Part shown: positions 1-28,166 of the stretch, piece after piece
How the letters are laid out: each line of letters opens with the position of its first letter
How positions within the stretch are numbered: the first letter of the stretch is position 1
Assembly: GCF_004376175.1 (NCBI RefSeq)
Contig: NZ_SNUY01000059.1
Coordinates: 1-28,166, forward strand
Direction: 5' to 3'
Length of the DNA stretch: 28,166 bases
Origin: Halalkalibacterium halodurans
GTDB lineage: Bacteria > Bacillota > Bacilli > Bacillales > Bacillaceae_D
Notes under the pieces: generated by a model
Seen by the model: only the letters and a program-made list of their open reading frames with translations
Database searches by the model: none
What the model was told of the DNA's origin: nothing
Position numbers and translations under genes: made by a program

Positions 1-1
1 C

Positions 2-82
2 TTTATCCTTGAAGGAATGGAAGAAATGGCTATCATCTCAAAAGGACAAAAGGAAACGAAAAAGGATGTAATTTTAAGATAA
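2..82 (+). CDS. 3' end of an upstream CDS (partial, enters from window edge)
   Basis: Frame open from the window start to TAA at 80-82. The stop abuts the GTG of the next ORF, suggesting translational coupling. No family recognisable. Confidence 0.3.
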   Translation, partial: FILEGMEEMAIISKGQKETKKDVILR

Positions 83-83
83 A

Positions 84-410
84 GTGAGATTAAGAGAGAT
101 ACTGTCCAAAATACGGGGGTTAATCCGATTGAAAGTAGAGAAGGATAATTTAAGTAAGAGTATTCCACTACAAGATGGCGTTATTCAGCAATTGGAGAGA
201 GAAATAGAATACTTAATTGCTAATAAGGAGTATCAGACAGAACAACAACAACAAGAAACGGATGGACAGATAGATACGAAGAAAAACTTAATTGAAATGG
301 CTGAGGTTGAGAAAGAAGAAATGAAAAAGCTACTTAGAGAGGTGAATGAAAGGATTGAAAATCTAGAAAAGAAAAAGAACGATCAGCTTGAAAAATTAGC
401 GAAAGAATGA
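84..410 (+). CDS. hypothetical Glu/Lys/Gln-rich coiled-coil protein
   Basis: 108-aa ORF with heptad-like charged composition, followed directly by a strong hairpin terminator. No family signature seen. Confidence 0.5.
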   Translation: MRLREILSKIRGLIRLKVEKDNLSKSIPLQDGVIQQLEREIEYLIANKEYQTEQQQQETDGQIDTKKNLIEMAEVEKEEMKKLLREVNERIENLEKKKNDQLEKLAKE

Positions 411-412
411 AT

Positions 413-452
413 AAGAAAGAGCCGTATTTGGCTCTTTCTTTGTTTTCCTTTT
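413..452 (+). terminator. rho-independent terminator
   Basis: AAGAAAGAGCC (413-423) pairs with GGCTCTTTCTT (430-440), an 11-bp perfect stem with a 6-nt loop, followed by a T-rich tract. Confidence 0.75.
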
Positions 453-475
453 AGTTTCAGACTTTCAAAAAATAT

Positions 476-519
476 ATGCACGAACCATGCGCAAACCGTG
501 CACAAACTATGCGTAAAAA
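476..519. repeat. four tandem 11-bp direct repeats (RTGCRYRAAMN), helically phased
   Basis: ATGCACGAACC / ATGCGCAAACC / GTGCACAAACT / ATGCGTAAAAA, read directly. They lie upstream of the relaxosome genes and are a likely binding array for an RHH accessory protein. Confidence 0.7.
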
Positions 520-544
520 AGGAATATTCTGATAGCAGGGTTAA

Positions 545-629
545 GTTAGGCTTTGCCTAACCTATCACGTCAAGTGATAGCAAAAACCCCTTATGCTCTT
601 ACCCTTTTTACGCCCTGCTAAAAAGGGTA
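545..629 (+). other. candidate oriT: three consecutive inverted repeats
   Basis: GTTAGGC-TTT-GCCTAAC (545-561); CTATCAC-GTCAA-GTGATAG (562-580); TACCCTTTTTA-CGCCCTGC-TAAAAAGGGTA (600-629, 11-bp perfect arms). Positioned immediately upstream of the aux-like genes and relaxase, as in pLS20-type plasmids. Confidence 0.5.
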
Positions 630-668
630 CAAAAAAACGCTTCTAACAAAATAGGAGGAGTGAAAAAA

Positions 669-935
669 ATGAATGTAATAGTTCGCAATTTAAACCCTAC
701 AAAAGTAAAAGTGATAGATGAACTTGCTAAGGAAAAGGGAATGTCTAGGCAAGAATTCTTGAAAGTGCAGATTGAAAAAATTGCTACTACAAATGAATTA
801 AGCGAGATAGAGGATAAATACCAGCTATTATTAGAAAAAGTAATCCTAGTATTAGAGCAAAACACTGAAACGATGAAAAAAATATATAAAGTAATAGAAG
901 AACTATCGGAAGAAGATGATTTTCATGAACTATAA
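669..935 (+). CDS. ribbon-helix-helix (CopG/Arc-like) protein, probable relaxosome auxiliary protein (Aux1-like)
   Basis: GGAGG at 654-658 lies 10 nt before the ATG at 669. The N-terminus (NVIVRNLNPTKVKVIDELAKEKGMSRQEFLK) fits a beta-strand plus two-helix RHH pattern. First gene after the oriT-like repeats. Confidence 0.6.
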   Translation: MNVIVRNLNPTKVKVIDELAKEKGMSRQEFLKVQIEKIATTNELSEIEDKYQLLLEKVILVLEQNTETMKKIYKVIEELSEEDDFHEL

Positions 936-1371
936 AAGAAAAAATTTATATATAAGTGAAAAGACCATCAGCTATTTAGAAAAAGTACAAAATAACATTT
1001 TAGAACAGACTGGTGAAAAGATAAGCATAGGAAAGGTACTCGATAAAATATGCAAAGAGCATGAGGTAGCAACAGATAAAAAAATGAATGATTTAGCGGT
1101 TATGATTGCGGAACATCTTGCAGAGAGCTTAAGAAAAGACCTCGTAAGAATACGATTAGGAACTAATAGTTCTGATCGAAATACACAAGTACTATTAGAA
1201 ATGTTTAATCATCTGTTTTTGGTGAATGCACAAAAAGATCCTACTCTATATAAAGTATTAGCAACTACAGACAAGATTAAGTCTCCTATGTTGGAAAGTG
1301 CAGAAATCCATGTAAAAAATAAAATTGAAACTTTTCGACAAATAAAGTTAGATCGAAAAGGTGACGAATGA
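916..1371 (+). CDS. second small relaxosome auxiliary-like protein (possible RHH, Aux2-like)
   Basis: 151-aa ORF overlapping both the preceding and the following genes. The N-terminal KRKNLYISEKTISYLEKVQ resembles an RHH strand-helix. Functional assignment rests on gene order only. Confidence 0.45.
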   Translation: MIFMNYKRKNLYISEKTISYLEKVQNNILEQTGEKISIGKVLDKICKEHEVATDKKMNDLAVMIAEHLAESLRKDLVRIRLGTNSSDRNTQVLLEMFNHLFLVNAQKDPTLYKVLATTDKIKSPMLESAEIHVKNKIETFRQIKLDRKGDE

Positions 1372-2993
1372 TGGTAGGTGTCGTACTTAAAACGAAATTT
1401 ATTTATCAGTCTGATAAAGTCTTTACTGATTATATTGACTATGTGGACAGGGAGGAAGCTAAACGTAACTTAGCATATGAAAAGTATTCATCTTATAGTC
1501 AAGAAAACATTAAAAAATTTAGACAAAAACAGAAAGAACTCATAGATGAAGCAAAAGAAAGGATTGCAGAAACAACAGCAAGAATTGAAACAGAAAAAAG
1601 TAACATAAATAAACTTGAAGATCGTCTTAAGAATTATAATAAGGCTTTTGATTATTTAAATAATATAGAATCTGTTCCCAAACTTTTTACAAAGGAAGCC
1701 GATTTCCTTACATGGAAGGAAAAAAAGGATTTAAAGAATTTGTTTGAAGAGTATACCGAAAATGAGGATATTAATTACTCAGAAGAGGAAAAAGTACTTG
1801 AACGGTTTAGTCAACACCTAGAAAAGTTTATAGATAAACGTAGTGAAAGCATTAGAACCATGATCCACAAAAAAGAAAAATTTCTTTCTAATTTAGAGAA
1901 CAGTATTAATTTTGCAGAACGAAAAATCAAAAAAAGTGAATCTGTACTTAGCTATGATCATTACTCTGATTATATGGACAATCCAAACAAAACGAGCGCT
2001 TTATTTACAAAAAACTCAGATCAACTAGATACAAAAGATAAAAAAGCAATTAAAAGAATATATAAAGAAGCCCAAAAAAACGGAAGTGTTATGTGGCAAG
2101 ACGTAATTAGTTTTGATAACAGGTGGCTAGAAAAACATGGCATATACGATCCAGAAACAAACACAGTAGATGAAAAAAAAATAATGTTAGCTACCCGTTC
2201 AGCAATGAACGAAATGTTAAAAAGGGAAGGGTTACAGGATAGCGCAATTTGGTCAGGGGCAATCCATTACAATACGGATAACATACATGTTCATATTGCA
2301 ACTGTAGAACCTATACCGACAAGGAAGAGAGGAAAACGGAAACCGAAAACATTGAGGTATATGAAATCTAAAGTAGTTAATCAAATAATGGATCGTTCTG
2401 TTGAACAAAAGAAAATTAACACTCTTATTAGAGATAACATTGTTAAAAAGAAAAAAAGCAAGCCTATGAAGTTTAACAGAGAAGCGAAAAAGTTATTTGA
2501 ACACATAAAGGAAAATCTCCCATCAGATAAAAGGCAATGGCAATATGGGTATAATTCGTTAGACAAGATTCGCCCGACTATTGATCAATTAAGTAAGTTA
2601 TACATCATGAAATATCATAGGAAGGAATACAACGAACTTTTAAATAGACTAGATGAAGAAGTAAAAGTAATGAAAGAAGCCTATGGGGAGGGGAATTATG
2701 AGAAACTTAAACAAAACAAAATAGAAGAGCTTTATAAACGTTTAGGGAATGCAACTTTAAAAGAAATTAAAGAGCTTTCTCAACAAGAGCAAGCAAGGTT
2801 AAAAATTTCAAGAAAGGGGAATAAAGAGCCTTCCATTAGGCGAGATAATATTAAACATAAGATTTTGGTTAATAGAGCCTTATTTAAAGCTCAAAATATG
2901 TTTAAACGAGAATATACCAGTTGGAAAAACCAACAACACTTTGAAAGGTTGCAAGCCTTACAAGCGGAGAGAGATAGAGAATATGAACGGTAG
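1368..2993 (+). CDS. conjugative relaxase, MobL / MOB_L-like
   Basis: 541 aa. Tyr-rich N-terminus (FTDYIDYVDREEA) and histidine-triad motif HYNTDNIHVHIATVEP, with a long coiled-coil insertion. Start overlaps the upstream stop (ATGA). Confidence 0.7.
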   Translation: MMVGVVLKTKFIYQSDKVFTDYIDYVDREEAKRNLAYEKYSSYSQENIKKFRQKQKELIDEAKERIAETTARIETEKSNINKLEDRLKNYNKAFDYLNNIESVPKLFTKEADFLTWKEKKDLKNLFEEYTENEDINYSEEEKVLERFSQHLEKFIDKRSESIRTMIHKKEKFLSNLENSINFAERKIKKSESVLSYDHYSDYMDNPNKTSALFTKNSDQLDTKDKKAIKRIYKEAQKNGSVMWQDVISFDNRWLEKHGIYDPETNTVDEKKIMLATRSAMNEMLKREGLQDSAIWSGAIHYNTDNIHVHIATVEPIPTRKRGKRKPKTLRYMKSKVVNQIMDRSVEQKKINTLIRDNIVKKKKSKPMKFNREAKKLFEHIKENLPSDKRQWQYGYNSLDKIRPTIDQLSKLYIMKYHRKEYNELLNRLDEEVKVMKEAYGEGNYEKLKQNKIEELYKRLGNATLKEIKELSQQEQARLKISRKGNKEPSIRRDNIKHKILVNRALFKAQNMFKREYTSWKNQQHFERLQALQAERDREYER

Positions 2994-3019
2994 TTTCATA
3001 AAGTATAGGAGGAATAAAA

Positions 3020-5047
3020 GTGCAGTTATTTGTTTGTGAAAAGCCATCACAGGCTGAAATGTTTGCAAATGCGTTATGTGATAGTGTGAAGTCTAAGAAA
3101 GGGTATTATCAAGGAGATCAAGATAAAATATTTACTTATGCTTTTGGTCATTTAGTAAAATTGATTCCTTTGGAGAAAATTAACGAAAACTTTGGATGGA
3201 AGGGAGATATAGAAGCCCTTCCTCTTTTTGTTAAGGATATTCCTCTAGAACCAATTGAGGACAAAAAAGAACAACTAGGGGTGGTTATAAACTTTATAAA
3301 GAAAGCTAAAACAATCTACATTGCAACTGACGCAGGACGTGAAGGAGAACATATATTTAGAAAGATTTATAAGCTTGCAAAAGTTGAAAAGCCTTTAAAA
3401 AGACTGTGGGTACAAAACAATACGAATCAAGGGATTTTAAAAGCTTACGAACAAGCAAAAGATGGTTCTGAATATGAAGGTCTTGCACAAGCAGGACAAT
3501 TAAGAGAGGAAGCTGATTTATTGATTGGTGTGAATGGAACTCAGCTATTGACACGATTAAGCGGTAGTAACAAATTGCTAAGTCTTGGTCGAGTACAGAC
3601 CCCTACTTTAGCTATGATTGTAAATCGAGACTTAGCAATAGAAAGTTTTCAAAAAGAAAAGCATTACACCATTGTAGCACCTGTCTTAGGCTCTGAGATC
3701 GAATTTGAGTTAGTTATGGAGAAAGACATACGTTTAAAAAAGGATGAAGTTATTGCTATAAAAGATTCCTTAAAACAAAGGGGAGAAATTCAATTCTCGG
3801 AAAAAGAAGTACAGGAAAAGCCTAAGAACTTGTTTGATTTAACATCCTTACAAATGTACATGAACGATAAGTCTAGTTGGTCAGCTCAAAAAACACTGGA
3901 CGTTTTGCAAAGCCTTTATTTAAAGCGATTGGTTACTTACCCTCGTACCAGTTCTCAATATCTCGCAAGTTCAGACGATTTACCAGTTATTCTAGAGCAA
4001 CATAAAGATAATGAATTTGTAGAAGAAATCCTTAACAATGGATATGAAATCGAAAAATCCTTTATCGATGGAACCAAGGTGACAGATCATGAAGCTATTA
4101 TTATTACTACAGAAAAAGCGAAAAATTTAAGCTCAGACGAGAAGAAGTTATATAATGTTATTTTCGAACGTTTTATTTCAAGTTATTATCCTCAAGCAAG
4201 TTATAAAGTCACTGTTGCTCAGTTCAATGATGGTGATTATACATTTCAAGCTAAGGAAAAGGCTCTTGTTGATCTGGGGTGGAGAAAACTTTTTAATGGT
4301 CAGGTAAAAGAGCCTAAATTAAGGATGATTCAACCGGAGGGCATAAGTAATTATGAAATCAGAGAAAAGGAAACTTCTCCACCTAAAAGGTATACAGAGA
4401 AAACATTACTAAATGACATGAAAAATGCAGGGAAATTTTTGAAAGAAGAAAAGGATAAAAATATCTTAAAGAATGTTGAAGGAATCGGAACGCCTGCGAC
4501 AAGATCCAGTATCATTGAACTATTGTATAAGCGAGGTTATATAAAAAGTAAAGGGAAACAAATTGTATCAACTGAACTAGGTAGAGAAATTGTTAAAATG
4601 ATGCCTAATACTTTTAGTTTATACAGCCCTAAAATGACAGCTTTCTTTGAGTCTTTACTGCTTGGGGTTGAAAAAGGATCAATTGAAAAAGAGGTCTTCT
4701 ATCAAAACTTAGAAGCCCTAATCCAAACTATAGGAAAAGAAATAAAGGTGAATGTAAAGTCTGTAAATATCGATGAAAAGAAAGCTGTTGCAAAATGTCC
4801 GTCTTGCAGTAAAGAAGTGTTAGAAAATACAAAGGCATTCTCGTGTAGCGGATATAAACAAGGATGTAACATTACTTTGTGGAAAAACAGTTTGGTGCGC
4901 TTTGGAAAGAAAAACATAACGGTAAAAGAAGCACAAAAACTTCTTGAGGGGAAAGTTATAAAAGTTAAACTAAAGGGGAAAAGCGGATCATATACGAAAG
5001 AAGTAAGATACAATCAGGCGAAAAATTGGGTTGAGTTTGTAAAATAG
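3020..5047 (+). CDS. topB: type IA DNA topoisomerase (topoisomerase III-like) with C-terminal zinc ribbon
   Basis: Toprim signatures (VCEKPSQ; TDAGREGEHIF), active-site Tyr motif VTYPRTSSQYL, and C-terminal CPSC...CSGYKQGC. AGGAGG RBS before the GTG start. Confidence 0.9.
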   Translation: MQLFVCEKPSQAEMFANALCDSVKSKKGYYQGDQDKIFTYAFGHLVKLIPLEKINENFGWKGDIEALPLFVKDIPLEPIEDKKEQLGVVINFIKKAKTIYIATDAGREGEHIFRKIYKLAKVEKPLKRLWVQNNTNQGILKAYEQAKDGSEYEGLAQAGQLREEADLLIGVNGTQLLTRLSGSNKLLSLGRVQTPTLAMIVNRDLAIESFQKEKHYTIVAPVLGSEIEFELVMEKDIRLKKDEVIAIKDSLKQRGEIQFSEKEVQEKPKNLFDLTSLQMYMNDKSSWSAQKTLDVLQSLYLKRLVTYPRTSSQYLASSDDLPVILEQHKDNEFVEEILNNGYEIEKSFIDGTKVTDHEAIIITTEKAKNLSSDEKKLYNVIFERFISSYYPQASYKVTVAQFNDGDYTFQAKEKALVDLGWRKLFNGQVKEPKLRMIQPEGISNYEIREKETSPPKRYTEKTLLNDMKNAGKFLKEEKDKNILKNVEGIGTPATRSSIIELLYKRGYIKSKGKQIVSTELGREIVKMMPNTFSLYSPKMTAFFESLLLGVEKGSIEKEVFYQNLEALIQTIGKEIKVNVKSVNIDEKKAVAKCPSCSKEVLENTKAFSCSGYKQGCNITLWKNSLVRFGKKNITVKEAQKLLEGKVIKVKLKGKSGSYTKEVRYNQAKNWVEFVK

Positions 5048-5060
5048 GAGGCAGATCGAA

Positions 5061-5366
5061 ATGGTACTAAAACGAAATAACTTTAATACAGAAGAAGAAT
5101 ACATGAAATACACAAGATCAGATGAATTTTTATCCCACTACTCCATTGAAAACAAGACAGTAAATGAAGTTTGTGAGGATATGTGTTTACCTATGGAATG
5201 GTCTGAATATGTACAAGAGTTATTACCTGTTCTTCTTAAACACAATCGTATCAGTGGCTATGATCTGATTGCTCATGTAGAAGACTTAGTGGAACAAAGA
5301 GAGGATGGTTTGAGTATTGAAGAGGTAAAAGAGCTTGAAGAAGCTAAGAATCGAGGGAGAAAATGA
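5061..5366 (+). CDS. hypothetical acidic protein (possible partner or antitoxin of the next gene)
   Basis: 101-aa ORF with an AGGAGG RBS and a 4-nt ATGA overlap with the downstream MazF-fold gene. No recognisable domain. Confidence 0.5.
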   Translation: MVLKRNNFNTEEEYMKYTRSDEFLSHYSIENKTVNEVCEDMCLPMEWSEYVQELLPVLLKHNRISGYDLIAHVEDLVEQREDGLSIEEVKELEEAKNRGRK

Positions 5367-6226
5367 AGAACTATAGACAAAAATATAAATCAGGTGACTT
5401 GGTAATTGCTTATGAGTTCCCTTACAATAAATTATTAACAGATGAGTTTCAAAGTAGCAGGTCTAAACCTAGACCTGCTATTGTTTTGGGTGAAACAGGA
5501 AGGAACATAGCAGCTATCCCTGTTATGGGGGTTTACACTAAAGGAAGAATGACGGAAAAGGAAGGCTACAGCCTTTACAGACATGAAGTTAGAGTACCAA
5601 AAGGTCTGACAATGGGACAAAAAGAGCTTGAGGGAGTCATAAAAACGGATAGGGTAGTTGTCTTAGAAAGACATCAAATATCATCTGCTTTTGATGAATT
5701 TCCTTTACGAACAAAGATGGATATATTGTCTACGTATGAAGATATTAAAAACCTACCGTTTTATAAGAAAAGTTTAGATCAAGAAACCACTTATAATCAT
5801 GAAAGGATTATGCGAAACTTTAAAGAGAATGTTATTGCTGAACGATTAAATTTTCTAACTAATAAGGAAGGCGAGAACGTCTATGAGTTTAAGAAGTATG
5901 ATCAGTACCAAATAGATAAAATACAGCATATAGGAACTTTTAAGGATTTAAACATCTATGCTGTCAATTTACAAAGTACCGATGACAATTTTATTGTTAA
6001 TTTAGCGACAAATAAGCCTGTTAACAAGATCGTTTCCGACTGGTCAGGAACAAAAACAGCTAAAGAATGGTTAAGAGAGGACGCTAAATATCATGCACTT
6101 AACAAAAATATTGATCAAAATATTAGGAGAGATCCTTTCATCCATCCAGACAAGTTTATAAGATTAGACCAGTTATCAAAAAACGCAGGAAAAAATAATA
6201 TAAAAGAAAAGGGGCTGGAAAGATAA
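5363..6226 (+). CDS. MazF/PemK-fold N-terminal domain fused to about 170 aa of unknown C-terminal region
   Basis: By eye, GDLVIAYEFP...KPRPAIVLGE...IAAIPVMG...HEVRVP...EGVIKTDRVVVLERHQIS aligns with MazF/EndoA blocks (GDxxxxDF, RPxxVL, IVAPIT, xxV, SVxLxDQxRTxD). Confidence 0.5.
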   Translation: MKNYRQKYKSGDLVIAYEFPYNKLLTDEFQSSRSKPRPAIVLGETGRNIAAIPVMGVYTKGRMTEKEGYSLYRHEVRVPKGLTMGQKELEGVIKTDRVVVLERHQISSAFDEFPLRTKMDILSTYEDIKNLPFYKKSLDQETTYNHERIMRNFKENVIAERLNFLTNKEGENVYEFKKYDQYQIDKIQHIGTFKDLNIYAVNLQSTDDNFIVNLATNKPVNKIVSDWSGTKTAKEWLREDAKYHALNKNIDQNIRRDPFIHPDKFIRLDQLSKNAGKNNIKEKGLER

Positions 6227-6432
6227 TGATTTATACAATTGAAGAGGTTATGCAGTCTGATAAAGAGATTAGAACTAGTAAGGATATACCAATTGGAGCT
6301 ATTACACAAAAGGGAATCATTGATCTTGGAGAAAACATTTTAGACTATGATATTGATTTTTTTGTACCTATAGATGGTATTAATGGTATAGAGTTTGAGC
6401 CTTGGTATAGAAGGAAAAAAGGAGTTAGCTAA
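6226..6432 (+). CDS. hypothetical small protein
   Basis: 68-aa ORF whose start overlaps the upstream stop. It is the last gene before a terminator. Confidence 0.4.
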   Translation: MIYTIEEVMQSDKEIRTSKDIPIGAITQKGIIDLGENILDYDIDFFVPIDGINGIEFEPWYRRKKGVS

Positions 6433-6449
6433 AAGCTAGCTCTTTTTTT
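6422..6449 (+). terminator. rho-independent terminator
   Basis: GAGTTAGCT (6422-6430) pairs with AGCTAGCTC (6434-6442), 9 bp including one G-U, followed by T7. Confidence 0.7.
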
Positions 6450-6524
6450 ATTAATAGTAAATTTAGTATTAGTGGTAAAAGTAATTAAAATATTATTATT
6501 ACTAAAATATTAGGAGTAATCAAA

Positions 6525-8099
6525 ATGACTAAAAAAGTGAACTTAGCTGAATATAATAAAGAGTTAGAACAAAATTTAGAAGAGATTTTTAAAAATGATC
6601 AGTTTAAGCATTTACTTGATGTAATTGCAACAAGACATAATTACTCACTAGGTAATATGCTTAAGATTATACAGCAAAAACCAGACATTAAAATGATTCG
6701 TAGTTATGATAATTGGAAAAAGATAGGTAGACAAGTCAAGAAAGGCGAGACAGGATTAGAAATTTTAGTCCCTACTTTTAGAAATGAAGAAGTAACGAAG
6801 GTCGATGAAACAGGTTTTCCTTTATACGATGTAAAAGGGCAGCCAATTACAGAAAAAAAGAAAGTATTAAGAGGTTTTGTGACTGGAAAAGTATTTGATA
6901 TATCTCAAACGATAGGAAAAGAAGTGCCTAGTTTAAAACAGTTTATTCAAGAAGAAATGAAAAATGAGAATAACGTAAAGGAACTATATGATAGGTTCTT
7001 AGGGTATTTAAAAGAAAAAAGTAATGAGACAGATCTTCCGGTCAAAGAGGAAGAGCATACAGGAGAAAAGTATGGTGGATATTATGATAAGCGTAATCAT
7101 GAGATTATCATTAATACAGAAACCGCTAAAAGTCCAATGCAAAAATTTAGGGTTTTAATACATGAATACGCACATGCACAGTTACATCATATCGACAGCG
7201 AACTAAAAGATCTTGAGCGAGGACACAAGGAAGCTCAAGCAGATTCTTGCGCCTACATTGTGAACAAATATTTTGGTTTAGATACAGAAGAAAGTACAGT
7301 TGGATACATTGCTAGCTGGGCTAAAGACCTTAGAATAGCTAAAAAGGCAATATCTGAGGTACAAGAAGTAAGTATGACAATTATAGATGAGATCAACGAA
7401 GCTCAAATGGATAGAATTAATCAATTCTATAAAGAACATGATCCATCAAAAGTTAAAGAAGAACTAGAAAAGAAGGGAGTTAAGATTGAACCCGAAACAA
7501 AATTACAATTATTAGATATGAAGAACGGTTTTATTATTTCTGGACAAATAGAGAAAAGAGAAAGCGATGAGGTGGAGTATTTTCGTACAAATAAAAACCG
7601 AATTATTCCCCTTGATGAGTTGATTCAAGATTATGAAGTTATAAATAATCAATTGGAAATAGAAAAAATACTATCTGTTAAAGAAAATTTAAAGAACAGC
7701 AACTTTGAGATTATTGTAAATGGAAACAATAGTAGAAGTCTAAAACGAGACTTTAAAACGTTAAAAGAAGCTACCCAATATATCAATCGTATTGGAATAT
7801 CACAGTCATTGAATCAGGAAAGTATGAGGAAAAAAGAAAATAAAACGCTGAAACCTCAAGAAGAAAAGCTATTATCTAAACGCATTGGTAAGTATTTTGG
7901 CGACCATAATTTTTGTGCTGATTATGAAGGCAATATATCCATCGGATGGCATATTATGAAAAATCCTGATATTAAAACTAAACAAGAGTTCAAACGAGAT
8001 ATACAAAATTTAAAACAACATTTAGTAACCACAAAACGCCTATTAAATGCGATAAATCAAGCCGAAAAAAATTCGATGATGTGTGAGTTAGAAAGGTAA
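6525..8099 (+). CDS. ardC: ArdC-like protein: N-terminal ssDNA-binding (DUF1738-like) plus HExxH metalloprotease, with a long C-terminal extension
   Basis: NWKKIGRQVKKGETGLEILVP block typical of ArdC_N. LIHEYAHAQLHH zinc-protease motif with downstream HKEAQADS. 524 aa. Confidence 0.6.
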   Translation: MTKKVNLAEYNKELEQNLEEIFKNDQFKHLLDVIATRHNYSLGNMLKIIQQKPDIKMIRSYDNWKKIGRQVKKGETGLEILVPTFRNEEVTKVDETGFPLYDVKGQPITEKKKVLRGFVTGKVFDISQTIGKEVPSLKQFIQEEMKNENNVKELYDRFLGYLKEKSNETDLPVKEEEHTGEKYGGYYDKRNHEIIINTETAKSPMQKFRVLIHEYAHAQLHHIDSELKDLERGHKEAQADSCAYIVNKYFGLDTEESTVGYIASWAKDLRIAKKAISEVQEVSMTIIDEINEAQMDRINQFYKEHDPSKVKEELEKKGVKIEPETKLQLLDMKNGFIISGQIEKRESDEVEYFRTNKNRIIPLDELIQDYEVINNQLEIEKILSVKENLKNSNFEIIVNGNNSRSLKRDFKTLKEATQYINRIGISQSLNQESMRKKENKTLKPQEEKLLSKRIGKYFGDHNFCADYEGNISIGWHIMKNPDIKTKQEFKRDIQNLKQHLVTTKRLLNAINQAEKNSMMCELER

Positions 8100-8101
8100 T
8101 C

Positions 8102-8299
8102 TCACTTCTTTTTTAAAAAGAGTACTTGGATTAGTGGTAATACGTAAGCTAAGATAATAAAGATTGCCACTAATCCTACTCCAATAATGAAAAGTATATC
8201 TATCATAAAAGTTCTATATGTCGAAAATCCTCGAAATAGAATAAAGACGAGCAAAAAAGAAGCAAAGACTAAAAAAATTTTCGAGAGTGATAAACGCAT
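8102..8299 (-). CDS. small two-TM membrane protein
   Basis: 65 aa, two hydrophobic segments, C-terminal KKK. GGAAAGGTGG RBS upstream on the minus strand. Convergent with the ardC-like gene. Confidence 0.55.
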   Translation of the reverse strand: MRLSLSKIFLVFASFLLVFILFRGFSTYRTFMIDILFIIGVGLVAIFIILAYVLPLIQVLFLKKK

Positions 8300-8640
8300 A
8301 ATTTGCCACCTTTCCTATTTTTATTATATGTAGTAATTATACTAAAAGTGATATATATAGTAAATAATATAATGCGACTCAAAAAATACTACAATTACTA
8401 CTATTAATAATATCAAAACAAAAACCTGAAGAATCTTTTTCCAATTAGGACAACCTCTATAAAAACAAGGTATAATCAATAATTCAAAGTAATTGTACTC
8501 TTGTTACTAGTACCACTAATTGGAGTATTAATAGTGTTTTTACTAAAAATATCTATGCTGTTACTAATTATAATACTATTAATAAAAATAGTAAAAAACA
8601 AAAAAAGGGTTGATTTACTTTAGTGGACAAGTTAAGCTAG
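8300..8640. repeat. AT-rich array of TAGTA / TACTA words (direct and inverted), probable operator or promoter zone
   Basis: Examples: TAGTAATTATACTA, TACTACAATTACTACTAT, AGTAATTGTACT, TTACTAGTACC, TACTAATTATAATACTATTAATAAAAATAGTA. Similar arrays occur at 6455-6520, 9491-9530, 10660-10735, 11545-11600 and 27601-27640. Confidence 0.6.
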
Positions 8641-9420
8641 TAGTAGCTTAAATAAGTCACCAGATATACATAAAAAAAGCCACTTCTAGAGCGACCAAAC
8701 CATAGAAGTGACTCGTCATCCTGTGCGCCAACACAGGTTAATAGGTAGATTTATTATAACATTATATTGCTTGAAGGTAAATGGTAAATAAAACTATTTT
8801 GTTTATGTGGTTGCTTTTCCTTTACTTTTGAGCAGCTGTGTTATATGCGCTATCTTTTAACCTGTTTAGAAGATAGTGCTTTTTTATGTCTTGGTTAGCT
8901 TATTTGAGCTTGTGGAAGCCAAACCACAGAAGGAACGTTGGGAAACGTGCCGAAAAAATAGACAGGGTATGTCTTGACCATCGCAAACCAAGACTAGGAT
9001 ACTAGTAAATGCTCCCTGTTGCATTAAGTATCTGAATGGTGAAAGCTACCACTAAGTGCTGACGAAGGAGGGGTAGACGCCTTACGGGGCGTGTAGAACT
9101 ATCCGTAAGTAATCCATCATTTCTTTCCTCTGACCTACATAAAAGCTAGGATGAGGATTAAGTTCCCGAAAACGCCAAAGCGGTAAGGGAACAGGAATAG
9201 GATGAAACCACAAGGGCTACTTGCGTGTGTAGGATAGTTAGGACGGGAGTCCTGCGTTAACAGGGGTACACTGCGGATACCTCAGTAATCCGACGGATTA
9301 TGAGTTGATCGGTGTGTAGAACGTCTACTGCTTGCAAAGCTTTTTATTTTTTTAAATTGCTTTGCAGGTAGGCGTTCTGTGCCTTGCGTTGTCCTCGACA
9401 ACCTCTGGATTATGGCAAAA
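8640..9420 (+). ncRNA. candidate large structured non-coding element (RNA, Rep-less origin or ssDNA signal); identity unknown
   Basis: No ORF of 60 aa or more in any frame from 8300 to 9641. G+C by hand count is 31/60 in 9061-9120 versus 12/60 in 8341-8400. Many local hairpins including two GGGA (GNRA) tetraloops, and a 9-bp long-range helix (8888-8896 with 8986-8994). Strand inferred only from the internal + strand terminator. Confidence 0.4.
8847..8886 (+). terminator. rho-independent terminator inside the non-coding island
   Basis: GCGCTATCTT (8847-8856) pairs with AAGATAGTGC (8870-8879), 10 bp including one G-U, followed by T6 (8880-8885). Confidence 0.65.
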
Positions 9421-9665
9421 ATCTAAAACAATAGCAAGTATAAATCTTTAAATAAAAAGATGTTATAAACATACGGTTTTATGTATTTAATAGTATTCGT
9501 AGTAATTGTAGTGTTTGATAGGTTTACTACTTATCTTCAGTTTATGAATAAGAAGATGTAATGATACTCAATCCTGTATTAATTTTGGCTCTTCGGAATA
9601 AGTGGTTGTTACACTCTTGAGAGTATTTTATCAAAATAGTTTTGATTAAAAAGGAGAAGGTTAAA

Positions 9666-9869
9666 TTGTTTCCAGTTAATAAGAATAATATTGAAGTGAA
9701 AAGGTATCGTGAACATTTAAAACAGCAGGTAGAACGGTTCAGAAGTGTAGGAAAGACAGAGGAAGAGATTGTCTATTGGATAGAAAATGTATTAGATAAA
9801 GAAATTTATTTAGGTTACTTAAAACATTTGACTTTAAGTAACCTAAACTATATAATTAAGGTAACTTAA
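9666..9869 (+). CDS. hypothetical small protein
   Basis: AAGGAG at 9651-9656, then a TTG at 9666 in the frame of the 9642..9869 ORF. 67 aa, no family recognised. Confidence 0.4.
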   Translation: MFPVNKNNIEVKRYREHLKQQVERFRSVGKTEEEIVYWIENVLDKEIYLGYLKHLTLSNLNYIIKVT

Positions 9870-9888
9870 ATTATTGGAGGTTTTTTAT

Positions 9889-10467
9889 ATGTTTGTAATC
9901 CGCGGTAAAGACGGTCAAATTGTCACTAGTACAGCATGGGATGAAACGAATGGAGAAGAAATTCAGTACGAAACTTATGAGCAAGCTGAACAAGCATTGG
10001 ACGAATTGGAAAAAAGTTTGCCGAAGGATTTTTTCAAAATCGAAGCTACAAAATGCGAGCGTTGTGGTGGTCATGATGACCTTGCCATTATCCACGTCAA
10101 TGACGAAGCGAAGGCTTATTGTCAAAATTGCCGAGTAGAAATGTTTTCTAAAAAAAGAGCGGTCGGTCGTCCGTCTGGTGGAGTAACAAAAAAGGTATCG
10201 CTAACACTTCCAGAGAAAGAATGGGACTGGCTAGACGAACAGGCGGAAGGAAATCGGTCGCAATATCTTAGACGATTGGTTTGGGAAGCCCAATCAAGCG
10301 AAAATGAATGGAGCAATAACGCTTGTTTGGGTTATGCCATTCTTGGAGCAAAGAAATTAGGCATGAATGACGAGCAGATCGGCAAGCTAGTTCGTGCCAT
10401 TTATAGCGAATTTGATTGGAAAAGTGTCGAGGAAGCCAAAGACACTTACAATCAATCATCATTTTAA
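9889..10467 (+). CDS. zinc-ribbon plus ribbon-helix-helix DNA-binding protein (candidate plasmid regulator)
   Basis: GGAGG RBS with ATG at 9889. CERCGG...CQNC four-Cys ribbon, then KKVSLTLPEKEWDWLDEQAEGNRSQYLRRLV, a typical RHH strand-helix-helix. Terminator follows. Confidence 0.6.
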   Translation: MFVIRGKDGQIVTSTAWDETNGEEIQYETYEQAEQALDELEKSLPKDFFKIEATKCERCGGHDDLAIIHVNDEAKAYCQNCRVEMFSKKRAVGRPSGGVTKKVSLTLPEKEWDWLDEQAEGNRSQYLRRLVWEAQSSENEWSNNACLGYAILGAKKLGMNDEQIGKLVRAIYSEFDWKSVEEAKDTYNQSSF

Positions 10468-10481
10468 CGCTTTATAAGCGT

Positions 10482-10517
10482 CTCTGTTGCCTTTTTAGGC
10501 AACGGGAGGGTTTTTTT
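10482..10517 (+). terminator. rho-independent terminator
   Basis: CTCTGTTGCC pairs with GGCAACGGGAG (imperfect stem), followed by T7 at 10511-10517. Confidence 0.65.
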
Positions 10518-10840
10518 ATAAGGGGCAACCTCTCACAAAGGCGAGAGAGCCCCGTATGGCGTCTGTCAACGGTAAGAGGACTGTAGGGAGCATTAAGGAG
10601 TTGATAGACCCACTTCACCAAGACCCTCTTGGTGTGTCAAACAAGCCATTAGCAAGTAAAGTATTAAAGATATTAAGATTATTACTTTTAGTAATTTTAC
10701 TATTTTTAATACTTGTACTAATAACTTTTTGTTTGTATAATTATTGTTGGGAGGAAGTTTGCTATAGAGGGTTTAGAATATGGTACGTGAAATTTTAAAG
10801 TGACTCATTTTCAATCAGGAAAAAGAGAAGGGGGATTTAA

Positions 10841-11092
10841 ATGCTAAACGAAAGAAGATTATCCGAGATCCAGATTAATTTAAAGAAAACTGAGGTCATT
10901 ATAATTGATTGCGGGTTAGGGGAATTAACAGAGTATGATCGCACGATACTAACAAATAGAACTAAGCGAGATTTTAAATGGTTAGAGCGCGCACTTGAAC
11001 GTTATCCGAGTAAGTCTAATGTCAAATGGAATTTACAAAAAGCCAAATATCTATTATCCGAACTGGAGAGAAGTAGCTGTCAACTACTATAA
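10841..11092 (+). CDS. hypothetical protein
   Basis: 83-aa ORF with an AGGGGGA RBS-like tract 6 nt upstream. No family recognised. Confidence 0.45.
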   Translation: MLNERRLSEIQINLKKTEVIIIDCGLGELTEYDRTILTNRTKRDFKWLERALERYPSKSNVKWNLQKAKYLLSELERSSCQLL

Positions 11093-11125
11093 AATATGAT
11101 CGTACGATAGGAAGGAGTGATAAAA

Positions 11126-11293
11126 GTGGTTACAGAAGAACAAATTTTTCAAATTGAGACACAAGAATTTTTCGGAGAATTTATTGTTAGGAGAGTAAAT
11201 ATCACAGACCTTGAAGTGATTAAGGACGGGATAGTTATCTTTAAAGGTGAAGATTACGAAGTTGCTGAATTCATAAATGAAGAAAGAGGTTAA
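11126..11293 (+). CDS. hypothetical small protein (55 aa, below the ORF-track cutoff)
   Basis: AAGGAG RBS (11112-11117) then GTG at 11126. Reads VVTEEQIFQIETQEFFGEFIVRRVNITDLEVIKDGIVIFKGEDYEVAEFINEERG, stop at 11291-11293. Confidence 0.4.
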   Translation: MVTEEQIFQIETQEFFGEFIVRRVNITDLEVIKDGIVIFKGEDYEVAEFINEERG

Positions 11294-11297
11294 ACGT

Positions 11298-11510
11298 ATG
11301 AAGGTAAAAGAAGTAAAAGTTTGCCAAGCGAAAGATAAAATTTTTAACAACAAGCACGCTTTGATAATTGCTGAAAATGGGATGAAGTTCGTTTATTGGG
11401 TTCCTAAAGCTTCTATTGAAGGAAATATAGAACAATATAAAGAGGTAGCAAAAGAAGATTTCAAGAACGAACAGCAGGTGATAATTGGAAAGATACAATA
11501 CAATTATTGA
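11298..11510 (+). CDS. hypothetical small protein
   Basis: AAAGAGG RBS then ATG at 11298 (internal Met of the 11277..11510 ORF). 70 aa. Confidence 0.45.
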   Translation: MKVKEVKVCQAKDKIFNNKHALIIAENGMKFVYWVPKASIEGNIEQYKEVAKEDFKNEQQVIIGKIQYNY

Positions 11511-12130
11511 TGAATAGTTCGTAAAAATGATTTTGTAGAATTTATATTACTACAAACACTAAATCAAGTATTTTTACTACTTTTAGATTAATTACTATCT
11601 CATTGTGCTATGGGTAATAGGGGAAATTAAAAAATCTACGTACTTTTTGTGTACTTTTTAAGGACTTATTGTGACCTTACATAGTGTTAAACTTATAAGT
11701 GAGAAAGTCTTAAGAGGTATAACAAGAAAATAAGATTTTATAAAAAAGGTGGGGAATATATCCTCACCTTTTGCTTGATTAAAAAAAGAAGGGGAAAGAT
11801 AAAGGTTATGGAAGCTATGTATCTATTTTTTATGTTTGCTATTGCTTTGTTATCAGTTATCTTTTTAGACCTAGAACCAGCAACTGAACGACAAAGCGCA
11901 GTTTCGGTAAAAAATGGAAAAACTAATGTCAAGTTAATTTCAAAAGTTTATCGGGTAAGTCCGAGATAAGTCCAAAATCGGGCATAATCGATATAAATGT
12001 AAAGGCATTTTGTGGATTAAAATAAATCATTTGTAAATGTTTGATCAAATTGCATGAACGGGGCAGTAAAGTGCACTATTTTCTTTTGGTAAAGCTCTTC
12101 ACTTGCAGTCGGAAGGCCATAATCCCCTAA

Positions 12131-12169
12131 GGGGTATTTTTGCATATCCCCCCGAAAGGGTTTATTAAG
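12131..12169 (+). repeat. Tn3-family-type terminal inverted repeat (left)
   Basis: GGGGTATTTTTGCATATCCCCCCGAAAGGGTTTATTAAG has the GGGG...TAAG architecture of Tn3-family IRs. 21 of its first 22 nt match the reverse complement of 22679-22700. Confidence 0.7.
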
Positions 12170-12181
12170 AGAAAAAACAGC

Positions 12182-12233
12182 ACATGTCAAAACATTGACA
12201 TGTTTCAAAATAATACAAGTTGTTATTTTGAAA
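12182..12233. promoter_or_regulatory. two adjacent perfect palindromes (possible relic res or operator sites)
   Basis: ACATGTCAA-AACA-TTGACATGT (12182-12203) and TTTCAAAATAA-N9-TTATTTTGAAA (12203-12233). They lie just inside the IR and upstream of the resolvase relic. Confidence 0.4.
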
Positions 12234-12340
12234 CAAAAAACACACGGTTAACAACCTATTTCAAAAAGTATAGTTTTTGGTAATCTTACAGAGTATCTTT
12301 CCTCTACACTACCCCAAAACGGTCGTTTTTTTAAACAGGA

Positions 12341-12460
12341 ATGATTCATGCCGTTGAATTAGTAAATCTACGGATAAAACGGTCAAGGAGATATGTGCAA
12401 ATACAGGAGCCAGTCAGTTAGCGTGTTATCGTAGACTGAAGGAAATGGAACAAGATGTTA
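12341..12460 (+). pseudogene. relic of a serine-resolvase C-terminal HTH domain (truncated and frameshifted)
   Basis: Two frames read MIHAVELVNL and STDKTVKEICANTGASQLACYRRLKEME. Joined, they resemble the AVELY..GxSxxEIAxxxGVSxxTLYRxL tail of resolvases. No N-terminal catalytic domain is present. Confidence 0.4.
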
Positions 12461-12850
12461 AATTTCTACAGCTGGAAACTTTTGCACATTTCATCCATCA
12501 TTCCTCGAAGCGTTTCCGTACACCTAATTGGCCTAATAACAGCGTAGCTGTCATAGACCGCAATAAGGTTTAAAAAATTCCTATAAACACGTGAGCAGGA
12601 ACTTTTCGCATCAAAATACTTTCTACGGCTTGTACTCATTAAGTTCCTTTTCTAAGAATAAAATAGGAACTTTAAATCTTGAAAAATATTGGTATATCAA
12701 CCTTTTAAATTTTTAACATCTAATTGCGGTTAGTGTCAGCTATGCTGTCACTACCTTAGAGGTACCCAAATTGACTATCATGAGAGCAGTTTTAAGATTC
12801 AAGTGTATTAAGAATATTTTAGGGGTACTATATCCATGGAGGTGATAAAA

Positions 12851-12994
12851 GTGAGTATCGAAAACATTAATCAACAAGCAAAACGTATTGAAGAATGCTG
12901 TAACCGTATAATGACTGCCAATCCCTCAGATGAAGTTCGTCAACAAGTAAACGAAATTAAAGATTGCTGTAAAAACATTGAAAAAAATATCTAA
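12851..12994 (+). CDS. 47-aa helical protein with two vicinal Cys pairs (below the ORF-track cutoff)
   Basis: GGAGGTGA RBS (12838-12845) then GTG at 12851. Reads VSIENINQQAKRIEECCNRIMTANPSDEVRQQVNEIKDCCKNIEKNI, with an internal repeat I-E/K-x-CC-x-x-I. Followed by a 13-bp hairpin. Confidence 0.4.
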   Translation: MSIENINQQAKRIEECCNRIMTANPSDEVRQQVNEIKDCCKNIEKNI

Positions 12995-13010
12995 TTCCAT
13001 CATTCAAAAA

Positions 13011-13040
13011 CGAAACATCCTATTGGAGAATAGGATGTTT
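13011..13040. terminator. perfect 13-bp hairpin (T-run only on the minus-strand side)
   Basis: GAAACATCCTATT-GGAG-AATAGGATGTTTC. On the minus strand it is followed by GTTTTTG; on the plus strand it is not followed by a T-run. Confidence 0.5.
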
Positions 13041-13488
13041 CTAACTCCTCTACTTCCGTACGAAAACCATGAGAAGCACCGATATTGCATAAATTCTCCA
13101 TATTTCAATTCTATCCTTGTTCCTTTTCCAAATAGGGGTTGGCCGAAGCTAAACCTTAGCAATTTTTGCCGTCAAATTTCACATTGGCCTGAATTTAAAA
13201 CATCGATATTTTTCGATAGAGATATGACCGATAAAGCCATTAAGGACAGCACTGCTGTTTGAATCATATTAAAAAGAGGACTCGATGATGAAATTAACAA
13301 TAGTGATAGGGTTTCCGCGGCAGTCGATCCTATTAAAAGCGAAAGGACTGGATAAAGTACTGGCAAACAACAACAACAAAATGAAGTTGCTGTAAGGCTT
13401 ATGCTTGATCCGGTTACATTTCCGATTGCATGGAGATTCAACTTATTTTGTCGTTTCACTTTTAAACTATATAAATTGAATTTAATAT

Positions 13489-13977
13489 TTACATCTGAAC
13501 ACACAGGCGGTTTATGATCTTATCGGCATCTTTGTTGATATCTTCAACGAATTTTCTGACGTTTATTTTGATTTCCTGTACCTTTGAATAAAAGACATTA
13601 TTGATAATGGTTCCCTTCATCCACTTCCAAAGTCCTTCTATAAGGTTCAAATCTGGACTATACGGCGGAAGGAATACCAGTTCAAGTCGACTTTGGTTTT
13701 CTTCTAGGAAAGGCTGAATAAGCTTGGCATGATGGATCCTTGCGTTATCAAGGACCATGACGATTTTTCCTGAAGGATACTTACTAAGGACTTTTTTCAG
13801 GAATTCAAGGAAGACTTCCGCGTCATAGTTTTCTGCTTCGACTACAAAGACTTCCCCTGTCTCGTAATTCAATGTTCCGAGAAGCTTGGCACCTTGATGC
13901 TTCCCGTAGGTAGGGATTAACCTTTGTTTTCCTCTCAGAAACCATGAACACTGAAGGGCCTGGTAATCCCTAATCAT
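13489..13977 (-). CDS. IS630-family transposase, C-terminal DDE part (orfB frame)
   Basis: VMVLDNARIHHAK and LPPYSPDLNLIEGLWKWMK motifs. The same frame is open upstream through LLNEEIDHILFEDES, which carries the first catalytic Asp. Confidence 0.8.
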   Translation of the reverse strand: MIRDYQALQCSWFLRGKQRLIPTYGKHQGAKLLGTLNYETGEVFVVEAENYDAEVFLEFLKKVLSKYPSGKIVMVLDNARIHHAKLIQPFLEENQSRLELVFLPPYSPDLNLIEGLWKWMKGTIINNVFYSKVQEIKINVRKFVEDINKDADKIINRLCVQM

Positions 13978-14002
13978 GGACTCGTCTTCAAACAGGATAT
14001 GG

Positions 14003-14536
14003 TCAATTTCTTCGTTTAAAAGTTTTTTTTAGATCTGGAAATGTCTCGTTTTTGAACGTTTCCTGTTTTGCCTTATCTGCCTTTTTAAGTGTATAGTTCG
14101 GTCTTGTATGGCTTAGGCCAAGGTCTTCAAGAAGGAGGGAAACGCCACGAAGCGTATAGGTTTGTCCCCATTCACGTTGGATGAAGTCTGATATGATGGC
14201 AAGCGTCCAGTTATAATGGTTTTCATATCCTACATCATGTGGTGTTTTATACGCTACCACCTGAACGAGTTCATGTTCCTGGCTCTCAGTTAACTTTCTA
14301 GGCGCACCCGTTGGTAGGCCTCTTTCAAGCCCAGCCAATCCGCCTTTCTTGTAGGCTTTAATATAAGAGGAAATCGTCTTAGTAGAACGAAGAACAATCT
14401 CAGAAATATCCTTATGCTTGAAACCTTTTAGATAGAGGTGGACAACCTGGTAACGTTCGAACATGCGCCTGTCATTGGTATCCTTCATGGCTTCCATGAC
14501 ACAAAGATTTTCCTGTTGAGTAGTCAAGGTACTCAT
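14003..14536 (-). CDS. IS630-family transposase, N-terminal HTH part (orfA frame)
   Basis: Winged-helix/HTH-like N-terminus. It ends 5 codons after an A8 run (T8 on the plus strand, 14023-14030), where a one-nucleotide frame change fuses it to orfB. Confidence 0.8.
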   Translation of the reverse strand: MSTLTTQQENLCVMEAMKDTNDRRMFERYQVVHLYLKGFKHKDISEIVLRSTKTISSYIKAYKKGGLAGLERGLPTGAPRKLTESQEHELVQVVAYKTPHDVGYENHYNWTLAIISDFIQREWGQTYTLRGVSLLLEDLGLSHTRPNYTLKKADKAKQETFKNETFPDLKKTFKRRN

Positions 14537-14601
14537 CCTCCTAATTTAGGTTTTTCTATGCTATACCCTAAATTAGGTTAGTAGAATCTTTTAAGTTCAA
14601 C

Positions 14602-14832
14602 TTATATATATACAAATAATAAAACACTTATTGCCGTAAAACCTGACAAGGTAAGCATCATTAACAAAGCACCGATAGAAATTGCCCCAAAAAGATTAAT
14701 TGATGGAAGCCAAAATTCGATATTAGGCCAAAATGTTAATGGACCATAGTTTTCATAAAAACCAATAAAACCTGTTCTTGGTAGGGGAGGATCTTCCGGA
14801 TCTGGAGGTGAAACCCATCCTGATGCTAACAA
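14602..14832 (-). CDS. hydrophobic ORF, probably the 3' portion of a disrupted membrane-protein gene
   Basis: This frame stays open upstream to 14931 with no good start. Its stop lies inside the TATATA at the IS630 end. One clear TM segment. Confidence 0.3.
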   Translation of the reverse strand: MLASGWVSPPDPEDPPLPRTGFIGFYENYGPLTFWPNIEFWLPSINLFGAISIGALLMMLTLSGFTAISVLLFVYI

Positions 14833-14899
14833 ATAAAAAATACTATATCCAATTATTGAGAAAACAAATAAAATCCGATAAGAATTTATTTTTAATATA

Positions 14900-15319
14900 C
14901 TATGAAAGATGTTTGCTTGAAAATGGCCAAATCATACGCCAAAGTGAAAGTAATGCAAACGGCAGTACAAAATAACCTGTGTAAATCGAAATTTTATAAA
15001 TGACCATATTATTCCCAATAGAAAGAATATAGTTTTGAACACCAATAAGTAAAAACCATAAAAGAAAAGAAATTAAAACTGTAGTAGCGCGAATCACGTG
15101 ATGATACTCTTGTTTCATAAATCCAGAATAAATCGTTTTTGTCCATGCACCAATAGTGATAGCAGAGCTAAGTACTATGAGAAACCCGATAATCCATAAC
15201 AATAAATTATTCTTTTCATGATTTTCAAAACCATGTGCAGCTACCGGACTAGCTATAAATAATAAAGCAATTATAAAGATTGTTATTATACATAAATCAA
15301 CTTTTTGTGACTCTCTCAT
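14900..15319 (-). CDS. multi-TM membrane protein of unknown function
   Basis: GGAAGGGA RBS then ATG at 15319 (MRESQKV...). About four hydrophobic helices. No Cys pairs, so not an obvious mer transporter. Confidence 0.45.
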   Translation of the reverse strand: MRESQKVDLCIITIFIIALLFIASPVAAHGFENHEKNNLLLWIIGFLIVLSSAITIGAWTKTIYSGFMKQEYHHVIRATTVLISFLLWFLLIGVQNYILSIGNNMVIYKISIYTGYFVLPFALLSLWRMIWPFSSKHLS

Positions 15320-15568
15320 GATAAATTTCCCTTCCAAAAACATGTTAAAATATCATATATATATATTTTAACATTAAAATATTATGTTTTGAAAGGATTT
15401 AAATTTTAATGGGCTCCATAAATAAGCGGAGGCCATAAGTAGTTCATTTTTCGATCAAATTTAATCATCTACATAAATAGGTTTCCTTTACATGTGAAAA
15501 GGCATATCGCATTGGTGTGCTGCTTACGTTTAGCAGTTTCAGATATATATCGATGAAACGAATTTTCA

Positions 15569-15940
15569 TTAACAGCAAGCTGAGTTATCACCAAAGAGTT
15601 CAGAATTTTTGATTTCACCAGCCAGACGTTTTATATAAAAATCAGGATTCTTTTTGAACTCTGTCATACAATGAGGACATCTGCAAAAATTAAATTTGAT
15701 ATCCTCATGCTGATATTCAATTGTGAACTCCGCTGGTTTTTCAGCTAAACAAGCGGGACAAACAACCCAGTCGGCTATTTCCGCAAGATATTTATCCGGA
15801 TCGGTAATAAAAATATCTACACATCCCTGGCAACAAAATTGATATTCTTCATCTTTATATTTGTATACGGCTGCCTTATCTTTTTCAATCCCTAATCGTA
15901 CTAGGGAACACCCACAGGCAGGACAGATTGAAGTTTTCAT
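15569..15940 (-). CDS. tandem TRASH/YHS-type Cys-rich metal-binding protein with C-terminal Cys-Cys
   Basis: Two copies of the CPxC...(Y/F)xFCxxxC...F..(D/N)P(D)xY pattern: ICPACG...YQFCCQGCVDIFITDPDKYL and VCPACL...FNFCRCPHCMTEFKKNPDFYI. Ends in ...NSACC. AGGAGG RBS. Confidence 0.6.
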   Translation of the reverse strand: MKTSICPACGCSLVRLGIEKDKAAVYKYKDEEYQFCCQGCVDIFITDPDKYLAEIADWVVCPACLAEKPAEFTIEYQHEDIKFNFCRCPHCMTEFKKNPDFYIKRLAGEIKNSELFGDNSACC

Positions 15941-16132
15941 GCTTGCTTTTTCCTCCTAGAATTTAAATGTTTTTTTGATTCGCAACCTCAATGGGCCATG
16001 GACTTGACCCCCCTAAGCTCATTCCTACAAGGAGGATATTGTTCGGAGGATAATTGCTATTGAGAAAGAATAGCCTTGTATCCATCTTTATCAAACCATG
16101 TAATACCCCTTCTGGCATCGTCGTACTTAAGA

Positions 16133-16789
16133 CTAGATGTCACAGCAGGACCCATTGGAAGGGCCTGTTTTTTCGTAATTCTTCCCCATAAGGTTTCCAA
16201 GTTTAAAAGCATCTTCAACAGATAACACTTTTCCCCCTGGATGTTGGTTAAGCCAGTCCTGCGCTGCACTCGGTGAGCTGAAAAAATGGACTTCGTTGCA
16301 GAATGCCGAGCGGACCGCGGACATATCGTCTGGCGTAACGATCGAAACTACTGCCGTGGAAGGTTCCACCTTTACAATGCGTTCTGGTTCTACCGTCAAC
16401 CGTACGGGCTTACCGGTGGAGTGGCAAGGTGACTCGATATGAGCCGAGCGGCCGATGAGTCCCGGAAACATAAGTGTATCAAGGGCGCACCATGCATATA
16501 GTTGCTTCCCATCAACCTTGAAGTGGTGAGGGGTTGGTACCATGGTGAGACCATAACCAACGACACGGCCTTGTTCATCGAGCTCCACGCTGGGTAGAGA
16601 CTGGACAACTTTCCCTACCTCTTCGACAGGTTTTCCAGTCGCTGTCGCGATGTCTTCAATGGTAACTGGCTCCCCCTCTGTCAGCATTTGTAACGTCGGC
16701 CGGAAGATCCACTGCATGGAGCTTCCTCCCTCTCTCTTTTTAGACCGTTGGTCAAGTAAGGTTACGAGTTCCTGAATTTCTTTTTTCAT
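16133..16789 (-). CDS. merB: organomercurial lyase MerB (canonical Cys-x-x-Asp active site)
   Basis: [10 protein letters not shown] and [11 protein letters not shown] signatures. Extra C-terminal tail ...GSCCDI. Higher G+C than its neighbours (33/60 in 16381-16440 versus 25/60 in 17041-17100, hand count). Confidence 0.85.
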
Positions 16790-16981
16790 GTCTTTTTCCT
16801 CCTGAGCTTTTTGTAAATTTTTATGTTACTCTCGTGTTACCTAATAAATATTTCTACATATGCGTGTGCTACACAATTAAAGTGTCCAGAAAAGGGATGA
16901 TCAATGGAACAAAAGCGATGTATAGGGTTTTCTTTTAACCTTTTGGTTTTCTTGTCTGGATCCATTCATGAGATCCAGCCC

Positions 16982-17611
16982 CTATGATAAGAAATTTTTC
17001 AATTCGTTTCCAAAAGAGAGGGCTTGTTCCAAAGTCATGACTTCCCCATGCAATTTTGGATGTTCTTCTTTCCACTTGTTTGCATGCTCAACTGAGCTAA
17101 AATAGTGAATCTGTTTACATGTTCCACCAGCCCATGGAGCCTCTGAATCAAACGGCACCGTCCAGATTACTGTAGAATCGGGAGTTACCTTTTCCAATTT
17201 CCCGTTTCGGACAGTTACCTCAATCGATTCACCTGTGTACGCACAGCTGGAATGTATATCGACATCAGCCTCCAGCGCAGTAGACAGTTCCAATGTAGAA
17301 ATTGCACACCAGGCAAATAAAGTTCGTCCTTCCATTTGGATCTTATTATTAGTCTGTATAATCGATAATCCCAAGGCCCCTACTATTTTTCGATTGTCTC
17401 CACGAACGATCATCTGCCGTTGGGCTAATATTTCTACTACTGACTCAACGGTTTTTGTTTCAATTCCCGTTTGCTTTGCTAAAAAATCTTCGGAAACAGG
17501 CCGCCCCTCACGAATCGAGAAAAATACTGCCCTCAGGATAGGCCTTGTTTCTTTAGGCAGGCTAAATAACAATACATTATAAAATTCTTTGATTTCGGAT
17601 TCATTCTTCAT
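16982..17611 (-). CDS. merB: organomercurial lyase MerB variant with Ser in place of the catalytic Asp (MerB2-type)
   Basis: LFAWCAISTL (Cys-Ala-Ile-Ser) and GGTCKQIHYFSS. The likely start is the ATG at 17611, preceded by GGAGGG, overlapping the merR-family stop by 11 nt. Confidence 0.8.
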   Translation of the reverse strand: MKNESEIKEFYNVLLFSLPKETRPILRAVFFSIREGRPVSEDFLAKQTGIETKTVESVVEILAQRQMIVRGDNRKIVGALGLSIIQTNNKIQMEGRTLFAWCAISTLELSTALEADVDIHSSCAYTGESIEVTVRNGKLEKVTPDSTVIWTVPFDSEAPWAGGTCKQIHYFSSVEHANKWKEEHPKLHGEVMTLEQALSFGNELKNFLS

Positions 17612-18014
17612 TTGTAAATCCCTCCATTTGACTAAATACATCTTCCGGGGAGTCAAGAAACGATGAAACATGTTGACGTAATTTTTGCAGTTCTTCGATA
17701 TGCTCATCGATTTTGGCCAGTTTTTCCTTCAACAATTGTTGAAGACGAGGTTCAACTTCTACAGTATCTTTTACGAAAATCACAGATAAATCTTTCATTT
17801 CCTCTAGGGATACGCCTAACGATTGAAGCTGTTTAATGCAATTGATACAAAATACATGATCTTGGTTATAAACACGGTAGTTACCCTCACTGCGCTTAAT
17901 GGAAGGCAGGATCAATCCCTTTTCTTCATACAAGCGAATCGCTTTTCGAGTGACTCCGGTTTCTTCTGATAGTTGACCGATTGTAAATGAATCCACCTGC
18001 TTGCCCCCTTTCAT
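17601..18014 (-). CDS. MerR-family transcriptional regulator (lacks the canonical C-terminal Hg-binding cysteines)
   Basis: N-terminal HTH FTIGQLSEETGVTRKAIRLYEEKGLI, then a coiled-coil dimerisation helix. The only Cys residues are in FCINC. The true start may be the GTG at 17996, after AAAGGGGG. Confidence 0.75.
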   Translation of the reverse strand: MKGGKQVDSFTIGQLSEETGVTRKAIRLYEEKGLILPSIKRSEGNYRVYNQDHVFCINCIKQLQSLGVSLEEMKDLSVIFVKDTVEVEPRLQQLLKEKLAKIDEHIEELQKLRQHVSSFLDSPEDVFSQMEGFTNEE

Positions 18015-18169
18015 CTGATAAAACTTAGTTAACTAACCAGAGTATACAACCTTAACCTTAGGGGGAGGTCAAGGGGGAAATTAATTATTATAATTATTCC
18101 CGTAAGCAAAGCAAAAATATTTGTAATTAAATATTAAAATATTATAATATATAAAGTGGAGGTGTTAAA
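18015..18169. promoter_or_regulatory. divergent promoter/operator region between the merR-merB-merB and arsR-merE-...-merA operons
   Basis: Minus strand: TTGACC, 20-nt spacer, TATACT (the long spacer is typical of MerR-family promoters), overlapping the dyad CCTTGACC-N9-GGTTAAGG. Plus strand: TTGTAA, 16 nt, TATAAT ahead of the ArsR gene, plus the AT-rich palindrome GGGAA-N17-TTCCC. Confidence 0.5.
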
Positions 18170-18511
18170 ATGGTGAAAGAACAACCTGTTTTGCAGTTGG
18201 AGGATTTACAGCACGAGCTTATAGCGAAGTTTTTTCACGGACTATCGAATCCGGCGAGATTTAAAATCGCTGTGTCCTTGCTCGAATCCGAAAAAAATGT
18301 TAGTCAATTAGTTCATGAGTTAGGAATGAAACAATCTCAAATATCAAACCAGCTTGCTTGTTTGAAATGGTGTGGTTATGTGTCGACACGCCAAGAAGGC
18401 AAATTTATTTATTATCGGATTACAGACGAAAGAATTCGAAACATAATCGAACTGGCCCGCCAGGTCGTCGCCGACAATGCTGAACATATCAATTGTTGTA
18501 CGAGAATCTAA
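18170..18511 (+). CDS. ArsR/SmtB-family metalloregulator (candidate Hg-responsive repressor)
   Basis: The wHTH core (LSNPARFKIAVSLL...NVSQLVHELGMKQSQISNQLACLKWCGYV) is ArsR-like. Cys residues at CLKWC, and a C-terminal vicinal pair in INCCTRI. GGAGGTG RBS. Confidence 0.75.
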   Translation: MVKEQPVLQLEDLQHELIAKFFHGLSNPARFKIAVSLLESEKNVSQLVHELGMKQSQISNQLACLKWCGYVSTRQEGKFIYYRITDERIRNIIELARQVVADNAEHINCCTRI

Positions 18512-18556
18512 GGATTAAGAATTCTTTACTAGAGTTTGATGGAGGGAGGAATTTTC

Positions 18557-18817
18557 TTGAAGGAAAAAATGAAAGGCTGGGGATGGGGAGCTTTAGCATT
18601 CCTAACTTGTCCGTGCCATCTGATTTTAATCATCCCTTTATTGGCAGGTACTGCATTGGGAGCCTATTTAACTACTTATAAAACTGCGGCCTTTATTATT
18701 TTAGGGGCATTATTTGCCTTGTCCCTTTACAGGGTCTTAAGTAAAATGTGGCCCGAAAAAACGGAAGATCAAACCATGGATTGCTGTCTTCCTGATAAGA
18801 AGGAAGTGAAGTCATGA
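18557..18817 (+). CDS. merE: MerE-family small mercury transporter
   Basis: WGALAFLTCPCHLILIIPLLAGTALGAYL closely parallels the Tn21 MerE core (WGALAVLTCPCHLPILAAVLAGTTAGAFL, recalled). GGAGGGAGG then TTG at 18557; an alternative ATG lies at 18569. The C-terminal tail contains DCC. Confidence 0.7.
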   Translation: MKEKMKGWGWGALAFLTCPCHLILIIPLLAGTALGAYLTTYKTAAFIILGALFALSLYRVLSKMWPEKTEDQTMDCCLPDKKEVKS

Positions 18818-19335
18818 AACGCGCTGCTCTTCTTGTTCTTTTACTTGCTGTAATCGGTATTGGTTATTTTGCGGTTACCAAATTGGGGGGATCAGCAGGT
18901 GCGGGCGTTGTGAAAACATCTGAGCAGGCAAGTAAAACAGCTGAAAATCCGACAGTTTCCAATTTGAGTTTTACAGATATCGACGAAAAGGTTGTAAAGG
19001 TCGACCCCAACAAAAAGACCATTCTTCATTTTATGATATCTACCGGGTGTCCATCTTGTGCAGTTATGGCAGGGAACCTAACCAAGTTTGCGGACAATCC
19101 TAATATCGATCTGGTTTCCATTGCCATGGATCCAGTGAATGACACAAAAGAGACGATTCAAGAATTTAGGGAAAACACGCAGGCAAAATGGCCTTTTACC
19201 ATCGATAAGGATCAATCGCTGATACAAAAATTTAACGTTACCTCCATTGATACGGTTATGATTATTTATCAGAATAAGCTTATTTTTAGTGGAGTGTACC
19301 CTTCAATTTCAGAATTGGAGAATGAGCTAAAATGA
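18814..19335 (+). CDS. membrane-anchored thioredoxin-fold (TlpA/ResA-like) protein with CPSC motif
   Basis: N-terminal hydrophobic anchor, FMISTGCPSCAVMAG CxxC motif, thioredoxin-like length. Start overlaps the merE stop (ATGA). Confidence 0.65.
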   Translation: MKRAALLVLLLAVIGIGYFAVTKLGGSAGAGVVKTSEQASKTAENPTVSNLSFTDIDEKVVKVDPNKKTILHFMISTGCPSCAVMAGNLTKFADNPNIDLVSIAMDPVNDTKETIQEFRENTQAKWPFTIDKDQSLIQKFNVTSIDTVMIIYQNKLIFSGVYPSISELENELK

Positions 19336-19991
19336 CGGCAACTGCACTTCTTATCCTTGGAACCGGTATGATGGCGGCATTCAATCCCTGTGGCATTGCG
19401 ATGCTGCCTTCGTACATCGTTTACTTATTAGGCGGACAGAAAAGGAAAGCGTTCGATGGCCTTTGGGCTGGCCTGCTTATGACAACCGGCTTTTTGGTAG
19501 TCTTTCTGATTGCCGGATTAGTTTCCGTTATTTTTGCCGAATTATTAGGGAAAGCTATGCCATGGATTGCGTTTTTCGTTGCGGTTGGCTTTGCTGTTGC
19601 AGGTATCTTCATGATGTCTGGCAAAAATGTATTTTCGTTTCATATCGGTGGTAATTGGGAAATGAAAAAAGGCGCGAAAATATCCCTATTCCTTTATGGA
19701 ATCGCATACGCTCTCGGCTCCCTTGGTTGTACTTTACCATTATTCTCTGTTTTGGTTTTATCCTCATTTGGGGCAAGTGGTTTTCTGAGCGGGATGTTTA
19801 ACTTCCTGTTGTACGCACTTGGGATGGGTTTCGTTGTTACGTTAATTTCACTGGCTTCAACGATTTCCCAACAACTTGTAATGGACTTTGTCCGTTCAAG
19901 CGCCCGGTGGATGGGAAAATTAAGCGGCGCCATTACATTGGCGACAGGGATTTATCTGATTTTTTATTGGTTTCCGAAACTCCCTTTGTAA
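19332..19991 (+). CDS. CcdA/DsbD-family integral membrane thiol-transfer protein (candidate Hg(II) importer)
   Basis: About six TM segments, with Cys in TM1 (FNPCGIAMLP) and TM4 (LGSLGCTLPLF) as in CcdA/DsbD_2. Start overlaps the upstream stop (ATGA). Confidence 0.6.
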   Translation: MTATALLILGTGMMAAFNPCGIAMLPSYIVYLLGGQKRKAFDGLWAGLLMTTGFLVVFLIAGLVSVIFAELLGKAMPWIAFFVAVGFAVAGIFMMSGKNVFSFHIGGNWEMKKGAKISLFLYGIAYALGSLGCTLPLFSVLVLSSFGASGFLSGMFNFLLYALGMGFVVTLISLASTISQQLVMDFVRSSARWMGKLSGAITLATGIYLIFYWFPKLPL

Positions 19992-20026
19992 AGTAATACG
20001 AATTTAAATTGGAAAGGTGAATAATT

Positions 20027-21679
20027 ATGTCTGAAAAAGAGATAAACGTACGAATTCCTACACAGGGAATGACTTGTGCTGGTTGTGAAGATCACGTGAT
20101 CAACGCATTGAACAGTATTGGCGCAAAGAATGTAACGGCAAGTTTTCGCAAAGGAGAAGCAACTTTCCAGGTTGAAGAGAAAAGCGACATTGAAAAAGCA
20201 AAGAAAGCAATCGCGGATACCGGGTACATGCCTGGGGAGGCTGAAATCATTTCCAGTGAAAGAAAACCTGAACTGAGCCAGGAAGGCGACTATGATTTAC
20301 TTATTATTGGATCCGGCGGAGCTGCCTTTTCGGCAGCGATTGAAGCAGTCGGACAAGGTGCTAAAGTAGCCATGGTCGAGCGTGGCACCATAGGCGGAAC
20401 TTGTGTCAATATTGGGTGTGTCCCTTCCAAAACACTGCTTCGTGCCGGGGAAATCAATCATTTGGCTCGCATGAATCCTTTTCTCGGACTAGACATTTCA
20501 GCGGGACCGGTAGATTTAGCCACATTAGTTAACAAAAAGAATGAACTTGTTGACAATATGCGTCAGGAGAAATACGTCAATTTAATCGATGATTACGGTT
20601 TTGACCTTATCCAAGGGGAAGCGAAATTCCTTGATGAGAACACGGTAGAGGTTGATGGGCGGAAGATTACAGCGAAAAGCTTTTTCATTTCAACCGGTGC
20701 TTCTCCACAGGTGCCAGACATTGAAGGTTTAAAAGAAGTCGATTTTCTAACGAGTACTACAGCTCTTGAACTGAAAGAACTTCCGAAACGCCTAGCCGTC
20801 ATTGGTTCTGGATATATTGCGATGGAACTAGGACAGCTATTCCATAATTTGGGATCGGAAGTGACCTTAATCCAGCGAAGTCCACGCATTTTAAAAACAT
20901 ATGACCCTGAAATTTCTGAGGCTGTAACAGAAGCCTTAACGGAACAAGGGATAAGTTTAATTACGGGTGCGACGTATGAGAGAGTAGAAAAAGACGGGGA
21001 TGTCAAACGTATTCACATTGTGGTGAATGGTGAGAAACAGGTAATTGAAGCAGAACAGCTTCTTGTTGCCACTGGCCGAAAGCCAAATACAGCAGCACTT
21101 AACCTTGATGCTGCCGGTGTTAAGGTCGGATCTCGGGAAGAAGTGATCATTGATGAATATCTCCGGACAAGCAATCCGCGCATTTTTGCCGCAGGAGATG
21201 TAACAATGGGACCTCAATTTGTGTATGTAGCAGCCTATGAAGGCGGGGTTGCGGCTAGAAATGCCTTGGCTGTTACGGAACAAAAAATTGATCTTCGTTT
21301 CGTTCCAGGAGTCACGTTTACGAATCCTTCGATTGCTACTGTGGGGCTCACTGAAGAACAAGCGAAAGCAGAAGGATATGAAGTAAAGACGTCCGTTTTA
21401 CCTTTAGATGCTGTACCGAGAGCCCTTGTAAACCGGGAAACAACTGGTGTTTTCAAACTGATCGCTGACGCGAAAACATTAAAAGTGCTTGGCGTTCATA
21501 TTGTGGCCGAAAATGCCGGGGATGTTATTTATGCAGGAACATTGGCAGTTAAATTTGGTTTAACGGTTCAAGATTTACGCGAAAGCCTTGCGCCTTATTT
21601 GACGATGGCGGAAGGATTAAAGTTAGCAGCTCTTACTTTTGATAAGGATGTTTCCAAATTATCCTGTTGTGCAGGGTAA
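20027..21679 (+). CDS. merA: mercuric reductase MerA with one N-terminal HMA (NmerA) domain
   Basis: [13 protein letters not shown] motif, [13 protein letters not shown] site, redox-active [12 protein letters not shown]-terminal LSCCAG Cys pair. 550 aa. Confidence 0.95.
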
Positions 21680-21690
21680 GGTGAGATAAT

Positions 21691-21957
21691 GTAACCGCCT
21701 GATAACTTTGAACACTTTTTGCTAAATTGAAGTGAACACTTTACTGGAAGTTGTGGGGACATGTTGTCACTTTACATGGAGCCCCTGCGCGCAAGATCAC
21801 GAGCCATGAAGCCAGATGTACCAAAGAATCTGGCTCAGACGAAGTAGGCTATCATGTCCGCCTCTCCAAATAAAGCGCACGTCTCTACTGGAAAATAGTG
21901 TTCAGTCTTATTCAGCATTTTTAGGTAAGAAAGTGTTCATTTCTACTTGGCGGTTAC
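21691..21957. mobile_element. 267-bp MITE-like element with 9-bp perfect terminal inverted repeats and a 7-bp target-site duplication
   Basis: GTAACCGCC (21691-21699) and GGCGGTTAC (21949-21957). AGATAAT directly flanks both ends (21684-21690 and 21958-21964). Subterminal TGAACACT(T/A)T motifs occur twice at each end. No ORF. Confidence 0.75.
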
Positions 21958-21983
21958 AGATAATTATGGTGAGGTGAGAATGA

Positions 21984-22277
21984 ATGGGGATCTTTGATTT
22001 TTTTAAAAAGAATTCAATCGAAAATTCAATCATGAATCCAGGAATTGGAGAAAAGATGGTTGTTTTTAAAGATCTAGGCATGAGTTGAGGAAGTTGTAAA
22101 GCTTCGGTCGAAGCTGAGTTGAAAAAAGTATTGGGTGTTTCTCAATTTAATGTTAATGTGAAAAATCAATCAGCAACGGTCATTTTTGACCCATCGAAAA
22201 CAGATTTGAATTCCTTAAGAGAAGCTATTCACCGGGCTGGTTACACACCAAAGTATGAAATTGTCAAAGATGGATAA
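21984..22277 (+). pseudogene. HMA-domain (MerP/CopZ-like) gene with in-frame TGA replacing the first Cys of GMxCxxC: pseudogene or selenocysteine recoding
   Basis: GAGGTGA RBS with ATG at 21984. Reads ...KMVVFKDLGMS-TGA-GSCKASVEAELKKVLGVSQFNVNVKNQSATVIFDPSKTDLNSLREAIHRAGYTPKYEIVKDG. TGA at 22086-22088. Full HMA fold signature on both sides of the stop. Confidence 0.6.
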
Positions 22278-22303
22278 ATTGAAAAGTATATGTTTTTTTA
22301 ATG

Positions 22304-22347
22304 AACACATCCACTCTTCTTACAAGAGGCGTGATGTGTTTTATTCT
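22304..22347 (+). terminator. rho-independent terminator after the HMA gene
   Basis: AACACATC (22304-22311) pairs with GATGTGTT (22333-22340), with an inner CTCTT/AAGAG helix, followed by a T-rich tract. Confidence 0.65.
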
Positions 22348-22662
22348 TTCCGTTTTCCCCCACTTTTTTAGTTACTTTTTTATTCACTCATTAAACAGTG
22401 AGCAAAGAAACTGGATAATTTAATCAAATTCGAGCTTAATGCTGATGGACCTTAAAAGAAAGATGTACTTCGTTTGAAATCTCCGAAAAAAGTCACTGTT
22501 GTATCCCAAAAACAAAAAATGAAGCAAAGCTACTTTATTTTCGGCTTTTATCCTCTCCTGTAAATTGTGTTGCGTTAGAGTATCATTTCCATACTTATCA
22601 TACCACCATCAATGGGTCATGTTATGAAAAAAAATCCAGTCTATGACTTTTTACACGTATCT

Positions 22663-22700
22663 CGGCTGAACCCCTTCGAGGGGATATGTAAAAATACCCC
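22663..22700 (-). repeat. Tn3-family-type terminal inverted repeat (right copy, outer end at 22700)
   Basis: The reverse complement reads GGGGTATTTTTACATATCCCCTCGAAGGGGTTCAGCCGAG. The outer 26 nt or so match the IR at 12131; the inner part has diverged. Confidence 0.65.
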
Positions 22701-22794
22701 TAAGAAGAAATCGATTTAAAACACATTTTTCCTTTGGTTTTGGTAAATAGTAAAAAGGTAAGCAAAAAATATACATAAAGGAGATGTTTAAAAA

Positions 22795-23106
22795 GTGGAA
22801 CATGTTAAAGGAAATGCGATGGAATTATGTTTTGAGGCAGCAAGATTTTGTGAAAAAACGTACGCTGAGTCATTGGATACGCAAAACACGAAACTGATTC
22901 GATATTTAAGGGATTGTGCTGATTTGTGTTATACTTGCGGCAAATTTTGTGCAAGAGACAGTGAGTTTATGGGTGCTCTCGCCAAAGCTTGTGCGGATGT
23001 TTGTATCAAATGCGCTGATCTTTGTGAAAGTGTTGGTACTGATATTGCAAAACAATGTGCTGAAGCGTGTCGTCGTTGTGCGGAGGCTTGCCGACAAGCT
23101 TCATAA
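22795..23106 (+). CDS. DUF326 / Csp3-like four-helix-bundle Cys-rich metal-storage protein
   Basis: 14 Cys in repeated CxxxC/CxxC spacing on predicted helices (CADLCYTCGKFC, CADVCIKCADLC, CAEACRRCAEAC), as in YhjQ/Csp3-type proteins. AAGGAG RBS. The start could instead be the ATG at 22819. Confidence 0.65.
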   Translation: MEHVKGNAMELCFEAARFCEKTYAESLDTQNTKLIRYLRDCADLCYTCGKFCARDSEFMGALAKACADVCIKCADLCESVGTDIAKQCAEACRRCAEACRQAS

Positions 23107-23130
23107 TAATAGACGGATTAATATGTAATA

Positions 23131-23164
23131 AACAGGGGCTTCATTTCAAGCAAGCTCCTGTTTT
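23131..23164. terminator. bidirectional terminator between convergent Cys-rich genes
   Basis: AACAGGGGCTT (23131-23141) pairs with AAGCTCCTGTT (23152-23162), 11 bp including one G-U. T-runs on both strands. Confidence 0.65.
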
Positions 23165-23170
23165 CATTAT

Positions 23171-23368
23171 TTATTTAGCTCGACCTACTGATGGTTGAAC
23201 ACCTGTTCCACCACAGCATCCACACATCCTGCCGCAGTGGCAAGTGGGACAACATCCACTTCTCTGACAATGGTGGCAACCGGATCCACCGCAACAACAA
23301 CACTTTCCTGTACCACCACAGTAACGACACCCACCTGTACCACCGCAGCAATGACACATATGTTGCAT
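23171..23368 (-). CDS. 65-aa Cys/Gly-rich metallothionein-like peptide
   Basis: GGAGGTGA RBS 7 nt before the ATG at 23368. 18 Cys and 17 Gly of 65 residues, with repeats of CGGTG(G/K)C and runs CC/CCCC. This frame was chosen over three other open frames because it alone has an RBS plus ATG. Confidence 0.55.
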   Translation of the reverse strand: MQHMCHCCGGTGGCRYCGGTGKCCCCGGSGCHHCQRSGCCPTCHCGRMCGCCGGTGVQPSVGRAK

Positions 23369-23500
23369 GAACTCACCTCCATAGGGAATTAATTACTTAC
23401 TATTAATATGTCATGTTTATTAATCTTGCGGATTGTCCATACAAAAAGCCGATTTACTGGGCCTTTTTTGGGATCTTGGCAAGGTTCCCCATGCTATAGC

Positions 23501-23610
23501 TGTCACAAAAACGTTCGTTTCTGTTACGTGAGTGCACAACAATTTTCTAAGCTAGCAATCTCCCATAACTAACGTAACAAAAATATGTAACAAAATATTT
23601 TGTAACAATA
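23501..23610 (+). promoter_or_regulatory. candidate res (resolution) site upstream of tnpR
   Basis: A 28-bp imperfect palindrome, TGTCACAAAAACG-TT-CGTTTCTGTTACG (23501-23528). Further TGTAACA words follow, including the palindrome TGTAACAAAAT-ATTTTGTAACA (23586-23607). Confidence 0.5.
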
Positions 23611-23654
23611 TCATTATTTTAGTGTTTTTGATACAATTATATAGGAAGGAGAGG

Positions 23655-24209
23655 ATGTATGTGAAATTTGGTTATATGCGAGTTTCCACAATTGACCAAA
23701 ATTTAGATCGCCAAAAGAAACAGCTTGAAGATTTCGGATGTGAACAAATCTTTTTTGAAAAACTGACTGGTACTAAACGGGATCGCCCGGAGTTAAACCG
23801 CATGTTAGAGTTTCTTCGAAAAGAAGATACGGTTGTCGTAACGGATTTAACTCGTTTATCTCGTTCCACGAAAGATTTGATTGAGATTACAGAGCTAATT
23901 TCACAAAAGGGAGCGCATTTAAAAAGTTTAAAGGAGTCCTGGCTTGATACAACAACAGCACATGGAAAAATGTTGTTTACCATTTTTGCTGGAATTGCAC
24001 AGTTTGAGCGAGATCTTACCTCTGAACGAACAAAGGAAGGAATTTTAGCTGCAAGGAAGCGAGGAAAACTTCCTGGAAGACCAAAAGCTGACGAGGAAAA
24101 AATTAAGTATGCTTTATATCTAATGGAACAAGGGATGAGCCGGACTGATGCTGCTGAAAAGGCTGGTATCTCTCGTATGACTCTGTACCGTAAGATACAA
24201 AAAAAATAA
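23655..24209 (+). CDS. tnpR: serine recombinase / Tn3-family resolvase
   Basis: FGYMRVSTIDQNLDRQ catalytic-Ser motif, and the C-terminal HTH GMSRTDAAEKAGISRMTLYRKI. GGAAGGAGAGG RBS then ATG at 23655. Confidence 0.9.
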   Translation: MYVKFGYMRVSTIDQNLDRQKKQLEDFGCEQIFFEKLTGTKRDRPELNRMLEFLRKEDTVVVTDLTRLSRSTKDLIEITELISQKGAHLKSLKESWLDTTTAHGKMLFTIFAGIAQFERDLTSERTKEGILAARKRGKLPGRPKADEEKIKYALYLMEQGMSRTDAAEKAGISRMTLYRKIQKK

Positions 24210-24296
24210 TGCAACTAACTAGTAACCAATGGACCAAGAATTACTTGTTAATGCTTACAGCCTACTTAAATCGTGATTTCAATTGAGAGGTACAAA

Positions 24297-27248
24297 ATGA
24301 AAAAACAATGGGAATTAGATGAACTAATCGGTCATTTTACATTAATCGAACCTGAAAAAAAGTTGATTGAAAGTAAGTATGTTAATTCGCAACTGGGCTT
24401 TGCTGTAATAATGAAATTTTTTCAGCATGAAGCCAGATTTCCAGCCAAGTCTAGTGATATTCCAAAAGTAATAATCGATTTTATTGCAAAACAGCTTAAA
24501 GTACATCCGGCGATGTTTGATCTATATTCTTGGAGTTCTCGTACCTTGACGAATCATCGAAATGAAATCCGGAAATTATATGGTTTTCGTGAAGTTACAA
24601 TTCAAGATGAGAAAGAGATAACAACCTGGTTACAGGGGAAGGTGTTGGACTATGCTCATGAGTTTGAACCTTTAAAGGAGACTGTCTACTCTGAATTTAG
24701 ACGTAAAAAAATAGAGCCACTTACTGATGACCAGATTGAAAGAGTGGTTAAATCAGCAGTTTGGAATCAGGAACAGCAATTCTACAAAGAAACTTACCAA
24801 AAATTATCTCCTATTACCCTATCCCGTATGGATGCTCTTATGGAGTCATGGGTTGACATGGAAAACGATGAAACAGGCGAAGAGCAAGAAGATAAAAACA
24901 AAATTACTTTTCGCAAGATTACACTAGGTCCAGGACGAGTTAGCAAAGATACATTGCTGTTAGAAATTAATAAGTGGAAAACCTTAAATATGTTGGAACT
25001 CCCTGATAACCTATTTAGCTTAATTCCACCGAAAGTAATAAAAAAATATCGATTAAGAGCTATATCGGAAGAGAAAAGAGAGCTACGTAGGCATCAACCA
25101 GCCATACGCTATACTTTGCTAGCAGCACTTTTTTGGTCAAGAATCAAGGAGATAACGGATAGTTTAATCGAAATTTTAATCACTCTTATCCATAAGATTG
25201 ACGGCCGTGCGGAGAAAAAGGTTAAGAAAGACCTTATTCTAGAAGTAAAAAAAGTACATGGCAAAAATGACATTCTAATCTCATTATTAGAGGCTGCGCT
25301 CGAAAATCCAAATGGAATTGTAAAAGATATTTTATTTCCTTTAGTTGATATGGACACCCTAAAGAATATTATTAAAGAATTGAAATATAAGAACTCGGTT
25401 TATCAAGAAAAAGTATATTGGAAAATCCGAAGCTCCTATAGTAGTTCCTATCGGACAGCAGTAACAGAGTTACTGAAAACGTTAGATTTTCGTTCCAACA
25501 ATCAGAATCATCAGCCTCTTATTAAAGCCATTGAGTTGATTCGTAAATACTCGGGTACTACTCAAATTAATTATGCTCACGATGACGATGTTCCTACTGG
25601 AAGAGACATAATTCCTGCTAAATGGCGAGAACATGTCATAGAAAAAGATTCTAAAGGCAATGAGAAAATTAACCGAATGAATTATGAGATTTGTGTTCTT
25701 CATGCTCTTCGAGATAAGTTAAAGTGCCGAGAAATTTGGGTGGTCGTTGCAGATCGTTACCGAAATCCAGATGATCATCTCCCACCTGACTTTGTTAAAA
25801 ATCGAGAAGAACACTATGAAGCTCTTAAGTTACCAATTAATGTGGATGAAAAGATTACGGAGTTACAACAGGAAATGCATGATAAGCTATCGATGCTAGA
25901 TCAAGGAATACCTAGAAATAAAAAAGTATCCATTTCTGAATATAAAGGTGGATGGATTTCTCTAGCAAAGGACGATATACAGCCTGAACCCAAACGGTTA
26001 GCTTATCTCAAACAAGAGATTGCAAATCGATGGTCGATGACTAATCTTATTGATATTTTAAAAGAAACAGATTTACGGGTAGGGTTTTCGGATCTCTTTC
26101 AAACATTGGCTACTCATGAACGGTTAGATCGAAAAACCATTCAAAAACGCTTGCTGCTTTGTCTTTTCGGATTAGGAACAAACACAGGTCTAAAAAGGGT
26201 TGCTGCAGGGAATACAGATGTTACCTATAAAGATTTGTTATATATTAAGCGAAAATACATTTACAAAGATAACTTAAAGGCAGCCAATGAACATGTGGTC
26301 AATGCCATTTTAGCAGATCGTTTAGAAGAGGTCTGGGGGAAAGGAACAACCTCTTGTGCATCTGATTCCACAAGAGTTGTAGCATATGATCAAAATTTAA
26401 GAACTCAATGGTTCCCACGTTATCGAGGCCCTGGCGTCTCTGTTTACTGGCATGTAGAGGAAAAATCGATGTGTATACACTCACAAGTAAATACACCGAA
26501 TTCTTCTGAAGTAGCTGCTATGCTTCATGGATTATTAAATCACAACACCAATAAAGAAATTGAAAAAAACTTTGTTGATACACATGGACAAAGTGAAGTA
26601 GGTTTTGCATTTTGTCACTTGCTCGGTTTCAAATTAATGCCACGTCTCAAAAACATCAGTTCACAGAAACTGTATAAACCTAATACTGGAGTCAGTTTTC
26701 CTCATTTACAGCCTGTTCTCGCACAAAAAACAATTGATTGGGAATTGATTCGTCAACAGTTTGATGAAATGGTGAAATATGCAACTGCTTTACGATTAAG
26801 CGTAGCAGACACAGAATCTATCTTAAAGCAATTTTCGAAAAACACCTCTCATCCTACCTATAAAGCATTACAAGAATTAGGAAAAGCGTTGAGAACTATC
26901 TTTTTATGTGAATATCTGCATTTTGAAGAAATACGTAGAGAAATCCATGCTGGTTTAAATGTAGTGGAAAACTGGCATTCAGCCAGTGATTTCGTTTTTT
27001 ATGGAAAAGGTGGAGAGATCCAAAAGAATCAACCAGAAGAACAAGAAATTGCTATCCTTAGTCTCCACTTACTGCAAAATTGTTTAGTCTACATTAATAC
27101 TCTTAAAATTCAACATGTACTGAAAGAAAAAGAATGGATCAATCAGATGACAGCAGAAGACTATCGCGCTCTCACTCCTCTAATTTACAATCATATCAAT
27201 CCATATGGAGAATTTCGAATGGATCTAGATAAAAGACTTGCATTATAA
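24297..27248 (+). CDS. tnpA: Tn3-family DDE transposase
   Basis: About 983 aa. N-terminal DUF4158-like region ([12 protein letters not shown]...[16 protein letters not shown]). C-terminal Tn3-type catalytic region (ASDSTRV...; [27 protein letters not shown]; INPYGEF). GAGAGG RBS then ATG at 24297. Confidence 0.9.
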
Positions 27249-27309
27249 TAAACACTTTAAAACGAATGAACCGATTCATATAGAGTTGGTTCATTTACCA
27301 TTTTTTTCC

Positions 27310-27347
27310 GAAATTGCACTTCGTCGTTCAGTTGCTGGTTCTACCCC
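27310..27347 (-). repeat. candidate terminal IR of the tnpA-bearing transposon (outer end at 27347)
   Basis: The reverse complement begins GGGGTAGAACCAGCA..., resembling the recalled Tn4430-type IR start GGGGTACCGCCAGCA. It lies about 100 bp past the tnpA stop. No mate was found in the window, so this is tentative. Confidence 0.35.
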
Positions 27348-27373
27348 TTTTAGGATCTGACTGGGTTTCAAAA

Positions 27374-27556
27374 ATGCCGATGGTATTTATTTTAGGTCTT
27401 ATTGGGGTGTACTTTGGTGGTAGAACTATCGTTGATGTTTGGGACTTAATTATAGGAAGAGTGGTTCTGAATTTAGTCGTAATAATTACTCTAATTATTG
27501 TAGGATATAGAGTTTTGTTTAAGGATTTTGTGGGGAAAGGCAGCTATAAAATCTAA
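27374..27556 (+). CDS. small two-TM membrane protein (start uncertain)
   Basis: Internal ATG of the 27314..27556 ORF, beyond the putative IR. Hydrophobic sequence MPMVFILGLIGVYFGG...VVIITLIIVGY. No clear RBS. Confidence 0.3.
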   Translation: MPMVFILGLIGVYFGGRTIVDVWDLIIGRVVLNLVVIITLIIVGYRVLFKDFVGKGSYKI

Positions 27557-27674
27557 GAAACTGTCTATGTGTCCTAAGTATAAATACAGTGTTTATTATT
27601 TTTAGTAACGCGAGTAAAAGTAATCAAAATAGTATTTTCGCTATTTTATTTTAGAATAAAGGAAGTGTTAAAAA

Positions 27675-27815
27675 GTGAAAGGTCATGAGACAGGTGGTTG
27701 GTTTATGGAGATTTTAATCTATTTAGTGGGAGTGATTTGGGTAGCAGTATTTTTACCTGAAGAGTTTAGTATGGTGATTGACATCTTTAACGACTTAAAA
27801 AATAAATTTGGTTAG
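27675..27815 (+). CDS. 46-aa small membrane protein (below the ORF-track cutoff)
   Basis: AAGGAAG RBS then GTG at 27675. Reads VKGHETGGWFMEILIYLVGVIWVAVFLPEEFSMVIDIFNDLKNKFG. Preceded by the conserved backbone promoter-like box at 27615-27635. Confidence 0.4.
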   Translation: MKGHETGGWFMEILIYLVGVIWVAVFLPEEFSMVIDIFNDLKNKFG

Positions 27816-27872
27816 TCGCACGTAAAACATGTGGTTTTTTAGTTTATAAGCTGTAAGGGGGAAAGTAATAAA

Positions 27873-27953
27873 ATGGATAGTTTTATAGAATTAATAATAT
27901 CCATTATCTTATGGTTGCTAATTGTGCTACTGGTAGTGTCAAAAGTTCTATGA
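27873..27953 (+). CDS. 26-aa hydrophobic peptide (type I toxin-like size and composition)
   Basis: AGGGGGAAAG RBS then ATG at 27873. Reads MDSFIELIISIILWLLIVLLVVSKVL, stop at 27951-27953. Confidence 0.3.
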   Translation: MDSFIELIISIILWLLIVLLVVSKVL

Positions 27954-28003
27954 AAAACTAGCACGGTTCATACTACCTACCATTTATTAGGTGGAAATGC
28001 CAC

Positions 28004-28154
28004 GCTATCGCTCTTGACAAACACACCAATGGTTTATTTAGAGGTCAATCAAGGGCGAAGGGAACAAAAGAAGGCATGCTAAATAAACCCTTGACTTTTT
28101 CCATTTTAAACCATTGGCAAGTTCGGTTTGTCAAGAGTTCGCTTCGCCGATAGC
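28004..28154. repeat. about 150-bp imperfect long palindrome
   Basis: Matching arm blocks: GCTATCG/CGATAGC (28004-28010 with 28148-28154), CTCTTGACAAAC/GTTTGTCAAGAG (28011-28022 with 28126-28137), CCAATGGTTTA/TAAACCATTGG (28026-28036 with 28107-28117), and an inner TCAAGGG/CCCTTGA. Each arm carries TTGACA. Confidence 0.6.
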
Positions 28155-28166
28155 TGAATAGGGCTC

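Follow-up and report, generated by a model that had tools for sequence, protein, structure and literature searches.

The five co-oriented genes arsR-merE-trx-ccdA-merA on the plus strand of the window (the whole stretch of Halalkalibacterium halodurans DNA analyzed here, 28,166 nucleotides; Table 1) form a genuine mercury-resistance operon, borne on a transposon and built to a Gram-positive design that has been little studied: genes for a thioredoxin-like protein (Trx) and a CcdA-family protein lie between those for a small mercury transporter and the mercuric reductase. The design is a variant rather than a new system, because mercury operons of Staphylococcus, Alicyclobacillus and actinobacteria already have it, and the Trx/CcdA pair itself is not new to mer operons. 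The locus appears to be a functional Hg(II) detoxification operon carried by a Tn3-family transposon on a low-GC Bacillota plasmid, and would earlier have included a trailing HMA gene as well. A sequence-only reading had given the gene order, coordinates, cysteine motifs and two ATGA overlaps, and all of these were confirmed by reading the ORFs, the overlaps joining merE to trx (18814-18817) and trx to ccdA (19332-19335). The ArsR-type regulator, MerE and anchored thioredoxin-fold protein that it had placed in a mer operon all pass the cut-offs of their Pfam models; HMM searches matched HTH_5, Redoxin, MerE and MerA, but gave the CcdA-like protein no direct model match. The same reading had described the locus as lacking merT, merP, merC and merF and as not headed by a MerR-type gene. 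Indeed, none of the five operon products matched the MerT, MerP, MerC or MerF models of Pfam and NCBIfam, but an HMA gene of CopZ/MerP-like type lies downstream, beyond a MITE; likewise, the operon itself is not MerR-headed, but a divergent gene of the MerR family, merR2, lies 155 bp away.

Table 1. Features of the mercury-resistance locus, with positions counted from the first nucleotide of the window.
Feature	Position	Strand	Basis
merB1	16133-16789	-	Pfam MerB
merB2	16982-17611	-	Pfam MerB
merR2 (MerR family), divergent, heads merB2-merB1	17601-18014	-	Pfam MerR_1
MerR-type promoter of merR2, TTGACC-20 nt-TATACT	18041-18072	-	Sequence reading
Promoter-like site of the arsR-merA operon, TTGTAA-16 nt-TATAAT	18121-18148	+	Scan, 10/12 matches
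arsR, ArsR/SmtB-family metalloregulator with putative CmtR-type (alpha4C-like) thiolate site	18170-18511	+	HTH_5, NF033788, CmtR alignment
merE, MerE-family 2-TM Hg transporter	18557-18817	+	PF05052
trx, membrane-anchored TlpA/ResA/StoA-like thioredoxin-fold protein	18814-19335	+	Redoxin match, AF2/Foldseek
ccdA, six-TM CcdA-family protein	19332-19991	+	Family profile vs 5vkv, AF2/Foldseek
merA, mercuric reductase with one N-terminal HMA (NmerA) domain	20027-21679	+	TIGR02053, HMA and Pyr_redox domains
MITE-like insertion, 267 bp, between merA and the next gene	21691-21957		Termini GTAACCGCC/GGCGGTTAC and 7-bp AGATAAT target duplication
Cytoplasmic HMA (CopZ/MerP-like) gene	21984-22277	+	Translation with TGA=U; HMA Pfam match on C-terminal part

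The regulator (113 aa) scores 42.8 bits against HTH_5 (PF01022, cut-off 22) and 77.5 bits against NF033788 (cut-off 55). Its best solved relative is CmtR (2jsc; Rv1994c), the Cd/Pb-sensing repressor of M. tuberculosis, whose recognition-helix region has a C-x3-C in exact alignment with that of the window protein (C64-x3-C68, CLKWC), Cys64 and Cys68 standing opposite Cys57 and Cys61, and which has a C-terminal Cys at a distance equivalent to that of the C108-C109 pair near the ArsR C-terminus. Three cysteines (64, 68 and 109) are kept in 20/20 full-length mer-linked homologues aligned, while Cys108 is variable, and we propose that these three serve as CmtR-type thiolate ligands. The resemblance to CmtR is one of site, and the protein is not an equivalog, its score against NF047906 (61.9) falling far below the cut-off of 150. 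Given its linkage to merA, the expected effector of this ArsR is Hg(II), as compared with Cd/Pb for CmtR, and the protein is presumed to be an Hg(II)-released repressor. Within the spacer of the operon promoter we read a palindrome, AATATT-AA-AATATT (18130-18143), and both promoter and palindrome (as AATATT-N2-AATATT) are conserved 5' of arsR in the two closest relatives, Cohnella and a Paenibacillus urinalis plasmid; this palindrome is a candidate ArsR operator. It is AT-rich, and low-complexity palindromes are frequent in such DNA.

MerE reaches 56.3 bits against PF05052 (cut-off 22.8) and 62.3 against the NCBIfam equivalog NF010310, which is under the cut-off of 80 for that model. Its LTCPCH motif lies within the first of two hydrophobic segments (residues 19-37 and 50-68 by hydropathy, in the numbering of the 93-aa form), placing the CPC in TM1, and the C-terminal tail carries a MerF-like vicinal Cys pair (DCC), this extra CC being atypical for the MerE family. 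The most likely start is the TTG at 18557, giving 86 aa, which is favoured over the alternative upstream start at 18536 because the 86-aa form is on record in the protein collection and the codon is preceded by GGAGGGAGG. This MerE is not of the Bacillus RC607/TnMERI1 type and has no match on B. cereus plasmids; it accompanies the rest of the cassette in Cohnella and P. urinalis.

The thioredoxin-like protein has an N-terminal hydrophobic anchor, a CPSC motif (Cys79, Cys82) and a score of 33.9 bits against Redoxin (cut-off 26.6); its AF2 model (pLDDT ~95 across residues 50-173) has 3ha9, ResA and StoA as top Foldseek matches, the latter two at E 1e-9. Fold, CxxC and anchor are thus those of the TlpA/ResA/StoA oxidoreductases, but the cis-proline loop is not: Asp146 occupies the position of the ResA/StoA cis-proline in the profile alignment ('LDTV' opposite 'LPTT'/'IPTS'). 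At this position the mer-linked thioredoxins have Asp or Glu in 21 of 22 loci and Gln in the remaining one (Bacillota, Chloroflexota and Actinomycetota), versus Pro in all 35 of the 35 non-mer neighbours; an acidic residue is present in 103/150 of the nearest cluster representatives. Since only about three independent transitions are seen on the tree, the association of Asp-for-Pro with mer operons carries by itself no statistical weight. Because the loop used to hold protein substrates is missing, this protein may well not be a general protein-disulfide reductase, and it would rather be a specialized component of the pair that it forms with CcdA. In three to four close relatives trx is apparently damaged or absent (the P. 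urinalis plasmid copy is frameshifted, in A. hesperidum a stop occupies the invariant Trp codon, and A. macrosporangiidus has no gene), and trx may therefore be dispensable, or the assemblies of these relatives may be erroneous.

The 219-aa product of ccdA bears Cys20 in TM1 (NPCG) and Cys133 in TM4 (LGCTLP), both invariant in 24 homologues. Searched alone, it had no Pfam or NCBIfam match even at E <= 10. The assignment to CcdA, made already from the sequence, nevertheless holds, because a family profile matches the solved CcdA 5vkv over its full length (E 1e-11, residues 1-211, both Cys aligned), homologues carry PF02683 (the close ones scoring 22-30 bits, around its cut-off of 27.1), and 5vkv is the top Foldseek match (prob 1.0, TM 0.48) of an AF2 model with six long helices. 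In their core motifs, the mer-linked members are no different from the others. The hosts have two to three additional, better-scoring CcdA paralogues, and the operon ccdA is therefore an extra copy dedicated to the operon. At the level of sequence, a CcdA that moves electrons and a CcdA that moves Hg(II) are indistinguishable. The pair recalls CcdA with ResA, StoA or Etrx in the Gram-positive extracytoplasmic reducing pathway, which likewise joins a six-TM two-Cys protein to a membrane-anchored CxxC thioredoxin-fold partner. Yet, the window pair differs from these in the missing cis-proline of Trx, in being embedded in a mer operon, in a CcdA too divergent for the Pfam and NCBIfam models, and in having separate housekeeping CcdAs in its hosts.

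MerA (641.7 bits against TIGR02053, cut-off 454) shows the motifs GMTCAGC, CVNIGC and a C-terminal CCAG. The HMA gene beyond the MITE has an in-frame TGA at its first metal Cys (GMSUGSC), and its product scores 32 against the MerP model (cut-off 92.55); it is not strictly a MerP, since it has no signal peptide, and it was probably the sixth gene of the operon before the MITE inserted. On the other side, the merR2-merB2-merB1 DNA is 83-89% identical to modules of B. cereus and Enterococcus plasmids, and the junction with this RC607-type merR2-merB module is the sole real mosaic junction of the locus.

The arsR-trx-ccdA-merA cassette is retained at 14 loci of the Alicyclobacillaceae; Cohnella phaseoli and the P. 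urinalis plasmid have it together with merE, and on the plasmid a Tn3-family transposase lies nearby. In the CcdA tree, the window protein falls within a 17-row clade (SH-aLRT 100) of Alicyclobacillaceae, Cohnella and Paenibacillus plasmid copies, all merA-linked, with Bacillaceae and Staphylococcus copies as its sister. Identities to the clade relatives run in parallel (ArsR 58-70%, Trx 28-45%, CcdA 60-68%, MerA 52-74%), and those to the P. urinalis plasmid reach 94% for ArsR, 70% for Trx, 87% for CcdA, 92% for MerA and 90% for MerE. The Alicyclobacillaceae loci (e.g., A. mengziensis, A. hesperidum, A. tolerans) share the four genes, their order and the ArsR Cys triad with the window, but are chromosomal, and in Alicyclobacillus a 91-105-aa 2-TM 'LCCGLP...CC' protein lies 5' of arsR, versus MerE 3' of arsR in the window. 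On 40 Staphylococcus plasmids, mer operons of the pI258 type also include the Trx/CcdA pair. In the S. aureus operon of this type (merR-tlpA-ccdA-merT-merA, then merB; examined on pTW20_1), the TlpA-like gene overlaps ccdA 5' of merA, a small Cys-pair Hg transporter stands beside the two, and the thioredoxin combines CPSC with an acidic residue in place of the cis-proline, all as in the window; CcdA is 40% and MerA 70% identical. Unlike the window, with its ArsR, its MerE and its merB genes in a divergent operon, the pI258-type operon has a MerR regulator, a MerT transporter and merB downstream. Its tlpA and ccdA presumably correspond to ORF3 and ORF4, left unnamed when the operon was first described in 1987.

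The resemblance to actinobacterial mer loci had been pointed out in the sequence-only reading and is borne out: on Rhodococcus pCP2 the CcdA and TlpA genes adjoin merA-merB (ccdA-tlpA-x-merA-merB), with Asp at the cis-Pro position of Trx as in the window, and the table of a 2025 review lists TrxA- and CcdA-domain 'mercury transporters' for actinomycetes. An ArsR-family regulator of Streptomyces lividans-type mer loci is cited in PMC3466566. The actinobacterial loci differ from the window in their ccdA-tlpA order, a longer CcdA (322 aa) and a lack of MerE. The further proposal of an inter-phylum mosaic, with MerE on a Bacillus-type transposon united with an ArsR/CcdA-type transport module of actinobacterial origin, has become very improbable. 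Such an origin would fit the CcdA and TlpA genes of actinobacterial mer loci and the Bacillus RC607-type merR2-merB module next door, but all four cassette genes are nearest to Bacillota, MerE is unlike that of Bacillus plasmids and, in Cohnella and P. urinalis, moves together with the cassette, and the actinobacterial copies are at ~30% identity (CcdA 32%, ArsR 33%) and fall into the opposite half of the CcdA tree. We rejected it on these distances, the merA-linked Bacillota clade and the parallel cassette identities.

In nearly all mer-linked loci inspected, the Trx/CcdA pair has a companion, either a small transporter with a Cys pair or an anchored protein that binds metal: MerE in the window, MerT in pI258, in Alicyclobacillus the 2-TM LCCGLP...CC protein, and in Virgibacillus an anchored MerP-like protein together with a second 6-TM protein. 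This makes the pair an addition rather than a direct replacement, contrary to the original suggestion that it stands in place of MerT/MerP. In the papers searched, we found no test of a Trx/CcdA pair from any mer operon. The most reasonable reading of the gene content is a thiol relay, and with moderate confidence we propose that an extracytoplasmic, Hg(II)-binding thioredoxin, kept reduced by CcdA, would feed MerE and then MerA. One could alternatively see in CcdA the Hg(II) importer, its two cysteines, alternately exposed across the membrane, carrying Hg(II) as a dithiolate rather than carrying a disulfide, with Trx as a MerP-like donor and MerE as a parallel route, e.g., for organomercurials on their way to the MerB enzymes encoded next door. 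The names 'MerT/MerP' and 'mercury transporter' used in actinomycetes imply this reading. The invariance of both cysteines, the tight gene order and translational coupling, the presence of an extra paralogue beside housekeeping CcdAs, the annotation of CcdA-domain proteins as mercury transporters in actinomycete mer loci, and the existence of distant mer-linked loci without MerE (e.g., Rhodococcus pCP2, with only an HMA-like small gene) are consistent with it; it is nonetheless on the doubtful side, as a dedicated small Mer-type transporter is present in almost all mer-linked loci, no change specific to mer operons is seen in the CcdA core, and the 'transporter' names are annotations, not tests. 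That the pair is protective and stands outside uptake, keeping extracytoplasmic thiols (including the MerE Cys pairs) reduced or stripping them of Hg(II), so that surface damage is limited without feeding MerA, we consider unlikely. The matches in fold and sequence are to proteins of the general reducing pathway, and the rest of the operon is retained where trx seems to be lost, which would suit such a role, but the loss of the substrate-binding loop and a strict linkage to merA, with none to other stress genes, argue against it.

The thiol relay that we favour would work as follows. Without Hg, a dimer of the CmtR-like ArsR would occupy the palindrome in the promoter spacer, and Hg(II) binding to Cys64 and Cys68 together with Cys109 of the partner subunit would release it. 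Outside the membrane, the anchored thioredoxin-like protein would capture Hg(II) on its CPSC dithiol in a MerP-like manner, while CcdA, an ordinary-looking member of its subfamily, would pass electrons from the cytoplasm outward, keeping this dithiol, and perhaps the MerE thiols too, reduced in the oxidizing exterior. MerE would then receive Hg(II) on its CPC pair and, by way of the cytoplasmic CC pair at its C-terminus, hand it over to NmerA, from which the Hg(II) would reach the C-terminal CC and active site of MerA for reduction to Hg(0).

For mer operons of this design, what is new here is the Asp/Glu-for-cis-Pro signature of the mer-linked thioredoxins, the likeness of CcdA core motifs between mer-linked and other members of the family, and the putative CmtR-type Cys ligands in the ArsR of a mer operon.

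The five open reading frames claimed by the sequence-only reading are present on the plus strand between 18170 and 21679, and the ATGA start/stop overlaps that it placed at 18814 and 19332 are real. Searches with curated family models, also suggested there, confirm four of the five products: the regulator matches HTH_5 and NF033788, MerE matches PF05052, the thioredoxin-fold protein (Trx) matches Redoxin, AhpC-TSA and Thioredoxin_8, and MerA matches TIGR02053 with 642 bits (cut-off 454). The 86-aa form of MerE, starting at TTG 18557, is the one recorded in the protein collection.

Features of the mer region and of related loci (positions in the window unless a locus number precedes them)
Feature	Position	Strand	Remarks
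Outer inverted repeats, 50 nt	11872-11921 / 27294-27343		enclose mer region and tnpR-tnpA
Inner inverted repeats, 36 nt	12127-12162 / 22669-22704		enclose mer cargo only
merR2	17601-18014	minus	upstream of the operon; merB2 and merB1 on same strand
MerR-type promoter	18041-18072	minus	TTGACC-20 nt-TATACT; read from sequence
Sigma-A-like promoter	18121-18148	plus	TTGTAA-16-TATAAT; promoter scan
ArsR-family gene	18170-18511	plus	113 aa; CLKWC; C-terminal CC
MerE gene	18536 or 18557 to 18817	plus	93 or 86 aa; LTCPCH
Thioredoxin-fold gene	18814-19335	plus	173 aa; hydrophobic N-terminus; CPSC
CcdA-like hydrophobic protein gene	19332-19991	plus	219 aa; Cys20, Cys133
MerA gene	20027-21679	plus	550 aa; GMTCAGC; CVNIGC; C-terminal CCAG
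tnpR and tnpA	23622-27248
Two-helix protein, Alicyclobacillaceae	L005:4880-5167; L003:4859-5134		equivalents in L007-L016

The remaining product, the 219-aa protein, gave no match in Pfam or NCBIfam scans with the threshold relaxed to E ≤ 10, and a CcdA family profile built from 24 homologues was used instead of the direct scan. Its relatives carry PF02683, and the profile matches the solved CcdA of Thermus (5vkv) over the full length (E 1e-11) with both cysteines aligned. The AlphaFold model of the protein (pLDDT 76) consists of six long helices and gives a confident Foldseek match to 5vkv alone. Two to three further CcdA paralogues, which score better against Pfam, are encoded in three host genomes of mer-linked copies, so that the mer copy is an extra one. 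Relatives of this CcdA are also found on metagenomic contigs (94% and 74%).

With the CcdA profile, a scan of a single genome from each prokaryotic species yielded 80 loci, which were then searched for the other proteins of the window. The order arsR-trx-ccdA-merA recurs in 14 Alicyclobacillaceae loci, with identities of 58-70% for arsR, 28-45% for trx, 60-68% for ccdA and 52-74% for merA. In Cohnella phaseoli and on a Paenibacillus urinalis plasmid merE is also present, between arsR and trx; the plasmid, which has a Tn3-family transposase near the mer genes, encodes proteins 87-94% identical to those of the window (70% for its broken Trx). Instead of merE, the Alicyclobacillus loci carry just upstream of arsR a gene for a two-helix protein of 91-105 aa, whose first helix contains LCCGLP and which in most cases has a Cys pair close to its C-terminus. 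Its scores do not exceed the Pfam cut-offs for MerE and MerT (MerE 22.0 versus 22.8), and it probably represents an unnamed branch of the MerE/MerF superfamily. Other arrangements are trx-ccdA-arsR...merA in Virgibacillus and Radiobacillus, where an anchored MerP-like protein and a further protein with six helices are also encoded; merR-tlpA-ccdA-merT-merA on 40 Staphylococcus plasmids (CcdA 40% identical to that of the window); and ccdA-tlpA-x-merA-merB on Rhodococcus pCP2. The cluster of one Virgibacillus sp. (L018:4832-11059) holds both MerR-family and ArsR-family regulators, a lipoprotein-type Trx, CcdA, a MerP-like protein anchored in the membrane, another six-helix protein resembling DsbD_2, a gene similar to prolipoprotein diacylglyceryl transferase, and a MerA that carries two NmerA domains. 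A 3.8-kb contig of an 'uncultured Francisella' MAG (CALTZA010000025.1) carries merR-tlpA-ccdA nearly identical to S. aureus pI258-type plasmids and is probably mis-binned or a contaminant.

In a maximum-likelihood tree of 84 CcdA homologues, the copy from the window falls into a clade of 17 sequences (support 100), all merA-linked, whose sister clade consists of Bacillaceae and Staphylococcus copies. The inter-phylum mosaic seen by the sequence-only reading was not borne out, as the actinobacterial mer-linked copies occupy the other half of the tree. An actinobacterial origin of the cassette was rejected on the basis of this tree and of the identities to relatives, and an RC607-type origin of MerE in the window was rejected as well. 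The sole mosaic junction is that with the RC607-type merR2-merB module: the DNA of merR2-merB2-merB1 is 83-89% identical to that of its counterpart on plasmids of B. cereus and Enterococcus. The operon design is that of pI258-type and actinobacterial mer operons, but with ArsR in place of MerR and MerE in place of MerT. Judging by the annotated plasmid, the tlpA and ccdA genes of pI258 are probably ORF3 and ORF4 of its 1987 description.

The most distinctive member of the pair is the thioredoxin. Its CxxC motif is invariant, and Asp146 ('IDTV') stands where ResA ('LPTT') and StoA ('IPTS') have the cis-proline. We collected every thioredoxin-like ORF adjoining a CcdA across 83 loci: the position is acidic (Gln once) in all 22 merA-linked loci, from Bacillota, Chloroflexota and Rhodococcus, and proline in all 35 loci that lack merA, an association without independent statistical weight because about three changes of the Asp/Pro character suffice on the tree. 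An independent-contrast test of the signature against merA linkage had too few transitions (1-3) for significance. In Filobacillus alone is the position acidic with no merA within 6 kb; MerP-like and HMA genes adjoin this thioredoxin gene. In a library of 1.8 billion proteins, Asp or Glu occupies the position in 103 of the 150 nearest cluster representatives and in 45 of the top 50, and at least about 100 clusters (50% identity) carry CxxC together with Asp/Glu for the cis-proline. These include 3ha9, an uncharacterised structural-genomics protein of Aeropyrum pernix, which is the closest solved structure to mer-linked Trx (29% identity) and shares its CPSC and the Asp ('IDY').

Sequence alone allows several readings of how the pair might serve mercury resistance. 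In the operon that the evidence fits, MerE would act as importer and MerA as reductase, with Trx/CcdA forming an added extracytoplasmic thiol module of which the thioredoxin would be the specialised member. The likeliest reading, to which we give about an even chance, is that the thioredoxin would be a MerP-like Hg(II) receptor, held as a dithiol by electrons passing through CcdA. That CcdA itself carries Hg(II) seems rather unlikely: a search for mer-specific residues in CcdA, including around its cysteines, found none beyond clade effects. The trx gene carries a frameshift on the plasmid of P. urinalis (L001:7944-8512), shows a stop codon in place of the invariant Trp in A. hesperidum DSM 12489 (L005:5528-6004), and in A. 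macrosporangiidus is missing from the interval that separates arsR and ccdA (L015:5937-6001). With trx apparently damaged in three to four relatives, Trx may be dispensable; the damage may reflect true decay or errors in the assemblies. A module that protects surface thiols only is, in our view, unlikely. Extending the receptor reading beyond the window, we tentatively propose, as a possibility falling somewhat short of an even chance, that mer-linked Trx-like proteins with CxxC and Asp/Glu for cis-proline form a distinct unnamed subfamily of extracytoplasmic Hg(II) receptors in Gram-positive bacteria and archaea, functional counterparts of MerP whose reduced state would be maintained by CcdA or other membrane partners with a Cys pair.

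The best solved relative of the ArsR protein is CmtR, whose ligands Cys57 and Cys61 align with Cys64 and Cys68. None of the 20 full-length mer-linked ArsR homologues aligned lacks Cys64, Cys68 or Cys109. Two promoters lie in the 155-bp merR2-arsR intergenic region, and the spacer of the plus-strand one contains the palindrome AATATT-AA-AATATT; this combination of promoter and palindrome also precedes arsR in the two closest relatives. A second strong promoter-like site, on the minus strand (TTAACA-16-TATAAT, 18141-18168, 11/12 matches) overlaps the arsR promoter and its palindromes, and through this overlap ArsR could also affect leftward transcription towards merR2.

A Tn3-family transposon encloses the entire mer region. 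On the downstream side of merA follow a 267-bp MITE, flanked by an AGATAAT duplication, and then an HMA gene, whose distance from merA was about 30 nt prior to the insertion. In this HMA gene an in-frame TGA occupies the position of the first metal cysteine, and the product lacks a signal peptide. An IS630-like element (13489-14536, minus strand), its HTH and DDE_3 ORFs split over two frames, is located between the left end of the transposon and the merB operon. PLSDB contains no close relative of the plasmid backbone (1-11800), which carries an Rfam 'Bacillus-plasmid RNA' (RF01691, 52.6 bits, 10562-10617, plus strand).

Mer gene surveys take in MerT, P, C, F, E, H and G as well as MerR and ArsR regulators; two large ones cover ArsR and lack the Trx/CcdA pair, and a 2025 review gives such genes by annotation only. 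A literature search for functional studies of Trx/CcdA in mer operons found none. Yet the pair belongs to the classic operon of pI258, to loci of actinobacteria and to an entire family of operons in Alicyclobacillaceae. In the window it travels with MerE and two MerB genes on a transposon of the Tn3 family, and so it is spreading horizontally among Bacillota. As RefSeq already contains an operon 84-94% identical, the gain from this locus alone is modest, and the aspect most worth pursuing is the Asp-for-cis-Pro thioredoxin subfamily. The signature offers a simple, testable handle on the role of the thioredoxin and allows genes of this kind to be recognised in genomes; if our proposal is true, this subfamily would be an unrecognised, widespread component of mercury uptake that is missing from current mer gene surveys.

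Follow-up and report, generated by a model that had tools for sequence, protein, structure and literature searches.

Does the UGA codon that interrupts a small HMA gene downstream of merA end its translation, or does it specify selenocysteine (Sec)? We asked this of the whole 28,166-nucleotide stretch of DNA that carries the gene (the window) and of relatives of the gene found elsewhere. From comparison of their sequences, we consider it very probable that the open reading frame (ORF), here called HMA-U, is a selenoprotein gene with a bacterial SECIS, and that it encodes a cytoplasmic UxxC metallochaperone of ~10.5 kDa.

An HMA gene with UGA at a metal-ligand codon

On the plus strand, the frame at 21984-22277 translates as MGIFDFFKKNSIENSIMNPGIGEKMVVFKDLGMS up to the UGA and then as GSCKASVEAELKK...KYEIVKDG up to its final stop. 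It has the following features:

21971-21979, plus strand: Shine-Dalgarno-like sequence GAGGTGAGA, 4 nt before the ATG, read from the sequence
21984-22277, plus strand: HMA-U gene, 97 sense codons, UGA as codon 35, stop codon TAA (translation; Pfam HMA)
21984-22055, plus strand: N-terminal extension of 24 residues, MGIFDFFKK...PGIGEK, kept at the protein level across the family
22086-22088, plus strand: in-frame UGA, first ligand of the predicted U-G-S-C metal site, an invariant TGA in 12 distinct sequences
22303-22351, plus strand: terminator-like hairpin with a U-rich tail, 3' of the gene (−16.6 kcal/mol, z −3.9)

With U read as C, the window protein matches Pfam HMA (PF00403) with an E value of 4.7e-17 and 62.6 bits (cut-off, 24.8). 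Its PDB matches include the CopA N-terminal domains (2rml/1p6t, E ~5e-21), CopZ (1k0v), and MerP (1afi). Aligned to solved HMA domains, all of which have Cys at this position, the TGA column is the first Cys of GMTCxxC; the second ligand is Cys (TGT or TGC) in every member examined. The initial annotation had seen an in-frame UGA at the first metal-ligand Cys codon of an HMA gene, with a ribosome-binding site upstream of its ATG; the Pfam and structure alignments bear out the former at 22086-22088, and GAGGTGAGA bears out the latter. L005, a relative with 83% identity, has a matching GAGGTGA ahead of its ATG and holds a sequence equivalent to the terminator-like hairpin. The same annotation called the gene MerP/CopZ-like, which was right as to the HMA domain and imprecise as to MerP: the window translation has no hydrophobic segment or signal peptide in its N-terminal extension, and the protein scores below the cut-offs for MerP (TIGR02052, 49.9 versus 92.55; NF033553, 30.1 versus 110) and CopZ_Bs (NF033795, 57.4 versus 91). 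It also scores below the cut-off of the UxxU family NF041115 (47.2 versus 95), and none of the curated NCBIfam models reaches its cut-off for this protein.

Full-length relatives share the same architecture over 97 to 99 codons. The predicted fold of one Cys homologue, P0006, is beta-alpha-beta-beta-alpha-beta (pLDDT 85.6), with strands at 24-29, 52-58, 63-68, and 91-96 and helices at 36-47 and 75-84. In this model, residue 35 lies in the loop joining beta-1 to alpha-1, i.e., the metal loop, and residues 1 to 14 of the extension are predicted to be disordered (pLDDT <50). Residues M1, G2, F4, F7, K9, P19, G22, and E23 of the extension are invariant in alignment A1, with differing codons.

Databases carry the family as truncated "HMA domain" fragments of 49 to 62 residues. 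Gene callers annotate a 62-residue ORF for the part after the UGA, and one JGI entry (P0005 and L014) translates the TGA as Trp. An exact look-up of P0001 returned no record.

A hairpin conserved together with the UGA

Two further elements follow the UGA:

22089-22099, plus strand: spacer between UGA and hairpin, 11 nt, invariant in length and variable in letters among 12 distinct sequences
22100-22115, plus strand: putative SECIS hairpin, 6-bp stem AGCUUC/GAAGCU and loop GGUC, with 100% pairing in 12 sequences and covariation

The hairpin had already been reported from inspection of the DNA as a 6-bp stem with a GGUC loop starting 11 nt after the UGA, and it reads exactly so: its arms are AGCTTC (22100-22105) and GAAGCT (22110-22115), and its loop is GGTC (22106-22109). 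The same codons specify (K)ASVEA, the start of helix alpha-1. The bacterial SECIS consensus (PMC13188914, Fig. 2 legend) has an apical loop of 3 to 9 nt, an upper stem of 4 to 16 bp, G at loop position 1 or 2, usually followed by G or U, a distance of 16 to 37 nt from UGA to apical loop, and a minimum free energy of ≤−7.5 kcal/mol. In all 12 sequences the loop is 4 nt and the stem 6 bp, both within the consensus sizes; the invariant GGUC has its G where the consensus places one, and the distance from UGA to loop is always 17 nt (the 11-nt spacer plus a 6-nt arm), again within the consensus range. The 40-nt window fold just misses the energy limit, at −7.4 kcal/mol (z-score, −1.1); the 71-nt fold has −16.5 kcal/mol, and folds of other TGA-form relatives range from −8.2 to −16.9 kcal/mol. 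With a z-score of −1.1, single-sequence free energy is uninformative, and we dropped it as evidence.

Under a loose definition, 291 (29%) of the window's 994 TGA trinucleotides would qualify for a SECIS. Only 3 of the 994 have a strict hairpin in range, and 2 of these 3 share the hairpin at 22100-22115; no other perfect hairpin of at least 6 bp in the window, whichever the strand, has a GGTC loop. An Rfam scan of the whole window at E values up to 10 returned no SECIS family; the sole real Rfam match in the window is Bacillus-plasmid RNA, at 10562-10617. We do not claim a lower helix: the candidate (22091-22098 with 22134-22140) seemed supported by RNAalifold in 10 sequences, but it is 83% paired once two sequences are added, is broken in both, and is confounded by drift in G+C content.

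The close homologues whose DNA could be read were L005-L011, L014-L021, L023, and L024; the window together with L005-L011, L014-L018, L023, and L024 gave 12 distinct TGA sequences after removal of redundancy. In all 16 loci from elsewhere, this codon is TGA and the hairpin follows it at an unchanged distance. These loci span 36 to 76% G+C, and their amino acid identity to the window protein goes down to 43%; the 34 residues before the UGA and the 62 after it are conserved as a single reading frame. In 10 nonredundant sequences, codons +5 to +8 (Ala GCT, Ser TCG, Val GTC, and Glu GAA) each use a single codon, whereas all 15 remaining degenerate columns with invariant residues use two to four codons each; the GCT and GAA hairpin codons are retained even in loci of 75% G+C. 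Compensatory double changes occur in three of the six stem pairs, a count matched by 1 of 500 shuffles; slid controls were 15 to 51% paired and had no double changes. The outer stem pair occurs as A-U, G-C, or G-U. In L023, whose stem is GGCCUU/AAGGCC, the peptide has become ALVKA by compensated change of two pairs (U-A to C-G; C-G to U-A), and despite this change the TGA, the spacer, and the GGUC loop are retained. L005 keeps the TGA and the exact hairpin while neighboring codons have changed, which argues for selection within the low-GC lineage. Codon 8 of the L005 extension is TAA, so one or more copies may be in decay or may be translated from Met25.

The only Cys relatives found, L012 and L013, carry TGC in place of the UGA codon; neither has the hairpin or the ASVEA peptide. 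UGA, Cys codon, and hairpin therefore covary as the initial annotation had proposed checking: the TGA forms have the hairpin and the TGC forms do not. It had also reasoned that close homologues with TGT or TGC and the same downstream nucleotides would speak against recoding; we found the opposite. A database of 5.8 billion proteins held no close Cys version, a genome-contig search with the C-terminal 62 residues gave just three distant Cys-type HMA matches, and tblastn against a plasmid collection found HMA domains only at <60% identity. As judged from these alignments, UGA and hairpin covary and are under purifying selection at the RNA level. Taken together, the conservation, the frozen codons, the covariation, and the hairpin-less Cys forms argue for a genuine UxxC selenoprotein family with a SECIS.

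Mercury transposon, hosts, and rival readings

HMA-U is carried by a mercury transposon of the Tn3 family, 15.5 kb long, which resides on a Bacillaceae plasmid. The element and its neighboring genes are as follows:

11872-11917: left terminal inverted repeat of the Tn3-family transposon, 46 nt, 91% identical to the inverted 27298-27343
18170-19991, plus strand: upstream operon encoding an ArsR-type regulator, a MerE-like transporter, a redoxin/ResA-like protein (CPSC), and a CcdA-like protein (Pfam, NCBIfam)
20027-21679, plus strand: merA, mercury(II) reductase (NCBIfam TIGR02053, 641.7 bits; cut-off, 454)
21690-21958: 269-bp MITE-like insertion between merA and the HMA-U gene, with 29-nt inverted ends (I2) and GATAA on both flanks
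23622-24209: resolvase gene
24273-27248: Tn3-family transposase gene
27298-27343: right terminal inverted repeat of the Tn3-family transposon, just past the transposase gene

The merA product has its own N-terminal HMA domain (GMTCAGC). HMA-U had been described as lying downstream of merA; it does, though not immediately, as the 269-bp element at 21690-21958 intervenes. L005 lacks this element, and its gap between merA and the gene is 29 nt. A Paenibacillus urinalis plasmid carries the mer operon at 84% identity, in a match that stops at merA (megablast, plasmid collection); the annotation of that plasmid names the counterpart of the CcdA-like membrane gene, last of the upstream set, CcdA. Three other assemblies or sequencing runs yielded stretches of the element (4.3 to 9.7 kb) with 99.98 to 99.99% identity, indicating recent spread of the transposon. 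In four identical copies the gene is intact, with ribosome-binding site, TGA, hairpin, and terminator unchanged.

The genes selA, selB, selC, and selD are absent from the 28-kb window, in which ARAGORN found no tRNA and thus no selC. Records of one and the same protein fragment come from Cytobacillus horneckiae, as PKG26554.1 with locus tag CWS20_23295, and from Halalkalibacterium halodurans, as TES50334.1. Bacillus oceanisediminis 2691 is now classed in Cytobacillus. A published table lists that strain with SelD, SelA, and SelB and with eight selenoproteins; it lists Bacillus halodurans C-125, its sole strain from either of the two carrier species, without SelD, SelA, and SelB, and it has the Sec trait as patchy within Bacillaceae. 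Relatives of HMA-U occur in organisms with other UGA-containing selenoprotein genes: a GrdB-like gene in L006 contains SPG-TGA-YMC and, after it, a hairpin of its own whose loop starts with G; in L016, a redoxin gene contains GPG-TGA-PPC; and some relatives come from Symbiobacterium (10 selenoproteins are listed for S. thermophilum). tblastn with E. coli SelA as the query found selA on 153 plasmids, with none from Bacillaceae among 40 sampled entries or among the ten commonest genera of the 153. A search of the literature on selenocysteine in H. halodurans and on selenium in C. horneckiae gave nothing useful. We put the chance that the present host of the window actually makes the selenoprotein at about even.

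If that host lacks selABCD, translation would end at codon 35, and the gene, although a member of a true selenoprotein family, would be silent cargo persisting solely through recent transposon spread. We regard this as a serious possibility, if somewhat less than an even one; it would leave the reading of the family unchanged. The absence of SelD, SelA, and SelB from strain C-125 and the patchiness of Sec in Bacillaceae are in line with it, as are the near-identity of the recovered stretches, the occurrence of the fragment in two genera, and the MITE-like element inserted between merA and HMA-U. Weighing against it, all four identical copies are intact from ribosome-binding site to terminator, L005 preserves the TGA and the exact hairpin at 83% identity, and B. 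oceanisediminis 2691, which is related to the Cytobacillus carrier, has SelD, SelA, and SelB.

The remaining alternatives deny Sec to the family as a whole, and we consider all of them improbable. The least credible, to which we give almost no weight, is the mundane one raised at the outset, that a single TGY-to-TGA nonsense mutation disabled a CopZ-like gene and that the hairpin is a by-product of the KASVEA codons. The ordinary energy of the hairpin for its composition and the fit of 29% of window TGAs to a loose SECIS would suit it, but conservation and covariation exclude it: the TGA recurs in 12 distinct sequences from 36 to 76% G+C, the hairpin codons are frozen, the stem pairs are compensated, the Cys forms lack the hairpin, and no close Cys version exists among 5.8 billion proteins. 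Nor can the loci be copies of one recent pseudogene, because their amino acid identity to the window is 43 to 60%. It is slightly less improbable, but still very hard to credit, that the UGA is a real stop after which the ORF restarts, giving a 34-residue peptide and a 62-residue HMA fragment whose coupling the hairpin tunes. A start codon does follow at once in some relatives (TGA-ATG-GGT in L006, L008, and L015-L018; TGA-GTG in L007), and gene callers annotate the 62-residue ORF. However, the codon after TGA is GGA, GCA, GCG, GAG, ACG, or CGG, none of them a start, in the window, L005, L009-L011, L014, L023, and L024; the split would sever beta-1 and the first metal ligand from a single domain, and full-length Cys relatives form one continuous chain. 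Recoding independent of SelB is a little less remote, and we judge it very unlikely. Trp-tRNA can read UGA at low efficiency in Bacillus subtilis, and downstream RNA structures can boost read-through, so the hairpin might stimulate near-cognate reading (for example, by Trp-tRNA), or UGA might be reassigned. The Trp in the JGI entry would agree with this, although it merely reflects the choice of translation table. The metal site would not survive Trp or Gly as its first ligand, for which the nearest relatives use Cys; in loop sequence and spacing the hairpin matches SelB-binding elements, and in L006 and L016 neighbor genes carry TGA where a classical UxxC would have it. Several members end the HMA-U gene itself with TGA, which as a true terminator argues against codon reassignment.

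Proposed function and relation to known systems

For a UxxC selenoprotein, we infer SelB binding, Sec insertion, the identity of the metal, and hand-over to MerA as follows. When the ribosome meets UGA-35, SelB with GTP and Sec-tRNA(Sec) would bind the hairpin and, by analogy with the established bacterial pathway, supply Sec in place of termination. The resulting selenolate-thiolate pair would capture a soft metal ion, which would then be handed to a partner enzyme or pump. For the window protein, Hg(II) is the most likely ligand because the gene follows merA; some relatives adjoin CsoR and P1B-type ATPase genes, and for these Cu(I) or a similar ion is the likelier one. A host lacking selABCD would produce just a 34-residue peptide.

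Recognizing HMA-U mends the annotation of a gene that several bacterial lineages carry in their mercury and copper resistance loci, and the primary ligand of a metallochaperone becomes a predicted selenolate. Since thiolates bind Hg(II) far less tightly than selenolates do, the gene allows one to ask directly if mercury or copper is captured and passed on better with selenium. Its Tn3-family and plasmid location suggests that selenoprotein genes can travel with resistance cargo, also into species in which the decoding machinery is not universal. The 16 nt of the hairpin show dual coding, as a helix-forming peptide and an apparent RNA signal: L023 swaps two amino acids and keeps the stem. We also entertain, as a speculative and rather unlikely idea, that HMA-U is a "portable" selenoprotein whose minimal, near-invariant hairpin can be read by very different SelBs, which would make mercury resistance selenium-dependent in Sec-competent recipients. 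If so, such recipients would gain a selenolate Hg(II) chaperone, and the family would offer a natural test of Sec versus Cys in metal trafficking; to our knowledge, it would be the first selenoprotein gene shown to spread as transposon cargo.

Like the SECIS of E. coli fdhF, the window element lies within the coding sequence right after the UGA, with an 11-nt spacer and a GGUC loop. The initial annotation had drawn this parallel, and it holds: TGA-CACGGCCCATC-GGTTGCA-GGTC-TGCACC is present in fdhF of 5,419 of 5,426 E. coli genomes. E. coli SelB uses a bulged U, whereas the window stem is a perfect 6-bp helix without one and has no convincing lower helix; the host lineage, moreover, is Bacillota, not Enterobacteria.

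As for the protein, its fold and metal-loop position are those of B. subtilis CopZ, the CopA N-terminal HMA domains, and the NmerA domain of MerA, from which it differs by the predicted Sec in place of the first Cys, the 24-residue N-terminal extension, and a score under the CopZ_Bs cut-off. Several selenoproteins, known or predicted, also resemble it. The UxxU_metal_bind family NF041115, a "metal-binding (seleno)protein," is likewise small and HMA-like, and the window protein aligns to 6-68 of its 74 profile positions; the latter has one Sec, in a UxxC motif, against the two of UxxU, and its 47.2 bits lie below the cut-off of 95. NF045683, a curated MerT/CopZ fusion-like heavy metal transport selenoprotein, has a CopZ-like module and a mercury-transport context, but it is a membrane fusion of 235 positions of which the window protein matches only the C-terminal module (32 bits; cut-off, 375). 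MerP-like selenoproteins, as the initial annotation had stated, were predicted from metagenomes: the Global Ocean Sampling data include a "Mercuric transport protein MerP" selenoprotein with two marine sequences and no motif given (PMC2398784). That protein is HMA-type, mercury-related, and predicted to contain Sec, as HMA-U is; MerP, however, is secreted, whereas the window protein lacks a signal peptide and scores 49.9 against the 92.55 of TIGR02052. A cation-transporting P-type ATPase selenoprotein with UxxC (e.g., ABB15669.1; PMC13188914) likewise handles heavy metal and has Sec first in the motif, and relatives of the window gene adjoin P1B-type ATPase genes; there the motif is part of a large pump, whereas the window protein is a free-standing 97 residues with its own conserved N-terminal extension. 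HMA-type selenoproteins are already known, and HMA-U is a further member of this kind.

The HMA-U gene and its hairpin

The HMA-U gene (21984-22277, +) is uninterrupted but for a single in-frame TGA; its translation reads MGIFDFFKKNSIENSIMNPGIGEKMVVFKDLGMS-TGA-GSCKASVEAELKK...KYEIVKDG-TAA. The initial annotation, made from the sequence alone, proposed that this TGA is a Sec codon followed by a SECIS-like hairpin, and its coordinates and description of the ORF, TGA and hairpin were right when re-read in the window.

Elements of the HMA-U gene
21971-21979 (+): Shine-Dalgarno-like GAGGTGAGA, 5' of the ATG
22086-22088 (+): in-frame TGA
22100-22115 (+): hairpin AGCTTC-GGTC-GAAGCT, after an 11-nt spacer from the TGA
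22303-22341 plus U-rich tail (+): strong terminator-like hairpin after the stop codon (-16.6 kcal/mol, z -3.9)

When Cys is substituted for Sec, Pfam assigns the protein to HMA (E 4.7e-17), and alignment to solved HMA domains (CopA N-terminal domains, CopZ, MerP, and ATP7A/B) places the TGA column on the first Cys of GMTCxxC. The alignments show the predicted product to be one HMA domain, with the UGA at its putative first metal ligand. A structure model of a Cys homologue (P0006; overall pLDDT 85.6) has the beta-alpha-beta-beta-alpha-beta fold expected for HMA, with residue 35 within the beta-1/alpha-1 loop and a disordered N-terminal extension (first 14 residues, pLDDT <50).

The window sequence alone only partly sets the hairpin apart from chance. 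By itself it folds at -7.4 kcal/mol (z -1.1), which is ordinary for its composition, and a permissive SECIS definition accommodates 291 of the window's 994 TGA trinucleotides. Only three TGAs, two of which use the HMA-U hairpin, pass a strict one (perfect stem of at least 6 bp; 4-nt loop with G[G/U] at its start; distance of 16-37 nt to the TGA). The HMA-U hairpin is also the only hairpin of at least 6 bp with a GGTC loop on either strand of the window. Because the single-sequence evidence was only partial, the case had to rest on relatives. The window's sole other strict SECIS-like geometry, at 8611-8670 (+) (TGA, 26 nt, 8-bp perfect stem, GTAG loop), is probably a terminator, given its place between ORFs 6525-8099 and 9874-10467.

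Relatives with TGA and with Cys codons

A Cys-version query against 5.8 billion proteins returned four matches, all short ORFs beginning at or just past the TGA position. The window itself encodes one of these fragments, 52 residues long, which NCBI lists as Cytobacillus horneckiae PKG26554.1 and Halalkalibacterium halodurans TES50334.1. A profile search added 12 proteins, nine of them 57- to 62-residue fragments (Symbiobacterium terraclitae and a Symbiobacteriaceae MAG are among their sources) and three full-length. Of 16 profile search matches, 14 are Sec forms; Cys forms are the minority. Reading the DNA of every relative obtainable gave 13 further TGA-form loci, all with TGA at the same codon, which together with the window make 12 distinct sequences; the loci span 36-76% G+C, with amino acid identity to the window down to 43%. 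The full-length protein P0005 (L014, 1051-1404) reads GMH-W-AGC in the protein collection because the source database translated its contig with TGA as Trp; the underlying codon is TGA. TGA also serves as the true terminator of the same gene in several members, so it is not reassigned genome-wide.

Full-length relatives have a constant architecture of 97-99 codons: an N-terminal extension, MG(I/F)FD(F/R)FK(K/R)...PGxGE(K/Q), kept at the protein level, then (M/L)VxF..(L/I)GM(H/S)-U-x-x-C and the remaining HMA domain. In the 83%-identical relative L005, codon 8 of the extension is TAA (171-173; TTT TTT TAA versus TTT TTT AAA in the window). This may reflect an assembly error, a decaying copy, or a start at internal Met25, which has its own upstream GGTGA/GGAG.

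Codon use was tabulated across 10 non-redundant TGA forms at every column whose amino acid is invariant. All 10 have the same codon at each of positions +5 to +8 from the TGA (Ala GCT, Ser TCG, Val GTC, and Glu GAA); at each of the other 15 degenerate columns with an invariant residue, two to four codons occur. Even loci of 69-75% G+C retain GCT and GAA. The outermost stem pair is the only one that varies among the 10, being A-U in the window and L005, G-C in most relatives, and G-U in L008 and L014. Two relatives were added: L024 keeps the consensus hairpin, and L023 has GGCCTT-GGTC-AAGGCC in place of GGCTTC-GGTC-GAAGCC. Its stem differs by two pair changes, each fully compensated (U-A to C-G; C-G to U-A). 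These cost L023 two amino acid changes (ASVEA to ALVKA) and leave its TGA, 11-nt spacer and GGUC loop unchanged. Across the 12 distinct sequences the stem is 100% paired, with double changes in three of its six pairs, a number reached in 1 of 500 shuffles; sliding the 3' partners by 1-3 columns as a control gave 15-51% pairing and zero double changes.

Only two relatives carry a Cys codon (TGC), L012 (44% identity) and L013 (40%). Both have the whole family architecture, N-terminal extension included; the hairpin position reads QRSIEGQL and QGAIDRKL, respectively, and the GGUC hairpin is absent there from both. Whether UGA, Cys codon and hairpin co-vary among homologues had been suggested as a check, and the outcome favors a SECIS: TGA forms have the hairpin, and both TGC forms lack it. 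Sequence comparison thus shows the UGA and the predicted hairpin to be under selection and linked to each other. The proposed reading of the UGA as a Sec codon with a SECIS gains its support at the gene-family level, from TGA conservation, frozen codons, compensated pairs, and Cys forms without the hairpin, and we consider it very probable that the HMA-U family is a selenoprotein family with a bacterial SECIS.

A mobile soft-metal resistance setting

The window is a Bacillaceae plasmid-like element with a MobL relaxase, a topoisomerase, an ArdC-like protein, and a Bacillus-plasmid RNA; the RNA match marks it as a Bacillaceae plasmid.

Plasmid and transposon features of the window
10562-10617: Bacillus-plasmid RNA, Rfam RF01691 (52.6 bits, E 2.8e-9), just past a DUF2239 gene
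11872-11917 and 27298-27343: Tn3-family terminal inverted repeats, 46 nt, 91% identical, delimiting about 15.5 kb
Transposon cargo, first part: IS630-like element, YHS-domain protein, two merB, merR
Transposon operon: arsR-type regulator, merE-like, redoxin, ccdA-like, merA
Transposon, rest: HMA-U gene, DUF326/Csp-like four-helix-bundle copper protein, Cys-rich small ORF, resolvase, transposase
21690-21958: 269-bp MITE-like element between merA and the HMA-U gene, GATAA at both flanks

Three other assemblies or sequencing runs contain 4.3- to 9.7-kb stretches of this region that are 99.98-99.99% identical, each with the HMA-U gene unaltered. The 269-bp element has 29-nt imperfect inverted ends (TGTAACCGCC.../...GGCGGTTACA) and is missing from L005, where the HMA-U gene begins 29 nt past merA. 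In other lineages, family members follow genes for a CsoR-type repressor, an MFS transporter and a P1B-type ATPase (L006, L015, and L016), or have mer genes around them or P1B-type ATPase genes next to them (L007 and L017); the common theme of these neighborhoods is soft-metal resistance, not mercury alone.

Several neighbors deserve mention in their own right. The mer operon (18536-19991) encodes a MerE-like transporter, a ResA/TlpA-like redoxin (CPSC) and a CcdA-like membrane protein, not merT-merP; this arrangement, found also in the Paenibacillus urinalis plasmid locus L001 (84% identity), suggests an extracytoplasmic thiol-reducing branch. A 65-residue ORF at 23171-23368 (-), mostly Cys and Gly (MQHMCHCCGGTGGCRYCGGTGKCCCCGG...), adjoins the DUF326/Csp-like gene (22795-23106, +) and could be a metallothionein-like partner, or may not be real, given overlapping ORFs in other frames. 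The IS630-like transposase (13489-14536, -) inside the Tn3-family element is split into an HTH ORF (14003-14536) and a DDE_3 ORF (13489-13977), through either a programmed frameshift or disruption of the copy. The YHS-domain gene (15569-15940, -) is an uninterrupted ORF; YHS-domain proteins are a listed selenoprotein family (NF041384, GxU).

Selenocysteine decoding and comparison with known systems

Indirect but positive signs suggest that the organisms of the relatives decode Sec. On the same contig as its HMA-U relative, L006 has a GrdB-like gene reading SPG-TGA-YMC (about 11332-11334, -), in which the TGA occupies the classical UxxC site and is followed by the gene's own hairpin, whose GUU loop starts with G; L016 (419-1009, -) has a redoxin/AhpC-like gene reading GPG-TGA-PPC. 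Both are apparent selenoprotein genes split by gene callers. Symbiobacterium thermophilum is listed with 10 selenoproteins. As for the window's own host, we found no sel genes or tRNA within the 28-kb window. Bacillus oceanisediminis 2691 is now classed in Cytobacillus. This strain, listed with 8 selenoproteins, is among several Bacillaceae scored positive for SelD, SelA and SelB, all of which are scored absent from Bacillus halodurans C-125 (Peng et al. 2016, Table S1 and supplement). Homologues of selA occur on 153 PLSDB plasmids (e.g., NZ_CP101638.1 and NZ_CP081136.1), among them two Terrisporobacter plasmids (about 21.7 and 21.9 kb) and Enterococcus and Ligilactobacillus megaplasmids; thus, Sec machinery itself can be plasmid-borne. 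We judge the chances of HMA-U being expressed as a selenoprotein in its present host to be evenly balanced.

By analogy with the established bacterial pathway, SelB with GTP and Sec-tRNA(Sec) would bind the hairpin as the ribosome arrives at the UGA, and Sec would be inserted. The resulting U-x-x-C site of the window's protein would bind Hg(II); for relatives beside copper-type pumps, Cu(I) or a similar ion is the probable ligand. The bound ion would be handed to MerA or to the ATPase.

The resemblance to E. coli fdhF pointed out in the initial annotation holds: TGA-CACGGCCCATC-GGTTGCA-GGTC-TGCACC lies within fdhF in 5419 of 5426 complete E. coli genomes, and the 11-nt spacer and GGUC loop are common to both elements. 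E. coli SelB touches the loop G and U of the fdhF SECIS. The bacterial SECIS model has an apical loop of 3-9 nt, a stem of 4-16 bp, a G at loop position 1 or 2 (G or U usually comes next), a UGA-to-loop distance of 16-37 nt, and a free energy of ≤ -7.5 kcal/mol (PMC13188914). The HMA-U hairpin agrees with it in loop and stem size, loop G and distance; against the energy limit the window's hairpin is borderline (-7.4 kcal/mol), and the other folded TGA-form relatives lie within it (-8.2 to -16.9 kcal/mol). A longer lower helix from RNAalifold was not upheld once two more sequences joined the alignment.

That HMA and MerP-like selenoproteins had been predicted was mentioned in the initial annotation. 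Earlier predictions of HMA-type or mercury-related ones comprise a UxxC cation-transporting ATPase, a GOS 'MerP', NF041115 (a UxxU metal-binding family), NF045683 (a MerT/CopZ fusion family), and MerT-like proteins. The HMA-U protein scores under the curated cut-offs of every one of these, and under those of CopZ and MerP as well; in the table of the 2026 selenoproteome review (PMC13188914) we found no family matching a free-standing UxxC HMA protein. The HMA-U gene is real and mis-annotated, and brings no new principle. Less expected are its carriage, in aerobic Bacillaceae, by a Tn3-family mercury transposon whose spread is recent, a SECIS that is near-invariant across very different genomes, and the prevalence of Sec over Cys among the relatives found.

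Follow-up and report, generated by a model that had tools for sequence, protein, structure and literature searches.

Tail to tail with a predicted copper-storage gene, in a transposon of Halalkalibacterium halodurans, is a 65-codon reading frame whose product we consider, with a probability of about 0.55, to be a metallothionein-like thiolate buffer of a new sequence family that would bind soft metals in clusters. The frame itself is settled, as comparison of its variants shows it to be that of a genuine conserved gene. From there we infer translation, metal binding, the identity of the metal and exchange with the partner protein. The DNA analysed, referred to here as the window, is a stretch of 28,166 nt (contig NZ_SNUY01000059.1), and the features discussed are collected in Table 1.

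Table 1. Features at and around the gene pair, numbered from the first letter of the window
Feature	Position	Strand	Remarks and basis
36-nt inverted repeat bounding the mer module, right arm	22669..22704	unstranded	left arm at 12127-12162
Shine-Dalgarno of the Csp3-type gene	22777..22783	plus	AAAGGAG, read from the sequence; GTG start at 22795
Csp3-type (DUF326) protein gene	22795..23106	plus	103 aa, 14 Cys; Pfam, phmmer, AlphaFold, Foldseek
Hairpin with flanking A-run and T-run, between the convergent stops	23130..23164	unstranded	free energy, conservation
Peptide CDS	23171..23368	minus	65 aa, Cys/Gly/His-rich, 18 Cys; ORF list and alignment of variants
Val-rich +1 frame, public 'hypothetical protein', not a gene	23185..23382	minus	exact look-up, pN/pS, stops
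27-nt tandem repeat	23286..23357	minus	2.7 copies, 77% match (Tandem Repeats Finder)
Shine-Dalgarno of the peptide gene	23373..23380	minus	GGAGGTGA
Resolvase gene tnpR	23655..24209	plus	Pfam Resolvase E 9e-45; divergent from the peptide gene
Tn3-family transposase gene tnpA	24273..27248	plus	domains DUF4158 and DDE_Tnp_Tn3, seen in the identical L003 gene
Outer Tn3-type inverted repeat, right	27294..27343	unstranded	tip GGGGTAGAACC... at 27347; partner at 11872-11921

Conservation of the cysteine frame

Can a tract of this kind, where five ORFs of 59–65 amino acids overlap in the window, be said to encode any one of them? The earlier note, made from the window alone, had drawn attention to the Cys/Gly frame and translated it exactly as found here, with 18 Cys and 17 Gly, to which can be added 5 His and the complete lack of Asp and Glu. 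The strong ribosome binding site it described is also present: the GGAGG core of GGAGGTGA is 7 nt from the ATG. It had cautioned that frames in the tract may be open by chance, wished to see whether the Cys positions are conserved, and took a lack of conservation beyond this locus as telling against a gene. Its caution was apt in that the overlapping ORFs are real enough, and only the Cys frame is conserved and under purifying selection. Homologues of the peptide were found as 12 sequence variants, each at its own locus, on plasmids and in genomes of Bacillaceae and on a single metagenome contig. Among the carriers are B. cereus S2-8 (pBFR_2) and C. firmus M7 (p1), and the transposon of the window is borne by H. 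halodurans and C. horneckiae. The column, codon and pN/pS statistics refer to the 11 of the 12 that were aligned.

Among those 11, 17 Cys columns are invariant, 12 of them using both TGT and TGC, and so are eight Gly columns, with two or more codons in six. Variable columns fall at the three codon positions of the Cys frame as 22, 21 and 49 of 59 (chi-square p = 4e-8), and the pN/pS of that frame is 0.27, as against 0.86–1.55 for four other frames; one antisense frame has a value of 0.32, yet carries 4–7 stops per sequence. The Cys frame is the only one open throughout all variants, every other having stops in some. Individual cysteines can shift between variants (CCPTCHC versus CCPCCHS) while their total stays at 18–20. 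At all 12 loci (T/G)TGGAGGT is followed by the Cys-frame ATG, 5–11 nt past GGAGGT. Further upstream, most variants have a conserved AT-rich element, TAAATAT(A/G)TATACT, with promoter-like features whose -35/-10 spacing is atypical and fits no justifiable sigma-factor consensus, and no metal-sensor operator was recognised upstream of the gene. With this element, the Shine-Dalgarno, the ORF and a hairpin behind it, the peptide gene would form its own transcription unit.

Repeat architecture and relatives

The peptide consists of five to six tandem CxxCxGxG-like units crowded with additional Cys, in a regular architecture of 8–10 residues. Its units begin at residues 5, 14, 23, 31, (39) and 49, four being exact CxxCxGxG and another CHHCQRSG, while most variants have six CxxCxxxG units. 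The first three CxxCxGxG units, of 9 residues each, correspond to the 27-nt tandem repeat in the DNA. What the earlier note recorded as iterated CGGTGxC units are these DnaJ-type motifs, which it did not recognise as such. Between units there are linkers of only 0–2 residues, and their 'x' positions are filled by Cys or His, e.g., CCCC, CHCC, CGCC and CHHC, so that CC, CCCC, CxC and CxxC arrays are all represented. The variants are 5.9–7.2 kDa, with 25–32% Cys, no Asp or Glu, 5–7 Lys/Arg, 1–3 aromatics, 3–5 His and an invariant Tyr16; nothing in the peptide sequence looks like a hydrophobic segment or a signal peptide. AlphaFold prediction for the peptide alone had a pLDDT of 54.9, which is uninformative about its fold.

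No existing Pfam or NCBIfam model covers the family, going by the scans made: for seven variants there was no Pfam match at E <= 10, PF00684 and PF15777 included, and no NCBIfam match to the variants, results to be read with the proviso that the composition filters of HMMER could mask weak family matches. The impression that the peptide is unlike described bacterial metallothioneins is borne out, since no metallothionein model of either collection, PF02069 included, matches it. A word-indexed protein search yielded zero candidates, and a PDB sequence search nothing beyond chance-level similarity to plant proteinase inhibitors. The query was probably masked by the low-complexity filter when tblastn returned nothing from plasmids, as blastn found homologues of the gene in that same plasmid set. 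Scanning metagenome and viral contigs for the peptide with a profile as guide gave nothing; scanning for the DNA pattern of the invariant CCCCxGxGCHHCQ gave one metagenome contig (L020) and zero viral contigs. A literature search on the peptide motifs, Bacillus metallothioneins and small CxxCxGxG proteins retrieved nothing relevant.

With phmmer, 1.84 billion representative proteins provided nine weak matches (E 8e-6 to 8e-4), none of them a family member; eight are tandem CxxCxGxG proteins, one of which, P0019, aligns with residues 4–59, and the ninth is an unrelated repeat sequence. Five of the matched proteins were scanned, with sub-threshold DUF5351, DnaJ_CXXCXGXG, DUF7895 and Anti-TRAP as the outcome, and proteins of this tandem type are the only motif-sharing matches. 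Might the peptide then be a structural zinc-knuckle mini-protein, with about three Zn(Cys)4 centres in the manner of DnaJ or Bacillus subtilis Anti-TRAP, acting via a protein partner (as a regulator, a holdase or a thiol-oxidoreductase) and not by serving as a sink for metal? Besides those matches, the four exact CxxCxGxG and the five to six CxxCxxxG motifs speak for this, and classically CxxCxGxG makes structural Zn(Cys)4 sites and not storage clusters, a point against the buffer. However, neither PF00684 nor PF15777 detects the peptide, and hhalign comparison with the Cys-rich domain of DnaJ from E. coli gave a probability of 5%. In DnaJ the linkers between CxxCxGxG units are of roughly 6–20 residues, and the very short ones here leave no hairpin arms. 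Moreover, 6–8 more Cys, the conserved His32, His33 and His44, and the CCCC run exceed what Zn(Cys)4 sites need, and the context is one of metal resistance with no recurring regulatory or chaperone partner. We regard the structural role as unlikely, if deserving of attention, and the thiolate buffer as the reading to be preferred.

The Csp3-type neighbour and the transposon

By profile, sequence and predicted fold, the convergent gene encodes a Csp3-type copper-storage protein, a four-helix bundle, as had been suspected from its 14 Cys. Its product scores 26.1 bits with Pfam PF03860 (DUF326/Csp; cut-off 20.4) and matches BsCsp3 (5fig) over its full length by phmmer (E 8.7e-7). The AlphaFold model (pLDDT 90.6) has helices at 2-26, 32-53, 57-79 and 83-102, on which the Cys form CxxxC/CxxC arrays, and the top 20 Foldseek matches to it are all Csp3/Ccsp structures (TM 0.73–0.79). 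The N-terminus, MEHVKGNAMELC, leads straight into helix 1 with no Tat or Sec signal peptide, and the Csp1-family model TIGR04401, whose cut-off is 100 bits, gives only 32.4. A His-rich mouth motif is absent. The GTG start is also present in locus L001, and partners elsewhere have 19 Cys (L016, with an HDHAH stretch) or 17 (L019).

The stop codons of the two genes are 64 nt apart, and the hairpin between them has free energies of -17.8 kcal/mol on the plus strand and -13.2 on the minus, with z-scores of -4.5 and -3.0. L001, L002 and L013 have the same hairpin right behind the stop of the peptide gene; in L011 a different one takes its place. Of the bidirectional terminator proposed earlier, the structure and its stability on both strands hold up, while a scan for terminators of strict consensus does not report it; that it is such a terminator is plausible.

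That the pair are transposon passengers, also proposed earlier, is supported: they are located between the 36-nt repeat of the mer module and tnpR/tnpA, and outer Tn3-type inverted repeats of 50 nt enclose the mer module, the pair and tnpR/tnpA alike. A 184-aa gene call in the identical loci L003 and L021 matches tnpR, and the res region presumably lies in 23381-23654.

Across the 12 loci the peptide is housed in metal-resistance islands (mer, cad, cop). The neighbours include merA in the window and L016, ArsR/CadC with P1B-ATPases in L014, L015, L016 and L018, a copper ATPase in L017, ZIP, TatA and multicopper oxidase genes in L011 and L018, Nramp with ResA/CcdA in L019, and YdhK in L014; these are plain counts at the loci, and metal islands are gene-dense. 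A convergent Csp3 gene follows the peptide gene at six of the loci, from three lineages with a mutual identity of only 30–43%. As the other six have no Csp3, and Csp3 genes 84–85% identical to that of the window exist where the peptide does not, pairing is not obligatory, and that the two proteins form a dedicated machine is unproven. Nevertheless, the metal-island setting with its frequent convergent Csp3 fits the 'thiolate sink' that the earlier note envisaged.

Is mercury the metal in question? As a mercury-specific mer accessory, the peptide would be an Hg(II) thiolate sponge or a shuttle to MerA. Cys-rich peptides bind Hg(II) avidly, in the window merA and the pair are 1.1 kb apart, and in Peribacillus asahii (L016) it is 0.8 kb upstream of the peptide gene. 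However, the mer module of the window is a separate element within its 36-nt inverted repeats and stops at the very point, about 22701, from which the Csp3-peptide module is homologous to other loci, and nine of the 12 variant loci have no mer gene in the DNA examined. Because an inverted repeat parts module from pair and most loci are without mer, the link to Hg is weak, and a role confined to mercury was rejected as quite improbable.

Could the peptide instead be processed? The earlier note had raised the alternative of a precursor for a modified product, and a RiPP precursor or bacteriocin (thioether, sactionine or radical-SAM product) has in its favour that the ORF is short and very Cys-rich, that B. 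cereus-group variants have an N-terminal extension of 9–11 residues ending ...TGG, and that a stand-alone C39 peptidase is 2.3 kb away at one locus (L014). However, as most variants start their Cys at residue 4–5, with just 3–4 residues preceding, there is no leader in them; radical-SAM, LanM/LanB, YcaO and export or immunity genes occur in none of the 12 contexts, and the recurrent neighbours are metal-handling genes only. This alternative, very improbable, was also set aside, and the metallothionein-like buffer stands as the preferred account.

A frame mostly missed by annotation

The records of GenBank and RefSeq mostly give another frame, the Val-rich +1 frame, found by exact look-up as PKG26552.1, TES50335.1 and WP_276399894.1, which on the comparative evidence is an artefact. 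It has a pN/pS of 1.41 and stop codons in two variants, and no Shine-Dalgarno precedes it because its own ATG falls within the GGAGG box. In two records (WP_157404521.1 and WP_154213879.1) it is the Cys frame that PGAP has called, and exact look-up of ten Cys-frame variants in a collection of 15 billion proteins found none. As gene callers favour the Val-rich +1 frame of the TGY/GGN tract, the true product is absent from that collection. The opposite view, that the Val frame is the real product or that the tract is a non-coding GC-rich repeat with frames open by chance, could appeal to the preference of PGAP, Prodigal and DFAST for the Val frame in most records, to the multiplicity of overlapping ORFs and to those absent peptides, but it is scarcely credible and was rejected, being contradicted by selection, by stops in all the remaining frames in some variants and by a third-position bias specific to the Cys frame, with the Val frame's own defects, the lack of an Rfam match at the peptide locus and PGAP's two calls of the Cys frame also against it.

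The locus is a clean case of systematic frame mis-annotation, and similar Cys/Gly peptides may hide elsewhere. MymT of Mycobacterium tuberculosis, another small Cys-rich ORF, was likewise at first missed by annotation (PMC7558416).

Proposed function

The ORF would be translated to a cytosolic peptide of 6.5 kDa, and its 18–20 Cys, together with two to three conserved His, would hold soft metals as thiolate clusters, with Cu(I) and Zn(II)/Cd(II) likely and Hg(II) possible. The family is built from five to six back-to-back DnaJ-type units with Cys filling the variable positions, and its genes are passengers of Tn3-family transposons and of the metal-resistance islands that Bacillaceae megaplasmids carry. 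Encoded tail to tail with a Csp3-type Cu(I) store, the peptide may be a fast, flexible acceptor or donor beside a slow, rigid store. A more specific proposal, possible and put forward tentatively, is of a new class of bacterial metallothionein, a zinc-knuckle unit tandemly duplicated and back-filled with Cys, that would serve as the labile partner of Csp3 in a two-tier buffer spread by Tn3 elements among Bacillaceae. The peptide would then be quick to capture a metal, Cu(I) or else Cd, Zn or Hg, which it would exchange with Csp3 in either direction. The family is a mobile one, on Tn3-family elements and megaplasmids beside mer, cad and cop, and its sequence has possible practical interest for metal bioremediation or biosensing.

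Comparison with known systems

With the DnaJ (PF00684), Anti-TRAP (PF15777), DUF5351 and DUF7895 proteins the peptide shares repeated CxxCxGxG. It has the four motifs of a DnaJ zinc finger; its units, however, are contiguous with no intervening hairpin arms, their x positions are Cys or His, and it has neither the PF00684 profile nor the two-Zn hairpin spacing.

The neighbour belongs with BsCsp3/YhjQ, MtCsp3, SlCsp3 and RkCsp3 by profile, sequence and fold, and with its 14 Cys and no His-rich mouth it resembles the non-classical RkCsp3 subgroup (PMC10155185). Peptide and Csp3 are both thiolate-rich and cytosolic, by prediction, with co-located genes, whereas the peptide, Gly-rich and with no helix propensity, is no four-helix bundle. 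The loading of Csp3 proteins with Cu(I) is 'not completely known' (PMC7558416), and the peptide is a concrete candidate for what loads or unloads Csp3 in the cytosol.

Mammalian metallothionein has 20 Cys in 61 residues, few aromatics, and forms M7Cys20 or Cu12. The peptide is similar in length, in having about 30% Cys and in that acidic residues are absent around the clusters, and its variants have 1–3 aromatics, but there is no homology, and it has conserved His, an invariant Tyr and no obvious split into two domains. The Kagi/Binz definition of a metallothionein is less than 10 kDa, about 15–35% Cys in CC/CxC/CxxC arrays, few or no aromatics, and metal-thiolate clusters; the variants (5.9–7.2 kDa, 25–32% Cys) fall within its limits of mass and Cys content, though no Pfam metallothionein profile recognises them.

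To our knowledge there is no well-characterised metallothionein from Bacillota. SmtA/BmtA constitute PF02069, with a Zn4Cys9His2 zinc-finger-like fold, and MymT binds Cu(I). By 2020 the only bacterial metallothioneins whose biological function had been studied were SmtA and MymT (PMC7558416, PMC7387436). Like them, the peptide is small (5–7 kDa), predicted to be cytosolic, and Cys/His-rich with CC, CxC and CxxC spacing, has basic residues beside its Cys and is encoded near metal resistance genes. Unlike them, it has regular repeats of 8–10 residues, is borne by plasmids and transposons in Bacillaceae and shows no sequence similarity in Pfam or NCBIfam terms. Its 18–20 Cys compare with the 9 of SmtA, about twice as many, and if the proposed function is correct the family would have roughly twice the thiolate density of the known bacterial metallothioneins.

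Coding status of the Cys-rich frame

How confidently can a frame of 65 codons be taken as coding when the repetitive tract that holds it is overlapped by five ORFs of 59–65 aa? The peptide ORF claimed in an earlier note was reproduced from the sequence in coordinates and translation (18 Cys, 17 Gly, 5 His, 6 Lys/Arg and zero Asp/Glu; 6.5 kDa, pI 8.6), and, with that many overlapping ORFs, the accompanying worry that frames are open there by chance was legitimate. Several are indeed open in the window, but only the Cys frame is open in every variant. Per frame, pN/pS summed over 55 pairs from 11 aligned variants is 0.27 for the Cys frame, with no stop in any of them, 1.41 for the Val-rich +1 frame (MEVSSCNICVIAAVV...), with stop codons in two, and 0.86 for the sense +2 frame, with stops in most. 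The antisense frames give 1.55, 0.32 and 1.18, the one at 0.32 having its third positions in common with the Cys frame and 4–7 stops in each sequence. Variable columns at codon positions 1/2/3 number 22/21/49 of 59 (chi-square p = 4e-8; 11 variants). The check on Cys conservation that had been proposed gave 17 invariant Cys columns in the same alignment, TGT and TGC both being used in 12 of them, and six of the eight invariant Gly columns have at least two codons. The Shine-Dalgarno sequence and ATG of the Cys frame are kept at all loci, and a hairpin lies 3′ of the stop codon at homologous loci. As judged by comparison of variants, the peptide is almost certainly a genuine gene under purifying selection.

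It is nevertheless the Val frame that exact look-up retrieves from a collection of 15 billion proteins (PKG26552.1, TES50335.1 and WP_276399894.1, all labelled 'hypothetical protein', the sources given being Cytobacillus horneckiae, Halalkalibacterium halodurans and 'Bacillaceae'), the same look-up giving no entry for the Cys-frame peptide. Such calls are systematic in the TGY/GGN tract (PGAP, Prodigal, DFAST), again labelled 'hypothetical protein', further records being WP_263600157.1, WP_019380894.1, BCD32551.1, WP_252291959.1 and WP_019381005.1; the Cys frame is annotated only in WP_157404521.1 and WP_154213879.1, where PGAP calls it, both times as 'hypothetical protein'. The Val-frame ATG falls inside the GGAGG box, leaving that frame without a ribosome-binding site of its own. 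Its records look spurious, and that it is the true product, or that the tract is non-coding, is contradicted by the selection analysis and hardly credible. On the substitution pattern the Val-frame entries are annotation artefacts, and most records of the family carry the wrong frame.

Features of the window and of compared loci (L numbers: loci in other genomes, plasmids and metagenome contigs)
Feature	Position	Strand	Remark
RF01691 'Bacillus-plasmid RNA' (Rfam)	window 10562-10617	+	52.6 bits (gathering score 31)
Tn3-family transposon, outer 50-nt inverted repeats	window 11872-11921 / 27294-27343		15.5 kb
mer module, 36-nt inverted repeats	window 12127-12162 / 22669-22704		inside transposon
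IS630-type insertion	window 13489-14536		in mer module; two ORFs
YHS-domain protein	window 15569-15940	-	metal-binding domain; beside merB genes in mer module
Broken HMA-domain gene	window 21984-22277	+	between merA and inner inverted repeat
Csp3-type ORF	window 22795-23106	+	14 Cys; convergent with peptide gene
Intergenic hairpin	window 23130-23164	both	-17.8 and -13.2 kcal/mol
Peptide ORF	window 23171-23368	-	MQHMCHCCGGTGGCRYCGGTGKCCCCGGSGCHHCQRSGCCPTCHCGRMCGCCGGTGVQPSVGRAK
27-nt tandem repeat	window 23286-23357		still shows first three units of peptide
Ribosome-binding sequence GGAGGTGA	window 23373-23380	-	ATG seven nt further on
Val-frame call	window 23185-23382	-
Val-frame call	L001 4645-4830	-
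Val-frame call	L014 6002-6205
Val-frame call	L015 5987-6205
Val-frame call	L016 6000-6203
Val-frame call	L018 6037-6213
Secreted 76-aa protein gene	L014 6345-6575	+
Secreted 76-aa protein gene	L015 6344-6574	+
Secreted 76-aa protein gene	L020 942-1172	-
Peptide-free Csp3 gene	L007 5001-5312		Bacillus fonticola chromosome

Anatomy of the peptide and its relatives

The repeats described as 'iterated CGGTGxC units' are real, though better identified as CxxCxGxG motifs, which are the signature of DnaJ zinc fingers. Starting at residues 5, 14, 23, 31, (39) and 49, the units are joined by linkers of just 0–2 residues, and their variable positions are Cys or His (e.g., CHCC, CCCC, CHHC, CGCC). Across variants His32 and His33 are invariant, His44 becomes Tyr in the Peribacillus asahii locus only, one Cys shifts between positions 42 and 45 with the total constant at 18–20, and B. 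cereus-group variants carry an N-terminal extension of 9–11 residues. The stops of the peptide gene and its convergent neighbour are 64 nt apart and enclose the hairpin; its free energies suit the shared bidirectional terminator that had been proposed, but a strict consensus terminator scan made no call there. Upstream, an AT-rich element, TAAATAT(A/G)TATACT, is conserved ~20–45 nt before GGAGG (L001, L011–L017, L019, L020). Frequently a hexamer resembling TTGAC(A/T) lies just 13 nt upstream of the element, which would be an odd spacing in a promoter of sigma-A type; in the window and L002 this region is different (TTAATAAACATGACATATTAATA).

Homologues missed by annotation were sought with Val-frame proteins as handles, a profile-guided scan in which each species was represented by one genome, blastn against plasmids (yielding 14 Bacillaceae megaplasmids with the tract) and an invariant-motif DNA pattern against metagenomes. 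Twelve distinct variants were recovered, so conservation extends beyond this locus. Two paralogous copies occur on the Cytobacillus megaplasmids NZ_CP107028.1 (C. firmus M7 p1), NZ_CP015507.1 and NZ_CP085393.1; those of M7 p1 lie at ~250.4 kb and ~167.5 kb, one paired with Csp3 and the other identical over 271 nt to the C. oceanisediminis pBO1 copy, which has the secreted Cys/Met-rich gene after it.

Variants of the peptide gene and neighbours at their loci
Variant	Carrier	Neighbours
1	window (identical in L003, L004, L021)
2	L002	Tn3 tnpA or resolvase adjoining
3	C. firmus p1 (L001)
4	Bacillus sp. NTK034 and C. pseudoceanisediminis (L011/L018)	TatA, ZIP, multicopper oxidase, ArsR and ATPase
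5	B. cereus ACH27 (L012)
6	Priestia endophytica (L013)
7	C. oceanisediminis pBO1 (L014)	YdhK, Tn3 tnpA, P450, ArsR and P1B-ATPase
8	B. cereus 30102 (L015)	CadC/CadA-like; Tn3 tnpA or resolvase adjoining
9	Peribacillus asahii (L016)	merR1-merA, Csp3, ArsR and ATPase
10	B. cereus S2-8 (L017)	thioredoxin, copper ATPase
11	Bacillus sp. HNR-4 (L019)	Csp3, Nramp, ResA/CcdA, ATPase
12	metagenome contig (L020)	Tn3 tnpA or resolvase adjoining

None of the variants has a match in Pfam or NCBIfam, even with the threshold loosened to E <= 10. Against 1.84 billion representative proteins phmmer gave nine matches (E 8e-6 to 8e-4), eight being tandem CxxCxGxG proteins and one an unrelated repeat sequence; the five scanned have only sub-threshold scores, to DUF5351, DnaJ_CXXCXGXG, DUF7895 and Anti-TRAP. 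Alignment by hhalign with the E. coli DnaJ Cys-rich domain gave 5% probability, a PDB sequence search chance-level matches only, and AlphaFold on the single sequence an uninformative model (pLDDT 54.9). Among the papers searched for the motifs, none contains them. Small Cys-rich metal-binding proteins are a known class; this family, with neither model match nor literature found, is counted as new.

The Csp3-type neighbour

The suggestion that the convergent neighbour is Csp3-like was borne out: it scores above the PF03860 cut-off and far under that of the Csp1 model, aligns along its whole length with BsCsp3 (5fig; E 8.7e-7), has no signal peptide and is modelled by AlphaFold as four helices (pLDDT 90.6), for which the top Foldseek matches are all Csp3/Ccsp structures (TM 0.73–0.79). 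Sequence and predicted fold identify it as a copper storage protein of the Csp3 type. Its 14 Cys and its lack of a His-rich mouth motif make it similar to the non-classical Csp3 subgroup described with RkCsp3 (PMC10155185).

Six of the 12 loci have a convergent Csp3 gene after the peptide gene, the partners belonging to three lineages just 30–43% identical (14, 19 and 17 Cys); this speaks for repeated or retained association, not for one episode of hitch-hiking. Pairing is not required, since the other six loci have no Csp3, and Csp3 genes 84–85% identical to that of the window stand without a peptide gene in Bacillus fonticola (L007) and metagenome contigs. Among these peptide-free loci (L006, L007, L009, L010), the first three have genes for an HMA P-type ATPase (convergent) and for a regulator of the MerR family directly after Csp3, so that the Csp3 gene moves independently of the peptide.

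At three loci without Csp3 (L014, L015, L020) the side it holds elsewhere is occupied by a co-directional gene ~150 nt on. The encoded 76-aa protein has no Pfam or NCBIfam match. Behind its signal peptide, the mature part is dominated by Cys, Met and Glu (...MDCCQSKKECMEMCEEMNCQMDCCEM...), and the protein may be a candidate extracytoplasmic metal binder.

Transposon setting

The window, with genes for MobL relaxase, Topo III and an ArdC-like protein at 1368–8099, is a contig of mobilisable-plasmid or ICE-like type, a nature that the RF01691 match fits. Its transposon is nested, outer Tn3-type repeats (the left with a degenerate tip, GACC in place of GGGG) enclosing a mer module with its own repeats and with two merB genes, merR, an arsR-type regulator, merE, a thioredoxin-like gene, a membrane-protein gene, merA and a broken HMA-domain gene. 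In the latter, a first ORF stops after ...VVFKDLGMS, and a second (22119–22277) matches Pfam HMA positions 22–62 only; with the CxxC metal site lost by frameshift it is probably a pseudogene. The pair had been taken for transposon passengers between the mer repeat and res/tnpR/tnpA, and this held: the stretch in which the Csp3-peptide module is homologous to other loci begins at ~22701, exactly at the 36-nt repeat, marking the module as a passenger beside res/tnpR/tnpA, separate from the mer insertion.

Possible function

What might such a peptide do? Metal binding through Cys is quite probable. The best-supported reading, to which a probability of about 0.55 may be given, is a cytosolic metallothionein-like buffer of soft metals, of a new sequence family; pointing jointly to this are 25–32% Cys, conserved His, basic residues with none that are acidic, the lack of a signal peptide, a promoter-like element and terminator of its own, and a consistently metal-resistance neighbourhood. 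An Anti-TRAP-like structural zinc-knuckle mini-protein, which the motifs fit, is unlikely given the surplus Cys, missing spacers and genomic context, and service as a Hg-specific mer accessory is decidedly improbable. The RiPP precursor entertained in the earlier note, for which no leader and, across the 12 contexts, no maturase was found, has very little chance.

A functional partnership with Csp3 can be suggested tentatively: where paired, the peptide could accept or donate quickly, as the flexible counterpart of a slow, rigid Csp3 store. The mechanism of Csp3 loading is described as incompletely known (PMC7558416). What sets the peptide apart from bacterial metallothioneins, among which no counterpart is described, is its contiguous, Cys-packed CxxCxGxG units.
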